Shown here: positions 1-64,000 of the stretch, piece by piece
How the letters are laid out: each line of letters opens with the position of its first letter
How positions within the stretch are numbered: the stretch's first letter is position 1
Sequence record: OR896834.1
Reading direction: 5' to 3' (one strand)
DNA from: Escherichia phage Baret
DNA: 64,000 nt
Position numbers and translations under genes: made by a program
The notes under the pieces: model-generated
Seen by the model: only the letters and a program-made list of their open reading frames with translations
Told to the model about the DNA's origin: nothing
The model's database searches: none

Positions 1-1317
1 ATGGAAGTATCAAGACCTTACGTTAATACAGTAGATGTTATTGATTTCGGAATAGATAAACGTTTCTTTCGTCTACCTGTTTCGGGAATACTAGCACAAG
101 AAGGTATTACACCTAATGGTCCTCAAATAGCGATTATTAATGCTCTAGAGGATCCTAGACATCGTTTTGTAACGGCGTGTGTATCACGCCGTGTAGGTAA
201 ATCCTTCATCGCATATACTCTTGGGTTCCTAAAATTGCTGGAACCTAATGTGAAGGTGTTAGTAGTTGCTCCTAACTATTCACTGGCCAACATCGGATGG
301 TCTCAGATTCGTGGTCTTATTAAAAAATATGGCCTACAAACTGAACGTGAGAACGCTAAAGATAAGGAAATTGAGTTAGCTAATGGTTCTCTGTTTAAAC
401 TAGCTTCCGCTGCTCAGGCTGACTCCGCAGTTGGACGTTCATATGATTTTATCATCTTTGACGAGGCGGCAATTTCCGATGTGGGTGGTGATGCCTTCAG
501 GGTTCAGCTGCGTCCTACTCTAGATAAACCTAATTCTAAGGCTCTATTTATTTCCACACCTCGTGGAGGTAACTGGTTTAAAGAGTTTTACGCCTACGGA
601 TTTGATGATACGTTGCCTAACTGGGTATCTATTCATGGTACATATCGTGATAACCCTCGTGCTGACCTGAATGATATAGAAGAAGCACGTCGTACGGTTA
701 GTAAAAACTACTTCCGCCAGGAATATGAAGCTGACTTCTCTGTATTTGAAGGTCAGATTTTTGATACTTTCAATGCTATTGACCATGTTAAAGACCTTAA
801 GGGTATGCGTCACTTCTTTAAAGATGATGAAGCATTCGAAACGTTGCTCGGTATTGACGTTGGTTATCGTGATCCTACAGCAGTTCTTACTATTAAATAT
901 CATTACGATACGGATACTTACTATGTATTAGAAGAGTACCAGCAGGCGGAGAAAACCACAGCTCAGCATGCTGCATATATTCAGCACTGTATAGATCGTT
1001 ATAACGTAGATCGTATCTTCGTTGACTCCGCGGCTGCCCAGTTCCGCCAGGACTTAGCTTATGAACATGAAATTGCATCAGCTCCAGCTAAAAAATCTGT
1101 CCTAGACGGTCTAGCATGCTTGCAAGCGCTATTCCAGCAGGGTAAGATTATTGTAGATGCTTCATGTTCTTCATTAATCCATGCATTGCAAAACTATAAA
1201 TGGGATTTCCAAGAAGGCGAAGAAAAATTATCACGTGAAAAACCACGTCATGATGCTAACTCTCACCTTTGTGATGCTCTGCGCTATGGAATTTACTCTA
1301 TTTCCCGTGGTAAATAA
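1..1317 (+). CDS. terminase large subunit (ORF begins at window position 1; N-terminus may be clipped)
   Basis: 438-aa ORF with P-loop-like VSRRVGKS and Walker-B-like DFIIFDEAA; first gene of a head-morphogenesis cluster (portal, protease, capsid follow). Confidence 0.8.
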   Translation: MEVSRPYVNTVDVIDFGIDKRFFRLPVSGILAQEGITPNGPQIAIINALEDPRHRFVTACVSRRVGKSFIAYTLGFLKLLEPNVKVLVVAPNYSLANIGWSQIRGLIKKYGLQTERENAKDKEIELANGSLFKLASAAQADSAVGRSYDFIIFDEAAISDVGGDAFRVQLRPTLDKPNSKALFISTPRGGNWFKEFYAYGFDDTLPNWVSIHGTYRDNPRADLNDIEEARRTVSKNYFRQEYEADFSVFEGQIFDTFNAIDHVKDLKGMRHFFKDDEAFETLLGIDVGYRDPTAVLTIKYHYDTDTYYVLEEYQQAEKTTAQHAAYIQHCIDRYNVDRIFVDSAAAQFRQDLAYEHEIASAPAKKSVLDGLACLQALFQQGKIIVDASCSSLIHALQNYKWDFQEGEEKLSREKPRHDANSHLCDALRYGIYSISRGK

Positions 1318-1330
1318 ATAAGTATAGGAA

Positions 1331-1354
1331 GGGATACTACTCAGTTGGTATCCC
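1331..1354 (+). other. perfect 7-bp stem-loop (GGGATAC-10nt-GTATCCC) between terminase and HNH genes
   Basis: inverted repeat read directly; no clear U-tract, so terminator function uncertain. Confidence 0.3.
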
Positions 1355-1431
1355 ATTCCTGCATTTTAAAATCCCCTTTACAAATTCGATACGATTATGT
1401 ATACTATATTCATACAGTTGAGGAGAACACT

Positions 1432-1869
1432 ATGGCAAGCAATGTAAAATATAAACGCGATGCTATATCCCTTATGAGAGACGGAATAAAAAGTCAATAT
1501 AAAAAAGACTCTCAATGTGCTATCTGCGGTTGTGCTGAAGAATTAGAGCTTCATCATTACCATACGGTGTCTCTACTAGTTAAAAAATTTGCTAAAGAAC
1601 TCCAATTGGATTTCACTGACGAAGAAATAGTCCTTTCAAATAGGACGGCATTCTATGATCGATATAGGCATGAGCTAGTAGAAGACACTGTTACCCTTTG
1701 TGTACACCATCACCAATTATTACATAAGGTTTACACAAAAGAACCTCCTTTATTTTCTGCTAATAAGCAAAAAGTGTGGGTTCAAAAGCAGAAAGACAAA
1801 TTACAGAATCCTCAAGAAAAGACACAAGTCAAGACTGAAACAAAATCAGGATTCGCAAGGTTCTTATAA
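1432..1869 (+). CDS. HNH endonuclease (terminase-adjacent)
   Basis: CAICGC...HHYH...CVHHHQLLH zinc/HNH motif; ATG 1432 preceded by GAGGAG RBS; ORF-track start 1345 is a TTG extension. Confidence 0.7.
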   Translation: MASNVKYKRDAISLMRDGIKSQYKKDSQCAICGCAEELELHHYHTVSLLVKKFAKELQLDFTDEEIVLSNRTAFYDRYRHELVEDTVTLCVHHHQLLHKVYTKEPPLFSANKQKVWVQKQKDKLQNPQEKTQVKTETKSGFARFL

Positions 1870-3080
1870 TGGGTTTTAAAAGCTGGATTACTGAAAAGCT
1901 AAATCCGGGTCAACGTATTATAAGAGACATGGAACCAGTTAGTCATCGCACTAACCGTAAGCCTTTTACCACTGGACAAGCCTACAGTAAAATTGAGATT
2001 CTCAATAGAACTGCTAACATGGTTATAGATAGTGCGGCGGAGTGTTCTTATACTGTCGGAGATAAATATAATATTGTCACGTATGCCAATGGCATCAAGA
2101 CAAAGACTCTAGACACTCTCTTAAATGTACGACCTAATCCATTCATGGATATAAGCACATTCCGTAGACTTGTAGTCACTGACCTACTTTTTGAAGGTTG
2201 TGCATACATCTATTGGGATGGCACAGCACTTTATCATGTCCCTGCTGCACTAATGCAAGTAGAGGCAGATGCCAATAAGTTTATCAAAAAATTTATATTT
2301 AATAACCAGATAGACTATCGCGTAGATGAGATTATCTTTATAAAGGATAACAGTTACGTGTGTGGCACAAATTCTCAAATTTCTGGGCAATCTCGTGTTG
2401 CTACTGTTATTGATTCTCTTGAGAAGCGTTCCAAGATGCTTAACTTTAAAGAGAAATTCCTCGATAACGGAACCGTGATTGGTCTTATTCTTGAGACGGA
2501 TGAAATCCTGAACAAGAAATTGCGTGAGCGTAAACAAGAAGAATTACAACTAGATTATAATCCTAGTACTGGTCAGTCCTCTGTCCTGATTCTAGATGGT
2601 GGTATGAAAGCTAAACCGTACTCCCAAATATCCTCTTTTAAAGATCTAGACTTTAAGGAAGACATTGAAGGATTTAATAAATCTATCTGTCTAGCCTTTG
2701 GTGTTCCGCAAGTGTTGCTTGATGGGGGTAATAATGCGAACATTCGACCAAACATCGAACTGTTCTATTATATGACTATCATTCCTATGCTGAACAAACT
2801 GACTAGTTCTCTTACTTTCTTTTTTGGTTATAAGATCACTCCGAATACTAAGGAAGTCGCAGCATTAACACCAGATAAAGAAGCAGAGGCTAAACATTTA
2901 ACCTCATTGGTTAATAATGGTATTATAACCGGTAACGAAGCTCGTTCAGAGCTGAACCTTGAACCTTTAGATGATGAGCAGATGAATAAGATCCGTATTC
3001 CTGCTAACGTCGCTGGTTCTGCAACAGGTGTATCTGGTCAAGAAGGTGGTAGACCCAAGAGTTCCACCGAGGGAGATTAA
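1869..3080 (+). CDS. portal protein
   Basis: 403-aa ORF between terminase and prohead protease; start overlaps upstream stop (TAATG); assigned by synteny and size. Confidence 0.7.
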   Translation: MGFKSWITEKLNPGQRIIRDMEPVSHRTNRKPFTTGQAYSKIEILNRTANMVIDSAAECSYTVGDKYNIVTYANGIKTKTLDTLLNVRPNPFMDISTFRRLVVTDLLFEGCAYIYWDGTALYHVPAALMQVEADANKFIKKFIFNNQIDYRVDEIIFIKDNSYVCGTNSQISGQSRVATVIDSLEKRSKMLNFKEKFLDNGTVIGLILETDEILNKKLRERKQEELQLDYNPSTGQSSVLILDGGMKAKPYSQISSFKDLDFKEDIEGFNKSICLAFGVPQVLLDGGNNANIRPNIELFYYMTIIPMLNKLTSSLTFFFGYKITPNTKEVAALTPDKEAEAKHLTSLVNNGIITGNEARSELNLEPLDDEQMNKIRIPANVAGSATGVSGQEGGRPKSSTEGD

Positions 3081-3082
3081 GA

Positions 3083-3568
3083 ATGATTGATTATAGTGGT
3101 CTGAGGACCATTTTTGGTGAAAAACTGCCAGAATCTCATATCTTCTTTGCTACGGTTGCTGCGCATAAATATGTTCCTAGCTATGCTTTTCTGCGTAGAG
3201 AACTAGGGCTTTCATCTGCGCATACTAATCGTAAAGTATGGAAGAAATTTGTAGAGGCTTATGGTAAAGCAATTCCTCCGGCTCCACCATTAACTCTTTC
3301 TAAAGATTTAACTGCGAGCATGTCAGTTGAAGAGGGAGCAGCATTAACACTTTCTGTTACTGCAACTGGGGGTACTGGTCCATATACTTATGCATGGACT
3401 AAAGATGGTTCTCCTATTCCTGGTGCTTCAGGAGCTACCTATACTAAGCCTACAGCAGCAGCTGAGGATGCCGGCTCTTATAAAGTAACTGTAACAGATA
3501 GTAAGCAAGTAAGTAAGGATTCTACTGCATGTGCTGTAACAGTTAATCCTACTGTTCCTGGAGGCTAA
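3083..3568 (+). CDS. capsid decoration protein with C-terminal Ig-like domain (pb10-like)
   Basis: 161 aa; C-terminal segment TLSVTATGGTGPYTYAWTKDG...SYKVTVTD is Ig-like; position between portal and protease. Confidence 0.6.
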   Translation: MIDYSGLRTIFGEKLPESHIFFATVAAHKYVPSYAFLRRELGLSSAHTNRKVWKKFVEAYGKAIPPAPPLTLSKDLTASMSVEEGAALTLSVTATGGTGPYTYAWTKDGSPIPGASGATYTKPTAAAEDAGSYKVTVTDSKQVSKDSTACAVTVNPTVPGG

Positions 3569-3571
3569 TAA

Positions 3572-4204
3572 ATGACACAAGCTGCTATTGACTATAACAA
3601 GTTAAAATCAGCACCGGTTCATTTAGATGCTTATATTAAATCTATTGATAGCGAATCCAAAGAGGGTGTTGTAAAAATACGTGGATTCGCTAATACAATT
3701 AGTAAAGATCGCGCTGGTGATGTAATTCCTGCTTCTGCATGGAAAACATCTAATGCACTTACTAACTACATGAAAAACCCGATTATTCTTTTCGGACACG
3801 ATCATCGTCGTCCAATCGGTAAGTGTATTGATCTTAACCCCACTGAAATGGGTCTCGAAATCGAATGCGAGATCTATGAAAGTTCTGACCCGGCTATCTT
3901 TTCACTAATTAAAAACGGTGTACTGAAAACTTTTAGTATCGGATTCCGCTGCCTAGATGCAGAGTGGGATGAAGCTACTGATATATTTATTATTAAAGAT
4001 TTAGAACTATACGAAGTTTCGGTAGTTTCTGTACCTTGTAATCAGGACTCAACATTCAATCTCGCTAAGAGCATGAATGGTCATGATTATACTGAATGGC
4101 GTAAATCTTTTACTGCAATAAGTTCTAAAGCTGTCCCAGCTCAAGAACGTAATCTTTCTGAACTAGAAAAACTTGCGATAGCTTTAGGCTACGTTAAAGA
4201 ATAA
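3572..4204 (+). CDS. prohead maturation protease
   Basis: 210 aa immediately upstream of major capsid gene; GGAGG RBS; assigned by synteny and size. Confidence 0.65.
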   Translation: MTQAAIDYNKLKSAPVHLDAYIKSIDSESKEGVVKIRGFANTISKDRAGDVIPASAWKTSNALTNYMKNPIILFGHDHRRPIGKCIDLNPTEMGLEIECEIYESSDPAIFSLIKNGVLKTFSIGFRCLDAEWDEATDIFIIKDLELYEVSVVSVPCNQDSTFNLAKSMNGHDYTEWRKSFTAISSKAVPAQERNLSELEKLAIALGYVKE

Positions 4205-4221
4205 CGGAGAATTATTTAAAA

Positions 4222-5598
4222 ATGACTATTGATATTAATAAGCTGAAAGAAGAACTTGGTCTGGGTGATCTGGCTAAATCTCTGGAAGGTCTGACCGCTG
4301 CTCAGAAAGCCCAGGAAGCTGAACGTATGCGTAAAGAGCAGGAAGAAAAAGAACTGGCTCGTATGAATGACCTGGTTTCTAAAGCAGTTGGCGAAGATCG
4401 TCAGAAACTGGAACAAGCTCTGGAACTGGTTAAGTCCCTGGATGAAAAATCTAAGAAGAGCGCAGAACTGTTCGCACAGACTGTAGAAAAGCAGCAGGAA
4501 ACCATTGTTGGTCTTCAGGATGAAATTAAATCTCTGCTAGCAGCTCGTGAAGGTCGTTCCTTCGTCGGTGATAGCGTAGCTAAAGCACTGTATGGTACTC
4601 AGGAAGCTTTTGAAGATGAAGTTGAAAAACTAGTTCTCCTGTCTTATATGATGGAGAAGGACGTATTTGAAACTGAACATGGTAAAGCCCACGTTAAAGC
4701 CGTTAATACTTCTTCCTCTGTACAGGTTTCCAGTGAAAACTACGAAACTATTTTCTCTACCCGTATCCTTCGTGACCTGCAGAAAGAGTTAGTAGTTGGT
4801 GCACTGTTCGATGAACTGCCAATGTCCAGCAAAATTCTTACTATGCTGGTTGAGCCTGAAGCTGGAAAAGCTACTTGGGTAGATGCTGGTTCCTACGGTA
4901 CTGATGCTACTGTTGGTAACGAAGTTAAAGGTACATTAACTGAAATTAGTTTTAAAACCTACAAACTGGCTGCTAAGTCCTTCATTACTGATGAAACTGA
5001 AGAAGATGCAATCTTCTCCCTGCTGCCGCTGCTGCGTAAGCGTCTGATTGAAGCACACGCTGTTTCTATCGAAGAAGCTTTTATGACTGGTGATGGTACT
5101 GGTAAGCCGAAAGGTCTGTTGAAACTGGCTGAAGATGATGGTGCTAAAGTTACTACTGAAGCTAAAGCTGATGGTACTGTTCTGGTAACTGCTAAAACTA
5201 TCTCTAAACTGCGTCGTAAACTGGGTCGTCATGGTCTGAAACTGAGCAAACTGGTACTGATAGTATCTATGGATGCTTACTACGATCTGCTGGAAGACGA
5301 AGAATGGCAGGATGTTGCACAGGTTGGTAACGATGCTGTTAAACTGCAAGGTCAGGTTGGTCGTATCTATGGTCTTCCGGTTGTAGTTTCTGAATACTTC
5401 CCAGCTAAAGCAGCAGATAAAGAGTTCGCAGTTATTGTTTATAAAGATAACTTCGTAATGCCGCGTCAGCGTGCTGTTACTGTTGAACGTGAGCGCCAAG
5501 CTGGTAAACAGCGTGATGCGTACTACGTTACTCAGCGTGTTAACCTGCAACGTTACTTCGAAAACGGCGTTGTATCTGGTGCTTACGCTGCATCTTAA
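4222..5598 (+). CDS. major capsid protein precursor with N-terminal coiled-coil scaffolding (delta) domain
   Basis: 458 aa; first ~150 aa charged coiled-coil (KLKEELGLGD...EIKSLLAAREG), then capsid-like body; strong codon bias (ctg/cgt/ggt) typical of a highly expressed gene. Confidence 0.85.
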   Translation: MTIDINKLKEELGLGDLAKSLEGLTAAQKAQEAERMRKEQEEKELARMNDLVSKAVGEDRQKLEQALELVKSLDEKSKKSAELFAQTVEKQQETIVGLQDEIKSLLAAREGRSFVGDSVAKALYGTQEAFEDEVEKLVLLSYMMEKDVFETEHGKAHVKAVNTSSSVQVSSENYETIFSTRILRDLQKELVVGALFDELPMSSKILTMLVEPEAGKATWVDAGSYGTDATVGNEVKGTLTEISFKTYKLAAKSFITDETEEDAIFSLLPLLRKRLIEAHAVSIEEAFMTGDGTGKPKGLLKLAEDDGAKVTTEAKADGTVLVTAKTISKLRRKLGRHGLKLSKLVLIVSMDAYYDLLEDEEWQDVAQVGNDAVKLQGQVGRIYGLPVVVSEYFPAKAADKEFAVIVYKDNFVMPRQRAVTVERERQAGKQRDAYYVTQRVNLQRYFENGVVSGAYAAS

Positions 5599-5618
5599 TA
5601 CAGGCTTTTCAGCCGATA

Positions 5619-5644
5619 AGGAGAGCTTCGGCTCTCCTTTTTTA
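5619..5644 (+). terminator. rho-independent terminator after capsid gene
   Basis: GGAGAGC-ttcg-GCTCTCC hairpin followed by TTTTTT. Confidence 0.7.
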
Positions 5645-5657
5645 TTGGGAAAAATAA

Positions 5658-6170
5658 ATGCAAATCATCACAGCCGAAGATTATAGATTATATGGTGGTT
5701 TAAAACGACCTGAATTAGAATCTGGTGTAGAAATGATGATTACTGCTGCCAATGCGCTGATCACAAGCCTTCTAGGCATGGATGACGCTGATGCGGTAGA
5801 CCAGTTAATCAATACAAAACCTACACGTAGGAAATATTTTCTGAGCTCACCATCTGCTACCTCCGTAACTAAAGTGACGATTAACGATAATGAGATTGAC
5901 CCAGAGCAGTATAGGCTATACTCTGACGGTATTATCCTCCTAAAGTTTAATCCTCCAGAAGGTTATATGGATGTAGCATATACACAAGGTGGATTCAATC
6001 CAATACCTGAAGATCTTAAGTTAGCAGCATGTATGCTAGTAGATCATTGGCATAAACAAGATTACCGCCAAGCTAAAACAATTGGTGGTGAAACAGTAAC
6101 CTTCAATAATACTAAATCTGGTATTCCAGAGCATATTCGTACTATTATTGAAGTATATAGGAGAGTATAA
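5658..6170 (+). CDS. head completion / connector protein (putative)
   Basis: 170 aa directly after capsid gene; synteny with T5-like head-tail joining genes. Confidence 0.45.
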   Translation: MQIITAEDYRLYGGLKRPELESGVEMMITAANALITSLLGMDDADAVDQLINTKPTRRKYFLSSPSATSVTKVTINDNEIDPEQYRLYSDGIILLKFNPPEGYMDVAYTQGGFNPIPEDLKLAACMLVDHWHKQDYRQAKTIGGETVTFNNTKSGIPEHIRTIIEVYRRV

Positions 6171-6937
6171 TGTCTCTTTCCGATCTAGCTAGACAAATTA
6201 TTAAAGAGCAGCTAGATACTGCAGGACGATCTGAAAATAATAAGAATACTGTTGTATACTCTGTTGAAACAGGGTTAAAAGATCCTACCAGAGACGGTAC
6301 TGTTGCTCAAGTATCTTTTAAGTTTTCAAAACCTGTATCACAAGATCTCCTTAACATTAGAACAGCTTCTATATTAAAAGCTGTATCCTCTAGCTTAGAT
6401 CTTTCTGGAGATTTAGGTGCTCTGGAGAATCTAATACAAGCAACCGCAGGTAAAAAATCTGCTGTAGGTAAAAAACGTTCTACAGGCAGAGTACAGGTAA
6501 ACTTTGGAGATCCTAAAGACGTAGAGGATGGATACTCAGGTGCAATAACAGGTGCTTCCGGACGTTTCGTGTCTAATAGCAATATGAAGGTTATATTAGA
6601 GATAGTTGCTAAAGAATACTTAATAAAGGATATGAAAAAGACAGGAGCGCCATTAAAATTTAGAACCGGTCGCTTTGCAAATTCTCTAAAAATTAAAGAT
6701 GTTATGCTTAGAGACGCAGAGACTAGTAAAGGTTCTCCTGAATTGAACGTAACATATAATTATATGACTCGTCCATATTCTGTGTTCAACCCCGCAGTAT
6801 CTACGTATAGAAGATTATCTCTACGACCTTATCCTGGCGCTAGAAACCCACAAAAACTTATTGGTGAGGCTATAGCAAAAGCTGCAAGAGACCTGATTCA
6901 CTCCAGATATAAAATTAAGGTTAATCAAGGAACCTAA
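6170..6937 (+). CDS. tail completion / neck protein (putative)
   Basis: 255 aa; ATG overlaps upstream stop; synteny. Confidence 0.4.
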   Translation: MSLSDLARQIIKEQLDTAGRSENNKNTVVYSVETGLKDPTRDGTVAQVSFKFSKPVSQDLLNIRTASILKAVSSSLDLSGDLGALENLIQATAGKKSAVGKKRSTGRVQVNFGDPKDVEDGYSGAITGASGRFVSNSNMKVILEIVAKEYLIKDMKKTGAPLKFRTGRFANSLKIKDVMLRDAETSKGSPELNVTYNYMTRPYSVFNPAVSTYRRLSLRPYPGARNPQKLIGEAIAKAARDLIHSRYKIKVNQGT

Positions 6938-6940
6938 TAA

Positions 6941-7426
6941 ATGGACCATAGAACAAGTATTGCACAAGCTATGGTTGACCGAATCTCTAAACAAATGGAT
7001 GGTTCTCAACCTGACGAATATTTTAATAACCTATACGGAAACGTTTCTCGTCAAACTTATAAATTTGAGGAAATACGAGAGTTTCCTTATGTGGCAGTTC
7101 ATATCGGAACTGAAACTGGGCAGTATCTTCCTTCGGGCCAACAGTGGATGTTTTTAGAACTTCCAATCCTGGTGTACGATAAAGAGAAAACAGACATTCA
7201 AGAGCAACTTGAAAAACTCGTAGCGGATATAAAAACCGTTATTGACACAGGTGGAAATTTAGAATATACTGTTAGTAAACCTAATGGATCGATCTTCCCA
7301 TGTGAGGCAACTGATATGATCATTACATCAGTTAGTACAGATGAGGGTCTACTGGCCCCATATGGTTTAGCAGAAATAAATGTAACAGTGAGGTATCAGC
7401 CTCCACGTAGGTCACTTCGCAGATAA
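6941..7426 (+). CDS. tail terminator protein (putative)
   Basis: 161 aa immediately upstream of tail tube gene. Confidence 0.45.
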   Translation: MDHRTSIAQAMVDRISKQMDGSQPDEYFNNLYGNVSRQTYKFEEIREFPYVAVHIGTETGQYLPSGQQWMFLELPILVYDKEKTDIQEQLEKLVADIKTVIDTGGNLEYTVSKPNGSIFPCEATDMIITSVSTDEGLLAPYGLAEINVTVRYQPPRRSLRR

Positions 7427-7452
7427 GTTACAGATTAGGAGAAAATAATTAA

Positions 7453-8859
7453 ATGTCTTTACAACTATTACGTAATACTCGAATCTTCGTGTCTACGGTT
7501 AAGACCGGTCACAATAAGACCAACACGCAAGAGATTCTAGTTCAGGATGATATTTCTTGGGGTCAGGACAGTAACTCAACAGATATTACTGTTAATGAAG
7601 CTGGTCCGCGTCCAACTCGTGGTTCTAAACGTTTTAATGACTCTTTAAACGCAGCTGAGTGGAGTTTCTCTACTTATATCCTGCCATATAAAGATAAAAC
7701 TACTAACAAACAAATTGTTCCTGACTATATGTTATGGCATGCACTTTCTAGTGGTAAAGCTATTAACTTAGAAGGTAATACAGGGGCACACAATAACGAA
7801 GCTAACTTTATGGTTAACTTCAAAGATAACTCTTATCACGAGTTAGCAATGTTACATATTTATATTCTGACTGATAAAGCATGGAGTTATATCGATTCCT
7901 GTCAGATTAATCAGGCAGAAGTTAACGTTGATATCGAAGATATTGGTCGTGTAACTTGGTCTGGTAATGGTAATCAGCTTATTCCTCTGGATGCTCAGCC
8001 ATTTGATCCAGATGTGGTAGGTATTGATGATGAAACTTATATGACTATTCAGAGTTCTTATATTAAGAACAAACTGACTATCCTGAAAATTAAGGATATG
8101 GATTCTGATAAGGCATATGATATCCCTATTACTGGTGGTACTTTCACCATTAATAATAACATCACGTACCTAACCCCAAATATTATGTCCCGTGTAAATA
8201 TTCCAATCGGTTCATTTACTGGTGCGTTTGAACTAACTGGTTCTCTGACAGCTTACCTTAATGATAAAGCTCTAGGATCTATAGAGCTATATAAAGATCT
8301 AATTAAAACTCTTAAGGTAGTTAACAAGTTTGAGATTGCACTTATCCTTGGTGGTGAATATGATGATGAACGTCCTGCAGCTGTGTTAGTTGCTAAACAG
8401 GCGCATGTTAACATTCCTACTATTGAGACTGATGATGTACTTGGTACTTCAGTAGAGTTTAAGGCTATCCCTACAGATCTGGATACTGGTGATGAAGGTT
8501 ATCTTGGTTTCTCTAGCAAGTATACTAAAACCACTGTGGCTAATCTGATTGCTACAGGAGATGGCGCTAAAACTCCACCAAAATTAGTTGAATCAATCAC
8601 AGTTAAATCTGCGGGTAATGTTACTTCAGTAGAGAATAGCAATACTTTGCAAATGTCTGTTGAGGTAACTCCGCCAGATGCTACTAATAGTGCTGTAACT
8701 TGGTCTATTTCTAGTGGTAATGCAGCTACAATTGATCCAGAATCTGGTCTATTAACTGCGGATACTACTAAGACTGGAGAAGTTACTGTGAAAGCTGTAG
8801 CTAAAGACGGTTCTGGTGTAGAAGGTACTAAGAGCATTACAGTTACTGCTGGTGGCTAA
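7453..8859 (+). CDS. tail tube protein with C-terminal Ig-like domain (pb6-like)
   Basis: 468 aa; AGGAG RBS; C-terminal ~90 aa (ITVKSAGNVTSVENSNTLQMSVEVTPPDATNSAVTWSISSG...) reads as a bacterial Ig-like fold; position before chaperones and tape measure. Confidence 0.7.
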   Translation: MSLQLLRNTRIFVSTVKTGHNKTNTQEILVQDDISWGQDSNSTDITVNEAGPRPTRGSKRFNDSLNAAEWSFSTYILPYKDKTTNKQIVPDYMLWHALSSGKAINLEGNTGAHNNEANFMVNFKDNSYHELAMLHIYILTDKAWSYIDSCQINQAEVNVDIEDIGRVTWSGNGNQLIPLDAQPFDPDVVGIDDETYMTIQSSYIKNKLTILKIKDMDSDKAYDIPITGGTFTINNNITYLTPNIMSRVNIPIGSFTGAFELTGSLTAYLNDKALGSIELYKDLIKTLKVVNKFEIALILGGEYDDERPAAVLVAKQAHVNIPTIETDDVLGTSVEFKAIPTDLDTGDEGYLGFSSKYTKTTVANLIATGDGAKTPPKLVESITVKSAGNVTSVENSNTLQMSVEVTPPDATNSAVTWSISSGNAATIDPESGLLTADTTKTGEVTVKAVAKDGSGVEGTKSITVTAGG

Positions 8860-8863
8860 TTAA

Positions 8864-9766
8864 ATGTACTACTCTCTAATGAGAGAGTCAAAAGTTATAG
8901 TTGAGTATGATGGTAGGGCATTTCATTTTGATGCCCTATCAAACTATGATATACAGACTTCCTACGAGGAATTCAAGACTCTTCGTAGGACTGTCCATCG
9001 TAGAACTAACTATGCAGACTCTATTATAAATGCTCAAACCCCCTCTTCTATCTCTCTAGCAGTAAATTTCAGTAATACTCTTACTGAGGCTAACTTCTTT
9101 GAATGGTTAGGTTTTGATAGAAAAGGTAATACTTTCTTACTCCCACTATATAGTAGTAATATTGAACCTATTATGTTCAATATCTATATAGTAAATAAAG
9201 ATAATAACTGTGTATATTTTGAAAACTGCTATGTATCTACAGTAGATTTTTCTTTAGATAAGAATATACCAATTCTTAATGTTGGTATTGAATCGGGGAA
9301 ATTTTCCGAAGTATCTACATATAGAGAAGCAGCTTCTATTATACAGGGTGAAGTAATGTCTTATAGCCCAGTAGTAGCTTCTACTAATGGCAGCATCTTA
9401 CCCGGTCTTATTTCTGCCTCTTTATCTTTCCAACAGCAGTGCTCCTGGAGAGAGGATAAGAGTGTTTTTGATATAAATAAAATTTATAATAATAAAAGAG
9501 CTTATGTAAATGAAATGAATGCTTCGGCAACCATTTCTCTATATTACTTAAAACGTTTTGCAGGAGATATGGTTTACAATATCGAACCGGAGACAGATGT
9601 ACCTTTAAATATAAGAAATAATAATATTTCTATAGATTTTCCTTCAGCACGTATTACAAAACGCCTAGATTTCTCAGATGTGTATAGAGTTGAGTGGGAT
9701 ATTATACCTACTGCTTCTTCAGACCCAGTGAGAATAGATTTCTTTGGAGAAATTAAAAATGATTAA
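8864..9766 (+). CDS. tail-associated structural protein (p140-like, putative)
   Basis: 300 aa between tail tube and chaperone ORFs. Confidence 0.4.
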   Translation: MYYSLMRESKVIVEYDGRAFHFDALSNYDIQTSYEEFKTLRRTVHRRTNYADSIINAQTPSSISLAVNFSNTLTEANFFEWLGFDRKGNTFLLPLYSSNIEPIMFNIYIVNKDNNCVYFENCYVSTVDFSLDKNIPILNVGIESGKFSEVSTYREAASIIQGEVMSYSPVVASTNGSILPGLISASLSFQQQCSWREDKSVFDINKIYNNKRAYVNEMNASATISLYYLKRFAGDMVYNIEPETDVPLNIRNNNISIDFPSARITKRLDFSDVYRVEWDIIPTASSDPVRIDFFGEIKND

Positions 9767-10163
9767 TTTAAAAGATATTACTCTTGATACTCGTACTATT
9801 ACTCTTTCCTACCCAGGTATGCCTAACTTTAAATTAGAACTTAACTATATGTCTCGTGCTACCTCTAAACGTGTTATTTCTTCTGCTAAACGCGATGAAT
9901 GGGTTAATGGTACTTTGATTCAGGTACAGGATGATGATAAGTTCATTGAAGCCTTCGTTGACGCAGCTATTAAAGGTTGGACCGGTTTGACTGTAGGTGA
10001 CGTTGAAAAACTGATGCTGATTGAAACAGATGCTGATCCTGCTACTGAAGTTCCTTTTAGCCGCGATAATGCTGTAATGCTCATGCAGAACTCTGCTGCG
10101 TTTGATTCTTGGATCAACCAGACAGTGTTCCACTTAGACACTTTTCGTAGCCCAAAAGCGTAA
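9759..10163 (+). CDS. tail assembly chaperone, short form (putative)
   Basis: ATG 9759 with GGAG RBS 9 nt upstream (ORF-track start 9744 is TTG); sits just upstream of tape measure gene; downstream ORF is open in +1 frame across its stop. Confidence 0.45.
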   Translation: MINLKDITLDTRTITLSYPGMPNFKLELNYMSRATSKRVISSAKRDEWVNGTLIQVQDDDKFIEAFVDAAIKGWTGLTVGDVEKLMLIETDADPATEVPFSRDNAVMLMQNSAAFDSWINQTVFHLDTFRSPKA

Positions 10164-10224
10164 AGAACTCCTAGATGCTGTTGCTGATTTTGCAGATAAG
10201 TGTATTAAAAGCTCAGCGTCTAAA

Positions 10225-10593
10225 ATGACTAAACAACAATATTTAATACTTTGTGAATCAATGGGTATAGAGCCTGATCCTAAGGCCATGCCTGTTGAAC
10301 TTGAAGACTTTCCACCTATTGTGGCTACTAGTATGAATATTTATAACAGTCTAATTGACTGCTTCATACCAGGTGACTTTCCTATCTTTATAGGTAAAGA
10401 TAAGGCTGCTCTAGGTGTTTTATTTGATATTTATGGGATTACTGATCCTATAGAGAAAGAATTTGTTCTACACATTATCAATATATTTGATGCTAAAGCT
10501 GTAGATGCTGCACGTAAACGTGCTGAGAAGCATAAACCGCAAAACGGAAGGATTCCTAACGTTAAGCCACATGCTAGATCTCGTGCACGGTAA
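10225..10593 (+). CDS. tail assembly chaperone C-terminal extension ORF (possibly expressed as frameshift fusion)
   Basis: no recognisable RBS before ATG 10225; its frame is open from 10138 and overlaps end of upstream ORF. Confidence 0.4.
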   Translation: MTKQQYLILCESMGIEPDPKAMPVELEDFPPIVATSMNIYNSLIDCFIPGDFPIFIGKDKAALGVLFDIYGITDPIEKEFVLHIINIFDAKAVDAARKRAEKHKPQNGRIPNVKPHARSRAR

Positions 10594-10628
10594 AAGTTTC
10601 CTCCAATGGGCGTTCCACGATGAGGCTT

Positions 10629-10660
10629 GGCTCTGGGTGATTTGCCCAGAGCCTTTTTTA
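10629..10660 (+). terminator. rho-independent terminator
   Basis: GGCTCTGGG-7nt-CCCAGAGCC hairpin followed by TTTTTT. Confidence 0.7.
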
Positions 10661-10676
10661 TTGGGAAAAATAAAAT

Positions 10677-13600
10677 ATGACTGATAAGCTAATACGAGAA
10701 TTACTAATAGACGTTAAACAGAAGGGGGCAACCCGTACTGCAAAGTCTATTGAAAACGTATCTGATGCATTAGAAAATGCTGCTGCTGCTTCCGAACTGA
10801 CAAATGAACAGTTAGGTAAAATGCCCAAAACTCTATATTCCATTGAGAGGGCAGCAGATAGAGCAGCGAAAAGTCTTACTAAAATGCAAGCTAGTAGGGG
10901 TATGGCTGGTATCACTAAATCCATTGATGGTATTGGTGATAAGCTAGATTACCTGGCTATCCAACTTATTGAAGTAACAGATAAGCTAGAAATTGGATTC
11001 GATGGAGTTTCTAGATCTGTTAAAGCAATGGGTAATGATGTTGCAGCTGCAACAGAGAAAGTTCAAGATAGATTGTATGACACTAATAGAGTTTTAGGCG
11101 GTACAACTAGAGGTTTTAATGATACTGCTGGTGCCGCTGGTAGAGCGTCTAGAGCCATTGGTAATACTTCTGGTTCAGCTCGTGGTGCAACTCGTGATTT
11201 TGCAGCAATGGCTAAGATAGGTGGTAGTTTACCTATTATGTACGCAGCTCTTGCTTCCAACATCTTCGTTTTGCAATCTGCATTCGAACAACTTAAATTA
11301 GGTGATCAGCTAAATCGTCTAGAAAAATTTGGTGTTATAGTAGGTACTCAGACAGGTACTCCTGTTCAGACCCTTGCTAGATCACTACAAGAAGCTGCTG
11401 GATATGCTATTTCTTTTGAGGAAGCAATGAGACAGGCATCTTCAGCATCTGCTTATGGATTTGATGCCGAACAACTTAATAAATTTGGTTTAGTAGCTCG
11501 TCGTGCTGCTGCTGTTCTTGGTGTTGATATGACTGATGCACTTAACCGTGTAATTAAGGGCGTATCTAAACAAGAAATCGAACTTCTGGATGAACTTGGT
11601 GTCACCATCCGTCTTAATGACGCATACGCTGATTATGTTAAACAGTTAAATGCTGCAAACACAGGTATAACATATAATGTTAATAGTCTTACCACTTTCC
11701 AGAAACAACAAGCATACGCTAATGCTGTTATAGCAGAGTCTACTAAACGTTTTGGTTACTTAGATGAAGTTTTACGTGCTACTCCGTGGGAGCAGTTTGC
11801 CGCTAATGCTGATGCCGCACTGAGAAAGATTCAGCAGGCTGCTGCTAAGTATTTAGGGCCGGTAATTGATGCTATCAACACAGTATTTTATACTTCTCAG
11901 GCTTCTATATCTGCTGAAGCAGCTAGAGCTCAAGAAAAAACCAATAGACAGATAGATCCTACCAACGTTGGTGCTGTTGCTTTAAGTTTGGCCGCTTCTG
12001 AAGAAGGCTATAATAAAGCTCTAGATATGTACAAGGAATCTCTTGATAAGCGTAATAAGCTAAAATCCGAATTCGATAAACGAATGGAGCAAGCGGATTT
12101 CTATACAAGATTAGCCATACGTCAAGTTGGTGAAGGTATTCCTGTTGGTCTTGCTGCTGCTGGTGCTTCCGAAGCTAATAAAAAGTTCGTAGAAGAAACT
12201 GCGGCTATGGGTCTACAAGTAACCAGACTAGGTAAGGAAGTAGAAGATTCTACTGAAAACCTTAATGCTTGGAAGTCAGCCTATCAAGCTGCGGGTGCTG
12301 CTGCTGCAAAAGCTAATCCAGAGTTTCAGAAACAGATTAATCTACAGAGAGATACTACTGATCCTGGTGCTGTATATGACTTTAACTCCACAGTATTAAA
12401 AGGACTAACTGAACAACAGAAAGCATATAATCAAACTAAGAAAACTGCTAGTGACTTAGCTAATGATATACAGAACGTTGCTCAGAATACAGATACTGCT
12501 GCTAAAACTAGTGCTACTTTAGCAGATGCTATAAAAAACATAGAATCTCTATCATTAGGCACTGGTAAGAGTGCCGATGAGTATGTTAAAAACCTTAACC
12601 TGGGCTATAACACACTGTCTGAAATGAAAACTGCATCTCAGGCTCTATCTGAGTATGTTAAACTAACTGGTAATGAAACTAAAAATCAGTTAGCAGTTCA
12701 ACAGAAAATAGCTGATGTGTACAACCAAACTAAGGATAAGGAAAAGGCTCAGGAAGCTGGTAGACGTTTAGAGTTGCAACAGTTAGAAGAGCAAGAAGCT
12801 GCTTTACGCCGTGTTCTTCAAACAAACCAGGGAAATAAAGCTGTTGAGAAAGAAATTGAAAAAATTCAGCTGGAGAAACTTAGACTTACCAATCAGGGTA
12901 TGGAAGCCCAGAAGAAGGTCAAGGATTACACAGATAAAATTCTTGGTGTAGATCGTGAGATAGCTCTCCTGAATGACCGTACTATGACTACTACTCAATA
13001 TAGATTAGCTCAGCTAAAACTAGAACTAACTGTAGAGAAAGAGAAGTACGAATGGTATACAAAACAAGCGGACAAACAGAAAGAGGCGGAACAGTCTAGA
13101 CGTGCGCAAGCACAAATAAGCCGGGAGTTATGGGAAGCGGAGAAGCAGGCAACTGCCTCACATGTATCAGCTCTCATGGATGCACTAGAAGTCAGCCAAA
13201 CACAAAGAAATGTTACTGGCCAAGCTCAGATTCTTACGGAAAGATTATCTGTTTTGCAAGAACAGCTAGAACTATCTAAGGGCAATACCGAAGAAGAGAT
13301 CAAGTATCGTAATGAGATCTATAAAACTGCTGCTGCTCTAGAGCAACTTAGAAAGCAAAGAGAAGGCCAAATGCAGCAACAGGTAGGATCTTCTGTGGGT
13401 GCTGTGTACACTCCTACAACTGGACTATCTGGGGAAGACAAAGATTTTGCAGATATGCAAAATAGAATGGCTTCTTATGATCAGGCAATCTCTAAGCTAT
13501 CTGAATTAAATTCTGAAGCAACCGCTGTGGCTCAAAGTATGGGTAACTTAACTAACGCTATGATTCAGTTCTCTCAGGGATCCTTAGATACTACCTCCTT

Positions 13601-14357
13601 GATTGCTTCTGGCATGCAAACTGTATCTTCTATGATTCAGTATAGTACTAGTCAACAGGTTAGTGCTATTGATGCAGCTATCGCAGCGGAGCAGAAACGT
13701 GATGGTAAATCAGAAGCATCTAAAGCTAAATTGAAGAAGCTAGAAGCTGAAAAGCTGAAGATTCAACAAGACGCAGCTAAGAAGCAGATTATCATCCAAA
13801 CTGCGGTAGCAGTAATGCAAGCGGCAACAGCTGTACCGTACCCGTTCTCTATTCCTTTGATGGTGGCGGCAGGTTTAGCAGGTGCCTTAGCTCTTGCTCA
13901 AGCATCTTCTGCTTCTGGTATGTCAAGTATTGCTGATTCTGGAGCGGATACAACTAGTTACTTAACCTTAGGAGAGCGTCAGAAGAATATAGATGTGTCT
14001 ATGTCTGCTAATGCTGGTGAATTATCTTATATCCGTGGTGATAAAGGCATAGGCGGTGCTAACTCTTTCGTTCCTCGTGCTGAGGGTGGTAATATGTACC
14101 CTGGGGTTAGCTATCAAATGGGTGAGCATGGTACAGAAGTAGTTACCCCTATGGTTCCTATGAAAGCTACGCCTAATGATGAGCTAAAAACCTCATCTAA
14201 CTCAACTTCAGGAAGACCTATCATCCTGAATATTAGTGCTATGGATGCTGCAAGTTTTAGAGAGTTTGCTTCTAGTAATAGTAGTGCTCTAAGAGACGCA
14301 GTGGAATTAGCTCTGAATGAGAACGGTGCTAGTCTGAAAACATTAGGAAATTCTTAA
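10677..14357 (+). CDS. tail tape measure protein
   Basis: 1226 aa, long alpha-helical/coiled-coil protein with Ala/Gln-rich repeats, upstream of distal tail and hub genes. Confidence 0.85.
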   Translation: MTDKLIRELLIDVKQKGATRTAKSIENVSDALENAAAASELTNEQLGKMPKTLYSIERAADRAAKSLTKMQASRGMAGITKSIDGIGDKLDYLAIQLIEVTDKLEIGFDGVSRSVKAMGNDVAAATEKVQDRLYDTNRVLGGTTRGFNDTAGAAGRASRAIGNTSGSARGATRDFAAMAKIGGSLPIMYAALASNIFVLQSAFEQLKLGDQLNRLEKFGVIVGTQTGTPVQTLARSLQEAAGYAISFEEAMRQASSASAYGFDAEQLNKFGLVARRAAAVLGVDMTDALNRVIKGVSKQEIELLDELGVTIRLNDAYADYVKQLNAANTGITYNVNSLTTFQKQQAYANAVIAESTKRFGYLDEVLRATPWEQFAANADAALRKIQQAAAKYLGPVIDAINTVFYTSQASISAEAARAQEKTNRQIDPTNVGAVALSLAASEEGYNKALDMYKESLDKRNKLKSEFDKRMEQADFYTRLAIRQVGEGIPVGLAAAGASEANKKFVEETAAMGLQVTRLGKEVEDSTENLNAWKSAYQAAGAAAAKANPEFQKQINLQRDTTDPGAVYDFNSTVLKGLTEQQKAYNQTKKTASDLANDIQNVAQNTDTAAKTSATLADAIKNIESLSLGTGKSADEYVKNLNLGYNTLSEMKTASQALSEYVKLTGNETKNQLAVQQKIADVYNQTKDKEKAQEAGRRLELQQLEEQEAALRRVLQTNQGNKAVEKEIEKIQLEKLRLTNQGMEAQKKVKDYTDKILGVDREIALLNDRTMTTTQYRLAQLKLELTVEKEKYEWYTKQADKQKEAEQSRRAQAQISRELWEAEKQATASHVSALMDALEVSQTQRNVTGQAQILTERLSVLQEQLELSKGNTEEEIKYRNEIYKTAAALEQLRKQREGQMQQQVGSSVGAVYTPTTGLSGEDKDFADMQNRMASYDQAISKLSELNSEATAVAQSMGNLTNAMIQFSQGSLDTTSLIASGMQTVSSMIQYSTSQQVSAIDAAIAAEQKRDGKSEASKAKLKKLEAEKLKIQQDAAKKQIIIQTAVAVMQAATAVPYPFSIPLMVAAGLAGALALAQASSASGMSSIADSGADTTSYLTLGERQKNIDVSMSANAGELSYIRGDKGIGGANSFVPRAEGGNMYPGVSYQMGEHGTEVVTPMVPMKATPNDELKTSSNSTSGRPIILNISAMDAASFREFASSNSSALRDAVELALNENGASLKTLGNS

Positions 14358-14364
14358 AACTGGA

Positions 14365-14390
14365 GGAGGACTTTGAGTCCTCCTTTTCTT
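14365..14390 (+). terminator. rho-independent terminator after tape measure gene
   Basis: GGAGGACT-ttg-AGTCCTCC hairpin followed by TTTT. Confidence 0.7.
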
Positions 14391-14410
14391 TATGGAAAAA
14401 TAAAAATTTC

Positions 14411-14439
14411 TTGATAAAATTTTCTAATACTATTATAAT
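14411..14439 (+). promoter_or_regulatory. sigma70-type promoter (TTGATA-17-TATAAT) inside late structural operon
   Basis: -35 TTGATA 14411-14416, 17-nt spacer, -10 TATAAT 14434-14439, AT-rich upstream; GAGGAG RBS and ATG 14467 follow. Confidence 0.5.
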
Positions 14440-14466
14440 ATTGTTATTAAAGAGGAGAAATTAACT

Positions 14467-15081
14467 ATGAGATTACCAGACCCATACACGAATCCAGAAC
14501 TTTCAGGCTTAGGATTCGAAAGTGTTAACCTGATTGATAATGACCCAGTAATTCGTGATGAGTTACCAAATGGTAAAGTTAACGAAGTTAAGGTATCTGC
14601 TCAATACTGGGGTATAAATATTTCTTATCCAGAATTATTTCCAGATGAATATAGTGTTCTAGATGCATTTATTCTAGAATACAAAAGGACTGGTGGTTAT
14701 ATAGATGTTATATTACCCCAATACGAAGCTTTTAGAGTTAGAGGTAATACTAGTCTAGTAAATATACCTGCTGGACAGAAAGGTTCTAATATAACTATGG
14801 ATACAAAAGGACTTCTTACAGGTACTCCAAAACCGGGGGATCTATTTAAGCTGTCTAACCACCCAAAAGTATATAAAATAACATCATTTAACAAATCAGG
14901 TAATACATGGTCTATAAACTTATACCCTGATTTATTTATAACTACTACTGGAGCGGAGAAGCCAGTATTTAATGGAATACTATTTAGAACAAAACTCATG
15001 AATGGTGATGCTTTTGGATCTACACTAAATAATAACGGAACATACTCCAACATCTCATTAAATTTACGGGAAAGTCTATGA
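14467..15081 (+). CDS. distal tail protein (pb9-like)
   Basis: 204 aa immediately after tape measure; synteny. Confidence 0.55.
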   Translation: MRLPDPYTNPELSGLGFESVNLIDNDPVIRDELPNGKVNEVKVSAQYWGINISYPELFPDEYSVLDAFILEYKRTGGYIDVILPQYEAFRVRGNTSLVNIPAGQKGSNITMDTKGLLTGTPKPGDLFKLSNHPKVYKITSFNKSGNTWSINLYPDLFITTTGAEKPVFNGILFRTKLMNGDAFGSTLNNNGTYSNISLNLRESL

Positions 15082-17927
15082 AAAAAATATTAGATAGTGC
15101 CAGAAACTACTTAAAAAATAATAGCAGAATAAAAACTGCTAGTCTAATTTCTCTAGAATTACCCGGCTCTACTGGTACTAGTACTGCTTTTATTTACTTA
15201 ACTGACTATTTTAGAGATGTACTATATAACGGTATTCTGTATCAGGCCGGTAAAGTTAAGTCTATTAGCACACATAAACAAAATAGAGATTTATCTATTG
15301 GCAGCCTATCTTTTACTATTACAGGTACAGCTCAGGATGAAGTACTGAAATTAGTGCAGAATGGTGTGTCCTTTTTAGATAGACTAGTATCAATTCATCA
15401 AGCAGTTATTACAGAGGATGGTTCTATTTTACCTGTAGACCCAGACACAAATGGGCCTTTATTATACTTTAGAGGTAGAATTACTGGTGGAGGTATTAAG
15501 GATAATATTAGTACTTCGGGAGTTGGAACCTCCACAATTACTTGGAATTGTTCTAACCAATTCTATGATTTTGATAGGGTTAATGGTAGATTTACTGATG
15601 ATGCTTCTCATAGAGGGCTTGAGATTGTAGCAGGACAATTAGTTCCATCTAACGGGGCTAAAAGACTTGAGTACCAAGAAGATTATGGGTTCTTTCATGC
15701 CAATAAAAGTATCTCTATTCTAGCAAAATATCAGGTACAGGAAGAAAGATACAAGCTAAAGTCTAAGAAAAAGCTATTTGGACTATCTAGAAGTTATAGT
15801 CTTAAAAAGTATTATGAGACTGTTACTAAAGAAGTAGATATAGATTTTAACCTTGCTGCTAAGTATATACCAGTAGTTTATGGTGTACAGAAAATACCAG
15901 GAATACCTATTTTTGCGGATACGGAATTACACAATCCTAATATAGTTTATGTAGTATATGCTTTTGCTGAAGGAGAGATAGACGGTTTTCTTGACTTTTC
16001 CTTTGGTGATAATCCTATGATTTGTATGGACTCTAATGATAGCTCTGCTAGAACCTGCTTCGGTGTTAAAAAAGTAGCAGGAGACACCATGCAAAGAATA
16101 GCATCAGGAATACCTTCTAGTAGTCCTTCTGTGCATGGCCAGGAATACAAGTATAACGATGGTAATGGTGATATAAGGATTTGGACTTACCATGGAAAAG
16201 CTGATCAAACAGCTTCTGAAGTATTAGTAGATATAGCGAAGGAACGTGGGTTCTACCTCCAAAATATGAATGGTAATGGGCCTGAGTACTGGGATGCTAG
16301 ATATAAACTATTAGATACTGCATACGCGGTAGTACGCTTTACTATTAATGAAAACAGAACTGAGATTCCAGAAGTTAGTGCTGAGATTCAGGGTAAGAAG
16401 ATAAAAATCTACCATTCTGATGGTAGAGTAACTGCTAATAGTACTAGTTTAAATGGTATTTGGCAAACACTTGACTACTTAACTTCAGATAGGTATGGTG
16501 CAAACATTGCTATTGATCAGTTCCCTCTCCAACAATTAGTACAAGAAGCTGCTATCTTAGATATTATAGATGAATCTTACCAAGTATCCTGGCAGCCATA
16601 CTGGAGATATGTTGGGTGGACTGATCCATTAGCAGAAAATAGACAAATAGTACAAATGAATACTATTCTAGATACATCTGAATCAGTATTTAAAAACGTG
16701 CAAGGTTTGCTAGAGTCCTACGGTGGGGCTATTAACAACTTATCTGGTCAATATAGGATTACTGTAGAAAAATATTCTAATACTCCATTAGAGATTAATT
16801 TTCTGGATACTTATGGTGATTTAGAGCTATCAGATACTACTGGTAGAAATAAATTCAACTCAGTTCAAGCATCCATAGTAGACCCAGCTCTTAGCTGGAA
16901 AACTAACTCTATTACCTTTTATAACTCTAAATATAAAGAGCAAGATAAAAATTTAGATAAAAAATTACAATTATCTTTTGCAAATATAACTAACTACTAT
17001 ACTGCTAGAAGTTTTGCAGACAGAGAACTTAAGAAATCTAGGTATTCTAGAACCCTCTCATTCTCTTTACCATATCAATTCATTGGTATTGAGCCTAACG
17101 ATGCTATTGCATTTACATACGACCGTTACGGATGGGATAAGAAGTACTTTTTAGTAGATGAAGTAGAAAACTCTAGAGAAGGAAAGATAAATGTTACTCT
17201 ACAGGAATATGGGGAAGATGTATTTATCAACTCTGATCAAGTAGATAATAGTGGTAATGATATACCAGATATTAGTAACAACGTTCTTCCTCCTAGAGAT
17301 TTTAAATATACTCCTACACCCGGTGGTTTAGTTGGTTCTATAGGAAAAAATGGTGAGTTATCTTGGCTTCCAAGCTTAACTAATAACGTAGTTTATTATT
17401 CTATCGTACATTCCGGTCATGCTGAGCCTTATACTGTGCAGCAACTAGAAACAAATCCCAATGAACGCATGATCCAAGAGATAATTGGAGAGCCTGCAGG
17501 CTTAGCGATATTTGAAATAAGAGCTGTGGATATAAACGGTAGAAGAAGTTCTCCAGTAACATTATCTATAGAACTTAACTCTGCTAAAAACCTTAGTGTA
17601 GTATCTAATTTTAGGGTAACTAATACTGCTTCTGGAGATGTAACTGAGTTTGTTGGCCCAGATGTGAAACTAGCCTGGGATAGAATACCTGAAGAAGATA
17701 TAATAGAGAGTATATTTTATACCCTTGAAATACACGATTCGCAAAATAGGATGTTAAGAAGTGTACGTATTGAAAATCAGTATACTTATGACTATTTATT
17801 AACATATAATAAGGCAGACTTTGCTCTCCAGAACAGCGGTGCTCTAGGTATAAATAGAAAATTGTATTTTCGTATTAGAGCTGAAGGGGATGATGGAGAA
17901 CAGTCTGTGGAGTGGGCATCCATTTAA
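15078..17927 (+). CDS. baseplate hub protein (pb3-like)
   Basis: 949 aa following distal tail protein; start overlaps upstream stop. Confidence 0.6.
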   Translation: MKKILDSARNYLKNNSRIKTASLISLELPGSTGTSTAFIYLTDYFRDVLYNGILYQAGKVKSISTHKQNRDLSIGSLSFTITGTAQDEVLKLVQNGVSFLDRLVSIHQAVITEDGSILPVDPDTNGPLLYFRGRITGGGIKDNISTSGVGTSTITWNCSNQFYDFDRVNGRFTDDASHRGLEIVAGQLVPSNGAKRLEYQEDYGFFHANKSISILAKYQVQEERYKLKSKKKLFGLSRSYSLKKYYETVTKEVDIDFNLAAKYIPVVYGVQKIPGIPIFADTELHNPNIVYVVYAFAEGEIDGFLDFSFGDNPMICMDSNDSSARTCFGVKKVAGDTMQRIASGIPSSSPSVHGQEYKYNDGNGDIRIWTYHGKADQTASEVLVDIAKERGFYLQNMNGNGPEYWDARYKLLDTAYAVVRFTINENRTEIPEVSAEIQGKKIKIYHSDGRVTANSTSLNGIWQTLDYLTSDRYGANIAIDQFPLQQLVQEAAILDIIDESYQVSWQPYWRYVGWTDPLAENRQIVQMNTILDTSESVFKNVQGLLESYGGAINNLSGQYRITVEKYSNTPLEINFLDTYGDLELSDTTGRNKFNSVQASIVDPALSWKTNSITFYNSKYKEQDKNLDKKLQLSFANITNYYTARSFADRELKKSRYSRTLSFSLPYQFIGIEPNDAIAFTYDRYGWDKKYFLVDEVENSREGKINVTLQEYGEDVFINSDQVDNSGNDIPDISNNVLPPRDFKYTPTPGGLVGSIGKNGELSWLPSLTNNVVYYSIVHSGHAEPYTVQQLETNPNERMIQEIIGEPAGLAIFEIRAVDINGRRSSPVTLSIELNSAKNLSVVSNFRVTNTASGDVTEFVGPDVKLAWDRIPEEDIIESIFYTLEIHDSQNRMLRSVRIENQYTYDYLLTYNKADFALQNSGALGINRKLYFRIRAEGDDGEQSVEWASI

Positions 17928-19984
17928 TGATTTCAAATAATGCACCAGCCAAAATGGTCTTAAATAGTATAATGACTGGATATACTTTGGCATATGTCCA
18001 GCACTCTATATATACTGACTATGACGTTATTGGTAGATCTTTTTGGTTAAAAACAGGGGAAAGTATAGATAGACGTGATTATACTGGTATAGATACTTTC
18101 TTCGTAATGATTAATAACCTGACCCCTTCAACCTCTTACGAGATTCAAGGGGCTTTTTATGATTCTATTATAGACTCTGAGCTATTAGAGGCTAAGATCG
18201 GTATAAATTTATCTAATAAAACTACCTTTAGTACTAAGAGAAAACCTACTATTACTGCTGCTCGATCAGAAGCAGATCCAGTAGATGTGGGTGTTGGTGC
18301 TCCAATAGTAGTTATAGAAACTACGGGAGAAGCTAGTTATTGTACTATTGAGCTAAAGAGTACTCAACCTTCAAATAGCCCGTGGGTAAAGCATTATATA
18401 GGTCCACTATCCCCCACTATTAGATTTGGTGGTGTTCCTGTTGGGGATTACAAAGTACGCATATCAGGGCAAGTTACTATGCCTGATGGTGTAACGGTAG
18501 ACTCCTCTGGGTACTTTGAATTTTCCAAAGTTCTTACTGTAGAATATAACTTTGTACCTCCTACTGCTCCTAATAACATTACCTTCAAAGCTGCAAGAAT
18601 AGCGGATGGTAAAGAGAGATATGACCTCCGTGTACAGTGGGAATGGGATAGAGGAGCTGGAGCTAACGTTCGCGAATTTGTTGTTTCTTACATAGATTCA
18701 GTAGAATTCAAAAAAACTGGATGGACTAAAGCCCAAAAAATTAACGTAGGTGCTGCACAAGCGGCAACTATTATATCGTTTCCGTGGAAAATTGAGCATA
18801 AATTTAAAGTCTCTTCTATAGCATGGGGGCCAGATGCTCAAGATGTTACAGATTCCGCAGTACAGACTTTTATACTAAATGAGGATACTCCTCTTGACAA
18901 TAGTTTTGTTAATGAAACGGGTATTGAAGTAAACTATGCGTATATTAAGGGTAAGATCAAAGATGGATCTACTTGGAAACAAACATTTTTAATTGATGCC
19001 GCTACCGGTGCTATTAACATAGGTCTTCTAGATGCTGAAGGAAAAGCACCAATATCTTTTGATCCGATTAAAAAGATAGTTAACGTTGATGGTAGTGTTA
19101 TAACTAAAACTATCAATGCTGCTAACTTTGTAATGACCAATCTAACTGGCCAAGATAACCCTGCAATCTATACTCAAGGTAAAACTTGGGGGGATACAAA
19201 ATCTGGTATCTGGATGGGAATGGATAATACTTCCGCTAAACCAAAGTTAGATATAGGTAATGCTACTCAGTGGATACGCTATGATGGTACTACACTTCGT
19301 ATTTCTAGTGGTGTTGTTATAGGAACTCCTAATGGTGACGTGGATCTTGGTACAGGTATGCAAGGTAAGCAAACGGTATTTGTTTACAAACTCGGTAAAA
19401 GCTTGCCTGCTAAACCTCTAGAACAAGATTACCCGCCTCCTGGATGGTCTAAAACACCACCAAATCGTACTGATATGACCCAAAATATCTATGCTACTAC
19501 TGGTACTCTAGATCCTGTTACTAATAAGTTATTAGAGGGTACTAGTTGGGCAGATGTGGTTCAGTGGAGTGGTACTGAAGGTACTATAGGGCATGATGGA
19601 CAACGTGGTCCTGGGATGTATTCTGTAGGTATAGCAGGTTTAGGTGGTTGGGATGATGGACAAGCTAATTCCTTCTTTCAAAGTAACTTCGGTTCTCCCC
19701 CAGTTAAATATGATGTATTAACTGAATTTAATAGTAATGCCCCACAATCAGCATTTACAAGGCAATGGAATGGGTCTGGTTGGATTAACCCTGCAATGGT
19801 TCTCCATGGAAACATGATTGTTAATGGGACGGTGACGGCAGATAAAATTGTAGCAGGAAATGCTTTCTTATCTCAGATCGGTGTTAACATCATTTATGAT
19901 AGGAATGCTGCATTATCGGGAAACCCTGAGGCATACTACAAGATGAAGATAGACCTAAATAGTGGGTATATCCATATAAGGTAA
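17927..19984 (+). CDS. central straight fibre / tail tip protein (pb4-like)
   Basis: ATG 17927 overlaps hub stop (TAATG); ORF-track start 17912 is GTG; synteny. Confidence 0.5.
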   Translation: MISNNAPAKMVLNSIMTGYTLAYVQHSIYTDYDVIGRSFWLKTGESIDRRDYTGIDTFFVMINNLTPSTSYEIQGAFYDSIIDSELLEAKIGINLSNKTTFSTKRKPTITAARSEADPVDVGVGAPIVVIETTGEASYCTIELKSTQPSNSPWVKHYIGPLSPTIRFGGVPVGDYKVRISGQVTMPDGVTVDSSGYFEFSKVLTVEYNFVPPTAPNNITFKAARIADGKERYDLRVQWEWDRGAGANVREFVVSYIDSVEFKKTGWTKAQKINVGAAQAATIISFPWKIEHKFKVSSIAWGPDAQDVTDSAVQTFILNEDTPLDNSFVNETGIEVNYAYIKGKIKDGSTWKQTFLIDAATGAINIGLLDAEGKAPISFDPIKKIVNVDGSVITKTINAANFVMTNLTGQDNPAIYTQGKTWGDTKSGIWMGMDNTSAKPKLDIGNATQWIRYDGTTLRISSGVVIGTPNGDVDLGTGMQGKQTVFVYKLGKSLPAKPLEQDYPPPGWSKTPPNRTDMTQNIYATTGTLDPVTNKLLEGTSWADVVQWSGTEGTIGHDGQRGPGMYSVGIAGLGGWDDGQANSFFQSNFGSPPVKYDVLTEFNSNAPQSAFTRQWNGSGWINPAMVLHGNMIVNGTVTADKIVAGNAFLSQIGVNIIYDRNAALSGNPEAYYKMKIDLNSGYIHIR

Positions 19985-19990
19985 TAAATA

Positions 19991-20413
19991 ATGAGTACTG
20001 AAAATAGAGTTATAGACTTAGTGATAGATGAGAAAGTACCTTATGGTCTAATGATGCAATTCTTAGATGTTGATGATAGTACTTATCCGCATACAAATAC
20101 CCCTGTTAACTTAACAGGGTATTCTCTAAGAGGTACTATAAAGACCAGTCTTGATGAGAATGCGGAAACTTTGGCATCTTTTACTACTAAAATTATTGAT
20201 GCTGCTCAAGGTGCTATAGCCATAAGTTTGCCCGTAGAGGCGGTAGAGAATATTGGTGCCAAAGCCACCAAAGAAAGAGATAAATATAATCCTCGCCAAC
20301 GTTTTGCAGGATACTATGACATAATTATGACACGAGATGTCATAGGATCAGCTATTAGCTCCTTTCGTATAATGGAGGGTAAAGTATTTATCAGTGATGG
20401 GGTAACTAAATAA
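19991..20413 (+). CDS. small tail collar protein (p132-like)
   Basis: 140 aa between pb4-like gene and tail-fibre gene. Confidence 0.45.
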
Positions 20414-22803
20414 TGGCAGTAACTACTAAAATTATTGTGCAACAAATACTGAATATAGATGATACGAAAGCTACTGCTAGTAAATTTCCTAGATACACCG
20501 TAATTCTTGGAAATTCTATTAGTTCTATTACTGCTAGTGAGTTAGTATCTTCTATAGAAGCCGCTGCTAAATCTGCTGCAGCTGCTAAAGATTCTGAAAT
20601 AGCAGCTAAGACTTCAGAGCTTAATGCTAAGAACTCTGAACAGAAAGCTGCTATTTCTGCTGGAGCTTCTGAAGCTTCTGCTACTCAGTCTGCTACCTCT
20701 GCTACTCAGTCTGCCACTTCTGCTACTAAATCCGCAGAATCAGCTGCAGCTGCAAAAACCTCTGAAACCAATGCTAAGTCTAGTGAAACAAAAGCTAAAA
20801 CTAGCGAAACTAATGCAAAAGCTAGTGAAACAAAAGCTAAAACTAGCGAAACTAATGCAAAAGCTAGTGAGGATAAGGCAAAGGCTAGTGAAACTAATGC
20901 TGCTGCTTCGGCTGCAGCGGCAAAACTTAGTGAGGATAATGCAAAGGTCAGTGAGACTAATGCTGCCGCTTCTGCTGCGGATTCCAGTGGTTTTAGGAAT
21001 GAGGCGGAAACATTCTCTACACAAGCTGCGACATCAGCTTCTGCTGCAAAAACCTCCGAAACAAAGGCTAAAACTAGCGAAACTAATGCAAAAGCTAGTG
21101 AGACTAAAGCCAAAGCTAGTGAGACTAACGCAGCTAGTTCCGCAACTTCAGCTAGTCAGTCAGTAACTACTATTCAAGGCTTAAAATCAGATGTTGAGCA
21201 ACTAAAATCAGATACTCAGGCCATTAAAAACAGTGCTGTAACAGAGACAACAGCTATAAAAGCAGATGTTGCACAGTTAAAAACAGACACACAAGGCATT
21301 AAGAATAGCGCGATAACAGAAACTACCACGCTAAAAAACCAAGCTGCAACTTCTGCAACTAATGCTGCTAATTCTGCAGCAGAAGCGGGGAGACAGGCTA
21401 CTGCTGCTGCTAATAGTGCTAATACTGCTAAAACTGAAGCCGATCGTTCAAAAACTGAGGCTGATAGATCAGAAGCTGCTGCTAATTCTACCCCCGACAT
21501 TCAACCTCTTCCAGATGTATGGATACCGTTTAATGACTCTCTGGACATGCTAGCAGGATTTGCACCAGGCTATAAAAAAATAACAGTCGGTGATGAGGAA
21601 ATAACAATACCTAGTGACAAGATTGTTAGCTTTACACGTGCATCAACTGCGACATATATTAATAAATCAGGTGTATTAGCTGTTGCGGAGATTGACGAGC
21701 CGCGATTTGAACTAGATGGGTTGTTAATTGAAGGGCAAAGAACTAACCTGCTAATCAACTCAACCAATCCGACTAAATGGAACAAGTCGTCAAATATGAT
21801 CTTAGATAGATCAGGTGTAGATGATTTCGGATTCCAGTACGCAAAATTCACATTAAAACCAGAAATGGTAGGACAAACTTCAGCTATTAACATAGTAACC
21901 GTTTCCGGCAGTAGAGGTTTTGATGTAACAGGAAATGAAAAGTATGTAACCATATCATGCAGGGCGCAAAGTGGGACTCCAAATTTAAGATGCCGATTAC
22001 GATTTGAAAATTACGATGGATCTGCTTATACATTTTTGGGTGATGCTTACGTAAATCTGACAGATTTATCAATTGAAAAAACTGGCGGCGCTGCAAATCG
22101 TATTACTGCAAGGGCTGTTAAAGATGAAGCAAGCAAATGGATTTTCTTTGAGGCAACAATTAAAGCGCTTGATACAGAAAATATGATAGGTGGAATGGTT
22201 CAGTATGCGCCAGCAAAAGGGGAAGGTACTGGTGCAGATGATTATATTTATATTGCGACACCTCAAGTTGAAGGCGGGGCGTGCGCTTCATCGTTTATTA
22301 TTACAGAAGCGACTCCAGTAACACGGGCAAGCGATATGGTCACATTACCAATAAAAAACAACCTTTACAATTTGCCGTTTACAGTACTTGTGGAAGCTCA
22401 TAAAAACTGGAGTATAACGCCAAATGCAGCGCCACGTGTTTTTGATACCAGCGGTCATCAAACCGGAGCGGCTATTATTCTTGCTTTCGGATCTGCCGAA
22501 GGCGATAATGATGGTTTCCCTTATTGCGATATAGGTAAATCAAACAGAAGGGTTTACGAGAATGCAAAACTAAAAAAGATGATCATGGGAATGAGAGTAA
22601 AGAGTGATTACAATACTTGCTGTGTAAGTAATGCCAGAATATCAAGCGAAACAAAAACGGAATGGAGATACATACAATCAACGGCTACTATAAGGATTGG
22701 AGGACAAACAACTACGGGCGAACGTCATCTTTTCGGGCACGTTAGAAACTTTAGAATCTGGCATAAGGAACTAACTGATAGACAAATGAAGGAGTATGTA
22801 TGA
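20413..22803 (+). CDS. L-shaped tail fibre protein A: N-terminal heptad-repeat shaft, C-terminal globular receptor-binding region
   Basis: 796 aa; residues ~90-250 are 7-residue repeats (SETNAKA/SETKAKT...), then 20-residue repeats, then Cys-containing globular C-terminus. Confidence 0.65.
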   Translation: MAVTTKIIVQQILNIDDTKATASKFPRYTVILGNSISSITASELVSSIEAAAKSAAAAKDSEIAAKTSELNAKNSEQKAAISAGASEASATQSATSATQSATSATKSAESAAAAKTSETNAKSSETKAKTSETNAKASETKAKTSETNAKASEDKAKASETNAAASAAAAKLSEDNAKVSETNAAASAADSSGFRNEAETFSTQAATSASAAKTSETKAKTSETNAKASETKAKASETNAASSATSASQSVTTIQGLKSDVEQLKSDTQAIKNSAVTETTAIKADVAQLKTDTQGIKNSAITETTTLKNQAATSATNAANSAAEAGRQATAAANSANTAKTEADRSKTEADRSEAAANSTPDIQPLPDVWIPFNDSLDMLAGFAPGYKKITVGDEEITIPSDKIVSFTRASTATYINKSGVLAVAEIDEPRFELDGLLIEGQRTNLLINSTNPTKWNKSSNMILDRSGVDDFGFQYAKFTLKPEMVGQTSAINIVTVSGSRGFDVTGNEKYVTISCRAQSGTPNLRCRLRFENYDGSAYTFLGDAYVNLTDLSIEKTGGAANRITARAVKDEASKWIFFEATIKALDTENMIGGMVQYAPAKGEGTGADDYIYIATPQVEGGACASSFIITEATPVTRASDMVTLPIKNNLYNLPFTVLVEAHKNWSITPNAAPRVFDTSGHQTGAAIILAFGSAEGDNDGFPYCDIGKSNRRVYENAKLKKMIMGMRVKSDYNTCCVSNARISSETKTEWRYIQSTATIRIGGQTTTGERHLFGHVRNFRIWHKELTDRQMKEYV
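20680..21165 (+). repeat. in-frame tandem repeat tract within tail-fibre gene, including a perfect 42-bp tandem duplication (20782-20823 = 20824-20865)
   Basis: repeat read directly from sequence; encodes heptad repeats; explains spurious antisense/out-of-frame ORFs at 20624-21166. Confidence 0.85.
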
Positions 22804-23078
22804 GAGATATAATCCTAAAATTCACGGATAAATCAGCATATAAAGATTTTCTCTTAAAAATAGAGTGGGATACTAATGAAAATTTGCAAAACCAAATAAT
22901 GCTTGACGAAATTGGATATACTTATACTGAAATCTCTCCGCTAGGTGATGAGGAACCTAGATGCATCCGTAATGAAGGGTATTATATTAATGTAAGGATT
23001 CTTGATGAATCCTTTACTTACGAATCCTTCGAGCCTTTTATAGTTCAGCTAGAACAGCCTCTTAGAGTATGGGCATAA
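22800..23078 (+). CDS. hypothetical protein between the two tail-fibre genes
   Basis: 92 aa; AAGGAG RBS 5 nt upstream; ATG overlaps upstream stop. Confidence 0.45.
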   Translation: MRDIILKFTDKSAYKDFLLKIEWDTNENLQNQIMLDEIGYTYTEISPLGDEEPRCIRNEGYYINVRILDESFTYESFEPFIVQLEQPLRVWA

Positions 23079-23087
23079 GGTTTTATA

Positions 23088-24839
23088 ATGGTAACTAAAA
23101 CAGTAATTCCTACGGATATTACAAAACTTAAAAATGAGTCACTTAATAAAAATAATAACCTGAGTGACTTAGCAGACCGTGCAGCAGCATGGCTAAATGT
23201 ACGTCCTATTGGATCTACTCCCCTTGCGGGAGACCCCGTTAATGATTATGATGCTGTAACTAAGCGTTGGGTAGAAAATAAGATTAATACTGGCACAGTA
23301 GGACCCACAATGAATGGTGTCATGAACTATGGTGTAGGTGATTTTCACCTTCGCGATAGCCGTGCGTATATTCAACCTTATGAGGTAGTTTCTGATGGGC
23401 AGCTTCTTAACAGGGCTGACTGGCCGGAGCTTTGGGCTTACGCTCAAATGGTGGGGGCTATAGAGGATTCTGAATGGCTGGCTGATAAATTTCAGCGCGG
23501 CAAATACTCTAAAGGGAATGGAACAACAACCTTTCGTGTTCCAGATAAGAATGGTGTACAAGATGGGTCAATACGCGCTCTTTATGGCCGCGGAGATGGT
23601 GGGAATAGCAATGCAAATGGGCAACTGTTCGAATCCGCTGCGCCTAATATCTATGGGCGTATTGCTAGTTATTCTGGCTCGTCATATGCTCAGGTATTCA
23701 GCGATATCAATCAAGGTGCATTTAGAACAAGTAATGATCTATACCCTGCTGCGGCAGGTGATGCAATCCCGATGACGGGTGCAATTTCAATATCTGGGCG
23801 CTACAACACCCTTGAGATTGATGCGTCACGCTCAAGCCCGATCTACGGGGCATCAAATGACGAAATCCTTACACGAAACTTTGTCGGCGTCTGGGTGATT
23901 CGTGCATCTGGTGGATTTGTTGCTGCGAAGACATCATGGAGTGTGATAAACGCTGATGCTGTTAAACCTTCTGCTAGTACTACTGTTTATGGCGGAAGTG
24001 TACTATCTGAATATAAAGTAGGTACTAGCAGTGAAGCTATAAGTACATTACGTGCTAAAGCTACTATTGATGGCAACTACTCTACTGAGCTACTAATAGA
24101 TAATAAATCTACTGGTAAATCGAGTTCCGCCCAGCTTGTAGATACTGGGAATTTTGTAGCGGATCGTTTTGAAGCTAATCTAGTAACTGGTATGGCGTGG
24201 TCTCAGACGGGCTGGGTACAAGGTACTTTTTCTCAGAGCGAAGCGAATATAGGCAGTACATTTAATTTTAATAGTATTTTGAGTGGTTCCCAGTATTCTA
24301 CTGCGGGGTATAAAACATCTGCACATTTTGGATTAATTCATAATGACTTGGGTTCCTTTGCTGATTCTTGCTGGCATGTATCAGGAGATGCGGATAACAA
24401 ATTTGGTGTACGTTTAAAAATTCAACCAAACAATAATAGTATTTATTTCTATTCTTGGTGGCCAGGTGCTTCAGCAACCTATACTTTGCAATTAAATGCT
24501 GTATCTGATTCTCGCTTAAAGCATGATATTAAGGCTATAGACGCAACTAAGTCCATCGAGGTATTAAAAGGATTAGAATTCCAATCCTTTGTATATAATA
24601 ACGATGAAAAATCTCGTGTCCGACGTGGGGTTATTGCTCAGCAAGTAGAGACTATAGAACCACTTTATGTAAAAACTAGAAAATTTTATAATGATGACGG
24701 AATAGAGCAGGAGCAAAAGGAATTAGATACAACTCCAATGCTTCTTGACACTATGCATGTTGTGCAAGATCTTATTAAACGGATTGAAGATCTAGAGAAA
24801 GAGCTTGAGCAATTAAAGGTACAATTAGTATCACAATAA
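23088..24839 (+). CDS. L-shaped tail fibre protein B with tail-collar-type domain and C-terminal intramolecular chaperone (peptidase S74-like) domain
   Basis: 583 aa; N-terminal DAVTKRWVENK and ADWPELWAY motifs; C-terminal NAVSDSRLKHDIKAID...RRGVIAQQVE typical of self-cleaving tail-fibre chaperone domains. Confidence 0.75.
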   Translation: MVTKTVIPTDITKLKNESLNKNNNLSDLADRAAAWLNVRPIGSTPLAGDPVNDYDAVTKRWVENKINTGTVGPTMNGVMNYGVGDFHLRDSRAYIQPYEVVSDGQLLNRADWPELWAYAQMVGAIEDSEWLADKFQRGKYSKGNGTTTFRVPDKNGVQDGSIRALYGRGDGGNSNANGQLFESAAPNIYGRIASYSGSSYAQVFSDINQGAFRTSNDLYPAAAGDAIPMTGAISISGRYNTLEIDASRSSPIYGASNDEILTRNFVGVWVIRASGGFVAAKTSWSVINADAVKPSASTTVYGGSVLSEYKVGTSSEAISTLRAKATIDGNYSTELLIDNKSTGKSSSAQLVDTGNFVADRFEANLVTGMAWSQTGWVQGTFSQSEANIGSTFNFNSILSGSQYSTAGYKTSAHFGLIHNDLGSFADSCWHVSGDADNKFGVRLKIQPNNNSIYFYSWWPGASATYTLQLNAVSDSRLKHDIKAIDATKSIEVLKGLEFQSFVYNNDEKSRVRRGVIAQQVETIEPLYVKTRKFYNDDGIEQEQKELDTTPMLLDTMHVVQDLIKRIEDLEKELEQLKVQLVSQ

Positions 24840-24840
24840 A

Positions 24841-24885
24841 AGAAAACCCCAGTGGACAAAATCCACTGGGGTTTATTATTTATTT
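24841..24885. terminator. bidirectional rho-independent terminator at convergence of late (+) and early (-) transcription
   Basis: 10-bp perfect stem CCCCAGTGGA/TCCACTGGGG, A-run upstream and T-run downstream. Confidence 0.8.
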
Positions 24886-24895
24886 TATATGTAGA

Positions 24896-25342
24896 TTACT
24901 TACTTCCTGAACTTCCAAATCCTCCTTCTCCACGTACAGTCTCTTCTAACTCATCAACGATTTCAAAATTATGAGTTGAGTAATGTGGCAATACCACTAG
25001 CTGACAAAGTCTCTCGAAATTCTCCAGAGTTTGCATTTCAGAACCGTAATTATAGAGGTTCATCTTAATAGTACCACGATAGTCTGAGTCGATCACCCCT
25101 GCGGTGTTTGCAATCATCAAATAGCGCTTACCTAAAGAGCTACGAGGAACCACCAAACCGAACCAACCTCGCGGAATTTCTACCGCGACACCGGTGTCAA
25201 TCATTAGGGATTTGCCTGGCGCAATAGCACGTAAATCTGCGGCAGGGTTTGTACCAAAGAATGCTCGCAGATCCATACCTGCGGCATCTTCGGAACCAAT
25301 CTTAGGCATACAATCTGGATGAGTTAATTTAATTTTAATCAT
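24896..25342 (-). CDS. dut: dUTP diphosphatase
   Basis: AGMDL, PRSSL, GVIDSDYRG and RGEGGFGSSG motifs (dUTPase motifs I-V). Confidence 0.9.
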   Translation of the reverse strand: MIKIKLTHPDCMPKIGSEDAAGMDLRAFFGTNPAADLRAIAPGKSLMIDTGVAVEIPRGWFGLVVPRSSLGKRYLMIANTAGVIDSDYRGTIKMNLYNYGSEMQTLENFERLCQLVVLPHYSTHNFEIVDELEETVRGEGGFGSSGSK

Positions 25343-26214
25343 TGTTCTGCAATCTCCAAAATATCTTTTGTAAACTTATCTAATACATCTTGACCTACAG
25401 CAGCAATAGCGTCCACACAGTAGGTAGGTAAATCCACCAGAATTAGGTTTCGATAAAGCAATTCTTCCGAAGCATTTAAATTCTGTATATATTTCTGTTT
25501 TCCAGGTAGTGGAAGCTGATCAATAATATCCAGAACGTTACCAAATTCACGGATAATATTATATCCGCGTTTTGCCCCAATACCTTCAACACCACGGATA
25601 TTATCCCCTAAATCACCCATAATTGCTTTCAGAGAGATAAACTGCTCTACATCGTCAACATTATGGTGCTCATACATATCACGAAGATGATATTCACGAC
25701 GTGTTGTGAAAGAAAAACGGGAAACTTTATCTGTTAATAAAGTATCCCAGTCACCATCGGTAGAAATTAGCCAAACATGATCATATAGATGCCCAATCAG
25801 CTTAACAATATAAGCTGCCATATCATCTGCTTCTACGCCACGAATAGTGAAGGTTGGGAATGTAGTTTCACATAGTTCGAAAGCATCTTTCAAATACTCG
25901 AAGAACTGCTCATCTAACGCTTTTTCCTCTTCCGTACGCTGAGAGTATTTCTCATCTCGATTCCCTTTATACTCTGGAAGATGCTCTAGGCGGAATGCAG
26001 ACTTTCCTTTATCCCCTAAAACTATTGTAGTTCTAGCAGAATAAGATTTTGCTAGAGACTGAATAGTGGAAACATAACTTGAGGCAAATGGTTTTTTACT
26101 GTTGTTATGTTTGAAGCGAAAGCCTAAGTTAGTTCCATCGACAATCATTAGGTTACGACGGGAAGCCATTTCAGCTTCCTCTTCTTCAATAAATTTTCCC
26201 CAGGATTTACTCAT
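25339..26214 (-). CDS. flap endonuclease / 5'-3' exonuclease (D15-like)
   Basis: 291 aa; MIVDGTNLGFR, GVEADD, LISTDGD acidic clusters typical of FEN/5'-exonuclease fold. Confidence 0.85.
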   Translation of the reverse strand: MSKSWGKFIEEEEAEMASRRNLMIVDGTNLGFRFKHNNSKKPFASSYVSTIQSLAKSYSARTTIVLGDKGKSAFRLEHLPEYKGNRDEKYSQRTEEEKALDEQFFEYLKDAFELCETTFPTFTIRGVEADDMAAYIVKLIGHLYDHVWLISTDGDWDTLLTDKVSRFSFTTRREYHLRDMYEHHNVDDVEQFISLKAIMGDLGDNIRGVEGIGAKRGYNIIREFGNVLDIIDQLPLPGKQKYIQNLNASEELLYRNLILVDLPTYCVDAIAAVGQDVLDKFTKDILEIAEQ

Positions 26215-26696
26215 TATTTAATTAAGTCCTCAACAGATGCATGATGTAGCCACGGCTCAAATAAACCAATTACGATTTCCATGTCTTTTTTATTTAACAC
26301 CATATGGGTACGACTCATTAAGTTGTCAACCATCGGGTCTGAGCTATCCAAAGCTATTAACCACTGTCCTCTGTCTTTTTTGAATATTAATGCAGGCTTG
26401 GAGTTCATCTGCTCACCTTCACGTGAGCACTGCTGCCACCACTTCTCTAGAGTGGATTCACCAACATTAAATAAATTACTTGAGATATTATCATCTTTAT
26501 ACCACTTAACTTCGAAGCAGTATTTACTAATGTGTCCACTTTGTGGTGGAAGGTAGATGTCACCCTTCAGTCCATGGCTCTGGCCAAAAGCACCAGAGCC
26601 AGGAACACGTTCCCACTCAAGACCTGTACGCTCACGTAGAATATCTCTTACCTGATATTCACCACGTTTACCTTTCTCTCTACTATCTACAGCCAT
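26214..26696 (-). CDS. putative PD-(D/E)XK nuclease (possible junction-resolving enzyme)
   Basis: 160 aa; GKRGEYQV...KGDIY...CFEVK arrangement resembles D...E-x-K nuclease core; sits in recombination gene cluster. Confidence 0.4.
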   Translation of the reverse strand: MAVDSREKGKRGEYQVRDILRERTGLEWERVPGSGAFGQSHGLKGDIYLPPQSGHISKYCFEVKWYKDDNISSNLFNVGESTLEKWWQQCSREGEQMNSKPALIFKKDRGQWLIALDSSDPMVDNLMSRTHMVLNKKDMEIVIGLFEPWLHHASVEDLIK

Positions 26697-26699
26697 GTT

Positions 26700-28538
26700 T
26701 TATTCTAAGTAGGAAAATCCTTCTGCATCTTTTTTGACAGTAATCTTATGAGCTAGTGGATGCGTATGCCCATGAGAAACAATGATAGAATTTAGACTCT
26801 CTTCCTCATTTAATAATTCAACGAGAGTATCAAGTCCTTTAGTATCAATAAAGCTAATTACTTCATCAAGGAATAGAAGATTAATATTAACTTTACTAAT
26901 AGATGTTAGCAGCATCCGAATAGCTAACAGGGTTGCTAGATTAATTCGACTTTGCTGACCAGTAGAGCAGTTCTCCATACTGGTACGATTTCCATCATTG
27001 AAGATTACTACTTGCAATTTCGTTTCATCAAGTTCAAATCCAAGTGCGAACTTACCGCCAGTCATAATGGAAAGGTATTTATTAATTAGTTCTTCAAATA
27101 CTTTCACACTATGCTCTAGCTTATATCCTACTAGATTCTTTAACGCAGCAATCAGAATATCGAGATCAGCAACAGCTTCTGATACTCCATCCAGTTTGGA
27201 AGTAATCTCAGACATTTCTGCCTCAGCTTTCTCAATCTGTTCTAGTTTCGCCTTATATTTTGCATTGGCTAATTCAACATTTGCATTATGTTCTTTAGCA
27301 ATTGCAACCTTAGAACGTCCATCAGCGATTTCCTGTTCTAATTGTCGGATTTGCACCTGTAGGATTTGCACATTGAGTTCTTCAAAAGAGGCGTCACTCA
27401 TTGAATTTTTGAACTCGTCTCTAGCTGCCACTGCTTTATCCAAAGCATCCTTTGCTCTAGTATACGCAACGTACTCAAGTTGTTCTTTCTTCAACTGTTC
27501 TAGCTTAGCTTCAAGAGATTGCTTCTCTTTGAACAGAGGGTCATATTCTATTCTAGCCATATCCATTGCTTTTTGAGCAGCAGTTGTATCCAGATGAGTA
27601 CCACAAGTAGGGCATTCAGTATTTGAAGCCTCTTGCTTGAACTTCTGATAACGTTTCTTAACTTCACCCGCACGTGAGGTCACAATCGTTAGGTCACGCG
27701 TAACACTTGAGATTTCTTCGTTTTGGTCAGTGGGCGCAGGCAGATTTTTGAAAGGCTCGAAAGATTGTTCGGCAACTTGTACAGCTTTGTCCAAATTACG
27801 CAATTTAGTAATATTAGCCTCTTGAGACTTGGCTAATGCCGCCTTAATTTTCGATTCAGTAAGTTCTTGTGCTAATGGTTCTTCATCAAACTCTGGTACT
27901 TCTATAGGTTCCTGCAAAGTTCCCAGATTATTCTTTCCATTAAGAATTTTCGTAATTACAGCCATTTGGCCCTGCAAATTATTTAAGGTATTTGCTATTT
28001 CTTTACGGTCAGCCTTAATAGTTTCTGACATTTCTTTGTACTGTTCTTGATTGAACAAGTTAACAAGAAAAGCCTTACGTGTTGCATCTGTTGCTTTTAG
28101 AAAGTCTAGATTAGAACCCACTGATTGATAGATTAGTTTGGTGAATGTTTGGAAGTCACCTCCCATAATCTCTTCAATCATCTTGTATGTTTGAGTTGCC
28201 GTGTGTCCACTAATATCTTCCCCATTCTTAATAAGAGTTACTTTAGCAGTTGACTTAACTACTTTATGTAGTTCGTATTCATCCTCATCTTTTGAGAAGT
28301 AAGCGTGCATATCATACTCTTTTTTCGGAGAAGACCAAGAGAACAGAGCATCTTTCTTAATACCGCGTGAGTTCTTATTATAAAATAGTTCTTCAATAAC
28401 AGTAGCGATGGTGGATTTCCCTAGCCCATTACCACCAATTAGTTGAGTAACTGGATTCTTATCGAAATGAATTACGATGTCCTTACCGTAAGACATAACG
28501 TTACTAAATTTTAGTGTCTTAATTGTAATCTTTGACAT
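26700..28538 (-). CDS. sbcC: SbcC/Rad50-like recombination ATPase
   Basis: Walker A GGNGLGKST, long coiled coil with CPTCG zinc hook, C-terminal LLFLDEVISFID; start at ATG 28538 (MSKITIK), ORF-track start is an upstream extension. Confidence 0.8.
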   Translation of the reverse strand: MSKITIKTLKFSNVMSYGKDIVIHFDKNPVTQLIGGNGLGKSTIATVIEELFYNKNSRGIKKDALFSWSSPKKEYDMHAYFSKDEDEYELHKVVKSTAKVTLIKNGEDISGHTATQTYKMIEEIMGGDFQTFTKLIYQSVGSNLDFLKATDATRKAFLVNLFNQEQYKEMSETIKADRKEIANTLNNLQGQMAVITKILNGKNNLGTLQEPIEVPEFDEEPLAQELTESKIKAALAKSQEANITKLRNLDKAVQVAEQSFEPFKNLPAPTDQNEEISSVTRDLTIVTSRAGEVKKRYQKFKQEASNTECPTCGTHLDTTAAQKAMDMARIEYDPLFKEKQSLEAKLEQLKKEQLEYVAYTRAKDALDKAVAARDEFKNSMSDASFEELNVQILQVQIRQLEQEIADGRSKVAIAKEHNANVELANAKYKAKLEQIEKAEAEMSEITSKLDGVSEAVADLDILIAALKNLVGYKLEHSVKVFEELINKYLSIMTGGKFALGFELDETKLQVVIFNDGNRTSMENCSTGQQSRINLATLLAIRMLLTSISKVNINLLFLDEVISFIDTKGLDTLVELLNEEESLNSIIVSHGHTHPLAHKITVKKDAEGFSYLE

Positions 28539-29496
28539 ATTTCGCAGCTCTAGCCAAGATTCTATCAATGTCGCCTTGAGATAGCTTCTCGACTTCACGG
28601 AAGTAAAGTTCAAGTTCGCCTAATATATCAAGATCAACAAGATTTAACTTAGCGTCTTTAGTAACTCGATGATTAATTTTCTTATCTAATAAATCAGAGT
28701 CTTTGATAGACTTTAATTGAACAACGTCACCAGTAACTTCATAGACTACACGATCATAATCACTAGGTTCCATCTCTTCACCAGCCCCGATTGTTTTACG
28801 AATCAGTTGTGGTAAATCACCGAGTTCAATCCACTCTACTTTTAATGTATCGGTATCAATGATAAAGCAACCATTTGTACCTTTTGTGCGTTCTCTATGG
28901 AACGATGTAGTTAATGGAGACCCTGGGTAGAGAAGTCTAGTAGATCCGATAGTCTGGCTATTAGTATAAGAATGTAAATCACCAGCAATTACAGTATCAT
29001 AACAGTTGTACTTAGTTAGATCAATTTCTGGTTTTACATGCGGAGGGATTTCACCGCGAACATGCGTGAAACATAGTTTTGATTCAGATGGTTTCCACTT
29101 AGATTTATGGATCTCATCATATGGAACAATATCAAATTCAGGAGAACGATATGGTTTGGTAATTACTTCCCACTTCCCACTAGTTACTTTATTAATAACT
29201 CCTGCATAGTGATATAGACATGAAATGGTTTTAGTTAGCATTTCATGATTTCCAGTAAAGATTTTGCCTGGATGGTCAAGTCTTGACATGAACTGTTCAA
29301 GCAGCTCTATTTCTTCTGACGACGGGTCGGAATGGTCAAATAAATCACCACCAATAATATGAAGATCACAGTTATGATTATGGAATACATCATTTAAACG
29401 GCCTCCCAACATTAAGAATCTCTTCTTTTGCCATTCTTTGGGAATTTTGTCCTGCCCAAGTTTTATATGATGATCTGCGCTAAAGAGTATTTTCAT
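28519..29496 (-). CDS. sbcD: SbcD/Mre11-like nuclease
   Basis: N-terminal MKILFSADHH metallophosphoesterase motif, GDLFDH, GNHE; overlaps sbcC start by 20 nt. Confidence 0.8.
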   Translation of the reverse strand: MKILFSADHHIKLGQDKIPKEWQKKRFLMLGGRLNDVFHNHNCDLHIIGGDLFDHSDPSSEEIELLEQFMSRLDHPGKIFTGNHEMLTKTISCLYHYAGVINKVTSGKWEVITKPYRSPEFDIVPYDEIHKSKWKPSESKLCFTHVRGEIPPHVKPEIDLTKYNCYDTVIAGDLHSYTNSQTIGSTRLLYPGSPLTTSFHRERTKGTNGCFIIDTDTLKVEWIELGDLPQLIRKTIGAGEEMEPSDYDRVVYEVTGDVVQLKSIKDSDLLDKKINHRVTKDAKLNLVDLDILGELELYFREVEKLSQGDIDRILARAAKYVKDYN

Positions 29497-30008
29497 CTTT
29501 GTGCATACTTTCGCTTTATCTCTTGAATATCTATTCCTTGTTTCAGTTCACTCAAAACTTGGTCTAAGATGCCCTCGAGATCTTTTCGTTCTTTACTAGC
29601 CATTATATGGTAGTGTTTTTTATTATAGTACAAACGTAGAGTATATGTACTTGATTTGGCATTGTAGCTTATATTTCCAGAATAATTTTCTATATTCTGC
29701 ATGTTAGATCGGTGATCACCATTTTTGAGATTGTCCCACCTATTATCGTGTCGTATGCGATTATCATGGTCAATTTCTTCTGGCATCTCCCCGGTTTGCA
29801 TTAACCAAATAAGTCTGTGCAACCTATATTTAGTTCCAAATACCCTAGCGTCTAAATATCCAGACTGCTTAGAGGGAGTTCCCACAGGTTTTCCTACACA
29901 ATCTTTAGGAAGCCCATTTGACCATACTTTATAGGTTACAATACCTGTACCTGGATCATATGAGAATCTACGATGACATTCATCGTACAACTTAACTAAA
30001 TCATCCAT
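29493..30008 (-). CDS. HNH homing endonuclease (AP2-domain type), paralog of 36672-37205
   Basis: EEIDHDNRIRHDNRWDNL HNH core; inserted between sbcD and SSB-like gene. Confidence 0.75.
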   Translation of the reverse strand: MDDLVKLYDECHRRFSYDPGTGIVTYKVWSNGLPKDCVGKPVGTPSKQSGYLDARVFGTKYRLHRLIWLMQTGEMPEEIDHDNRIRHDNRWDNLKNGDHRSNMQNIENYSGNISYNAKSSTYTLRLYYNKKHYHIMASKERKDLEGILDQVLSELKQGIDIQEIKRKYAQR

Positions 30009-30009
30009 A

Positions 30010-30036
30010 AGTTAAAAAGAAAGGGGCCGAAGCCCC
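30010..30036 (-). terminator. rho-independent terminator (minus strand)
   Basis: AGGGGC-ttcg-GCCCCT hairpin followed on minus strand by TTTCTTTTT. Confidence 0.6.
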
Positions 30037-30044
30037 TCTATTTA

Positions 30045-30818
30045 TTAGTCGTCCAGATCGCTTGCAGCTTCTGTGTCAATACCTTTCTGGGAGCCTGCAT
30101 TGCTATTACCAGATTTGGCATCATCATCTTTATTCTCACGACCCTCCATGAAGGCTTGAATTGCTTCTTTCTGCTCTTCATAGGTAGGAACCGGATAGGT
30201 TTGTTCCAGAGAAGGAACTTTTTCGAACTTAATGATGTCGCCATCTTCATCACACATAGCTTCACCGATCAGATCTACATCTGCAGCATATTGCTTAGAT
30301 TCTGCACTGTTAGGATCTTGCAGCTTAATCTGGAACTGCATAGCAGCAATCTGCTGTACATCATACTCAGTATCGAAACCTTTACCTTTTTTCTCGATAG
30401 AAATATCAATATCAAACGGAGTTGCCAGATTCAACTGCTTCATGATAGACTGGATGCCTTTCAGAATAGTAGCCTTGACTTCCATTACTTTCAGTTTGTT
30501 ATCAGAACGGTCGATAACAAAAGCGATATAGTTTTTCTTCGGTTTCAGCGGAACACGATTACCGTCTTTATCCAGCTCTTTCTCAAAGAAGCCCATCTCA
30601 TGAACCGGATCGGCTTTACCACGAACAAAGCTCTCTTTGTCACGGTTGAAACGAAGACATTCGAAAGGAGCTACGCTACCCTCTTTATTAGTCAGCCAAT
30701 AGACATAACGTGGAAGAACACCAGAAACGATACGAACACGAGTGATACCGTTGTTGAACTTCAGGAATTCGATTTTATCGTTAGAACCGCCAGTAGTTTC
30801 GCCCCAAGACTTAGCCAT
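30045..30818 (-). CDS. putative ssDNA-binding protein with acidic C-terminal tail
   Basis: 257 aa; strongly acidic C-terminus (...TEAASDLDD) as in T7 gp2.5-type SSBs; high-expression codon bias; replication-module position. Confidence 0.4.
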   Translation of the reverse strand: MAKSWGETTGGSNDKIEFLKFNNGITRVRIVSGVLPRYVYWLTNKEGSVAPFECLRFNRDKESFVRGKADPVHEMGFFEKELDKDGNRVPLKPKKNYIAFVIDRSDNKLKVMEVKATILKGIQSIMKQLNLATPFDIDISIEKKGKGFDTEYDVQQIAAMQFQIKLQDPNSAESKQYAADVDLIGEAMCDEDGDIIKFEKVPSLEQTYPVPTYEEQKEAIQAFMEGRENKDDDAKSGNSNAGSQKGIDTEAASDLDD

Positions 30819-31095
30819 ATTTTATTTCCTCTTTAAAGATTAATTTCGATTTGTTAATTGCGATTAGTGGGTTAGTGTCGATTACTAAACGTGGTATCCA
30901 TACTGGAACATATTGTATGTCCAAACTAGGATCGTTTGTAAACTTGTATTCGGCATAATTTCGTAGACTTAAAATTCCTAGATATTCTGCCAGTTGTCTA
31001 TTAGACAACTTATTTGGATTATCAACTATTGTTGATTCATTCAAAATGAATGAGGAACCGACCAATAATTGATGAGCATCAGGCTCTGTAAGCAT
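30811..31095 (-). CDS. hypothetical protein
   Basis: 94-aa ORF downstream of tandem promoters. Confidence 0.35.
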   Translation of the reverse strand: MLTEPDAHQLLVGSSFILNESTIVDNPNKLSNRQLAEYLGILSLRNYAEYKFTNDPSLDIQYVPVWIPRLVIDTNPLIAINKSKLIFKEEIKYG

Positions 31096-31202
31096 TCTTT
31101 TGAATAGCTTAATAATTAGGTCGGAATTTCCTCTAGCTAGTAAGTATAGCTTTTCATAATCGAAGAATTTAATTTTTGTTTTCTCCTCGAATTTATGTAT
31201 AT

Positions 31203-31232
31203 ATTATACTAGATTTCGAGAGAATTTAGCAA
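31203..31232 (-). promoter_or_regulatory. sigma70-type early promoter (TTGCTA-18-TATAAT)
   Basis: minus-strand -35 at 31227-31232, -10 at 31203-31208, AT-rich upstream block. Confidence 0.65.
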
Positions 31233-31303
31233 CTAAAATTTTTATTTTTCTGCTTCGGACTTTCTTATCAATCCGAAACTTTCTCTCTCAAATTTATGTA
31301 TAT

Positions 31304-31331
31304 ATTATACACCATTTATAAGCTGTTGCCA
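31304..31331 (-). promoter_or_regulatory. sigma70-type early promoter (TTGGCA-16-TATAAT), tandem with 31203-31232
   Basis: minus-strand -10 at 31304-31309, -35 at 31326-31331; shares 22-nt downstream element AATTTATGTATATATTATAC with neighbour. Confidence 0.5.
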
Positions 31332-32668
31332 AATGCAATTTTAGCTAATTGAACTGCTTTCTCCGGAGTCATAGTAATAGTTTTCCACCCGTTGTTACGA
31401 TATACTGCCATACGCCCAGAAGCCTGCCTTAGTCCAGTGCCACCTTTCATAATTAGATCTACAACAATCGGGTCGAGTTTACCATCAACAATACGTTGAA
31501 CACGACCTGCAAGCTGTTCAATGAGAGACTCATTATTAATGAGACTTCCCATTATTAAACAAGACAACTCATTAAGAGAAATACCTTCAGAGAAGATACT
31601 TTGAGCTGCTGCAAGTACACAAGGTCCACCTTTTGCTATATCTTCCTGAATTTTTAATCGGTCATCCAAGTGGGTTGCCCCTATAATTTCATACGTTGTA
31701 ACACCACGCTGTGCAAGAGCTTCTAGTACTGTTTGGATTAACTCTGTTCTATCGCTTACAATGAGTACTTTATGCCCCATATTCACGTATAAATGTGCTA
31801 GATTTATAATAGTCTCTCGATATTCAGGATGATTATATACATCGTTAGCACGTAATGCCCATGGCACATTCTGATTTCCGGATAACTCAACAGGTACAGA
31901 GTACCTGTGGATTGTAGGTGCAACAGTATTATTAACCGGTGGGCTAAAGATCTTATATCCAAAGAAATCTTTGAACATAACTTGTAGACCATCTTTACGT
32001 TTTAATGTTCCAGATAGCCCAATCTTATAGCGAGCACATGATATTTCTAGGAAGTTAGTGAAAGTTGTAGCCACACAATGGTGAACTTCATCAACTATAA
32101 CAGTACCGAATACTTTAGAAAGATTATTCGCATGTTTATTCACTGTTTGAATATTACTGACCACAATTGGTGGATCAATATTGTATTTCCCAGAACCTAT
32201 TATACCGGGTTCAAACCCAAACCATTTACGAACTTCTGCTGCCCACATCTCACGAATAGATGTATTTGTACAGATTACCAAAGTTTTCTGGCCAAATTTA
32301 TACGCAAGTGCAAGGGCTAGGATAGTTTTACCAAATCCAGGTTTACCATTAATAATACAGGTATCGTCACATTCTTCATATATTGGAAGCTGATCTTCTT
32401 CACGCAGCTTGAACTTAGGTTCTGGTATAGCTACCGGAGCTAATGTGCGTTTATCTACTAATTCGTATTTTACTCCTTTAGCATCTAGTAAGTCCAGACG
32501 CGTAATAGGAATCCACTTAATCTCTTTGGCAACAACACCACTATTCTTGTACATAATAGGGTATTTACTAGTCATTGTCTCTATGTGATAAGTGGTTTGC
32601 TTGCTACAATAATCCCAAAGTTCATCATCGGGCTTGAAATAGGCTTTATTAGATATAACAACTTTCAT
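31316..32668 (-). CDS. SF2 DNA helicase (D10-like)
   Basis: Walker A GKPGFGKT, DEVH box (VIVDEVHH), 450 aa. Confidence 0.75.
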   Translation of the reverse strand: MKVVISNKAYFKPDDELWDYCSKQTTYHIETMTSKYPIMYKNSGVVAKEIKWIPITRLDLLDAKGVKYELVDKRTLAPVAIPEPKFKLREEDQLPIYEECDDTCIINGKPGFGKTILALALAYKFGQKTLVICTNTSIREMWAAEVRKWFGFEPGIIGSGKYNIDPPIVVSNIQTVNKHANNLSKVFGTVIVDEVHHCVATTFTNFLEISCARYKIGLSGTLKRKDGLQVMFKDFFGYKIFSPPVNNTVAPTIHRYSVPVELSGNQNVPWALRANDVYNHPEYRETIINLAHLYVNMGHKVLIVSDRTELIQTVLEALAQRGVTTYEIIGATHLDDRLKIQEDIAKGGPCVLAAAQSIFSEGISLNELSCLIMGSLINNESLIEQLAGRVQRIVDGKLDPIVVDLIMKGGTGLRQASGRMAVYRNNGWKTITMTPEKAVQLAKIAFGNSL

Positions 32669-33162
32669 AATTTTATTCTAAGTCTAGGAATTTCAGGCTC
32701 CTCTTGATGGACTTGATAAATAACAGGGCTATTATTTACCAGAATATAGCTTATATAAGCTGGAACATAGGATAATACAAATGGATATGGAACTTTAGCC
32801 ACATAGCATTGGTATTTTCCATTATAAATTCTAGCTGAATGCAAAACTTTAGAGGTGACAACATCATAGAACGTAGTTTTCTTCCAATTAATAAGATTTC
32901 CATCAGAATCTATAAATTGGTTACGCTTTGACCCCACTAATTGAGACAACATTGATATTCTACCCCTAATAGGATAGAGCTTGTATGGTAATTCTTTCCG
33001 TTTCTCAAATAGAATAAGCCTACGTTGAGAAAACGTGCCAGGCAACTTCCTGTTATCTAGCACATATTTATTATATCTTGTTGTAATTACGGAATAATCA
33101 CCTTCTTGCTCAATTGATACAAATGCCCGTAACGCATAGACGGGCAATTTGAAATTAAGCAC
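32665..33162 (-). CDS. hypothetical protein (start uncertain, GTG or TTG)
   Basis: 166-aa ORF with no ATG near 5' end; AAGGA RBS ahead of GTG 33162. Confidence 0.35.
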   Translation of the reverse strand: MLNFKLPVYALRAFVSIEQEGDYSVITTRYNKYVLDNRKLPGTFSQRRLILFEKRKELPYKLYPIRGRISMLSQLVGSKRNQFIDSDGNLINWKKTTFYDVVTSKVLHSARIYNGKYQCYVAKVPYPFVLSYVPAYISYILVNNSPVIYQVHQEEPEIPRLRIKL

Positions 33163-35722
33163 CAAGAATCCTTTTCACGTTATCCAGATCTTTACATACA
33201 GCAATAAACTTATCATCCTTGTACTTGCTATGATCTGGATGCTCTTTATCCATTGCAGCTAGTTTCTTATACTCGAACTCTGCATCAAGTAATACACCCT
33301 TGACATAACGAGTATATTCATCATCATCAATACAAGCGATTGATGGATGCTGTTTCTTCATCTTACCACAGGAGTAGTCACGAGAACCCCCAGCCTCAGA
33401 ATCAGAATCAATACCAATCGGACAGCCAGGGATACTGATACCACGGTCTTTCTGAATATTACGAATCAGGATTTCATTGTATTGGTCGATCAAATCCTCA
33501 CGAACAATAGCAACTACGGAGTCATGAACCAGCATAACAATCTTCATCTCTTGTTCTAGGCCAAGAGAAATGATCTCATTATCTGCATCTACCGCACCTA
33601 AAAGGAGGCTATCAGAAGAAGCAGACTGAATGATTGCGTTAAATCCAGAACGGATTTCTTCACCCTGAACACCACGGTCTTCGGAGTGGATATTATGCAG
33701 ACGACGTTTACGACCAAAGTGACTATAGATAAATCCATGATTCTTGATCTGATCGTGGCACTTATCAATCCAACGCTTAAGCTGCGGGAACTGACCGAAG
33801 TAAGTTTCAATGTACTCTTTAGCATCTGCAACAGTACACTCTACAAACGGTTCGCCTGTCTTAGCAGCCTGTTCCAGAAGAGCTTCGTTAACAGAATGAG
33901 CTACTTTAGCTGGGCCAGAACCATACAGAATACCAAAGGTGATTGCTTTAGCTGCTTGACGCAGAGCTGGGAATAACTTTTTAACATCACGAGGTTCGCA
34001 TTGGAGCTTAAATACCATGTGTGCGATGTTAGAGTGGAAGTCAGGGTATTTATCAGGTTCATTTCTCATGTTGATAAATACCTGTTGCATATTTCTATCA
34101 CCAGATAGAACAGCAGCATAATAAACTTCCGCAGTTGTTAAGTCCCATGCGATTACACGGTATCCAGGTGGTGCAACCACACAACCCTTGATAATAGATT
34201 CATCACGAGGTAACTGTTGCAGGTTCAGTTTACCAGAAGAACTCAGACGACCAGAAGTAGTCATGTGTTCGTGGAAGCCAGTACGAATGCAACCATCAGC
34301 ATCAATGCTCAGAAGAATCTTCTCAACGTAAGTAGAGATCAGCTTAGTCAGCTTACGAATCTCTAGTAGAGTCTTAGCAATTGGATGCTGCGTAGCCAGT
34401 TCATTCAGAGCTTCTGCATCTGTAGAGTCTGCCCCAGTATCCGTCAATTTACCTGTTGGAGTTAAGCCAACATAATCAAACAGAAGAACACGCAGTTGCT
34501 TAACAGAGTTTGGGTTAAACGCCTCGTTCTGGTCTTTTTCTAGCTGAACGACTTCTGGATAAGTATACAGTTTCTCACGAGCCTTATTCAGATTATGGGT
34601 TAACTGGTACTGAGCTTCTTTTAAACGATCAATAGAAATAGGTACACCACGATCCTCAACACGCTGGAGAAATACACAACCAGGCATTAGGACATCATAA
34701 TACAGACTGCAAAGTTTTTCATTCTTCTCAATTTTTGGTAAGAAGAAGTTGTGCAAACGTATGGTGGCATCGGTATCTTTTGCAGCGTAAGGCCACATAA
34801 TATCAAACGGAATTAAATCATAGGTGAAATCTTCTTTCTTGATTTTATGTGCTTTGCAGTAATCCTCCTTGAACTTATCTAGTTCAAAGTCATAGTCGCC
34901 CATATCGGTATACTTCATTGCTAGAGATTTCAAGCCATGAGTACCACGACGCTCATCTAGAACATAATGCTGCAACATGGTATCATGGAGCCTGCGTTCT
35001 TTATGTGCTTTATCAAAAGTAAGTCCCAGATGGTACTTATAAAAGTGCATATCAAACTTCAAGTTGTGAAAAACAATAGTGTGGTTTTCACTATCCAGAA
35101 TTTTCTGGAGATAATATACTGCAACCTCTGTGAGACAATCAGAATCGATATATACACCCTGATACTCTTGGTGAGACATAGAAACACCAAGCAGATAACC
35201 ATCTCGACAGTATAGTGCTGAGGTTTCGGAGTCGAATGCGACAGGTCCGATAACCATATTATACACCATCTTGATATATTCTTCCGCCTCGTCAGGGTCA
35301 GTAATAGGACGGTAATCACCAGCTTTTGCAATCTTCTCACGACCATTGATAATATCGTGGATATTCTCTACTGTTGCATCGAAAACTGGTTTCATTTCAG
35401 GCTTAAAGTGTAACTGGGCTGGGCTGATACTCGCAATCCAGTTAGCATATCCATTATACTCTACACGTTTACCAGTATAGTCACCAATGCCTTTCTTACC
35501 TGCAAAGTACAGGAAAGGCTCGGCACCTACCAGTATAACAAAATCATAATCATTCGGGTCAAATGGGTTTTCCGGAGTCCCGATAGTAATATGCTTTTTG
35601 AGCAAACGACCGGATAACTTCTCGTTACACATATGGAATACATCAACTTCCTCGCCGTATAGCTGGAAATGTTTATCATAACGAGTGTTATTTAGAGCTT
35701 TATCAACTACTGCTATTTTCAA
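33155..35722 (-). CDS. DNA polymerase, family A, with 3'-5' exonuclease domain (TTG start codon)
   Basis: 855 aa; exo motif FDSETSAL; pol motifs RQAAKAITFGILYGSG and LVHDS; start codon is TTG preceded by GAGGAG RBS. Confidence 0.9.
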   Translation of the reverse strand: MKIAVVDKALNNTRYDKHFQLYGEEVDVFHMCNEKLSGRLLKKHITIGTPENPFDPNDYDFVILVGAEPFLYFAGKKGIGDYTGKRVEYNGYANWIASISPAQLHFKPEMKPVFDATVENIHDIINGREKIAKAGDYRPITDPDEAEEYIKMVYNMVIGPVAFDSETSALYCRDGYLLGVSMSHQEYQGVYIDSDCLTEVAVYYLQKILDSENHTIVFHNLKFDMHFYKYHLGLTFDKAHKERRLHDTMLQHYVLDERRGTHGLKSLAMKYTDMGDYDFELDKFKEDYCKAHKIKKEDFTYDLIPFDIMWPYAAKDTDATIRLHNFFLPKIEKNEKLCSLYYDVLMPGCVFLQRVEDRGVPISIDRLKEAQYQLTHNLNKAREKLYTYPEVVQLEKDQNEAFNPNSVKQLRVLLFDYVGLTPTGKLTDTGADSTDAEALNELATQHPIAKTLLEIRKLTKLISTYVEKILLSIDADGCIRTGFHEHMTTSGRLSSSGKLNLQQLPRDESIIKGCVVAPPGYRVIAWDLTTAEVYYAAVLSGDRNMQQVFINMRNEPDKYPDFHSNIAHMVFKLQCEPRDVKKLFPALRQAAKAITFGILYGSGPAKVAHSVNEALLEQAAKTGEPFVECTVADAKEYIETYFGQFPQLKRWIDKCHDQIKNHGFIYSHFGRKRRLHNIHSEDRGVQGEEIRSGFNAIIQSASSDSLLLGAVDADNEIISLGLEQEMKIVMLVHDSVVAIVREDLIDQYNEILIRNIQKDRGISIPGCPIGIDSDSEAGGSRDYSCGKMKKQHPSIACIDDDEYTRYVKGVLLDAEFEYKKLAAMDKEHPDHSKYKDDKFIAVCKDLDNVKRILGA

Positions 35723-35783
35723 ATTTAATCTCCTCTTGGTAAGTAAGTATAACTTCAGTGTTTCTTCTCTAACTTACCAATAT

Positions 35784-35813
35784 ATTATACCAAATCTTTA
35801 AGCGATTCAGCAA
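35784..35813 (-). promoter_or_regulatory. sigma70-type early promoter (TTGCTG-18-TATAAT) upstream of polymerase gene
   Basis: minus-strand -10 at 35784-35789, -35 at 35808-35813; overlaps 3' end of primase gene. Confidence 0.6.
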
Positions 35814-36675
35814 CTAAAATTTCAATACGTTTTGCTAACATATCAATTTCATCTTTGTTTAAATCACCCGGATCTTTGCCTTCAGGCAGGAGAAAGTTAG
35901 CAACTACAGGTGTTAGACGCGTTTTTGTACGAATTAGCTTAGCCAATGCTTGTGCAGCTTTATTACCAGAAGCATCATTATCTAGTAAGATAACAACAAC
36001 TTTTACACCAGCAATAATATAAGGACTGAACTTATCTGCAATGTTATCTGAAGTGAACTGATGTGTACCAAAGCAGCAAGAAGCATAATCTATACCATTA
36101 TCCTCTAGGTTCAGCATATCAAAGATACCTTCAACTAGAATAAGAACTGGAGTATTATATCGTACAGGGAAAATCGGTGGTGAAACTTGTTTTGGTTTTA
36201 CTAAGTATTTAGGAGGGGCAGAACTGTTTATAGAACGACCCAAAAATAGGATATTGCGTCCAACAGCATCTGTGATTGGGAATACAATTCTGCCTTCCCA
36301 GTTCTCTTGGTGTTGGAAAGCAAAATATTTCTTCAAGGTCTTAGAACTGATACCTCGGAAATCACCTTCAAAAAGAAAGGCAGATTCTGGGATTGCAAGA
36401 TTCGTAGATCCATTTCTAATCTCAGAAATTTTTTTACGTACTTGGGATAGTCTTGGAGATTGTCTATATTGAGTCTCATTAAAATAATGATAAATACTAG
36501 GTATACCTTTGCCAAAACCGCAACTCAAGCAGTGCATAATCCCGGTTTCAGGATCAATACGCAAACTTGGGTGTTTATCCTCGTGTTCAGGATTAAGACA
36601 ACAGATTAAAATATCCCCACCAGTATCTTTATACTCAATTCCTTTAAGATCAAGTAATTCTGTTATTCTACTCAT
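35785..36675 (-). CDS. DNA primase (DnaG-like, zinc finger + TOPRIM)
   Basis: CLNPEHEDKHPS...CLSCGFGKG zinc-binding motif; TOPRIM acidic motifs LVEGIFDM and ILLDNDASG. Confidence 0.75.
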   Translation of the reverse strand: MSRITELLDLKGIEYKDTGGDILICCLNPEHEDKHPSLRIDPETGIMHCLSCGFGKGIPSIYHYFNETQYRQSPRLSQVRKKISEIRNGSTNLAIPESAFLFEGDFRGISSKTLKKYFAFQHQENWEGRIVFPITDAVGRNILFLGRSINSSAPPKYLVKPKQVSPPIFPVRYNTPVLILVEGIFDMLNLEDNGIDYASCCFGTHQFTSDNIADKFSPYIIAGVKVVVILLDNDASGNKAAQALAKLIRTKTRLTPVVANFLLPEGKDPGDLNKDEIDMLAKRIEILVAESLKDLV

Positions 36676-37205
36676 GAATTTATCTCCTCTAATGCAGGAT
36701 AATTAGACGGGTCGAATATTTCTTGAATAGCATTTTCCCCATGAAATTGTAATCGTAGCTTATTAATCTTATCTACTGCTGATTCTAAATTCTGGTACTC
36801 AAAATATCCACCGAATACTTTCTTTTTATTGGTATCTCTTAGTTGAACTTGCCATTTTTGCCGTTGTTTATTCCAACTAACTCCTATATACCCTGATTTA
36901 CTTTTAGCTGCTTTATTCCTACTATTCTCTTGGTGAGAAGAATCTTTAAGATTAACCCAACGATTATCACTTCGTATACGGTTTATATGGTCTACTTCTT
37001 CAGGTAAATAACCTTCCATATAGAGAAAAGCTAGTTGATGCGCATAGTAAGGCTTTCCATCTACCCATATACATATATAACCGTCTTTTCTTAAAGAGCC
37101 AGCTATACTACCAGCTTTCTGATTGCCTCTAGATACTTTTCTAGTAAACTCCCCAGTTTCTGGGGAGTAATCAAATAACTCTTTTAGCCTTTTCTGTGTT
37201 ATCAT
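36672..37205 (-). CDS. HNH homing endonuclease (AP2-domain type), paralog of 29493-30008
   Basis: EEVDHINRIRSDNRWVNL HNH core plus GYIGVSW...KW AP2-like motif; inserted between helicase and primase genes. Confidence 0.75.
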   Translation of the reverse strand: MITQKRLKELFDYSPETGEFTRKVSRGNQKAGSIAGSLRKDGYICIWVDGKPYYAHQLAFLYMEGYLPEEVDHINRIRSDNRWVNLKDSSHQENSRNKAAKSKSGYIGVSWNKQRQKWQVQLRDTNKKKVFGGYFEYQNLESAVDKINKLRLQFHGENAIQEIFDPSNYPALEEINS

Positions 37206-38674
37206 ATATCGCTGGCCTGTTCACCTGTTGAATTTTCAGCTTTGTCTTTCTTAGCACGTTTAGATTGAGCCGGCTTATCCTTCTCAATAGGGATAACGAA
37301 CTCAGCTTCCATTTGAGATATATCTTCCATTGCTAGGTTGGTAGTGTTATCCATCCGCAGGGTTTCCCAGTTCATTTTAGGCATAAACTTCACGCTATCA
37401 GAAGAACGAGTCTTAACGAAGTCAAACATAATAGCACCTTGACCATTATCAGCTTTTGCAGCATTAAGATTAGCAGCCATGTCTGCGGAATCAAGAATCC
37501 CCTTTGACATACGTGTTCTACCATCTTGATCGATCTGGTAAGGAGCTACACCAGCTACGTTATGTTTCTGGCAGATAGATTTGAAAGACGAGCTAACAAC
37601 CATCTGTTCTTTCCAGTCATACATATCAATGGTTTTAGAGTCTGGGAGTCGGGTTTGGTTAATATAGTCCAGTAAAGCTACTGTAACTTTATCACCATAT
37701 CTAGCAACTAATTTATTTAATTCTACGTCAACTGTTGTAATGGACAGTTCAGGGTCATAAACGATAATCATAGGAGTATGTAGTTCATACCCTTCTATTA
37801 GTTTACTCTCCATATCGTAGAAATCACTCATCTTAGCCATTGTGTACTGTTTAACGAAGTTATCGAAAAGCTCTTCACCGCCATTAAACATCCTAGCTCT
37901 AGTTCTGGCTAATCTCAACAGAGCTGCACCTTCTAGAGTATTATTACGCATTGCTAGTGCTGATACACCAGCTAACATGGCTAGATTACGTCTAAATACT
38001 TCATGTTCTTTCATCTCAATTGAGAAGTATGGAGCAATATCTCCATTCAAATATTGCTGAACCTGTATGTTTGAACAGATAATGGATTTACCAGTACCAC
38101 GCCAACCACCAAGCAGTAACGTTTCTGTGCGAGCTAAACCAATTTGAGCGTCGAACTCATTACAAATACCAAGAGCGATTAAGTTCAGTTTGGTATCTTC
38201 TTCTCTCTGGAAAATACGCATGTTATCTGCGTTGAATACTTTTCCAGTATTCGTTACTTTCTCTTCTAATTTTAAGTGAAGGGAGGCAACTCGGTTGAGA
38301 ATTTCTCCCTGATCCAGCATTGTTAAATCTTGAAGCACGTCTGTTTCTAGAAGCTTCAGGAATAAATCCTGTGTATATTCAGCCTCTAGGACTTCAAGTG
38401 CCTGTTCCATGCTAACTTCTGGAATTTGAGTGTTAGCTAAAACGACTAGAGCTTGAGAAAGGCGGGCGTTCCTATTAGCCTCAAGCATCAGTGCGTCAAT
38501 GGACGGCATTGTGTTATATTTTTTATAATAATTCTGGACGGCTTGGTAAATTGAGGAGAAAGCGTCATTAAAATGATCTTTATGCAGTTTTGAGAATGTT
38601 TCCAATGCTATTTGCTTCTGTTCGGAAGCTAGAAGCATCTTCAACACTACAGCTTGCACGTTAAACAAGGTCAT
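37202..38674 (-). CDS. DnaB-like replicative helicase (RecA-fold ATPase)
   Basis: Walker A GGWRGTGKS; adjacent to primase; start taken as ATG 38674 (MTLFNV...), the upstream ATG lies in a terminator hairpin loop. Confidence 0.55.
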   Translation of the reverse strand: MTLFNVQAVVLKMLLASEQKQIALETFSKLHKDHFNDAFSSIYQAVQNYYKKYNTMPSIDALMLEANRNARLSQALVVLANTQIPEVSMEQALEVLEAEYTQDLFLKLLETDVLQDLTMLDQGEILNRVASLHLKLEEKVTNTGKVFNADNMRIFQREEDTKLNLIALGICNEFDAQIGLARTETLLLGGWRGTGKSIICSNIQVQQYLNGDIAPYFSIEMKEHEVFRRNLAMLAGVSALAMRNNTLEGAALLRLARTRARMFNGGEELFDNFVKQYTMAKMSDFYDMESKLIEGYELHTPMIIVYDPELSITTVDVELNKLVARYGDKVTVALLDYINQTRLPDSKTIDMYDWKEQMVVSSSFKSICQKHNVAGVAPYQIDQDGRTRMSKGILDSADMAANLNAAKADNGQGAIMFDFVKTRSSDSVKFMPKMNWETLRMDNTTNLAMEDISQMEAEFVIPIEKDKPAQSKRAKKDKAENSTGEQASDI

Positions 38675-38705
38675 TCTCCTTTGCACGCTTTCGTGCCTTC
38701 TAAAT

Positions 38706-38740
38706 GCAAAAAGGGGAAGGAGCATAGCCCCCTCCCCTTA
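38706..38740 (-). terminator. rho-independent terminator (minus strand)
   Basis: AAGGGGAGG...CCTTCCCCTT imperfect hairpin followed on minus strand by TTTTT. Confidence 0.5.
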
Positions 38741-38756
38741 GGTTTAATTTACCAGA

Positions 38757-39524
38757 TTATTCAGCAGCCGCAGCTTTTGCATCCAGTTTAGCACGCTTAG
38801 CGGCACCATCATAGTCCTTAGCAACCAGACCACGACGAGACAACATAGATTTAACACCACGCTCAGACTTACCAGTTTTCTCAGCGATCTCAGCAACGGT
38901 CATGTTAACCAGATCCAGACCTTCTAGCAGATCTTCACGAGTTTTAGCACTTGAAGTTTCCTGTACCGGCATAGCAGCGATACGACCTTCACGAAGCAGG
39001 CTCAGAGCTTTACCACGGATCTGCTTGATATTACGACCGAAGTGAGCAGCGATAGCTTCAATAGTAGCTCCAGCAACAACCTGATTAACAAAATCGGTTT
39101 CTTCATCAGGAGTGAAGGAACGAACAGCAGCAGCTTTTTCAGTTGGTTTAACAGAGGCGGTCATTTCCAGACTCAGGATCTTACCCTGTACCTGCTTAGC
39201 ACCAAATTGACCACCAGCTACAGCAGCAGCGATTTCAGCATAAGTATACTGACCAGCATGAGCGTTCAGGAAATCAACCAGTTCAGCTTCCTGCTCAGGA
39301 GTCCATGGGGATTTCTGTACTTCGTTAGCTTTCTGTACTTCAAAACCTTCTTTACGCAGTTTAGAGCCAACAGAGCGAGCAGTAACATCTTTGCCAGTTT
39401 CAGCAGCCAGTTCAGCAGCAATAGCAGCTACTTGTTCTTGAGAGATTACAGAAACACCCAGAGCGGTGGCTTTTGCTTTCAGAGACTCGGTTACACCTTC
39501 TACGTTCCAGTTCAGTTTAGACAT
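38757..39524 (-). CDS. DNA-binding protein with four repeated helix-turn-helix-like modules (D5-like, putative)
   Basis: 255 aa, Ala-rich, four ~55-aa internal repeats each with T.AEIA...GK...LS signature; high-expression codon bias. Confidence 0.5.
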   Translation of the reverse strand: MSKLNWNVEGVTESLKAKATALGVSVISQEQVAAIAAELAAETGKDVTARSVGSKLRKEGFEVQKANEVQKSPWTPEQEAELVDFLNAHAGQYTYAEIAAAVAGGQFGAKQVQGKILSLEMTASVKPTEKAAAVRSFTPDEETDFVNQVVAGATIEAIAAHFGRNIKQIRGKALSLLREGRIAAMPVQETSSAKTREDLLEGLDLVNMTVAEIAEKTGKSERGVKSMLSRRGLVAKDYDGAAKRAKLDAKAAAAE

Positions 39525-40287
39525 TATTATTTTTCTCCAATAGTTCTTTAATCGACAGGATTTCTATCCCATTCGTTTCGGCTTTCTTATAAGATGAGGA
39601 AGAACGCTTCGATTCATCCTCACAGATTAGGTATTTGACGTCTTTGGTAACGGATTTCTTAACCGTGTATCCTAGACCTTCTAAATAGTTTGTTGCATCC
39701 GTTCGGTTTGCAAAGTCTTGCAAAGATCCGGTAATACATACCGCGATTCCATTTGGCTGGGCAACTAAATCATCAGTAACGACGGTTTTAGCTTTAGCAC
39801 CAGTTGAGAATTTCCACGGTAATTCGATAACATCCTTGCCTTGTGGGGAATTTAGCCAGGCTTTATAGTTTTCTCCAGCCTTGCCGTCAGCCTTCACATC
39901 GTGAAAGCCAGTGCAATTTTGGGATAATTTCTTTGCTGCAACCTCTCCAATTAGAGGGATTCCTAAAGAACCGAGAACTGAACCAAAGTCAATGTCTCCG
40001 CGAACTTTAGTATTTAATTCGCTAATTAACTTAGCGGCAACCTTGCTACCCACGGCTCTAACCAAATCTTCTTCGGTTAGGTAAAATAGTTCTGAAATCT
40101 TCGTCAGCTCCAGCTTCTCAATAGTTTTCGGGCCAAAGCCCTTTAACTTCATTTTTGTACAGAAGTTCTCAATTAACTTACTTGATTGCGCTGGACAGTT
40201 GGACTTATTCCGACAGAATAATTGTCCGTTGACAAGATCTAGCTTAGAACCACAAGAGGGACATTGTGTTGGAATTTCGATTTTCAT
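39517..40287 (-). CDS. NAD-dependent DNA ligase, C-terminal segment (Zn finger + HhH + BRCT)
   Basis: CPSCGSKL...C...C zinc finger, HhH-like GIPLIGEVAAKKL, BRCT-like C-terminus; real ATG at 40287. Confidence 0.8.
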   Translation of the reverse strand: MKIEIPTQCPSCGSKLDLVNGQLFCRNKSNCPAQSSKLIENFCTKMKLKGFGPKTIEKLELTKISELFYLTEEDLVRAVGSKVAAKLISELNTKVRGDIDFGSVLGSLGIPLIGEVAAKKLSQNCTGFHDVKADGKAGENYKAWLNSPQGKDVIELPWKFSTGAKAKTVVTDDLVAQPNGIAVCITGSLQDFANRTDATNYLEGLGYTVKKSVTKDVKYLICEDESKRSSSSYKKAETNGIEILSIKELLEKNNNV

Positions 40288-40317
40288 CAAATTTCTTCCT
40301 TATCAATTTATATAAAT

Positions 40318-40346
40318 ATTATAGCAAGTATTTAAGCATTTAGCAA
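40318..40346 (-). promoter_or_regulatory. sigma70-type early promoter (TTGCTA-17-TATAAT) in ligase inter-segment spacer
   Basis: minus-strand -10 at 40318-40323, -35 at 40341-40346. Confidence 0.65.
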
Positions 40347-40410
40347 CTACAATTTTAACTAACTTTGCTTACCCTCGCCATAACTTTCTATCCCTCAACT
40401 GAATGATAAT

Positions 40411-40439
40411 AGTATATACCTAAGCGGCGAAAATGTCAA
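40411..40439 (-). promoter_or_regulatory. sigma70-type promoter (TTGACA-17-TATACT) in ligase inter-segment spacer
   Basis: minus-strand -10 at 40411-40416, -35 at 40434-40439. Confidence 0.5.
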
Positions 40440-40489
40440 TAACCACTTTATAATTCCGATATGGTAGATGGGTAGCAAAGGGTTATGTA

Positions 40490-41461
40490 TTAATCATATA
40501 CTCGCTCTACTATGCACGGGATTACACCACCAGCACGAATCACTCGAATCTGGCAACCGATCTCTAGATCAAGAGAGTTAATATAATCAACGTTATTAAG
40601 AGTCGCTTTAACAATTGTAGCATCATCAATAATTACCGGTTCGAAATAACCAACTGGAGTTACTTTACCAGAGGCCCCTACCTGCCACTCAACTTTAGTA
40701 AGAGTAGTAATCTCACCTTCTTCATCCTCTTTAATAGCGAATGCTCCACGAGGGAATTTATTAGTCCAGCCTTCTCGGAAGAATTTGTTGTTGTCATTAA
40801 TACGAACAACTTTACCATCCGTTGGAATCCACTTAAAGAAGGAACGCACATTAACAACTGTTAAGAAATCTTCATTCTCTAGCCAAAGCATATCTTTTAA
40901 ATACGTTTCTGTAATACCTACAGATTCAGCAGAACACTGGATACCATATGCAACGAAGATTAAACCACCTTCCCCTATACGTTGTACGAAATCATCGCTA
41001 TCTTTGAGGTTAATAGCACCAGAGGCAAAGTTACGTTTATTTTCTACTTCTTTTGTAATTAGAACTTCACCAGTGATTTGAGTAGGTACTTTTTGGGAAA
41101 TCTTTTGAGGGATGTTCAGCAATCTTACGTTGCTTGTGACATCATTCCCTAGAATACCATTACCACGAGTTAGTGCTTGAACAAATTCGCCATTAATATA
41201 TAACAGAGAAATCGCACAACCATCTAACTTATCAGTTTCTACCTGACCTAATGGGTTAAACGGAGGTTTATCTCCACGATTATAATAAACTTTCTGTAAA
41301 GAATACATACGATACAGATGTGGAATATCGCCCTTAGGCCCGATCTCTTCTTCTAACGGAAATCTTTTAATCAGACGATCATATTCTTCGTCAGAGATTA
41401 AAGACATTCCCTGGTAATATGCTTCTTGGCAACGTTTAATAAAGTCTTTTACATTAGTCAT
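40490..41461 (-). CDS. NAD-dependent DNA ligase, N-terminal segment (Ia + adenylation + OB domains)
   Basis: adenylation motif KLDGCAISLLY (KxDG), NAD-binding N-terminus (SDEEYDRL), OB-fold C-terminus. Confidence 0.85.
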   Translation of the reverse strand: MTNVKDFIKRCQEAYYQGMSLISDEEYDRLIKRFPLEEEIGPKGDIPHLYRMYSLQKVYYNRGDKPPFNPLGQVETDKLDGCAISLLYINGEFVQALTRGNGILGNDVTSNVRLLNIPQKISQKVPTQITGEVLITKEVENKRNFASGAINLKDSDDFVQRIGEGGLIFVAYGIQCSAESVGITETYLKDMLWLENEDFLTVVNVRSFFKWIPTDGKVVRINDNNKFFREGWTNKFPRGAFAIKEDEEGEITTLTKVEWQVGASGKVTPVGYFEPVIIDDATIVKATLNNVDYINSLDLEIGCQIRVIRAGGVIPCIVERVYD

Positions 41462-41492
41462 TTATTTGTATCTCTCATTAATTTATATAAAT

Positions 41493-41521
41493 ATTATATA
41501 ACAAAACTGAGTTGAAAGCAA
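41493..41521 (-). promoter_or_regulatory. sigma70-type early promoter (TTGCTT-17-TATAAT)
   Basis: minus-strand -10 at 41493-41498, -35 at 41516-41521. Confidence 0.6.
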
Positions 41522-41548
41522 ATACATTTATAAAGAAAAAGCCAAGAA

Positions 41549-41857
41549 CTAGGCATTCTTGGCTTTGAGTTCTTCAGCTCGTTTCTGTACTTCATGTAAA
41601 ACCTCAGATTCGCTAAGAATCTGTGTAAACGCATAGAAAAGCTGCGATGTTGTTTCTAGGGTGTAAGGAAAAGAGAAGCCAGATTTCGTTGGAAACCATT
41701 CATCATTAATATCAAGAAGCCAGTAACGAATACCCATGTATAGATTCCCACGAAATTCAGATACTGTTAATCTTACTTGTTCTCCCTCCTTCTCCCAGAG
41801 TATGATGGACTGGTCATCAACGTGTCCTTCATAGTTTTGATTTACCTGTTCGCTCAT
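41549..41857 (-). CDS. hypothetical protein
   Basis: 102-aa ORF with ATG start. Confidence 0.45.
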   Translation of the reverse strand: MSEQVNQNYEGHVDDQSIILWEKEGEQVRLTVSEFRGNLYMGIRYWLLDINDEWFPTKSGFSFPYTLETTSQLFYAFTQILSESEVLHEVQKRAEELKAKNA

Positions 41858-41907
41858 TTACATATCCCAAATACACAAAAAGCCCCATATAGGGGCTAAT
41901 TGGTTTC

Positions 41908-42204
41908 TTATCGGCCTACTGGAGAAGCACGATCTAACTCTGATTGGAGGCTAGTCACACGACGGACTTTCTCGACAGGAATAAAACGGAAGCTATCATT
42001 AGTACGAGAGAAGACAAGGATCTCATCATCTTTCGCTTTACGAATACGTTCACGTTTAATACGCTCAGCCAGATATTTATCTTGGGCTGGATCAAATTCC
42101 ATCGTACCCTGAAGGTACGTGGTTCCTTTCTGACGAAGTTTCTCGTAATGAAGATAAAACTCACCAAATTTTTCACATTGTGCGATAATTTCAGCTTTGG
42201 TCAT
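41908..42204 (-). CDS. hypothetical protein
   Basis: 98-aa ORF with ATG start. Confidence 0.45.
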   Translation of the reverse strand: MTKAEIIAQCEKFGEFYLHYEKLRQKGTTYLQGTMEFDPAQDKYLAERIKRERIRKAKDDEILVFSRTNDSFRFIPVEKVRRVTSLQSELDRASPVGR

Positions 42205-42240
42205 AACTGTGTTCCTTTTGTTGGTGGATTTATCTAAAAA

Positions 42241-42651
42241 TTACTTAGTGATAGCTCGGATTGCTTCTGCCAGATGAGCAGCCGCTTTACCAGTCAGTTT
42301 GTCGATAATTGCATCATCCAGAAAATCTGGTGCTAAGCCAGCATCAGAGAATGCTGAACGAAGATCGGCATGAGCTTGGGCTTTGGAAGTACGAGAACCA
42401 CCAGAAGCTTTTTCTCCAGTAGATGCGCTAGATTTAGAAGCAGAGCCAGCAGCTTTCTTGATATACACACCTGCTTTAGTTAGCTTCATACGAAAACCGT
42501 TCGGAGTTACACCATTTTCCTGGGCAATTTCGCTAACAATTTCCATGCTAACACCCGGACGTTCATCCTCTGGGAATTGCTCCATACGAGCAACGTATTC
42601 GGAAGACATTTTTTCGAACAGTTCATCAGTCCACTGAGTTGGAGTAGTCAT
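42241..42651 (-). CDS. hypothetical protein with HTH-like segment related to the 38757-39524 repeats
   Basis: 136 aa; Ala/Ser-rich; downstream of promoter 42709-42737. Confidence 0.45.
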   Translation of the reverse strand: MTTPTQWTDELFEKMSSEYVARMEQFPEDERPGVSMEIVSEIAQENGVTPNGFRMKLTKAGVYIKKAAGSASKSSASTGEKASGGSRTSKAQAHADLRSAFSDAGLAPDFLDDAIIDKLTGKAAAHLAEAIRAITK

Positions 42652-42708
42652 ATTTTATATTTCCTTAATTAATAATTAAACAGAATAGTTCTTTCAAACT
42701 ATGAGAAT

Positions 42709-42737
42709 ATTATACCAAGAATTATAGGATTAAGCAA
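42709..42737 (-). promoter_or_regulatory. sigma70-type early promoter (TTGCTT-17-TATAAT)
   Basis: minus-strand -10 at 42709-42714, -35 at 42732-42737. Confidence 0.6.
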
Positions 42738-42757
42738 CTGAAATTTTTCTGTAATTG

Positions 42758-43021
42758 CTACACATCTAGCTCAACGATCTCCCAATCATCCGCCAGAGCT
42801 TCTTCTAGGGTTAGGGAGGAGGTTTTCCATGTTGCGTCTTTTATATCGAACTTGGTATACCCATCTTCATTGGGCCACCAGGTAAACTCGACAATATCAT
42901 TATTATCAACATCTACTTTTATAATGGTAGAGTAATAAGTACGAGCGTCCCAATTACCCCAGCTATCCCGCTGGAGATATTTTACATCTCCATCTTTAAG
43001 CAAATCTGTTAGCTTACTCAC
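42758..43021 (-). CDS. hypothetical protein (non-ATG start, GTG 43021 or TTG 43045)
   Basis: ORF has no internal Met; AAGGAAA RBS 5 nt before GTG 43021. Confidence 0.35.
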   Translation of the reverse strand: MSKLTDLLKDGDVKYLQRDSWGNWDARTYYSTIIKVDVDNNDIVEFTWWPNEDGYTKFDIKDATWKTSSLTLEEALADDWEIVELDV

Positions 43022-43718
43022 GGCGTTTTCCTTTTTCTTTATCAAGCTTCAGGGCGGCCTTAACAGCTTCGTTAATCAACGTAATAATTTCTTCACGAGT
43101 CCACTTGTACCCTAGAGATTTTACGTCAACCCCTAACTTTTCTAGATGCTTAACAGAGGCCAACTCGTAATTCATATAATGGACGTTCTGTTGTTTGCCT
43201 TCCGATAGAAGCCATACACGGTAACAACCAACAGGATTATCCATTGCTTTTTTGATTTCACCGATACACTGGTATCCAGGAACCCAAACAAGCTCACCAA
43301 CTGCAAATTCTTCTGCTACAGCATCATCAGGAATAATTGGAGGATTCAATGGATCTACAATATCGTTCAAACGAAGTAGAGCACCATATCGTTCCAGAAC
43401 AGATTTAACCATTGCTACAGAGCGGTAATTACGATCGGCAATTTCTTCAAAAGAATCACCAGATAAATACTGCTCAATAACGTTAGCTAACTCAATGCCT
43501 TCAATGAGTGTGCCACGTTTCTTTTTCTTCATTTCGGCAACTTGAATCTGGCGGTCTTGCCATTCTTCAATCATTCTTTCCATAGTTGGATTAGATGATA
43601 CGCCGAGCATTTCACACGCTGCTTTCTTAGTACCACCGTTCTCCAGATGCTCTATAACCTTTTTAAAGACTTCATCCGGGATTTCATGGATATGTTTCTT
43701 TCTACGAGAACCAGCCAT
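43014..43718 (-). CDS. hypothetical protein with N-terminal HTH-like region
   Basis: 234 aa; GAGGAG RBS 7 nt upstream of ATG; immediately downstream of PN25-like promoter. Confidence 0.5.
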   Translation of the reverse strand: MAGSRRKKHIHEIPDEVFKKVIEHLENGGTKKAACEMLGVSSNPTMERMIEEWQDRQIQVAEMKKKKRGTLIEGIELANVIEQYLSGDSFEEIADRNYRSVAMVKSVLERYGALLRLNDIVDPLNPPIIPDDAVAEEFAVGELVWVPGYQCIGEIKKAMDNPVGCYRVWLLSEGKQQNVHYMNYELASVKHLEKLGVDVKSLGYKWTREEIITLINEAVKAALKLDKEKGKRRE

Positions 43719-43749
43719 ATTTAAACTCCTCTCTCAAATTTATGAATCT

Positions 43750-43778
43750 ATTATACAGAAATTTTTTGCACTATGCAA
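43750..43778 (-). promoter_or_regulatory. PN25-like T5 early promoter (TTGCAT-17-TATAAT followed by AGATTCATAAATTTGAGAGAGGAG)
   Basis: minus-strand -10 at 43750-43755, -35 at 43773-43778; downstream sequence closely matches the T5 PN25 promoter as I recall it. Confidence 0.7.
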
Positions 43779-43786
43779 ATAAATTT

Positions 43787-44020
43787 TTACGATTCCTTGA
43801 GCAAAGAAGCAAGTTCAGCATAGACTTTATCTAATTCAAAGCCGATGCGAAGAGACACGTTTGTTTTCCGTTGTTTAAGTAACCACTCGGATATGTTAGG
43901 GATGCCAGCTAATCTAGCAGGAACCACCCTACATAGCTTTTCCGAAGTATCGTAAACAGGAACTTTACGCTCTTTTACTGGGAACTTCCTTGTTTCCCAT
44001 TTTTTATTCTTCACTGTCAT
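43787..44020 (-). CDS. hypothetical protein
   Basis: 77 aa from ATG 44020 (ORF-track start is GTG 44029). Confidence 0.4.
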   Translation of the reverse strand: MTVKNKKWETRKFPVKERKVPVYDTSEKLCRVVPARLAGIPNISEWLLKQRKTNVSLRIGFELDKVYAELASLLKES

Positions 44021-46793
44021 TTCTAGCACCTAGCTCTGCCATTGCTTCATCATGCATATGTTTCTCCTCATCAGGCATAAACTTATAAGGAATTGGCATA
44101 CACTCGATTTTACAATAGGTTCTGTACCAGTCTACAATATTTTCAGTGTTCATATCCTTACCAATACCCATCATACCAAGATACATTCTAGCATATTTTG
44201 GGTTAGCACTCTGACCTGTTTTAAGGAAGAAGTCCTTCTTCTTACCTTTCAGAGCTTCTATGAATGGTTTGATAGTGACGTTTGAACACTTCTTAATATC
44301 TTCCCAAAACATCTCGTGCATTTTATGGAAGAATGCCGCTCGATCATTAGGTTTATCCTTGATATATTGTTCAACATGCTCAACTGTTACATCTTTAATA
44401 GACTCAAGATGATAATAGCGAACAAGAAGTAGTTTAGCTTCATACGCATCCGCATGACGTGGAGCACAATAATCAGGAGTTGAATGTAGAATAGCTTTGA
44501 TTCGCTCTTCCATATATTCTTTCCCTGCACCTTCAATAGTTCCCCAGCTTTCGCTGAAAATATCAATAGTTGCACCCTGATCAAGCAAGTAATAACGTAA
44601 AGTACTAGTATAATTTCTAGATTCCAGCTCTCTACGACGTGCATATAATTGCTGTGCTAACTCCAGCCAGCCCTCATCAATATTATATTGTTCAGAACCT
44701 GCAGAGAATCCACTCGTAGATTTATCAATAAAATAATAGATATTCTGAGCACCACGGTCGCGCCTGATTGCTTGAAAACGCATGTTTGGCGCTTGGTTAC
44801 TGGTTCTAGTAATAACGAATACGTTATCAAAATAGTTGAAGTCAACCCCACTCGTTACGGATGGACTACATAATAAGCAATCAATTTGTTGATCAATCAG
44901 CTCATTAGTTGTGTAATCCAGAATACGTCTAATATCCACATCAGACGTAGAATTTGAGTGGATTTCCTTAACTAACGCACCCGTATTACGACGTAATGCC
45001 ATACCCTTCTCATTCAGCTCATCAGGGGCACAATCAGATACCAGAATAGATTTCTCACCCATCTCTAGAGAAGTCTGAAGTGCAACCCAAATACTGGATT
45101 CATCAGGAAACTCATAAGCATGAGCTTTTGACAGCATTTTACGGTGATGATTATAAAATGCAACCGGTTTATCAAACTCGATCAAAGAACCATATGCTTC
45201 AATTGTTTCTGCACTAATATCACCATCTGATAATATAATGATTTTTGCAGTTGCAAGAATATCCCGAAGAACCTGAATACATTCACGACGTTGTTTAACA
45301 ACCGGGGCGAATAGTAGGTCATTCATTACTGCATCACATTCATCTATAAAGATTGCATCAATTTGACCAATAAAACTCTTGAACTTATGCAAAGAGTGAA
45401 TAGTTGTGGACATACGGTCAATAGCACCACGCTTAAAATTAAGCATATCTACAGACTTATCATATTGTCCTGCACTAAATTTCTTAGCATTGGAAGATAC
45501 CAGTGCTCGAGTATTGGTAATTGCTAAGAAATTACCTTTAATAACTCTTGAATCTAACCAACGCACAACCGCTGTAGTTTTACCTGTACCTAGACTCGCT
45601 TTTACAAAAGTCATATAACCTTCTGGTGGCACAGTATTTAATTTCAAGAAGTTATCAGTCTCTAAAGAGTTAGTTTCTAGCTTTTTGAGTGGAATACCTT
45701 TTAAAACATCCGGTATATCACGTTTAGAATTATTAACAAATGCTTTTAGAGCCTGTTTACGACCATTATTAAAGTAGTCTTGAATATTACGACTATTATC
45801 TTTAGTTGCAATATATTCTGATAAGGCTGGACGGATTTCTTTTTCTAGCCATGCAAAATCAACACCATCCTCTAAAGCCCTGTGATAGAGTTTAGGAATA
45901 ATACGTAGATACACTCCATCCTCAGCTTCTTCTAGTTCGCTGATGGTTTCTTCTACTTTATCAGAGGCAGCTTTTTTACCCTTAATTTGGTCGAGTAAAG
46001 AGTAGAACTCTTCTTTAAACTCACCTCTAGTTGTTTCATAGTCAACCAGATTATTGGGTAAATTTACTTTAGAACCCTTAACAAATACCAGACGTGAAGC
46101 ACCCTCCGCTTTAAACGGATCTACTATACCATCGGTAAATAACGGATCTGCAAAATAATGGAGCTGTACGGAAGAGTAATAAGCTAAGTCGGCAATATCA
46201 AAGCCATACTTTTGTCTACTACTTTCGTTGATAGATGTAAATAAGAATTTGATTTGACCCTGAGTTACTTTAACATTAGATTCTAGTATTAAGTGCATTC
46301 GGATACCTGGTTTTAGCCCAGCCGAAGATGATGCATGAGCGATAAACCCTGCATCAAGAGGAAACATATCCTCACTAATACTATTTAACATTCTAATAAT
46401 ATGTCGAGCCATGCCAACAAGATCAAACTTGTTACAACCACCTGTATCTACAATACCATCCACGTCCATTGCAATTATATGACTTGGGTTAGATACATTA
46501 AAGTTGCCCTTCTTACGTCGCACATTATTTTTAGGTGCAAGACATCGACCTCGTACCGCAACGATATGAGGGTCAGACGTTAAACGTCTCATAAGAGGAA
46601 GCATTTCTACTAGGGTTTGAGGATCAACTTCGTCAATTACATCAAACTTGAAGGGCATTGAAGCTGGTTTACCTTCAGGATGCTTTGAGGAAAATCTTTT
46701 AGCAAAAAGATAATCTTCTGCTTTAACTTCTCGCCAATTGCCTGTGGCTAAATCGCGATGAAATCCTGCATGACCTTGTAGGATTGAAAACAC
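44004..46793 (-). CDS. large P-loop NTPase, putative replication-initiation/origin-binding helicase (start uncertain)
   Basis: Walker A SLGTGKTT and Walker B IFIDECD; ORF-track start 46871 is TTG; GTG 46793 has AGGAG RBS 7 nt upstream. Confidence 0.55.
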   Translation of the reverse strand: MFSILQGHAGFHRDLATGNWREVKAEDYLFAKRFSSKHPEGKPASMPFKFDVIDEVDPQTLVEMLPLMRRLTSDPHIVAVRGRCLAPKNNVRRKKGNFNVSNPSHIIAMDVDGIVDTGGCNKFDLVGMARHIIRMLNSISEDMFPLDAGFIAHASSSAGLKPGIRMHLILESNVKVTQGQIKFLFTSINESSRQKYGFDIADLAYYSSVQLHYFADPLFTDGIVDPFKAEGASRLVFVKGSKVNLPNNLVDYETTRGEFKEEFYSLLDQIKGKKAASDKVEETISELEEAEDGVYLRIIPKLYHRALEDGVDFAWLEKEIRPALSEYIATKDNSRNIQDYFNNGRKQALKAFVNNSKRDIPDVLKGIPLKKLETNSLETDNFLKLNTVPPEGYMTFVKASLGTGKTTAVVRWLDSRVIKGNFLAITNTRALVSSNAKKFSAGQYDKSVDMLNFKRGAIDRMSTTIHSLHKFKSFIGQIDAIFIDECDAVMNDLLFAPVVKQRRECIQVLRDILATAKIIILSDGDISAETIEAYGSLIEFDKPVAFYNHHRKMLSKAHAYEFPDESSIWVALQTSLEMGEKSILVSDCAPDELNEKGMALRRNTGALVKEIHSNSTSDVDIRRILDYTTNELIDQQIDCLLCSPSVTSGVDFNYFDNVFVITRTSNQAPNMRFQAIRRDRGAQNIYYFIDKSTSGFSAGSEQYNIDEGWLELAQQLYARRRELESRNYTSTLRYYLLDQGATIDIFSESWGTIEGAGKEYMEERIKAILHSTPDYCAPRHADAYEAKLLLVRYYHLESIKDVTVEHVEQYIKDKPNDRAAFFHKMHEMFWEDIKKCSNVTIKPFIEALKGKKKDFFLKTGQSANPKYARMYLGMMGIGKDMNTENIVDWYRTYCKIECMPIPYKFMPDEEKHMHDEAMAELGARNDSEE

Positions 46794-46871
46794 AACAATA
46801 CTCCTGTGTTGAAAATGAAATAAGTTTTCTTTAGGACTATTCAGAAAGAATAGAACAACTGTTACTGTCAA

Positions 46872-47292
46872 TTTCTCAACAAATTAATCGCAAATACTGA
46901 AGGGGGGTGGCAACTTCCCCTTTCACGCTACACTGCCGCTTCACTATACCGCACAAATCCTTGAGGATGGCCGCTAAGCCAGATTTGCTCACCTAATGCT
47001 TCATGTACTAGCTCATACTAGATGCAGTATACCTTACGTCATCACTTCTCAGAGTTTTTCACTCTTCCCGTCTCACTTCACAACCACCTCACACTAGGTT
47101 GCTTCGAGGCCTTACCAGGGTTCCTACGGGATGTAGATCGCTAAGTATTCTATTAACTATTTGTTTAAAAACTAACACGTAACAGTTAAAACAACCCTTA
47201 ATGGGGCAGCCTAACTGTTCCGTATCGCGGATTGTAAACAAGAAAAATTAGCAAAATCAATTTTTACTAATGTCTCTCAATTCAATATAAAT
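46872..47292 (-). other. ORF-free, compositionally distinct leader/non-coding island downstream of promoter 47293-47321
   Basis: no ORF of 60 aa or more on either strand; plus strand C/T-rich, unlike flanking AT-rich DNA; transcribed leftward from a consensus promoter. Confidence 0.5.
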
Positions 47293-47321
47293 ATTATATC
47301 AAGATTTTGGGCATCCTGCAA
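47293..47321 (-). promoter_or_regulatory. sigma70-type early promoter (TTGCAG-17-TATAAT)
   Basis: minus-strand -10 at 47293-47298, -35 at 47316-47321. Confidence 0.55.
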
Positions 47322-47397
47322 GTAAAATTTTCCGGATGGTGCTATCATTGGTCTTGAGTACGGATAAAACCGAGCCAAAATGACTCGGTTATGTGGA

Positions 47398-47595
47398 TTA
47401 GACGCTTAAAATACTTCTAATCTCTTCTATATACTTACCTACTTTTTTAGCATCTACTTTACTTAGTTTTCCTATATCAAAATCAGGATCAGTAAACATT
47501 CTAGCTATCTCTATCTCTAGAGACTTACTAATTTTCCCGGTAGTATTCCACTTAGAAATCTTACCTTTTATTTTCCAAAATTCCTTATTCATCAT
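47398..47595 (-). CDS. hypothetical small protein
   Basis: 65-aa ORF, Lys-rich. Confidence 0.4.
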   Translation of the reverse strand: MMNKEFWKIKGKISKWNTTGKISKSLEIEIARMFTDPDFDIGKLSKVDAKKVGKYIEEIRSILSV

Positions 47596-47977
47596 TTAGG
47601 CCTGGAACATAAATCCCAACACGGTTTAATTGTTCTTTAGCTTCTTTGAGAATATCTGGAGTGTACTCCCAAATATCATCTTCTACCTGTAAAAGATGGG
47701 GCGAACAACCGTCATCAGGCACACGACATATGGCCAAACCACGTGGATGGAATATAGAGAAGTTTAGGGCAACAATTAAACCCATAGCAGACAATTCATT
47801 CCAATCCAATTCCCATTCCCTAGCGTAGCCTGATAGGAAAACACCAACACAGGGATCATCTATTTGCTGCTCTGGAAAAGTGAAGGAGGCTTGTCTTACC
47901 CCCAACCAACGTTGTAGCAGCTTCTCAGCACGCTTCACCAAACTAGGATCAATCTGACGCCAATATACTTGTTCCAT
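47585..47977 (-). CDS. hypothetical protein, tandem paralog of 47987-48415
   Basis: 130 aa; shared pattern (PC[IV]G...MGL[IV].ALN...F.P...L.V.....W.Y.P...PGL) with neighbour; AAGGAGG RBS. Confidence 0.55.
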   Translation of the reverse strand: MEQVYWRQIDPSLVKRAEKLLQRWLGVRQASFTFPEQQIDDPCVGVFLSGYAREWELDWNELSAMGLIVALNFSIFHPRGLAICRVPDDGCSPHLLQVEDDIWEYTPDILKEAKEQLNRVGIYVPGLNDE

Positions 47978-47986
47978 TCTGCCTCC

Positions 47987-48415
47987 TTAAGCAGTTAAAC
48001 CTGGGATCATATACCCGAAATGGCGAAGTTTCTGAATCCCCTCATTCACTTCTTCCGGTGAGTAAGACCAACCATAACGTTCATTAACCTGAAAACCAGG
48101 AGATTCACTAGTTTTATAGTTAACAACTAGGCGATGCTTAGCAGGCATAAACAGCTTATAGTTTAACGCAAAAACTAAGCCCATTTCGTCTAACTCTTTC
48201 CAGCCCACAATCTCTTCAAGACCATCCTCTACCTGCACAATTAAACCAATACAGGGGGCCTCATCAATATCATCCTTAAAAGCAAAGGAGATTTCGTTAT
48301 TCTCACACCATATTTTCAAAGAGTTAATAGCCTCATTATACAGGCTAGCTGGGAGAGTACGCCAAAAGTTAACCAAAATTGGGTTAGCTTCTTTAGAGAA
48401 TACATTATTGAACAT
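47987..48415 (-). CDS. hypothetical protein, tandem paralog of 47585-47977
   Basis: 142 aa; see paralog. Confidence 0.55.
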   Translation of the reverse strand: MFNNVFSKEANPILVNFWRTLPASLYNEAINSLKIWCENNEISFAFKDDIDEAPCIGLIVQVEDGLEEIVGWKELDEMGLVFALNYKLFMPAKHRLVVNYKTSESPGFQVNERYGWSYSPEEVNEGIQKLRHFGYMIPGLTA

Positions 48416-48417
48416 AT

Positions 48418-48924
48418 TTACACCTTAAATTGTTGTAAGGATTTACACATTTCAATATCTGGGCTAAATTCTAGCATATAGCTAACAGCTTTTAAATCTT
48501 GAAGATTTATCCCAGTCCTACCGTTGACTATAACCGTTGGATACTGATACATCATAGCACCAGCATCATCAAGCACACACCAATGTTTGAGCTTATGCTT
48601 TTCAACGAAACGGAGAACAGAATTACCTCTAGATAGCCCACCCCCAGTAAAATCAGTTGTACCAAGAAAACGATCGATAAGACCTAATCCGGTCATAATC
48701 TGAACGTTCTCCATCTCATTCCTGACAGAGAACCATGAGGATACTCCAACAATCATTATCGGAGAAGGACGAATAAAATCCTGAAAAGCCTTGAGAAGCG
48801 GTTTGAAAACCCAGTCACTTCCAAAGAAAATCTTTTCATTATCAGGTGCATGATGATGGGAGATGCTCGAATTGAGCACCCCATCAATGTCTAGAAAAAT
48901 AATTGGAGTATTACTTATTTCCAT
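48418..48924 (-). CDS. HAD-superfamily hydrolase (putative phosphatase/nucleotidase)
   Basis: motif I FLDIDGVLN near N-terminus and C-terminal VLDDAG (DD motif). Confidence 0.55.
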   Translation of the reverse strand: MEISNTPIIFLDIDGVLNSSISHHHAPDNEKIFFGSDWVFKPLLKAFQDFIRPSPIMIVGVSSWFSVRNEMENVQIMTGLGLIDRFLGTTDFTGGGLSRGNSVLRFVEKHKLKHWCVLDDAGAMMYQYPTVIVNGRTGINLQDLKAVSYMLEFSPDIEMCKSLQQFKV

Positions 48925-49093
48925 TTTTGTTCCTTTCTAAGAACGTATCATACTCAACCGTATCAACATATATAACACCATAGTCATCAGATTTATAGTC
49001 CATTTCCCACAGCTCACAACGATAGCACCAACTACCGTCCGCCCATACAAATATATCATCAGGGTGTGTATACACAGATTTAATTATGGACAT
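48911..49093 (-). CDS. hypothetical small protein
   Basis: 60-aa ORF, ATG start. Confidence 0.35.
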   Translation of the reverse strand: MSIIKSVYTHPDDIFVWADGSWCYRCELWEMDYKSDDYGVIYVDTVEYDTFLERNKNGNK

Positions 49094-49908
49094 ATTTGTT
49101 TCCCCGGCACATAAGGTCTACCCTCTAAATGGGCTTCTACACGAGCGATAAAATCAGGGTCATTGAAAGCATCTACCGCACCTTTACTCCAGTAAGAGAT
49201 ACCACGTTCTTCCAGCTGGTACATCTCACTACGAGTCATACCTTGATAGCCAGGTTCCGCTGCGAGGGCACTATCATAGTAGTTAACAACCATAAGTTTC
49301 GCAGCAGTCAAATTAAGAACAGGAAATAATTCCCAGTAGAAGTTAATTACTTGGTTAGAGCAACCAACCACAATGATCATATCTTGACTGGTAATACCAT
49401 CAAAAATATTGTACATTTCTGCATACGCTGGAGCATGCTCCCCAAAGAAGATTACATTAGGTTTAACCCATTTATAATCATCTGGATCAATAGAAGTGTA
49501 CCCTACATCAATAATCCGTTTATTGCTACTATTGTAGCTATCAGCTACAACAACCTCTTTTAAATATCCGTGAATGTGCAGAATGTCACTATGTGGAACG
49601 CCAGCACGCTCAATAAGGTCATCAACGTTGGTAGTCAAGTTTACTACCTGACCTGGATATTGTTTATACCATTCACCAATACGCAAATGTGCAAGATTGG
49701 GTTCAACAGTTTTTAGCTCTTCACGACGTTTGTTGTAAAACATATGGGTTTTATGGTAAAAATTACCACGAAAGGCATGAATATTACATACTTCTTCTAG
49801 ATCATAATCATCCCACAGTGCTTTACCACTAGCAGTATCAGTACGAAAAGCTCGTACACCACTTTCAACACTCAAACCCGCACCGCTAATAATAATTAAT
49901 CTACGCAT
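49084..49908 (-). CDS. Sir2-like (sirtuin-fold) protein lacking the zinc-ribbon module
   Basis: GAGLSVESGVRAFR (cf. sirtuin GAGIS..SGIP.FR), HG motif, FFGE motif, VVGCSNQV (cf. GTSL.V); no Cys4 cluster; ATG 49908 with AGGTGG RBS (ORF-track start is TTG). Confidence 0.55.
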   Translation of the reverse strand: MRRLIIISGAGLSVESGVRAFRTDTASGKALWDDYDLEEVCNIHAFRGNFYHKTHMFYNKRREELKTVEPNLAHLRIGEWYKQYPGQVVNLTTNVDDLIERAGVPHSDILHIHGYLKEVVVADSYNSSNKRIIDVGYTSIDPDDYKWVKPNVIFFGEHAPAYAEMYNIFDGITSQDMIIVVGCSNQVINFYWELFPVLNLTAAKLMVVNYYDSALAAEPGYQGMTRSEMYQLEERGISYWSKGAVDAFNDPDFIARVEAHLEGRPYVPGKQICP

Positions 49909-50122
49909 TTTCCACCTGTTCTCTGAAGTTTTGCCCAATACTGTCTAATAGCTCAGCTAATTCTTTATTGCCTTTCTCCATTAAGGTATTAGCAATAACT
50001 TCTAGCATATTAGCGCAGGATTCAACACCATCCTTATAGCCAGTTTCCCAATACTGCATTAATGCGTTTTCCAAAGCGGCATTTAAACCCTTATCTGGTA
50101 GCATCGGCTTCGAGAATGCCAT
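49901..50122 (-). CDS. hypothetical small protein
   Basis: 73-aa ORF. Confidence 0.35.
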   Translation of the reverse strand: MAFSKPMLPDKGLNAALENALMQYWETGYKDGVESCANMLEVIANTLMEKGNKELAELLDSIGQNFREQVENA

Positions 50123-50297
50123 AAAGTTTCTCCTCTAGTTCCATAACACGATTTTCATAAGAAGCACGCAACTTTTCAATTGCCAGCGCACGCACTGTAA
50201 CCTCATTAGAATTAATAGCTAACTGGGCTAGGTCTTCTGTTTCCATACGTCCGTTGTAAATTAAGCGATATTTAAGGTGTTTCACATTCTTAGTCAT
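50091..50297 (-). CDS. hypothetical small protein
   Basis: 68 aa from ATG 50297 with GGAG RBS. Confidence 0.35.
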   Translation of the reverse strand: MTKNVKHLKYRLIYNGRMETEDLAQLAINSNEVTVRALAIEKLRASYENRVMELEEKLYGILEADATR

Positions 50298-50670
50298 TAT
50301 TAAACTCCACTGCAACTGTTTCTAGGTCTTCATCAGAAAAACTAGAGTATACATCTTTAAGATATTGTTTAATACTCCAAGTAATATCTTCGTACCCATG
50401 GGGGCTACGTTGGTACACTTTTAGCACTCTATTATACACAAATTCAAGATTACATTTTACTTCATCTCTGTCTTCATCAAACAAGCAATATGGATTATAA
50501 GGTGATACATCTAGATTTGTTCCCACCCAATCGCCAATAATTGATGAATATCCAATACCCTCTAGATGGGAATAATCTCCAGTAGATGCAAAAATAGCTT
50601 CTCTAAGATCGTCTACGCCAAGATGGAAACTACCACATGTAGACTCAACTATATAGGGCTTTAATTCCAT
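50290..50670 (-). CDS. hypothetical protein
   Basis: 126 aa; GGAGAAAGG RBS; downstream of promoter 50699-50727. Confidence 0.45.
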   Translation of the reverse strand: MELKPYIVESTCGSFHLGVDDLREAIFASTGDYSHLEGIGYSSIIGDWVGTNLDVSPYNPYCLFDEDRDEVKCNLEFVYNRVLKVYQRSPHGYEDITWSIKQYLKDVYSSFSDEDLETVAVEFNND

Positions 50671-50698
50671 ACCTTTCTCCTATCAAATTTATAAATCT

Positions 50699-50727
50699 AT
50701 TATATATAAATTTTTGGCTGAAAGCAA
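50699..50727 (-). promoter_or_regulatory. PN25-like early promoter (TTGCTT-17-TATAAT)
   Basis: minus-strand -10 at 50699-50704, -35 at 50722-50727, immediately after nrdD terminator. Confidence 0.6.
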
Positions 50728-50732
50728 ATAAA

Positions 50733-50769
50733 ATAAAAGCCAGGTCGACTAGCAACCCGGCTGATTAGC
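50733..50769 (-). terminator. rho-independent terminator after nrdD (minus strand)
   Basis: GCCGGG-11nt-CCTGGC hairpin followed on minus strand by TTTTATTTTATTT. Confidence 0.5.
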
Positions 50770-52644
50770 TTACTTAGCTCGAATATCCTGATGCTTCACC
50801 CTGCCCATCACCTCGTGCTGTTTGCCAGGGTTAAATGGACGAGCACCCGGATTTCCAAGATACCCACAAACCCGACGAGTTACTTCAAGAGTTTCAGGGT
50901 CATGATTACCACAGATAGGGCACTTGAATCCATCTTCGGATGCTACTGTTTCACCTAAGAATCCACATTTACCACAAGAATCCACTGGAGTATTAATACC
51001 AAAGTAATGAACCTTACTAGCAGCATAATTAATAACCCATTCCAGTGCATCTGGGAATCGTTTCATATCCGGTAGTTCTACATAGGAAATGCACCCACCA
51101 GAAGCAATCGGAGTAAAGTTAGATTCATAATCAAATTTGACGTTAGGAGCAACTTTACGTTCCACATCAAGGTGGTGAGAGTTAGTGTAGTAACCTTTGG
51201 ACAGAATATCTTCATGCTCCGGGAAATATTCACGGTCTAGACGACAAAAGCGATCACATAGGGACTCTGATGGTGTAGCATACAGACTATAGCCTAACTG
51301 AGTCTCTTCCTTCTTCTGATCGACTCTATCTCGCATGTACTGCAATACACGCTGAACAAACTTGATGCAGGTCTCGGACATTGTATCTACATCTTTGCCA
51401 AACATGAACTGTAGCATTTCATGGCAACCAATATACCCTAGAGATACAGAAGCACGGTTATAGAAATGATCGAATACATATTCATCAGGCCCCAAGCGTA
51501 ACCCAAAGGCTCCTGACATATAGAGGATGGGTGCAGCTTTAGCTTGAATGTATTTTAAGCGATCAACTCTCCACTCCAACGCTTTTAATGCTGTATCCAC
51601 ACGTAGCTCAAGCAAATCAAAGAATAGATCAATATTTCCTTCAGCTTCGATAGCAATTCTAGGCAAGTTTACAGAAACAACACCTAAGTTATTACGACCG
51701 GCAGTTTCACCATCTTCTGTAGCAGCTAGGAATGAACGGCAGCCCATAGAAACTTTGTAGTCTCCAGTAACCTCTACAACTTTGTCATAGCTGATATAAT
51801 CTGGATACATACGTTCAGCAGTACATTTCATAGATAACTTCTTGATGTCATAATTAACATCTCCTGGTTTCATATTAACGCCATCACGAAGTACAAATAC
51901 CAGTTTCGGGAAGATAGCTGTACGTTTATTGATACCTAAACCATCCATGCGTACTTTCAGTATTGCCCTCTGTACTAGACGTGCTTCCCAAGAAGTTCCT
52001 AGACCAAAACCAAAGGTAATAAATGGGCTCTGACCATTAGAGTTGAACATGGTATTGATTTCATATTCTAAACCCTGACAAGCGTCATAGACTTCTTTTT
52101 CAGTCATCTCCGTAGCCATTACGGATGCTTTGGCTTCATCCTTAGTCCAACGTTTTGCAAACGCATGATTTTTATCATAGGATTTACGAACATAAGGTGC
52201 TAATACTTCATCAAGGCGATCTACAGAAGTACCACCATACTGATGGGAGCTAACTTGAGTGATAATCTGAGCAGTGATAGCCGCCGCAGTAGTGATAGAG
52301 TTTGGAGTGCTAATTTCAGCATTACCAACCTTCATACCATTCTTCAACATATCTTCCAGAGCTACCAGGCAACAGTTAGTCATGCCTAATGCAGCATAAT
52401 CAGCATCATGGAAATGAATATCCCCAATCATATGAGCATTTCGAATCTGAATTGGCATTTCTTCTAGAATCAGATACTTACTCAATTCACCTGCAAGCAT
52501 ATCCCTTTGTGTAGGGAAACGTTCTGAGGGTTTATTGGCATTATTAAACAGCAGCTCTTCATCTGCTGACCCTTCGATAATCTCTTTGCAGTTTCTAATT
52601 AACGCCTGCATTTCTTTATACTTTAGTTCTTCATTGCGATTCAT
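50770..52644 (-). CDS. nrdD: anaerobic ribonucleoside-triphosphate reductase (class III)
   Basis: 624 aa; C-terminal zinc ribbon CGKCG...CPICG and glycyl-radical motif RVCGYLG. Confidence 0.85.
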   Translation of the reverse strand: MNRNEELKYKEMQALIRNCKEIIEGSADEELLFNNANKPSERFPTQRDMLAGELSKYLILEEMPIQIRNAHMIGDIHFHDADYAALGMTNCCLVALEDMLKNGMKVGNAEISTPNSITTAAAITAQIITQVSSHQYGGTSVDRLDEVLAPYVRKSYDKNHAFAKRWTKDEAKASVMATEMTEKEVYDACQGLEYEINTMFNSNGQSPFITFGFGLGTSWEARLVQRAILKVRMDGLGINKRTAIFPKLVFVLRDGVNMKPGDVNYDIKKLSMKCTAERMYPDYISYDKVVEVTGDYKVSMGCRSFLAATEDGETAGRNNLGVVSVNLPRIAIEAEGNIDLFFDLLELRVDTALKALEWRVDRLKYIQAKAAPILYMSGAFGLRLGPDEYVFDHFYNRASVSLGYIGCHEMLQFMFGKDVDTMSETCIKFVQRVLQYMRDRVDQKKEETQLGYSLYATPSESLCDRFCRLDREYFPEHEDILSKGYYTNSHHLDVERKVAPNVKFDYESNFTPIASGGCISYVELPDMKRFPDALEWVINYAASKVHYFGINTPVDSCGKCGFLGETVASEDGFKCPICGNHDPETLEVTRRVCGYLGNPGARPFNPGKQHEVMGRVKHQDIRAK

Positions 52645-52673
52645 TATACTCTCCTTCTCTAACTAAGACTACT

Positions 52674-52702
52674 ATTATAACTCATTCGAGGGCGGATGTC
52701 AA
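52674..52702 (-). promoter_or_regulatory. consensus sigma70 promoter (TTGACA-17-TATAAT) for nrdD
   Basis: minus-strand -35 at 52697-52702, -10 at 52674-52679; AAGGAGAG RBS and ATG 52644 follow. Confidence 0.7.
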
Positions 52703-52753
52703 CAATATTTTACTATAAAGTTCTGTAACATGATCTGAGTCAAAAAATTTTAT

Positions 52754-52782
52754 TTGCCAATCTCTATTAAAAATTGTATAAT
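52754..52782 (+). promoter_or_regulatory. sigma70-type promoter (TTGCCA-17-TATAAT)
   Basis: -35 52754-52759, -10 52777-52782, AT-rich upstream. Confidence 0.55.
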
Positions 52783-52894
52783 CACGCACTCGTACACGCG
52801 ATATAAAATGATTATCTAGTATCACACATCTCACGTTAAAAGCAAGCAAATTTTTTATTTAAATGCAATATCATAGGCTTATTTAAAATTGTAG

Positions 52895-52923
52895 TTGCTT
52901 TTTACTGTATATATTGGTATAAT
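52895..52923 (+). promoter_or_regulatory. sigma70-type early promoter (TTGCTT-17-TATAAT) upstream of phoH
   Basis: -35 52895-52900, -10 52918-52923. Confidence 0.65.
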
Positions 52924-52996
52924 ATATTTGTAAGTTGATAAACAAGATCTTTTTGTTGATCCTCTGTTAGCGAAGTACACTATAGGAGTGTTATTT

Positions 52997-53749
52997 ATGG
53001 GAAAAGCACGTCAAAAAAGAGAGAACCGCAATGGTTCAAGAAAGCGTGGCAACAAATATGAGAATAACGTAATTCAGGCTGATTTTTCTAATGATTACGC
53101 TAACCCAGTTGCTAAATCCCTAGTAGGTAAAAACCGCGAGCAAAAATCATATATCAATATGATCAAGAACAACACAGTGACTGTGGGTATCGGTGAGCCA
53201 GGTACTGGTAAAACCTTTATTCCGTCCGTTCTTGCAGCTCAGGAACTCGTAGACATTCACTCAGATATTGAGCAAGTGATTCTCGTACGTCCTAATGAAC
53301 CTCTAGGTAAGTCTCTTGGTATGCTTCCTGGTGATCTGGCGGAAAAGCTAGAGCCTTGGTTAGAGCCAATAGCTGATGGTATGAAATGGGCCATCGGCGA
53401 TCATGCCTATAAGGGATATGTCGAACGTCAGAAAATTAAATTTTTGGCTGTCGAACATGCTCGTGGCAGAACTTTCAACAACTCCTATGTAATTGTCGAT
53501 GAAGCTCAGAATATTTCCGTTGAGGCAATGATTTGTCTCCTAACTCGTGTAGGGCAAGACTGCCGTTTAATTATCTGTGGAGATATAGCTCAGAAAGACA
53601 TTAAAGGTGACTCAGGTCTAGCACTCCTTATGGAAGTCTATGAGAAATATGAAAATGCCCCATTCTCAATGATCGAATTGATTGATAACGTTCGTTCTGT
53701 TGAGTCTAAAGCATTCTATGATATTTTTAAAGATATGGGAAAGGTGTAA
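52997..53749 (+). CDS. phoH: PhoH-like ATPase
   Basis: Walker A GEPGTGKTF, Walker B VIVDEAQN; ATG 52997 with AGGAG RBS. Confidence 0.8.
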   Translation: MGKARQKRENRNGSRKRGNKYENNVIQADFSNDYANPVAKSLVGKNREQKSYINMIKNNTVTVGIGEPGTGKTFIPSVLAAQELVDIHSDIEQVILVRPNEPLGKSLGMLPGDLAEKLEPWLEPIADGMKWAIGDHAYKGYVERQKIKFLAVEHARGRTFNNSYVIVDEAQNISVEAMICLLTRVGQDCRLIICGDIAQKDIKGDSGLALLMEVYEKYENAPFSMIELIDNVRSVESKAFYDIFKDMGKV

Positions 53750-53750
53750 T

Positions 53751-53993
53751 ATGGGAAACGTCGTTCATCTGAGCCGTAAAACTAAAATACATCGTACTTC
53801 ACTGAGTGCTGCTAATATGATTACACGTAAGGAAGGGGAAGAAAGTCCTAAGACAACCCTAGCGTGGAAAATTGTAACCTCAAATCCAAATAAACCATTC
53901 AATTATAACGAGCTGAGCACCTCTATAGATATTCTATTAAAAGAAGTAGCTAGAGCTAAAGTAATTGAACAAGCTAAAAAGCTAGACTGGTAA
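53751..53993 (+). CDS. hypothetical small protein
   Basis: 80 aa from ATG 53751 (ORF-track extension upstream overlaps phoH). Confidence 0.4.
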   Translation: MGNVVHLSRKTKIHRTSLSAANMITRKEGEESPKTTLAWKIVTSNPNKPFNYNELSTSIDILLKEVARAKVIEQAKKLDW

Positions 53994-54114
53994 TATACAG
54001 GGCCTGGGTATGAAAATACTCGGGCCTTTTCTATCAGAAAATTTTATTTGCCTAATGACAGATAATAAAGTAGAATATTCCTTAAATCCTGATAACTATA
54101 AAAAGGAAAGCCAA

Positions 54115-56445
54115 ATGAGCCATCGCATTGAAAAAGTAATTAAACGTGACGGTACTGTAGAAGACTTTGCTCCTGAAAAACTCAATGGTTGGGCAGAGTA
54201 TGGTTGCAAAACAGTTGATGTAAGTTGGTCAGCCATTACTATGGCTGCTCAAAAAACTCTGCCTAAGGGGGTTGTAGATTCCGACACTCTGATGGACGCA
54301 TTAATTAAAGCTGCTGAAAGTCTTATCAAAGATAACCCAGCATACGATGTGCCAGCAAAGGAATTACGTCTTGCGCAAATGCGTAAACGCCTTTACGACT
54401 CTTTCGAACCACCTTCTCTACGCTTCTTCCATGACCATATGGTTAGCGTAGGTGCATGGGAAGACATGAGTGCATGGATTACCGATGAGCAGTTCGAAGC
54501 TCTGAATCAGGTTATCGACCATGATCGTGACCGTCTTTTTACTAGTGGTGGACTGAAACAGTTCTTTGATAAGTATTCCCGTCGTAACATAGCCACTGGT
54601 GAAATTTATGAAACTCCGCAGTTTGCCTACATGGGTATGGCAATGGCGATGTTATCTCAACCTAGCTGGACAATTCTAGATGCAATCGACCTCTACAACG
54701 CAATGTCACTCCACAAAATCAACGTTCCTACGCCGCCACTGGTTGGTCTGCGCTCTAGTGACCGTGGATTTGCTAGTTGCTGCCTCGTGGATTCCACTGA
54801 CACGTTGGATTCAATCGACACCGCCGAGCACATCGTCTTCAAAATGGTCGCAGCCAGAGCGGGAATCGGGTATCATCTTGAAAGCCGATCAATTGCTGAT
54901 CCGGTGCGAAATGGGGCATTCCCGCATTCCGGAAAACTGCCATATTATCGACACATTGACCGCTCAGTAAAGGCCAATACTCAGCAAACTCGTGGTGGTT
55001 CTGCCACAGTGTCTTATCCGTACTTCGACCCTGAAATCATTCAATTGATGCAGGTTAAGCAACAACGTGCTACAGATGAGAATAAAATCGATAAGATGGA
55101 TTATTCTCTGAGCTTTAACAATCTTTTGTTAAAACGTTATCTTAAAAACGAAGATATTACGCTAATGTCATACTTCTATGCTCCAGAAGTTCATGAAGCG
55201 TTTTATAGTGATGACGAGGCTAAATTTGAAGAAATCTACGTGGCAGCGGAGAAACGTGTGGCATCTCTTACAAAGATCGACCACGAAGGAAAAACAGTTC
55301 CAGCAGCTCCTAAAGTCTCTGCAAAAGAAATCCTAGATACTTGGCTACGTATCCGAATGGAAACAGGACGTATGTATGCGCATCACATCGGGGAATCTAA
55401 TCGTCACGGTAATTTCCTTGATCCGATCCGTATGACAAACCTTTGTGTTGAGATTACTCAGCCTACACGCCCGTTCCACCATATCACGGAACTGTATAAA
55501 ACAAAAGAACAACTTGATCAAATGAAGCCGGAGGATATTGGTGAAGTATCTCTGTGTAACTTAGGTGGTGTTGTACTTGGACGCATGGAATCTCTGGCTG
55601 AGTGGGAAAAAACTTGCTACATCCTCCTGAAATTCGTTGATACAATTATTGAAATCCAGGATTATCCGTTCCCAACTATGGAATATACGGCTAAGAAACG
55701 TCGTAATGTTGGTATTGGACTGATGAACGCAGCAGGTGCAATGGCAGCAGAAGGTCTGGCTTATGAAGGTATTGAAGCCCGTAACTGGATTCACCGTGAG
55801 GCTGAAAAACTGTCTTACTTCCTGCATAAAGCCTCTGTACGCCTAGCTAAAGAACAGGGTGCATGTGAGTGGTTTGATCGTACTAAACCATCTAAAGGAA
55901 TTCTGGTAATCGACACGTACAAGAAAACTGTTGATGAGCTGGTATCCGTAGGTCTAGAAATGGATTGGGAGTCTCTACGTGCAGATATTCTGAAATATGG
56001 TATGCGTAACTCTGTTCTGACTGCTCAGATGCCGGGAGAAAGTTCTTCTGTTCTGTTAGGTGTTACTAACTCTATTGAACCACCTCGTAAGATTGTATCT
56101 ATCAAGGGTAGTGCAGTAAATAAAGTAATTGCAATTGCTCCAGGTGCAACCGATTGGGAAACGTTAATGAGCTATAAACTGGCCTATGATGTAGATCGTA
56201 TCGAGTGGATCAAGTGGGTAGCAACTATGCAGAAATTCTTCAGTCAGTCTATCAGTACTAATATGTACTATGACTACACCAAGTTTGAGAATGAAATCAT
56301 TCCTGGCCCAGTAGTAGTTCGTGATTTCATGACTGCTGTTAAGTATGGGTGGAAAACTTGGTATTATGCTAACTTCAATACCGCAAATGGTGGAGGTGCT
56401 GGAGAAGAAGCAGCCGGTTGTGCATCCGGTGGTTGTACTATTTAA
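54115..56445 (+). CDS. nrdA: ribonucleoside-diphosphate reductase alpha subunit (class Ia)
   Basis: N-terminal ATP-cone (IEKVIKRDGTVEDF), C-terminal Cys pair (GCASGGCTI); ATG 54115 with AAAGGAAAG RBS. Confidence 0.9.
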   Translation: MSHRIEKVIKRDGTVEDFAPEKLNGWAEYGCKTVDVSWSAITMAAQKTLPKGVVDSDTLMDALIKAAESLIKDNPAYDVPAKELRLAQMRKRLYDSFEPPSLRFFHDHMVSVGAWEDMSAWITDEQFEALNQVIDHDRDRLFTSGGLKQFFDKYSRRNIATGEIYETPQFAYMGMAMAMLSQPSWTILDAIDLYNAMSLHKINVPTPPLVGLRSSDRGFASCCLVDSTDTLDSIDTAEHIVFKMVAARAGIGYHLESRSIADPVRNGAFPHSGKLPYYRHIDRSVKANTQQTRGGSATVSYPYFDPEIIQLMQVKQQRATDENKIDKMDYSLSFNNLLLKRYLKNEDITLMSYFYAPEVHEAFYSDDEAKFEEIYVAAEKRVASLTKIDHEGKTVPAAPKVSAKEILDTWLRIRMETGRMYAHHIGESNRHGNFLDPIRMTNLCVEITQPTRPFHHITELYKTKEQLDQMKPEDIGEVSLCNLGGVVLGRMESLAEWEKTCYILLKFVDTIIEIQDYPFPTMEYTAKKRRNVGIGLMNAAGAMAAEGLAYEGIEARNWIHREAEKLSYFLHKASVRLAKEQGACEWFDRTKPSKGILVIDTYKKTVDELVSVGLEMDWESLRADILKYGMRNSVLTAQMPGESSSVLLGVTNSIEPPRKIVSIKGSAVNKVIAIAPGATDWETLMSYKLAYDVDRIEWIKWVATMQKFFSQSISTNMYYDYTKFENEIIPGPVVVRDFMTAVKYGWKTWYYANFNTANGGGAGEEAAGCASGGCTI

Positions 56446-56452
56446 TAAAAAC

Positions 56453-56480
56453 AAGGAGATCTTCGGGTCTCCTTTTTCTT
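56453..56480 (+). terminator. rho-independent terminator after nrdA
   Basis: GGAGATC-ttcg-GGTCTCC hairpin followed by TTTTT. Confidence 0.7.
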
Positions 56481-56491
56481 TGAAATTTTAC

Positions 56492-56520
56492 TTGCTAATC
56501 GCTACCAGATTTGCTATAAT
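56492..56520 (+). promoter_or_regulatory. sigma70-type early promoter (TTGCTA-17-TATAAT) upstream of nrdB
   Basis: -35 56492-56497, -10 56515-56520. Confidence 0.7.
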
Positions 56521-56551
56521 ATTCCTGAAATAGTGAGAAAGAGGAAAATCA

Positions 56552-57697
56552 ATGACTACTTTACTAAACCTGAATTGGGATCATACTAACGCTGACCTTT
56601 TCCTGGGAGATTCTCTCGGTATCGCAGATTATGTACGTGTAGCACATCCAGAACTAGAACGTCTGGCACTTCTGCAACGCTCTCAATTTTGGACTGAAAC
56701 TGAAATTAGTCTGGAAGCAGATAAGAAACAGTGGCCTAATCTCCCGCGTGAAATTCAGGAAATTACACTCCTGAACTTAGCATGGCAGACTCAAACAGAT
56801 TCCTTTATCAGTCGTGCCCCTGAAGCAGCTATTATGCCGCTTGTAAGTCGTCCAGAGTTGGAAGGTATGCTCAAGCAGTGGAGCTACTTCGAAGATCTGC
56901 ATAGCCGTGCATATAGTAATATTATTCGTAATGTGCTGACTGATCCAGCAGAATTTATTGATTCTGTAACCAAAAACCAAGAAGCATTCGCACGCATCGC
57001 TGATTCTGTTGAACTATTCGATGAACTGTACCAGTTAGGTCAGTATTTCATCGCAGTACGCGATCATCGTGGCGACAATACATATCCAGAAACTGAGTTC
57101 CCTGAAGTTAAACGTGAAACTCAGGCTAAGCTATTAGATGCTTACTTTGCGATCTATGGTCTGGAAGCAATGCAGTTTTACGCATCCTTTGCATGTACCT
57201 TTGCATTAGCAGAGAACGATATTCTGCAAGGTATTGCTAAAAATCTGCAATTAATCGCTAAAGATGAAGCTCTGCACACTCAGATGTCCAAAGCAATCAT
57301 CCAGATTATGTTTCAACAATTTGACAAAGATCTGGTAGATGAAGCAGTGGCTAAAGCACCAGCACAGCTCCTGAAAACTCTGAAAACTGAAATTGAATGG
57401 GGTCATTTCATTTTCAAAGGTCGTAGTCTGATTGGTTTGAACGCAGAACTTCTAGAAGAGTATCTATATTTTGTGGGGCGTAATGCGTTTATGCACATTG
57501 GTGTAGAATGGCCTAGTCATTTACCAGTAATCACCAAAAACCCTATTCCGTGGATCATGAACTGGTTGGATACCACTTCTTTACAGCCTGCTCCACAAGA
57601 AATCCAGATTGGTGCAGCCTACCGTGTGGGTCAGGTAACTGAGACCTCTACTGATACTCTGAAAGATCTGGGTAATGAATTTGGAGATTTCTTATGA
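56552..57697 (+). CDS. nrdB: ribonucleoside-diphosphate reductase beta subunit (class Ia)
   Basis: 381 aa directly after nrdA; ferritin-like helical protein with acidic C-terminal tail. Confidence 0.85.
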   Translation: MTTLLNLNWDHTNADLFLGDSLGIADYVRVAHPELERLALLQRSQFWTETEISLEADKKQWPNLPREIQEITLLNLAWQTQTDSFISRAPEAAIMPLVSRPELEGMLKQWSYFEDLHSRAYSNIIRNVLTDPAEFIDSVTKNQEAFARIADSVELFDELYQLGQYFIAVRDHRGDNTYPETEFPEVKRETQAKLLDAYFAIYGLEAMQFYASFACTFALAENDILQGIAKNLQLIAKDEALHTQMSKAIIQIMFQQFDKDLVDEAVAKAPAQLLKTLKTEIEWGHFIFKGRSLIGLNAELLEEYLYFVGRNAFMHIGVEWPSHLPVITKNPIPWIMNWLDTTSLQPAPQEIQIGAAYRVGQVTETSTDTLKDLGNEFGDFL

Positions 57698-58227
57698 TAA
57701 CGGCATTATATGCAGTTGGGCCGAATGGGGAGTTCGGCCTCCGAGGTAAACTCCCTTGGGGTTCCTTCAAAGAAGAACTAGATGCTTTCTACTCTCAACT
57801 GGACGTGTTGAACCCAGATAACATCATCATTGGTGCGGGTACTTATTTAGCACTTCCAGAAGTTATTCGGCAACGTATGATTGGAGAATCTGACCTCTTT
57901 ATTCGTGCGGATCGTCCTCTGCCTGATGATATTAAACATGGTATCTATACCCCAATTTCTAAGATTGGGGATACATTACCTACGTTCTTAAAAGATCAGC
58001 AAACAGTAGTTCTAGGCGGAGCTAATCTTCTCCTAGAAATGTATCAGCATGGACATATAGAAAGTGCTTTTGTATCTACAATCTTTAGCGAGCAGAAGCT
58101 AGAGGCGGATATACACCTAGATAGTATGATACTGGATTATAACTACGAATCCACTCGATTAGTCTATGCAGTTGGCGCAAACAGTGATAACAGCCTGCGA
58201 TTTGTACAGGAATTGGTTACTTATTAA
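57694..58227 (+). CDS. frd: dihydrofolate reductase
   Basis: 177 aa between nrdB and thyA with overlapping start/stop codons; N-terminal MITALYAVGPNGEFG and internal glycine-rich segment. Confidence 0.6.
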   Translation: MITALYAVGPNGEFGLRGKLPWGSFKEELDAFYSQLDVLNPDNIIIGAGTYLALPEVIRQRMIGESDLFIRADRPLPDDIKHGIYTPISKIGDTLPTFLKDQQTVVLGGANLLLEMYQHGHIESAFVSTIFSEQKLEADIHLDSMILDYNYESTRLVYAVGANSDNSLRFVQELVTY

Positions 58228-59066
58228 TGCAACAATACTTAAAAATTTTGACAGATGTAATTTTACTAGGTGAACCCCGTAATGACCGTACAGGAACAGG
58301 CACAGTTTCAATTTTTGATTCCTATGCTAAATTCGACCTACGTGAGGGGTTTCCGGCTGTAACTACCAAACGTCTAGCTTGGAAATCCGTAGTAGGAGAA
58401 CTCTTATGGTTCTTGTCTGGTTCCACAAATCTCCATGATCTACGTGTATTCACATTTGGTCGTGACGAAGGACAGTGGACCATCTGGACTCCAAATTATG
58501 AAGATCAAGCTATAAGTATGGGGTATGATAAGGGTAATCTAGGACCGGTATATGGTAAACAGTGGCGTAACTTTGGTGGGCGAGATCAGATTCTAGAACT
58601 TATTGAAGGACTCAAGAATAATCCTCATGGCCGCAGACATCTAGTTTCTGCGTGGAACGTAGCTGAACTTGATAAAATGGCATTACCACCTTGTCACTAC
58701 GGCTTCCAGTGCTATGTAAGTAACGATGGATACCTAGATCTTAAATGGACACAACGCTCTGTGGATTGTTTCCTCGGTTTACCTTTCAATATTGCTAGTT
58801 ATGCTTTATTAACACATATCCTGGCAAAACTGACTGGATTAAAACCTCGCTACCTTATCTTTAGTGGCGGTGATACTCATATCTATAATGACCATATGGA
58901 ACAGGTAGAAGAACAGGTAAAACGTAAACCTCGTTCTTTACCAACTCTAGTAATGCCAGAATTTGTAGATCTCTACGATTTACTGGAGAATAATACTGCA
59001 GCTTGGTCATTCCATTTAGAGGGGTACGATCCTCACCCAGCTCTTAAAGCTAAGATGTCTTCTTAA
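58227..59066 (+). CDS. thyA: thymidylate synthase
   Basis: active-site motif PPCHYGFQCYV and conserved RSVD/C-terminal regions. Confidence 0.9.
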   Translation: MQQYLKILTDVILLGEPRNDRTGTGTVSIFDSYAKFDLREGFPAVTTKRLAWKSVVGELLWFLSGSTNLHDLRVFTFGRDEGQWTIWTPNYEDQAISMGYDKGNLGPVYGKQWRNFGGRDQILELIEGLKNNPHGRRHLVSAWNVAELDKMALPPCHYGFQCYVSNDGYLDLKWTQRSVDCFLGLPFNIASYALLTHILAKLTGLKPRYLIFSGGDTHIYNDHMEQVEEQVKRKPRSLPTLVMPEFVDLYDLLENNTAAWSFHLEGYDPHPALKAKMSS

Positions 59067-59069
59067 CTC

Positions 59070-59097
59070 AAATAGCCCTTCGGGGCTATTATATTTA
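59070..59097 (+). terminator. stem-loop terminator after thyA
   Basis: ATAGCCCC-ttc-GGGGCTAT hairpin followed by T-rich tract. Confidence 0.5.
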
Positions 59098-59105
59098 AAT
59101 TTCAT

Positions 59106-59134
59106 TTGCTTACTGAGTGAAATTTAGATATAAT
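59106..59134 (+). promoter_or_regulatory. sigma70-type early promoter (TTGCTT-17-TATAAT)
   Basis: -35 59106-59111, -10 59129-59134. Confidence 0.7.
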
Positions 59135-59158
59135 ATATTTTATAAATCGGAGACAACT

Positions 59159-59413
59159 ATGGGACTATTTAAAAAGAAAGTTTATTTAACACAAAGTCAA
59201 GAACGTAGGTTCTTAGCTCTGTCTCAGTATTATCACTTACCTTTCGATCATTTTGTAGAACGGGCGTTAGAACAATTCATAGAAAAGGAATTAAAGGCAA
59301 TTAGACCTGAACCGCCAAGAGTACTAAATGATGCACAGAGAGGTCAACCATGTATTCCTCCTATGCCGCCAATTCCTCCAGCGACTAGGGTAATTATAGA
59401 AGGCGAAAACTAA
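59159..59413 (+). CDS. hypothetical protein
   Basis: 85 aa from ATG 59159 downstream of promoter; Pro-rich C-terminus. Confidence 0.45.
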   Translation: MGLFKKKVYLTQSQERRFLALSQYYHLPFDHFVERALEQFIEKELKAIRPEPPRVLNDAQRGQPCIPPMPPIPPATRVIIEGEN

Positions 59414-59682
59414 TGTCTATTCTTTTATCTGCTTTAGAAGCAAAACAAAATACTATTGCTGTTATTAAACAGGAAGTACTTAATCTAGAGTCACTTATTG
59501 CCGTAGAGATTGATAAAGCAATCAAAGAAAAAGAATTTAACTGCCATATTCAGGGATTAACTGAATATTCAGAAAACGCCAGAAACAGCGTTATGCAACG
59601 ACTCACTAAACTAGGCTACGTCGTAGAAGCTAAGTATGAGCAGCGTGAAGGTTTTTGGCTTGAAATTGACTGGAGCAAATAA
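59413..59682 (+). CDS. hypothetical protein
   Basis: 89 aa; start overlaps upstream stop. Confidence 0.45.
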   Translation: MSILLSALEAKQNTIAVIKQEVLNLESLIAVEIDKAIKEKEFNCHIQGLTEYSENARNSVMQRLTKLGYVVEAKYEQREGFWLEIDWSK

Positions 59683-60158
59683 TGTCGGTTTTCCACATTT
59701 ACACAGATGGTGCTTGTAAGTCTAACCCAGGTCCAGGTGCTTGGGGATTTATTGTCTATGATGATAACGATGATCGTTTAGGTTCTAAATCTGGATATAG
59801 TCCTAAAACTACAAATAATGAGATGGAACTCACGGCTATTGTAGAGGCTCTACGTTGGTCAGTTAAAAAAGATAATAGACCAATTGTTATCTATACTGAT
59901 TCTGCTTATTGCAAAAATGGTATGGAAAGTTGGATGTTTTCTTGGCAAAGGAAAGGCTGGAAGAAAGCAGATGGTGAAGTTCCTCTTAATCTAGAACTTT
60001 GGCAGGAAGCATTTAAATTAACACAGCAGTATATCAACTTTCATAATACTAACCCTACCTTTATTAAGGTTAAAGGACATTCTGGTATTAGTGGTAATGA
60101 AGCTGTAGACGCCTTATGTAACACAGTTATTACTGAAGCTGAAATGGCTGAGATGTGA
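59682..60158 (+). CDS. rnhA: ribonuclease H (RNase HI type)
   Basis: N-terminal YTDGACKSNPGPGAWGFIV and TNNEMEL, YTDSAY motifs. Confidence 0.85.
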   Translation: MSVFHIYTDGACKSNPGPGAWGFIVYDDNDDRLGSKSGYSPKTTNNEMELTAIVEALRWSVKKDNRPIVIYTDSAYCKNGMESWMFSWQRKGWKKADGEVPLNLELWQEAFKLTQQYINFHNTNPTFIKVKGHSGISGNEAVDALCNTVITEAEMAEM

Positions 60159-60179
60159 TAAATAAATTAAAAAATTTTC

Positions 60180-60208
60180 TTGCTTAAAGCCCTCTAATTT
60201 AGTATAAT
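60180..60208 (+). promoter_or_regulatory. sigma70-type early promoter (TTGCTT-17-TATAAT)
   Basis: -35 60180-60185, -10 60203-60208. Confidence 0.7.
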
Positions 60209-60235
60209 ATTCGTATTGAAAGTGAGGAGGGCTTT

Positions 60236-60514
60236 ATGAGAATTTATAACTCAAATTCATTAGGATTTAAACCGTTGAGAAAACGTGCACAATCACCTCG
60301 TCAAATAAGAAAGGCTAATATTGGTGAGCCAGAAACACGTCTTCCACCTCCTCCGGAACAACGTTTAGTTTATCTGGATGAAGAATTAGCTGAACGCGAA
60401 AGAAAAGCTCAAGAAGAGATTGAGCGTAAGAAAATGTGTACTGCTCCAGCATATAATAAAGGAGCGTATCAATATGTTTCCGATGCAGAACAAGCCAAGA
60501 TGGTTGGTAGATAA
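60236..60514 (+). CDS. hypothetical protein
   Basis: 92 aa; GAGGAGGG RBS. Confidence 0.45.
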   Translation: MRIYNSNSLGFKPLRKRAQSPRQIRKANIGEPETRLPPPPEQRLVYLDEELAERERKAQEEIERKKMCTAPAYNKGAYQYVSDAEQAKMVGR

Positions 60515-60530
60515 TTTTTAAAAAATTCAT

Positions 60531-60559
60531 TTGCTAAACGCTTCAAATTCTCGTATAAT
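60531..60559 (+). promoter_or_regulatory. sigma70-type early promoter (TTGCTA-17-TATAAT)
   Basis: -35 60531-60536, -10 60554-60559. Confidence 0.7.
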
Positions 60560-60597
60560 ATACTTCATAAATTGATAAACAAAAAGGAAAATAAATA

Positions 60598-61113
60598 ATG
60601 GCTAAGCAGAAAAACGCAAAAACTCAAGCAGCCCCGGCAGTTAAAACTTTCCCTCAGACTGAGGCTAACCGCAAAGCTCGTCTGGAACGCCACCTGCGCA
60701 AGCACCCTACTGATGCTCAAGCTGCACAGGCACTGAATCGTCCGGCTCCGATTCGTCAAAAGCCGAAGGCTAAGAATACCACTCGTTCTGTAGCCCGCCT
60801 TGTGACCTATGTACAGGGTTATGGTCACAAATCTGTTCCAGTAGCACTGAGTTTCAATGCTGGAGCAGAATTGTTCCCTCGTAATGGCATGGCCATGAAA
60901 GATTACGAGAAAGCAGTTAACCAGAAACGCAAACCAACGGCAGATGTATTGCGTGATACTCGTGGACAGTTTGGTTCTGTTAAGCCAAATATCTTCGGTG
61001 TAGGGTATAGCAAAGATAATGTTCGTGCTCTATGTTACGGTGTAGGCATTAAGTTCACGGGTGATTCTGCTCGTAAATCTGCTAAACCAGCTCGTAAACG
61101 TAAAGCGAAGTAA
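60598..61113 (+). CDS. hypothetical basic protein (Lys/Arg-rich), probably abundant
   Basis: 171 aa; strong high-expression codon bias; N- and C-terminal basic tracts (ARKSAKPARKRKAK). Confidence 0.55.
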   Translation: MAKQKNAKTQAAPAVKTFPQTEANRKARLERHLRKHPTDAQAAQALNRPAPIRQKPKAKNTTRSVARLVTYVQGYGHKSVPVALSFNAGAELFPRNGMAMKDYEKAVNQKRKPTADVLRDTRGQFGSVKPNIFGVGYSKDNVRALCYGVGIKFTGDSARKSAKPARKRKAK

Positions 61114-61122
61114 TAGATAAAT

Positions 61123-61138
61123 AGGGGCAGAAGCCCCT
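61123..61138 (+). other. GC stem-loop (AGGGGC-agaa-GCCCCT) without U-tract
   Basis: inverted repeat read directly; same hairpin family as 30022-30035 and 61403-61416. Confidence 0.35.
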
Positions 61139-61176
61139 ACAATCTACTAATTCTCTAACTAATCAAGGATATTTTT

Positions 61177-61392
61177 ATGTTCTCTAAGAAACCACGTTCC
61201 GTTACTGAAATCGTTGCTTCCTTTACCACTATCACTGATGAGCTTCAAGCTCGTATTGAGGCTGATCAAAAAATTGCGGCGGATATTCAGAAACAGCAGG
61301 AAGAACTCGCTTTAAAGTTGGCTGAAACCAACAAGAGTGAAAAATCTGCCCAAACTATTATGGAAAATATCCTTAAACTGCTGGGCAAGTGA
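61177..61392 (+). CDS. hypothetical small coiled-coil protein
   Basis: 71 aa; AAGGA RBS. Confidence 0.45.
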   Translation: MFSKKPRSVTEIVASFTTITDELQARIEADQKIAADIQKQQEELALKLAETNKSEKSAQTIMENILKLLGK

Positions 61393-61399
61393 TTTAAAT

Positions 61400-61425
61400 C
61401 AGGGGGCGAAAGCCCCTCTTATTTG
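61400..61425 (+). terminator. stem-loop terminator (GGGGC-gaaa-GCCCC) followed by T-rich tract
   Basis: hairpin plus CTTATTT. Confidence 0.5.
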
Positions 61426-61433
61426 GAGAAACT

Positions 61434-61670
61434 ATGCGTAATTTTGTAGCAAAGAATGATTTTAACCGTGCTAGCACTCATAAGTCCGCTAGAGATTATA
61501 CACGACTTTCTAGTCATGAGGTAATGGACACCTGTTATGAAGAGCTGGAAGGTAGCTGGAATGAATGGCCCGACTTCTCTATGGAAGAGAACTGGGATGT
61601 CAGTGAGGATATGCTTCCTGGCTTTAAAGACCCCAAGAAGTGGGAGTCTATTAAAGAGACAGCTCTTTAA
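61434..61670 (+). CDS. hypothetical protein
   Basis: 78-aa ORF with ATG start. Confidence 0.45.
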   Translation: MRNFVAKNDFNRASTHKSARDYTRLSSHEVMDTCYEELEGSWNEWPDFSMEENWDVSEDMLPGFKDPKKWESIKETAL

Positions 61671-61698
61671 TAGTTTTCTACACAGTAAAGGATAAGTT

Positions 61699-62400
61699 AT
61701 GAAAGTAAAACCATTTGGTATGCTAGATATTGAATCTCTAGGAACTCCAGGAGATTGTGGTACTACTCATATCGTAATGCCTTCTTTCGCTTTTGTGGCT
61801 ATGCATGGGGTTGATAAAGACCCTGATCTAGTATTTGTTACTTTGGATGTGCAGGATCAGCTTAATTCTGGTGCCAAAGTTACAGCATCTACTCTAGCAT
61901 TCTGGATGGATCAAGCTAAAAATAGCCCCTCTGCTATCCACATTATGGAAGCTATGAAGGAACGTAATACAAAACTGATTGCCTTCCAAAATGGTAAACA
62001 TCATTGCACTAATAAATTAGGCTCAAACTATGCTGCCTTCTCTATGGCTCAAAATATTATGGAGTTGGCTCTAGGCGAAAATGCTTTGTATTATGGCAAT
62101 GGCCCAGAGTTTGATATGACTATCTACTCTGCAAACACGTTCCATGCTGGAACCAATGAAGAGGTAGTTCCATGGAAATTCTGGAATTTGGGTAATGTTC
62201 GATCTCTTCGTAATCTCTGGATGCAAGCTGGATACAGTTATAAGGCTCTAGAGACCGAAGGTATTAGCTGGGCAATAGCTAAAATGGAGAAGATGGACAC
62301 CATTCGTTATGGGATCTATCCGGTTAAGCACGACCCAGCATTCGATGCCCTAGTTGAGAGTTATTGTGTTGCAGCTATGATCGAAAAAATGAAAATTTGA
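61699..62400 (+). CDS. putative DEDDh-type 3'-5' exonuclease (low confidence on function)
   Basis: N-terminal MLDIESLG (D-x-E motif) and C-terminal H-x4-D (KHDPAFD); AAAGGA RBS. Confidence 0.4.
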   Translation: MKVKPFGMLDIESLGTPGDCGTTHIVMPSFAFVAMHGVDKDPDLVFVTLDVQDQLNSGAKVTASTLAFWMDQAKNSPSAIHIMEAMKERNTKLIAFQNGKHHCTNKLGSNYAAFSMAQNIMELALGENALYYGNGPEFDMTIYSANTFHAGTNEEVVPWKFWNLGNVRSLRNLWMQAGYSYKALETEGISWAIAKMEKMDTIRYGIYPVKHDPAFDALVESYCVAAMIEKMKI

Positions 62401-62401
62401 T

Positions 62402-62430
62402 TTGCTTCCGGCTCCAAAATTCTGTATAAT
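62402..62430 (+). promoter_or_regulatory. sigma70-type early promoter (TTGCTT-17-TATAAT)
   Basis: -35 62402-62407, -10 62425-62430. Confidence 0.7.
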
Positions 62431-62470
62431 ATATTCATAAATTTGAGAAAACAATAAAAGGAAAACAAAT

Positions 62471-62653
62471 ATGCCAGTATCTAAAAATGTTCGTAAAAAT
62501 GGTAAGAAAGCTACTCGTAATCTGGGTATCCGTCGTATGGCTGAACGTCAATCAGGTATCCAGAAAATCTTTGATCTGCTAAATCGTGCTAATCCTAAAA
62601 TTGATAACAGTAATGATACTGTTCTGCGCACTCTGCTGGCAATTGGTCTGTAA
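62471..62653 (+). CDS. hypothetical small basic protein
   Basis: 60 aa; AAAGG RBS; high-expression codon bias. Confidence 0.45.
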   Translation: MPVSKNVRKNGKKATRNLGIRRMAERQSGIQKIFDLLNRANPKIDNSNDTVLRTLLAIGL

Positions 62654-62706
62654 TAGACCAAATTTAAACAAATTCAAATCTCAAACTTCATATAAGGAAG
62701 CAAATA

Positions 62707-63345
62707 ATGACTACTCGTATCTCTAAAACTCGCGCTCTAGCAACTATCAAATCTCTGGAAGCTAAAATCCGTAAAGCTACTGAACAACAGCTTCTGATCG
62801 CTGTTGGTGAAGGTAAGGATAAAAATAAGGTTGTAGTTGGCGCTGCAATCGAAGTAGATGATTTATCTGAGCGTATTAAGACAGATTTCCAGTCTCTGCT
62901 GGATATGATGTCTCAGCGTGATCGTATCAAAGCTGCTCTGATTAAGAGCAATGCGGAAACAGTAGTTGAGATTGGCTCTCGTAAGATGACTGTTGCGGAA
63001 GCAATTGAAGCTAAGCGTTCTATGGAGCTTAAAGCTCAACTGCTGGCTAACATGCGTAAGCAGTTCCATGCCGCTACGGTTAAATTTAATACGCAGAAAG
63101 CACAGTTTGATGCTAAATATGAGCGTTTGCAGGATAGCATGGCTACCCGCGATAAGAAAACTTCCGAAGATGAAGTTAAAATGCAGCTCAACCTGCTGGA
63201 ACTCAAGAATACTCCATTCTTGATTGATCCGCTGGAACTGGAGAAGCTGATTAAGCAGCATGACGAGGAATACCAGGACTTTGCAACAAATGTTGACTTT
63301 GTTCTGTCCGAGTCTAACGCCTCTACCTTCATTGAAGTAGAGTAA
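62707..63345 (+). CDS. hypothetical alpha-helical protein
   Basis: 212 aa; AAGGAAG RBS; strong codon bias. Confidence 0.55.
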   Translation: MTTRISKTRALATIKSLEAKIRKATEQQLLIAVGEGKDKNKVVVGAAIEVDDLSERIKTDFQSLLDMMSQRDRIKAALIKSNAETVVEIGSRKMTVAEAIEAKRSMELKAQLLANMRKQFHAATVKFNTQKAQFDAKYERLQDSMATRDKKTSEDEVKMQLNLLELKNTPFLIDPLELEKLIKQHDEEYQDFATNVDFVLSESNASTFIEVE

Positions 63346-63728
63346 TAATTTAAAAGCTAGTAAATCGGTAGACGAAAGCCCAAGCATCTTACCTCGCAGC
63401 AGCGGTTGAAATACGAGGTTAAATAAGACCGCTGACCATACTATAAAGTATAATCTATTGGAGATTATGTTTATTACACCAGCCTTTTAAGCTGACACGT
63501 AAGAACAAAGCGTCGTTGATATTACCGACACAACTTCAAAGATCAACATTTAAGTATGAAAGCTGAAAAGTTTAAAGAACTCAAACTTCTAAACTTCTAA
63601 AGCTAAAAGATGCAAAGTATTCGTTGATGATTCAAACCCTAGATCAAAGGTACATGGCTCATAAGATATGGCCTGTGGCGCCTCTAGGCTGTTTATCGGT
63701 TTACTAGTTTCACAATTTAAAAATGTAT

Positions 63729-63757
63729 TTGCTAATCCACTAAATTATATGTATAAT
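63729..63757 (+). promoter_or_regulatory. sigma70-type early promoter (TTGCTA-17-TATAAT)
   Basis: -35 63729-63734, -10 63752-63757. Confidence 0.7.
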
Positions 63758-63787
63758 ATATTTTTAAATTGATGAAACGAGGCTATT

Positions 63788-64000
63788 ATGACTTTTCATA
63801 TTTTGATTGATGATGTGCGTAATCTTCATGGAATGGACATTATCATTCGAACCCCAGAAGCCGCTGTAGAGTTTCTGAATAAAACTGATACCACAGGCCA
63901 TTTCGTTTATATGGATAATGACTTGGCTGTAGATGGTATGGAAGGTTATCAAATTCTTCGTTTACTCTTAGAATTTGGGCAGAGACCAAAGAAAGTGGTA
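63788..64000 (+). CDS. hypothetical protein, 3'-truncated by window end
   Basis: ATG 63788 with GAGG RBS; open to end of window (71 codons); absent from ORF track because no stop in window. Confidence 0.45.
   Translation, partial: MTFHILIDDVRNLHGMDIIIRTPEAAVEFLNKTDTTGHFVYMDNDLAVDGMEGYQILRLLLEFGQRPKKVV

Follow-up and report, generated by a model that had tools for sequence, protein, structure and literature searches.

In IS10, a segment present on read-through transcripts pairs with the ribosome-binding site and is absent from the transcripts that start at the element's own promoter. The resulting fold-back is cited as the means by which IS10/Tn10 is protected from external promoters, translation of the transposase being blocked on read-through transcripts (Davis, Simons and Kleckner 1985, as cited in PMC13181058). 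In phage T4, the genes e (lysozyme), soc, 49, and I-TevI are carried on long early and middle transcripts that sequester the Shine-Dalgarno sequence (SD) and/or AUG, and the transcripts from a promoter lying inside the structure are translated; for e, the effect of sequestration is 100-fold (PMC3014915). The promoter-early stem-loop (PeSL) cassettes of T4-type phages combine a sigma-70 early promoter, a stem-loop between or overlapping the -35 and -10 elements, and a downstream SD and ATG, and they have been shown to terminate transcription (PMC2839356, PMC4122927). A non-exhaustive literature search turned up no account of elements of this kind in T5-like phages. The locus described here suggests one: its mechanism would be that already known from T4 and IS10, and the T5-like example would be new.

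The window, i.e., the whole 64,000-nt stretch of Escherichia phage Baret that was analyzed (OR896834.1), carries the RNase H gene rnh and, after a gap of 77 nt, a homolog of T5.090 (Table 1). This gap contains both a promoter and an inverted repeat. Sequence searches with the region recovered >440 T5-like (Demerecviridae) genomes, and 939 bp of it are 100% identical to Escherichia phage vB_Eco_mar004NP2. Pattern scans identified the local promoter as a T5-type TTGCTT-N17-TATAAT element with a 17-nt spacer (the T5-type consensus being TTGCTw-N17-18-TATAATA; PMC3326045). An AT-rich tract, AAATTAAAAAATTTTC, lies before its -35 hexamer, an SD and ATG come after the promoter, and the homologous site carries a predicted-promoter annotation in both T5 (AY543070) and AKFV33. 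The next promoter downstream of it is the classical P-H207. With transcription starting where the position of the -10 hexamer places it, the local transcript is predicted to have a 21-nt leader. The nearest T5-type promoter upstream is the likely source of read-through transcripts across rnh. A terminator scan predicted no canonical terminator between that promoter and position 60180, its sole match in this interval being a weak terminator-like site within the rnh coding sequence (59726-59745); read-through across rnh is therefore plausible.

Table 1. Features of the rnh-T5.090 locus, in window coordinates
Feature	Position	Strand	Basis
Nearest upstream T5-type promoter, TTGCTTACTGAGTGAAATTTAGATATAAT	59106-59134	+	Pattern scan
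RNase H gene rnh, T5.091 homolog	59682-60158	+	ORF list; annotation of relatives
-35 hexamer, TTGCTT (T5 consensus TTGCTw)	60180-60185	+	Sequence, pattern scan
5' arm, TAAAGCCCTCT, anti-SD-like, inside the 17-nt promoter spacer	60185-60195	+	Repeat search, folding
Weak upper helix, UUUAGUAU / GUAUUGAA, 3 G.U pairs	60198-60220	+	Minimum-free-energy and centroid folds
-10 hexamer, TATAAT	60203-60208	+	Sequence, pattern scan
Predicted transcription start, 7th nt after -10	60215	+	Inferred from -10 position
3' arm, GGAGGGCTTTA	60226-60236	+	Repeat search, folding
T5.090 homolog, 92-aa protein, phrog_4593, proposed regulated gene	60236-60514	+	ORF list, homology

A repeat search recovered a perfect 10-nt inverted repeat, TAAAGCCCTC (60185-60194) and GAGGGCTTTA (60227-60236), with 32 nt between the arms; in RNA, U60195 and G60226 can add a G.U pair, for a stem of 11 bp. 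The first-pass annotation had already proposed an inverted repeat with one arm in the promoter spacer and the other at the ribosome-binding site. The repeat proved to be real, and only its placement needed shifting by 1 to 2 nt, with AAGCCCTCT lying at 60187-60195 rather than 60186-60194 and GAGGAGGGCTT at 60224-60234 rather than 60222-60232. The GGAGG core of the SD (GAGGAGG, 60224-60230), the SD-ATG spacer, and the A of the T5.090 homolog ATG all fall within the 3' arm. The 5' arm lies at least 8 nt upstream of the -10 element, so that a transcript starting at about 60215 lacks it. In read-through RNA, the stem is recovered in both the minimum-free-energy and centroid folds (z = -2.0), and the upper helix comprises 8 bp (60198-60205 with 60213-60220) around a 7-nt loop and contains the -10 element and the predicted start site. 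Between the rnh stop codon and the 5' arm there are 26 nt, so that a ribosome terminating on rnh should, judging from ribosome footprint size, not melt the hairpin.

We compared the two transcript forms by their opening cost, i.e., the ensemble free-energy cost of rendering the region from the SD to the AUG single-stranded. This cost is 5.4 to 6.3 kcal/mol for a transcript from the predicted start and 14.8 to 17.6 kcal/mol for read-through transcripts starting 60 to 300 nt further upstream, and it returns to 6.3 kcal/mol when the 5' arm of the read-through form is swapped in silico for its complement. The first-pass annotation had suggested such a folding comparison, and the resulting difference of about 10 kcal/mol, which is gone once the 5' arm is flipped, supports both of its predictions in silico, namely, that read-through RNA with both arms could sequester the ribosome-binding site and that transcripts from the local promoter, for want of the 5' arm, would escape sequestration. 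The predicted read-through penalty at T5.090 is +11.3 kcal/mol. Across the 14 remaining promoter-gene pairs of the window, it averages 1.8 kcal/mol (standard deviation, 2.2), which places T5.090 >4 standard deviations above them; the next highest value is 6.1 kcal/mol.

We propose that transcripts from an upstream early promoter (e.g., that at 59106) that run through rnh would carry both arms and form a hairpin whose lower stem has 11 bp and whose weak upper stem has 8 bp, with the -10 element and start site in its apical part. This hairpin would hide the T5.090 SD and the first base of its AUG, leaving ribosomes unable to start. Transcripts from the gene's own promoter would begin between the arms, carry no 5' arm, and present an open leader with a strong SD, such that the T5.090 homolog would be translated essentially only off its own promoter. 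The firing of this promoter at about 60215, the read-through from upstream, and the lowered translation of the read-through transcripts are the steps that we infer; a full-text literature search found no transcript-end or expression data for T5-like phages and no T5 transcript maps. The hairpin may additionally pause or attenuate the read-through RNA polymerase in a PeSL-like manner.

The arrangement is most readily compared with the T4 genes mentioned above, in which the helix includes the SD and/or AUG, as does the 3' arm here, and the 5' strand lies at or upstream of the proximal promoter, whose transcripts therefore lack it and are translated. The leader structure is likewise kept while its sequence changes in related phages. 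The T4 proximal promoter differs in being late (gp55-dependent), which makes the T4 structure a temporal switch, whereas the upstream and local promoters of the window both match one T5 early consensus, TTGCTw-N17-TATAAT. A temporal switch, with the local promoter belonging to a later class than the upstream one, is accordingly ruled out here, both promoters being of the sigma-70 early T5 type, and this shared class is the reason for reading the element as one of insulation. A further difference is that the T4 effect has been measured, while that in the window is predicted from folding. With IS10, the locus would share insulation from outside transcription as opposed to timing, although T5.090 is not known as a mobile element or transposase. 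The likeness to PeSL cassettes lies in a strong early promoter of the sigma-70 kind, with AT-rich sequence before it and an SD and ATG after it; in arms that bracket the -10, which PeSL stem-loops often overlap; in the proposed isolation of the downstream gene from upstream transcription; and in an indel-rich location, indels flanking T5.090 in relatives. The orthologous elements of Erwinia phage KEY and Stenotrophomonas phage Yut2 (see below) come close to PeSLs in layout, with compact 11- to 12-bp stems and 11-nt loops holding the -10. However, PeSL stem-loops are compact and exclude the SD, whereas the window stem is split around the -10 and +1 positions and has the SD as its 3' arm; PeSLs form a repeated family in each genome, whereas significant complementarity is found at 2 of the 19 window promoters; and PeSLs have been described only in T4-like myoviruses.

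Repeat length alone is unremarkable. When perfect inverted repeats ≥10 bp long with a 3- to 45-nt loop are counted, the window has 11, against 3.25 ± 1.5 in Markov-1 simulations, so that about a third of such repeats are expected by chance. What makes this repeat special is its position and energy. When the -35 element plus spacer was paired with the first 40 transcribed nucleotides at each of the 19 strict T5-type promoters in the window, the T5.090 promoter ranked first with a duplex energy of -19.0 kcal/mol, followed by one of -10.7 kcal/mol and a median of about -5 kcal/mol. Similarly, when a complement was sought in the 60 nt upstream of each of the 73 candidate ribosome sites (SD plus start codon) in the window, the T5.090 site was the strongest of all (mean, -8.5; standard deviation, 3.1). 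Permuting only the 17 spacer bases, and so retaining their C-richness, gave -19.0 kcal/mol in 0.24% of the trials (P = 0.002); the same test yielded near-uniform P values on the other window promoters and is thus calibrated. In Erwinia phage KEY, complementarity beyond that of shuffled spacers is seen at 4 of 29 promoters. We rejected spacer-leader complementarity as a general property of T5 promoters, 17 of the 19 in the window having none beyond shuffles.

The second window promoter with significant spacer-leader complementarity (31232-31150, minus strand; shuffle P = 0.002; -10.7 kcal/mol) has a spacer, TTCTCTCGAA, that pairs with the leader TTCGAGGAGAA; about 30 nt separate its SD-like GAGGAG from the next ATG, whose ORF has 6 codons. 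In KEY (L066), three promoters besides that of T5.090 have strong spacer-leader complementarity (49783-49850; minus strand, 14155; plus strand, 39889). The one at 49783 closely resembles the window element: its arms, AAAAGCCTCCG / CGGAGGCTTTT, cover the SD of key_111 and are followed by TATTATG. The depositors annotated it as a terminator, though a full promoter lies inside it.

The close relatives, which comprise Tequintavirus, Epseptimavirus, and phiR2-01, share 96% identity in the block of promoter and leader. A column-wise covariation test on the T5-like clade was null, the shuffles equaling the observed value, with the 17 distinct sequences, at 96% identity, being too alike to discriminate; the pairs of Serratia phage Kamaji are one column out of register and are scored as broken by such a count. 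In relatives, the changes C60191T, C60192T, and A60228G keep pairing as G.U; T60193C, T60193A, C60194A, and a rearrangement in SHSML-45 cost one to three inner pairs and leave 8 to 9 bp. The single changes at 60193/60194 are uncompensated in the relatives L012, L015/L100, L029, and L109, and so the inner stem is only weakly constrained. In the upper helix, G60213A turns a U.G into a U-A pair in three lineages, and A60197T provides an extra pair in Kamaji and L038. Read-through raises the predicted ribosome-site opening cost in phiR2-01 by 8 to 9 kcal/mol. A pattern scan of IMG/VR found no additional variants of the promoter block; a metagenome scan found four more promoter variants (L090, L100, L101, and L109), its remaining matches being unrelated ones to a 19-nt core.

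The deeper relatives are more informative with regard to the first-pass annotation's caveat that the pairing may be coincidental, which is countered by divergent orthologous loci that keep spacer-leader complementarity with different sequences. In Kamaji, both arms are changed (AAACCTCC / GGAGGTTT), the SD is covered, and read-through RNA is predicted to form a nearly uninterrupted hairpin of 20 bp that runs into UUUUAUG. In KEY and Pantoea phage AAS21 (CCTAACTTTCTG / CAGAAAGTTAGG), the -10 element forms an 11-nt loop, and the 12-bp main stem stops 4 nt short of the SD; the KEY hairpin has no U-tract, with AAAAGGAG coming next. The stem of Providencia phages PR1 and PSTCR5 (TCTCAAAT / ATTTGAGA) stops 2 nt short of the SD. 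In Yut2 and its relatives (GGCTGGAACCC / GGGTTCCAGCC), the -10 lies in an 11-nt loop, and GTTTTGTG comes after the hairpin; the Yut2 element, whose 11-bp stem is GC-rich, is terminator-like. The corresponding spacer-shuffle P values are 0.0016 (Kamaji), 0.0006 (KEY), 0.018 (PR1), and ≤0.0002 (Yut2), and, on swapping across lineages, the best partner of every spacer was its own leader (5/5 lineages). We conclude that the complementarity across the -10 at T5.090 is under selection, because repeats of different sequence outperform shuffled spacers and the best match of each is the leader of its own lineage. The predicted consequences for the ribosome site vary: read-through raises the opening cost by 5 to 10 kcal/mol in Kamaji and 5 to 6 kcal/mol in PR1; the rise of 3 kcal/mol in KEY is within the background, and in Yut2, where the hairpin does not cover the ribosome site, the difference is -3 kcal/mol. 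What the lineages would share, then, is a structure present only on transcripts from upstream, with the means varying by lineage. In Klebsiella phage Sugarland and in Pectobacterium phages My1 and DU_PP_V, the T5.090 homolog abuts or overlaps the upstream ORF and there is neither promoter nor repeat; being promoterless, these loci are no test of the hairpin idea.

Taken together, the thermodynamic, statistical, and comparative evidence supports a promoter-dependent translational switch, and the promoter-embedded hairpin is real and probably functional. We favor, with a probability of roughly 0.55, an element that acts as a promoter-embedded insulator against read-through, mainly by a translational block. 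For the window element, sequestration of the ribosome site is the best-supported mechanism, with attenuation of read-through transcription being secondary or alternative; attenuation stays a live alternative or added role because the KEY and Yut2 hairpins barely or never cover the ribosome site. A broader reading is more tentative, and we would not bet on it: T5.090 may have been uncoupled from upstream transcription in at least five lineages, including the non-Demerecviridae Stenotrophomonas phages, by nonhomologous hairpins that enclose the -10 and act by hiding the ribosome-binding site (T5-like phages, Kamaji) or by termination (Yut2), and, more generally, the spacer anti-SD at a minority of T5-type promoters (2/19 in the window, 4/29 in KEY) may constitute a PeSL-like design not described beyond T4-like myoviruses. 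The recurrence of spacer anti-SD sequences hints at such a design in Demerecviridae.

The same observations can be read in other ways. The element could be a composite promoter-terminator, i.e., a PeSL-like attenuator whose hairpin stops or attenuates polymerases arriving from the rnh operon and whose embedded promoter restarts transcription, with the overlap of the SD being incidental. A T4-type PeSL stem-loop cut downstream lacZ as much as rrnB T1 did (PMC2839356), the Yut2 ortholog looks like a canonical terminator, the near-continuous Kamaji hairpin runs into its UUUUAUG, the KEY sister element at 49783 bears the depositors' terminator annotation, and the T5.090 neighborhood is indel-rich like PeSL regions. 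We nevertheless hold this account to be unlikely for the window, where 32 nt separate the arms, the upper helix is a weak one, and the post-stem tail, UUUAUGAG, contains just 4 U among 8 nt and is under coding constraint. This hairpin was not called in the terminator scan, T5 and AKFV33 have no terminator annotation there (AKFV33 despite a TransTerm screen), and the KEY hairpin at T5.090 lacks any U-tract. A canonical intrinsic terminator in particular was rejected, given a loop of 32 nt (one of 7 nt would require the weak upper helix to form), this tail, and the absence of a scan call; the stem composition would itself be acceptable for one (5/10 pairs are G-C). Slightly less probable in our view is that a C-rich spacer and a purine-rich SD happen to be complementary by chance, the pairing having no function and persisting with a promoter block that is conserved as a whole. 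About 3 of the 11 perfect window repeats of at least 10 bp are expected randomly, the outer pairs come from the promoter consensus, TTGCTTAAA, and the SD/AUG context, which are conserved anyway, and the relatives show both uncompensated inner-stem changes and a null within-clade covariation test. Chance would, however, have to account for the calibrated shuffle P value in the window together with the independent ones of 0.0016, 0.0006, and ≤0.0002 at orthologs with unrelated arms, for cognate spacer-leader pairs being best in every lineage, and for an opening-cost difference that far exceeds those of the other promoter-gene pairs.

The early-gene junctions of phage T7 are RNase III cleavage sites of the R1.1 type, and the lower stem, internal loop, and upper stem of the window hairpin resemble such sites. 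An RNA processing or stability element, in which the interrupted hairpin (about 20 bp) of read-through RNA would serve either as an RNase III-type site or to protect the 3' end of rnh mRNA, would also sit well with the 20-bp Kamaji hairpin and with the changes in relatives that are compatible with the upper helix. This helix has 3 G.U pairs in 8 and overlaps promoter elements that are conserved anyway, though, and the KEY, PR1, and Yut2 stems have just 8 to 12 bp. Nothing here links T5 mRNA to RNase III, and there is no Rfam family match, a search of Rfam 15 having returned only sub-threshold, hairpin-shaped matches (MIR473, on both strands, scoring 19.6 to 21.6 bits where the family gathering score is 52); we regard this explanation as improbable. 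Least credible of all is a DNA operator with half-sites flanking the -10, bound by a dimeric repressor that might be T5.090 itself. An inverted repeat does bracket the -10 in all lineages, with center-to-center spacings of 22 to 23, 29, and 41 to 42 bp that are near whole helical turns. Yet the arms are unrelated between lineages whose T5.090 proteins are 46 to 70% identical, no other copies of the arm occur in the window, G.U-compatible variants are tolerated, and comparison with PHROG, Pfam, and PDB revealed no recognizable DNA-binding domain in T5.090. A dispersed operator or repeated motif was likewise rejected: AAAGCCCTC with ≤1 mismatch has 12 matches in the window against 13.4 expected, and its exact copies are the two arms only.

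Should the favored reading, that of a read-through insulator acting mainly on translation, be correct, T5-like phages too would insulate single genes from read-through by promoter-embedded RNA structures, a trick so far documented for T4 late genes, for IS10, and, in the form of terminators, for T4-type PeSL cassettes. The T5.090 protein, uncharacterized yet widely conserved, would then be one whose dose matters. The early promoters of T5 are classic tools of molecular biology, and the element would be a warning for the reuse of T5 promoter fragments with their native leaders; it would also call for caution in deducing the expression of T5 early proteins from RNA-seq coverage alone. Even so, it would open no new field.

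The PHROG of the T5.090 homolog is one of unknown function, no relative was found in PDB, and the single match in Pfam, to NADase_NGA, is below threshold (E = 0.03). The family reaches past Demerecviridae into jumbo-sized and 160-kb phages of Stenotrophomonas and Pseudomonas, namely, the Stenotrophomonas Menderavirus phages (L010, L048, L061, and L063) and Pseudomonas phage Lu11 (L064), and its members have a conserved C-terminal motif, ...ERKK.C.AP.Y.KG.YQY.... In the Stenotrophomonas phages, the homolog is again found downstream of nucleotide-metabolism genes (nrdB, thioredoxin). In Sugarland (L009), a homolog (892-1176; ATG at 892) that is 58% identical by tblastn is unannotated; the record has two overlapping hypothetical coding sequences there in other frames (744-905 and 905-1255).

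The neighborhood of T5.090 is an indel hot spot, in which the promoter-hairpin block is kept in each case seen. Salmonella phage KKP_3831 (L003, 694-1206) has a 513-nt ORF inserted between rnh and the T5.090 promoter, and the feature at this position in the related phage gmork is annotated as a homing endonuclease. In slur09-type phages (L002, slur09, 1135-1584), a gene for a ybiA-like N-glycosidase is inserted directly 3' of T5.090. KEY and Kamaji have one or two additional small ORFs near T5.090, and the loci concerned include L005 and L008.

Other repeats in the window deserve mention in their own right. An AT-only 17-nt inverted repeat that is 94% complementary (CAATTTAAAAATGTATT / AATATATTTTTAAATTG; 63713-63771) brackets the whole promoter at 63729-63757, whose gene has the second-highest predicted read-through penalty (+6.1 kcal/mol); this repeat may be no more than a product of the AT-rich, self-complementary flanks that T5 promoters typically have. 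At 45478-45533, a 12-nt inverted repeat with perfect arms (AATTTCTTAGCA / TGCTAAGAAATT) and a 32-nt gap has TGCTAA-like -35 motifs in both arms. Finally, a long GC-cored hairpin at 24829-24889 (AAACCCCAGTGGA / TCCACTGGGGTTT), with a 5-nt loop and with A- and T-runs on either side, has the look of a bidirectional intrinsic terminator, the strongest that the window contains.
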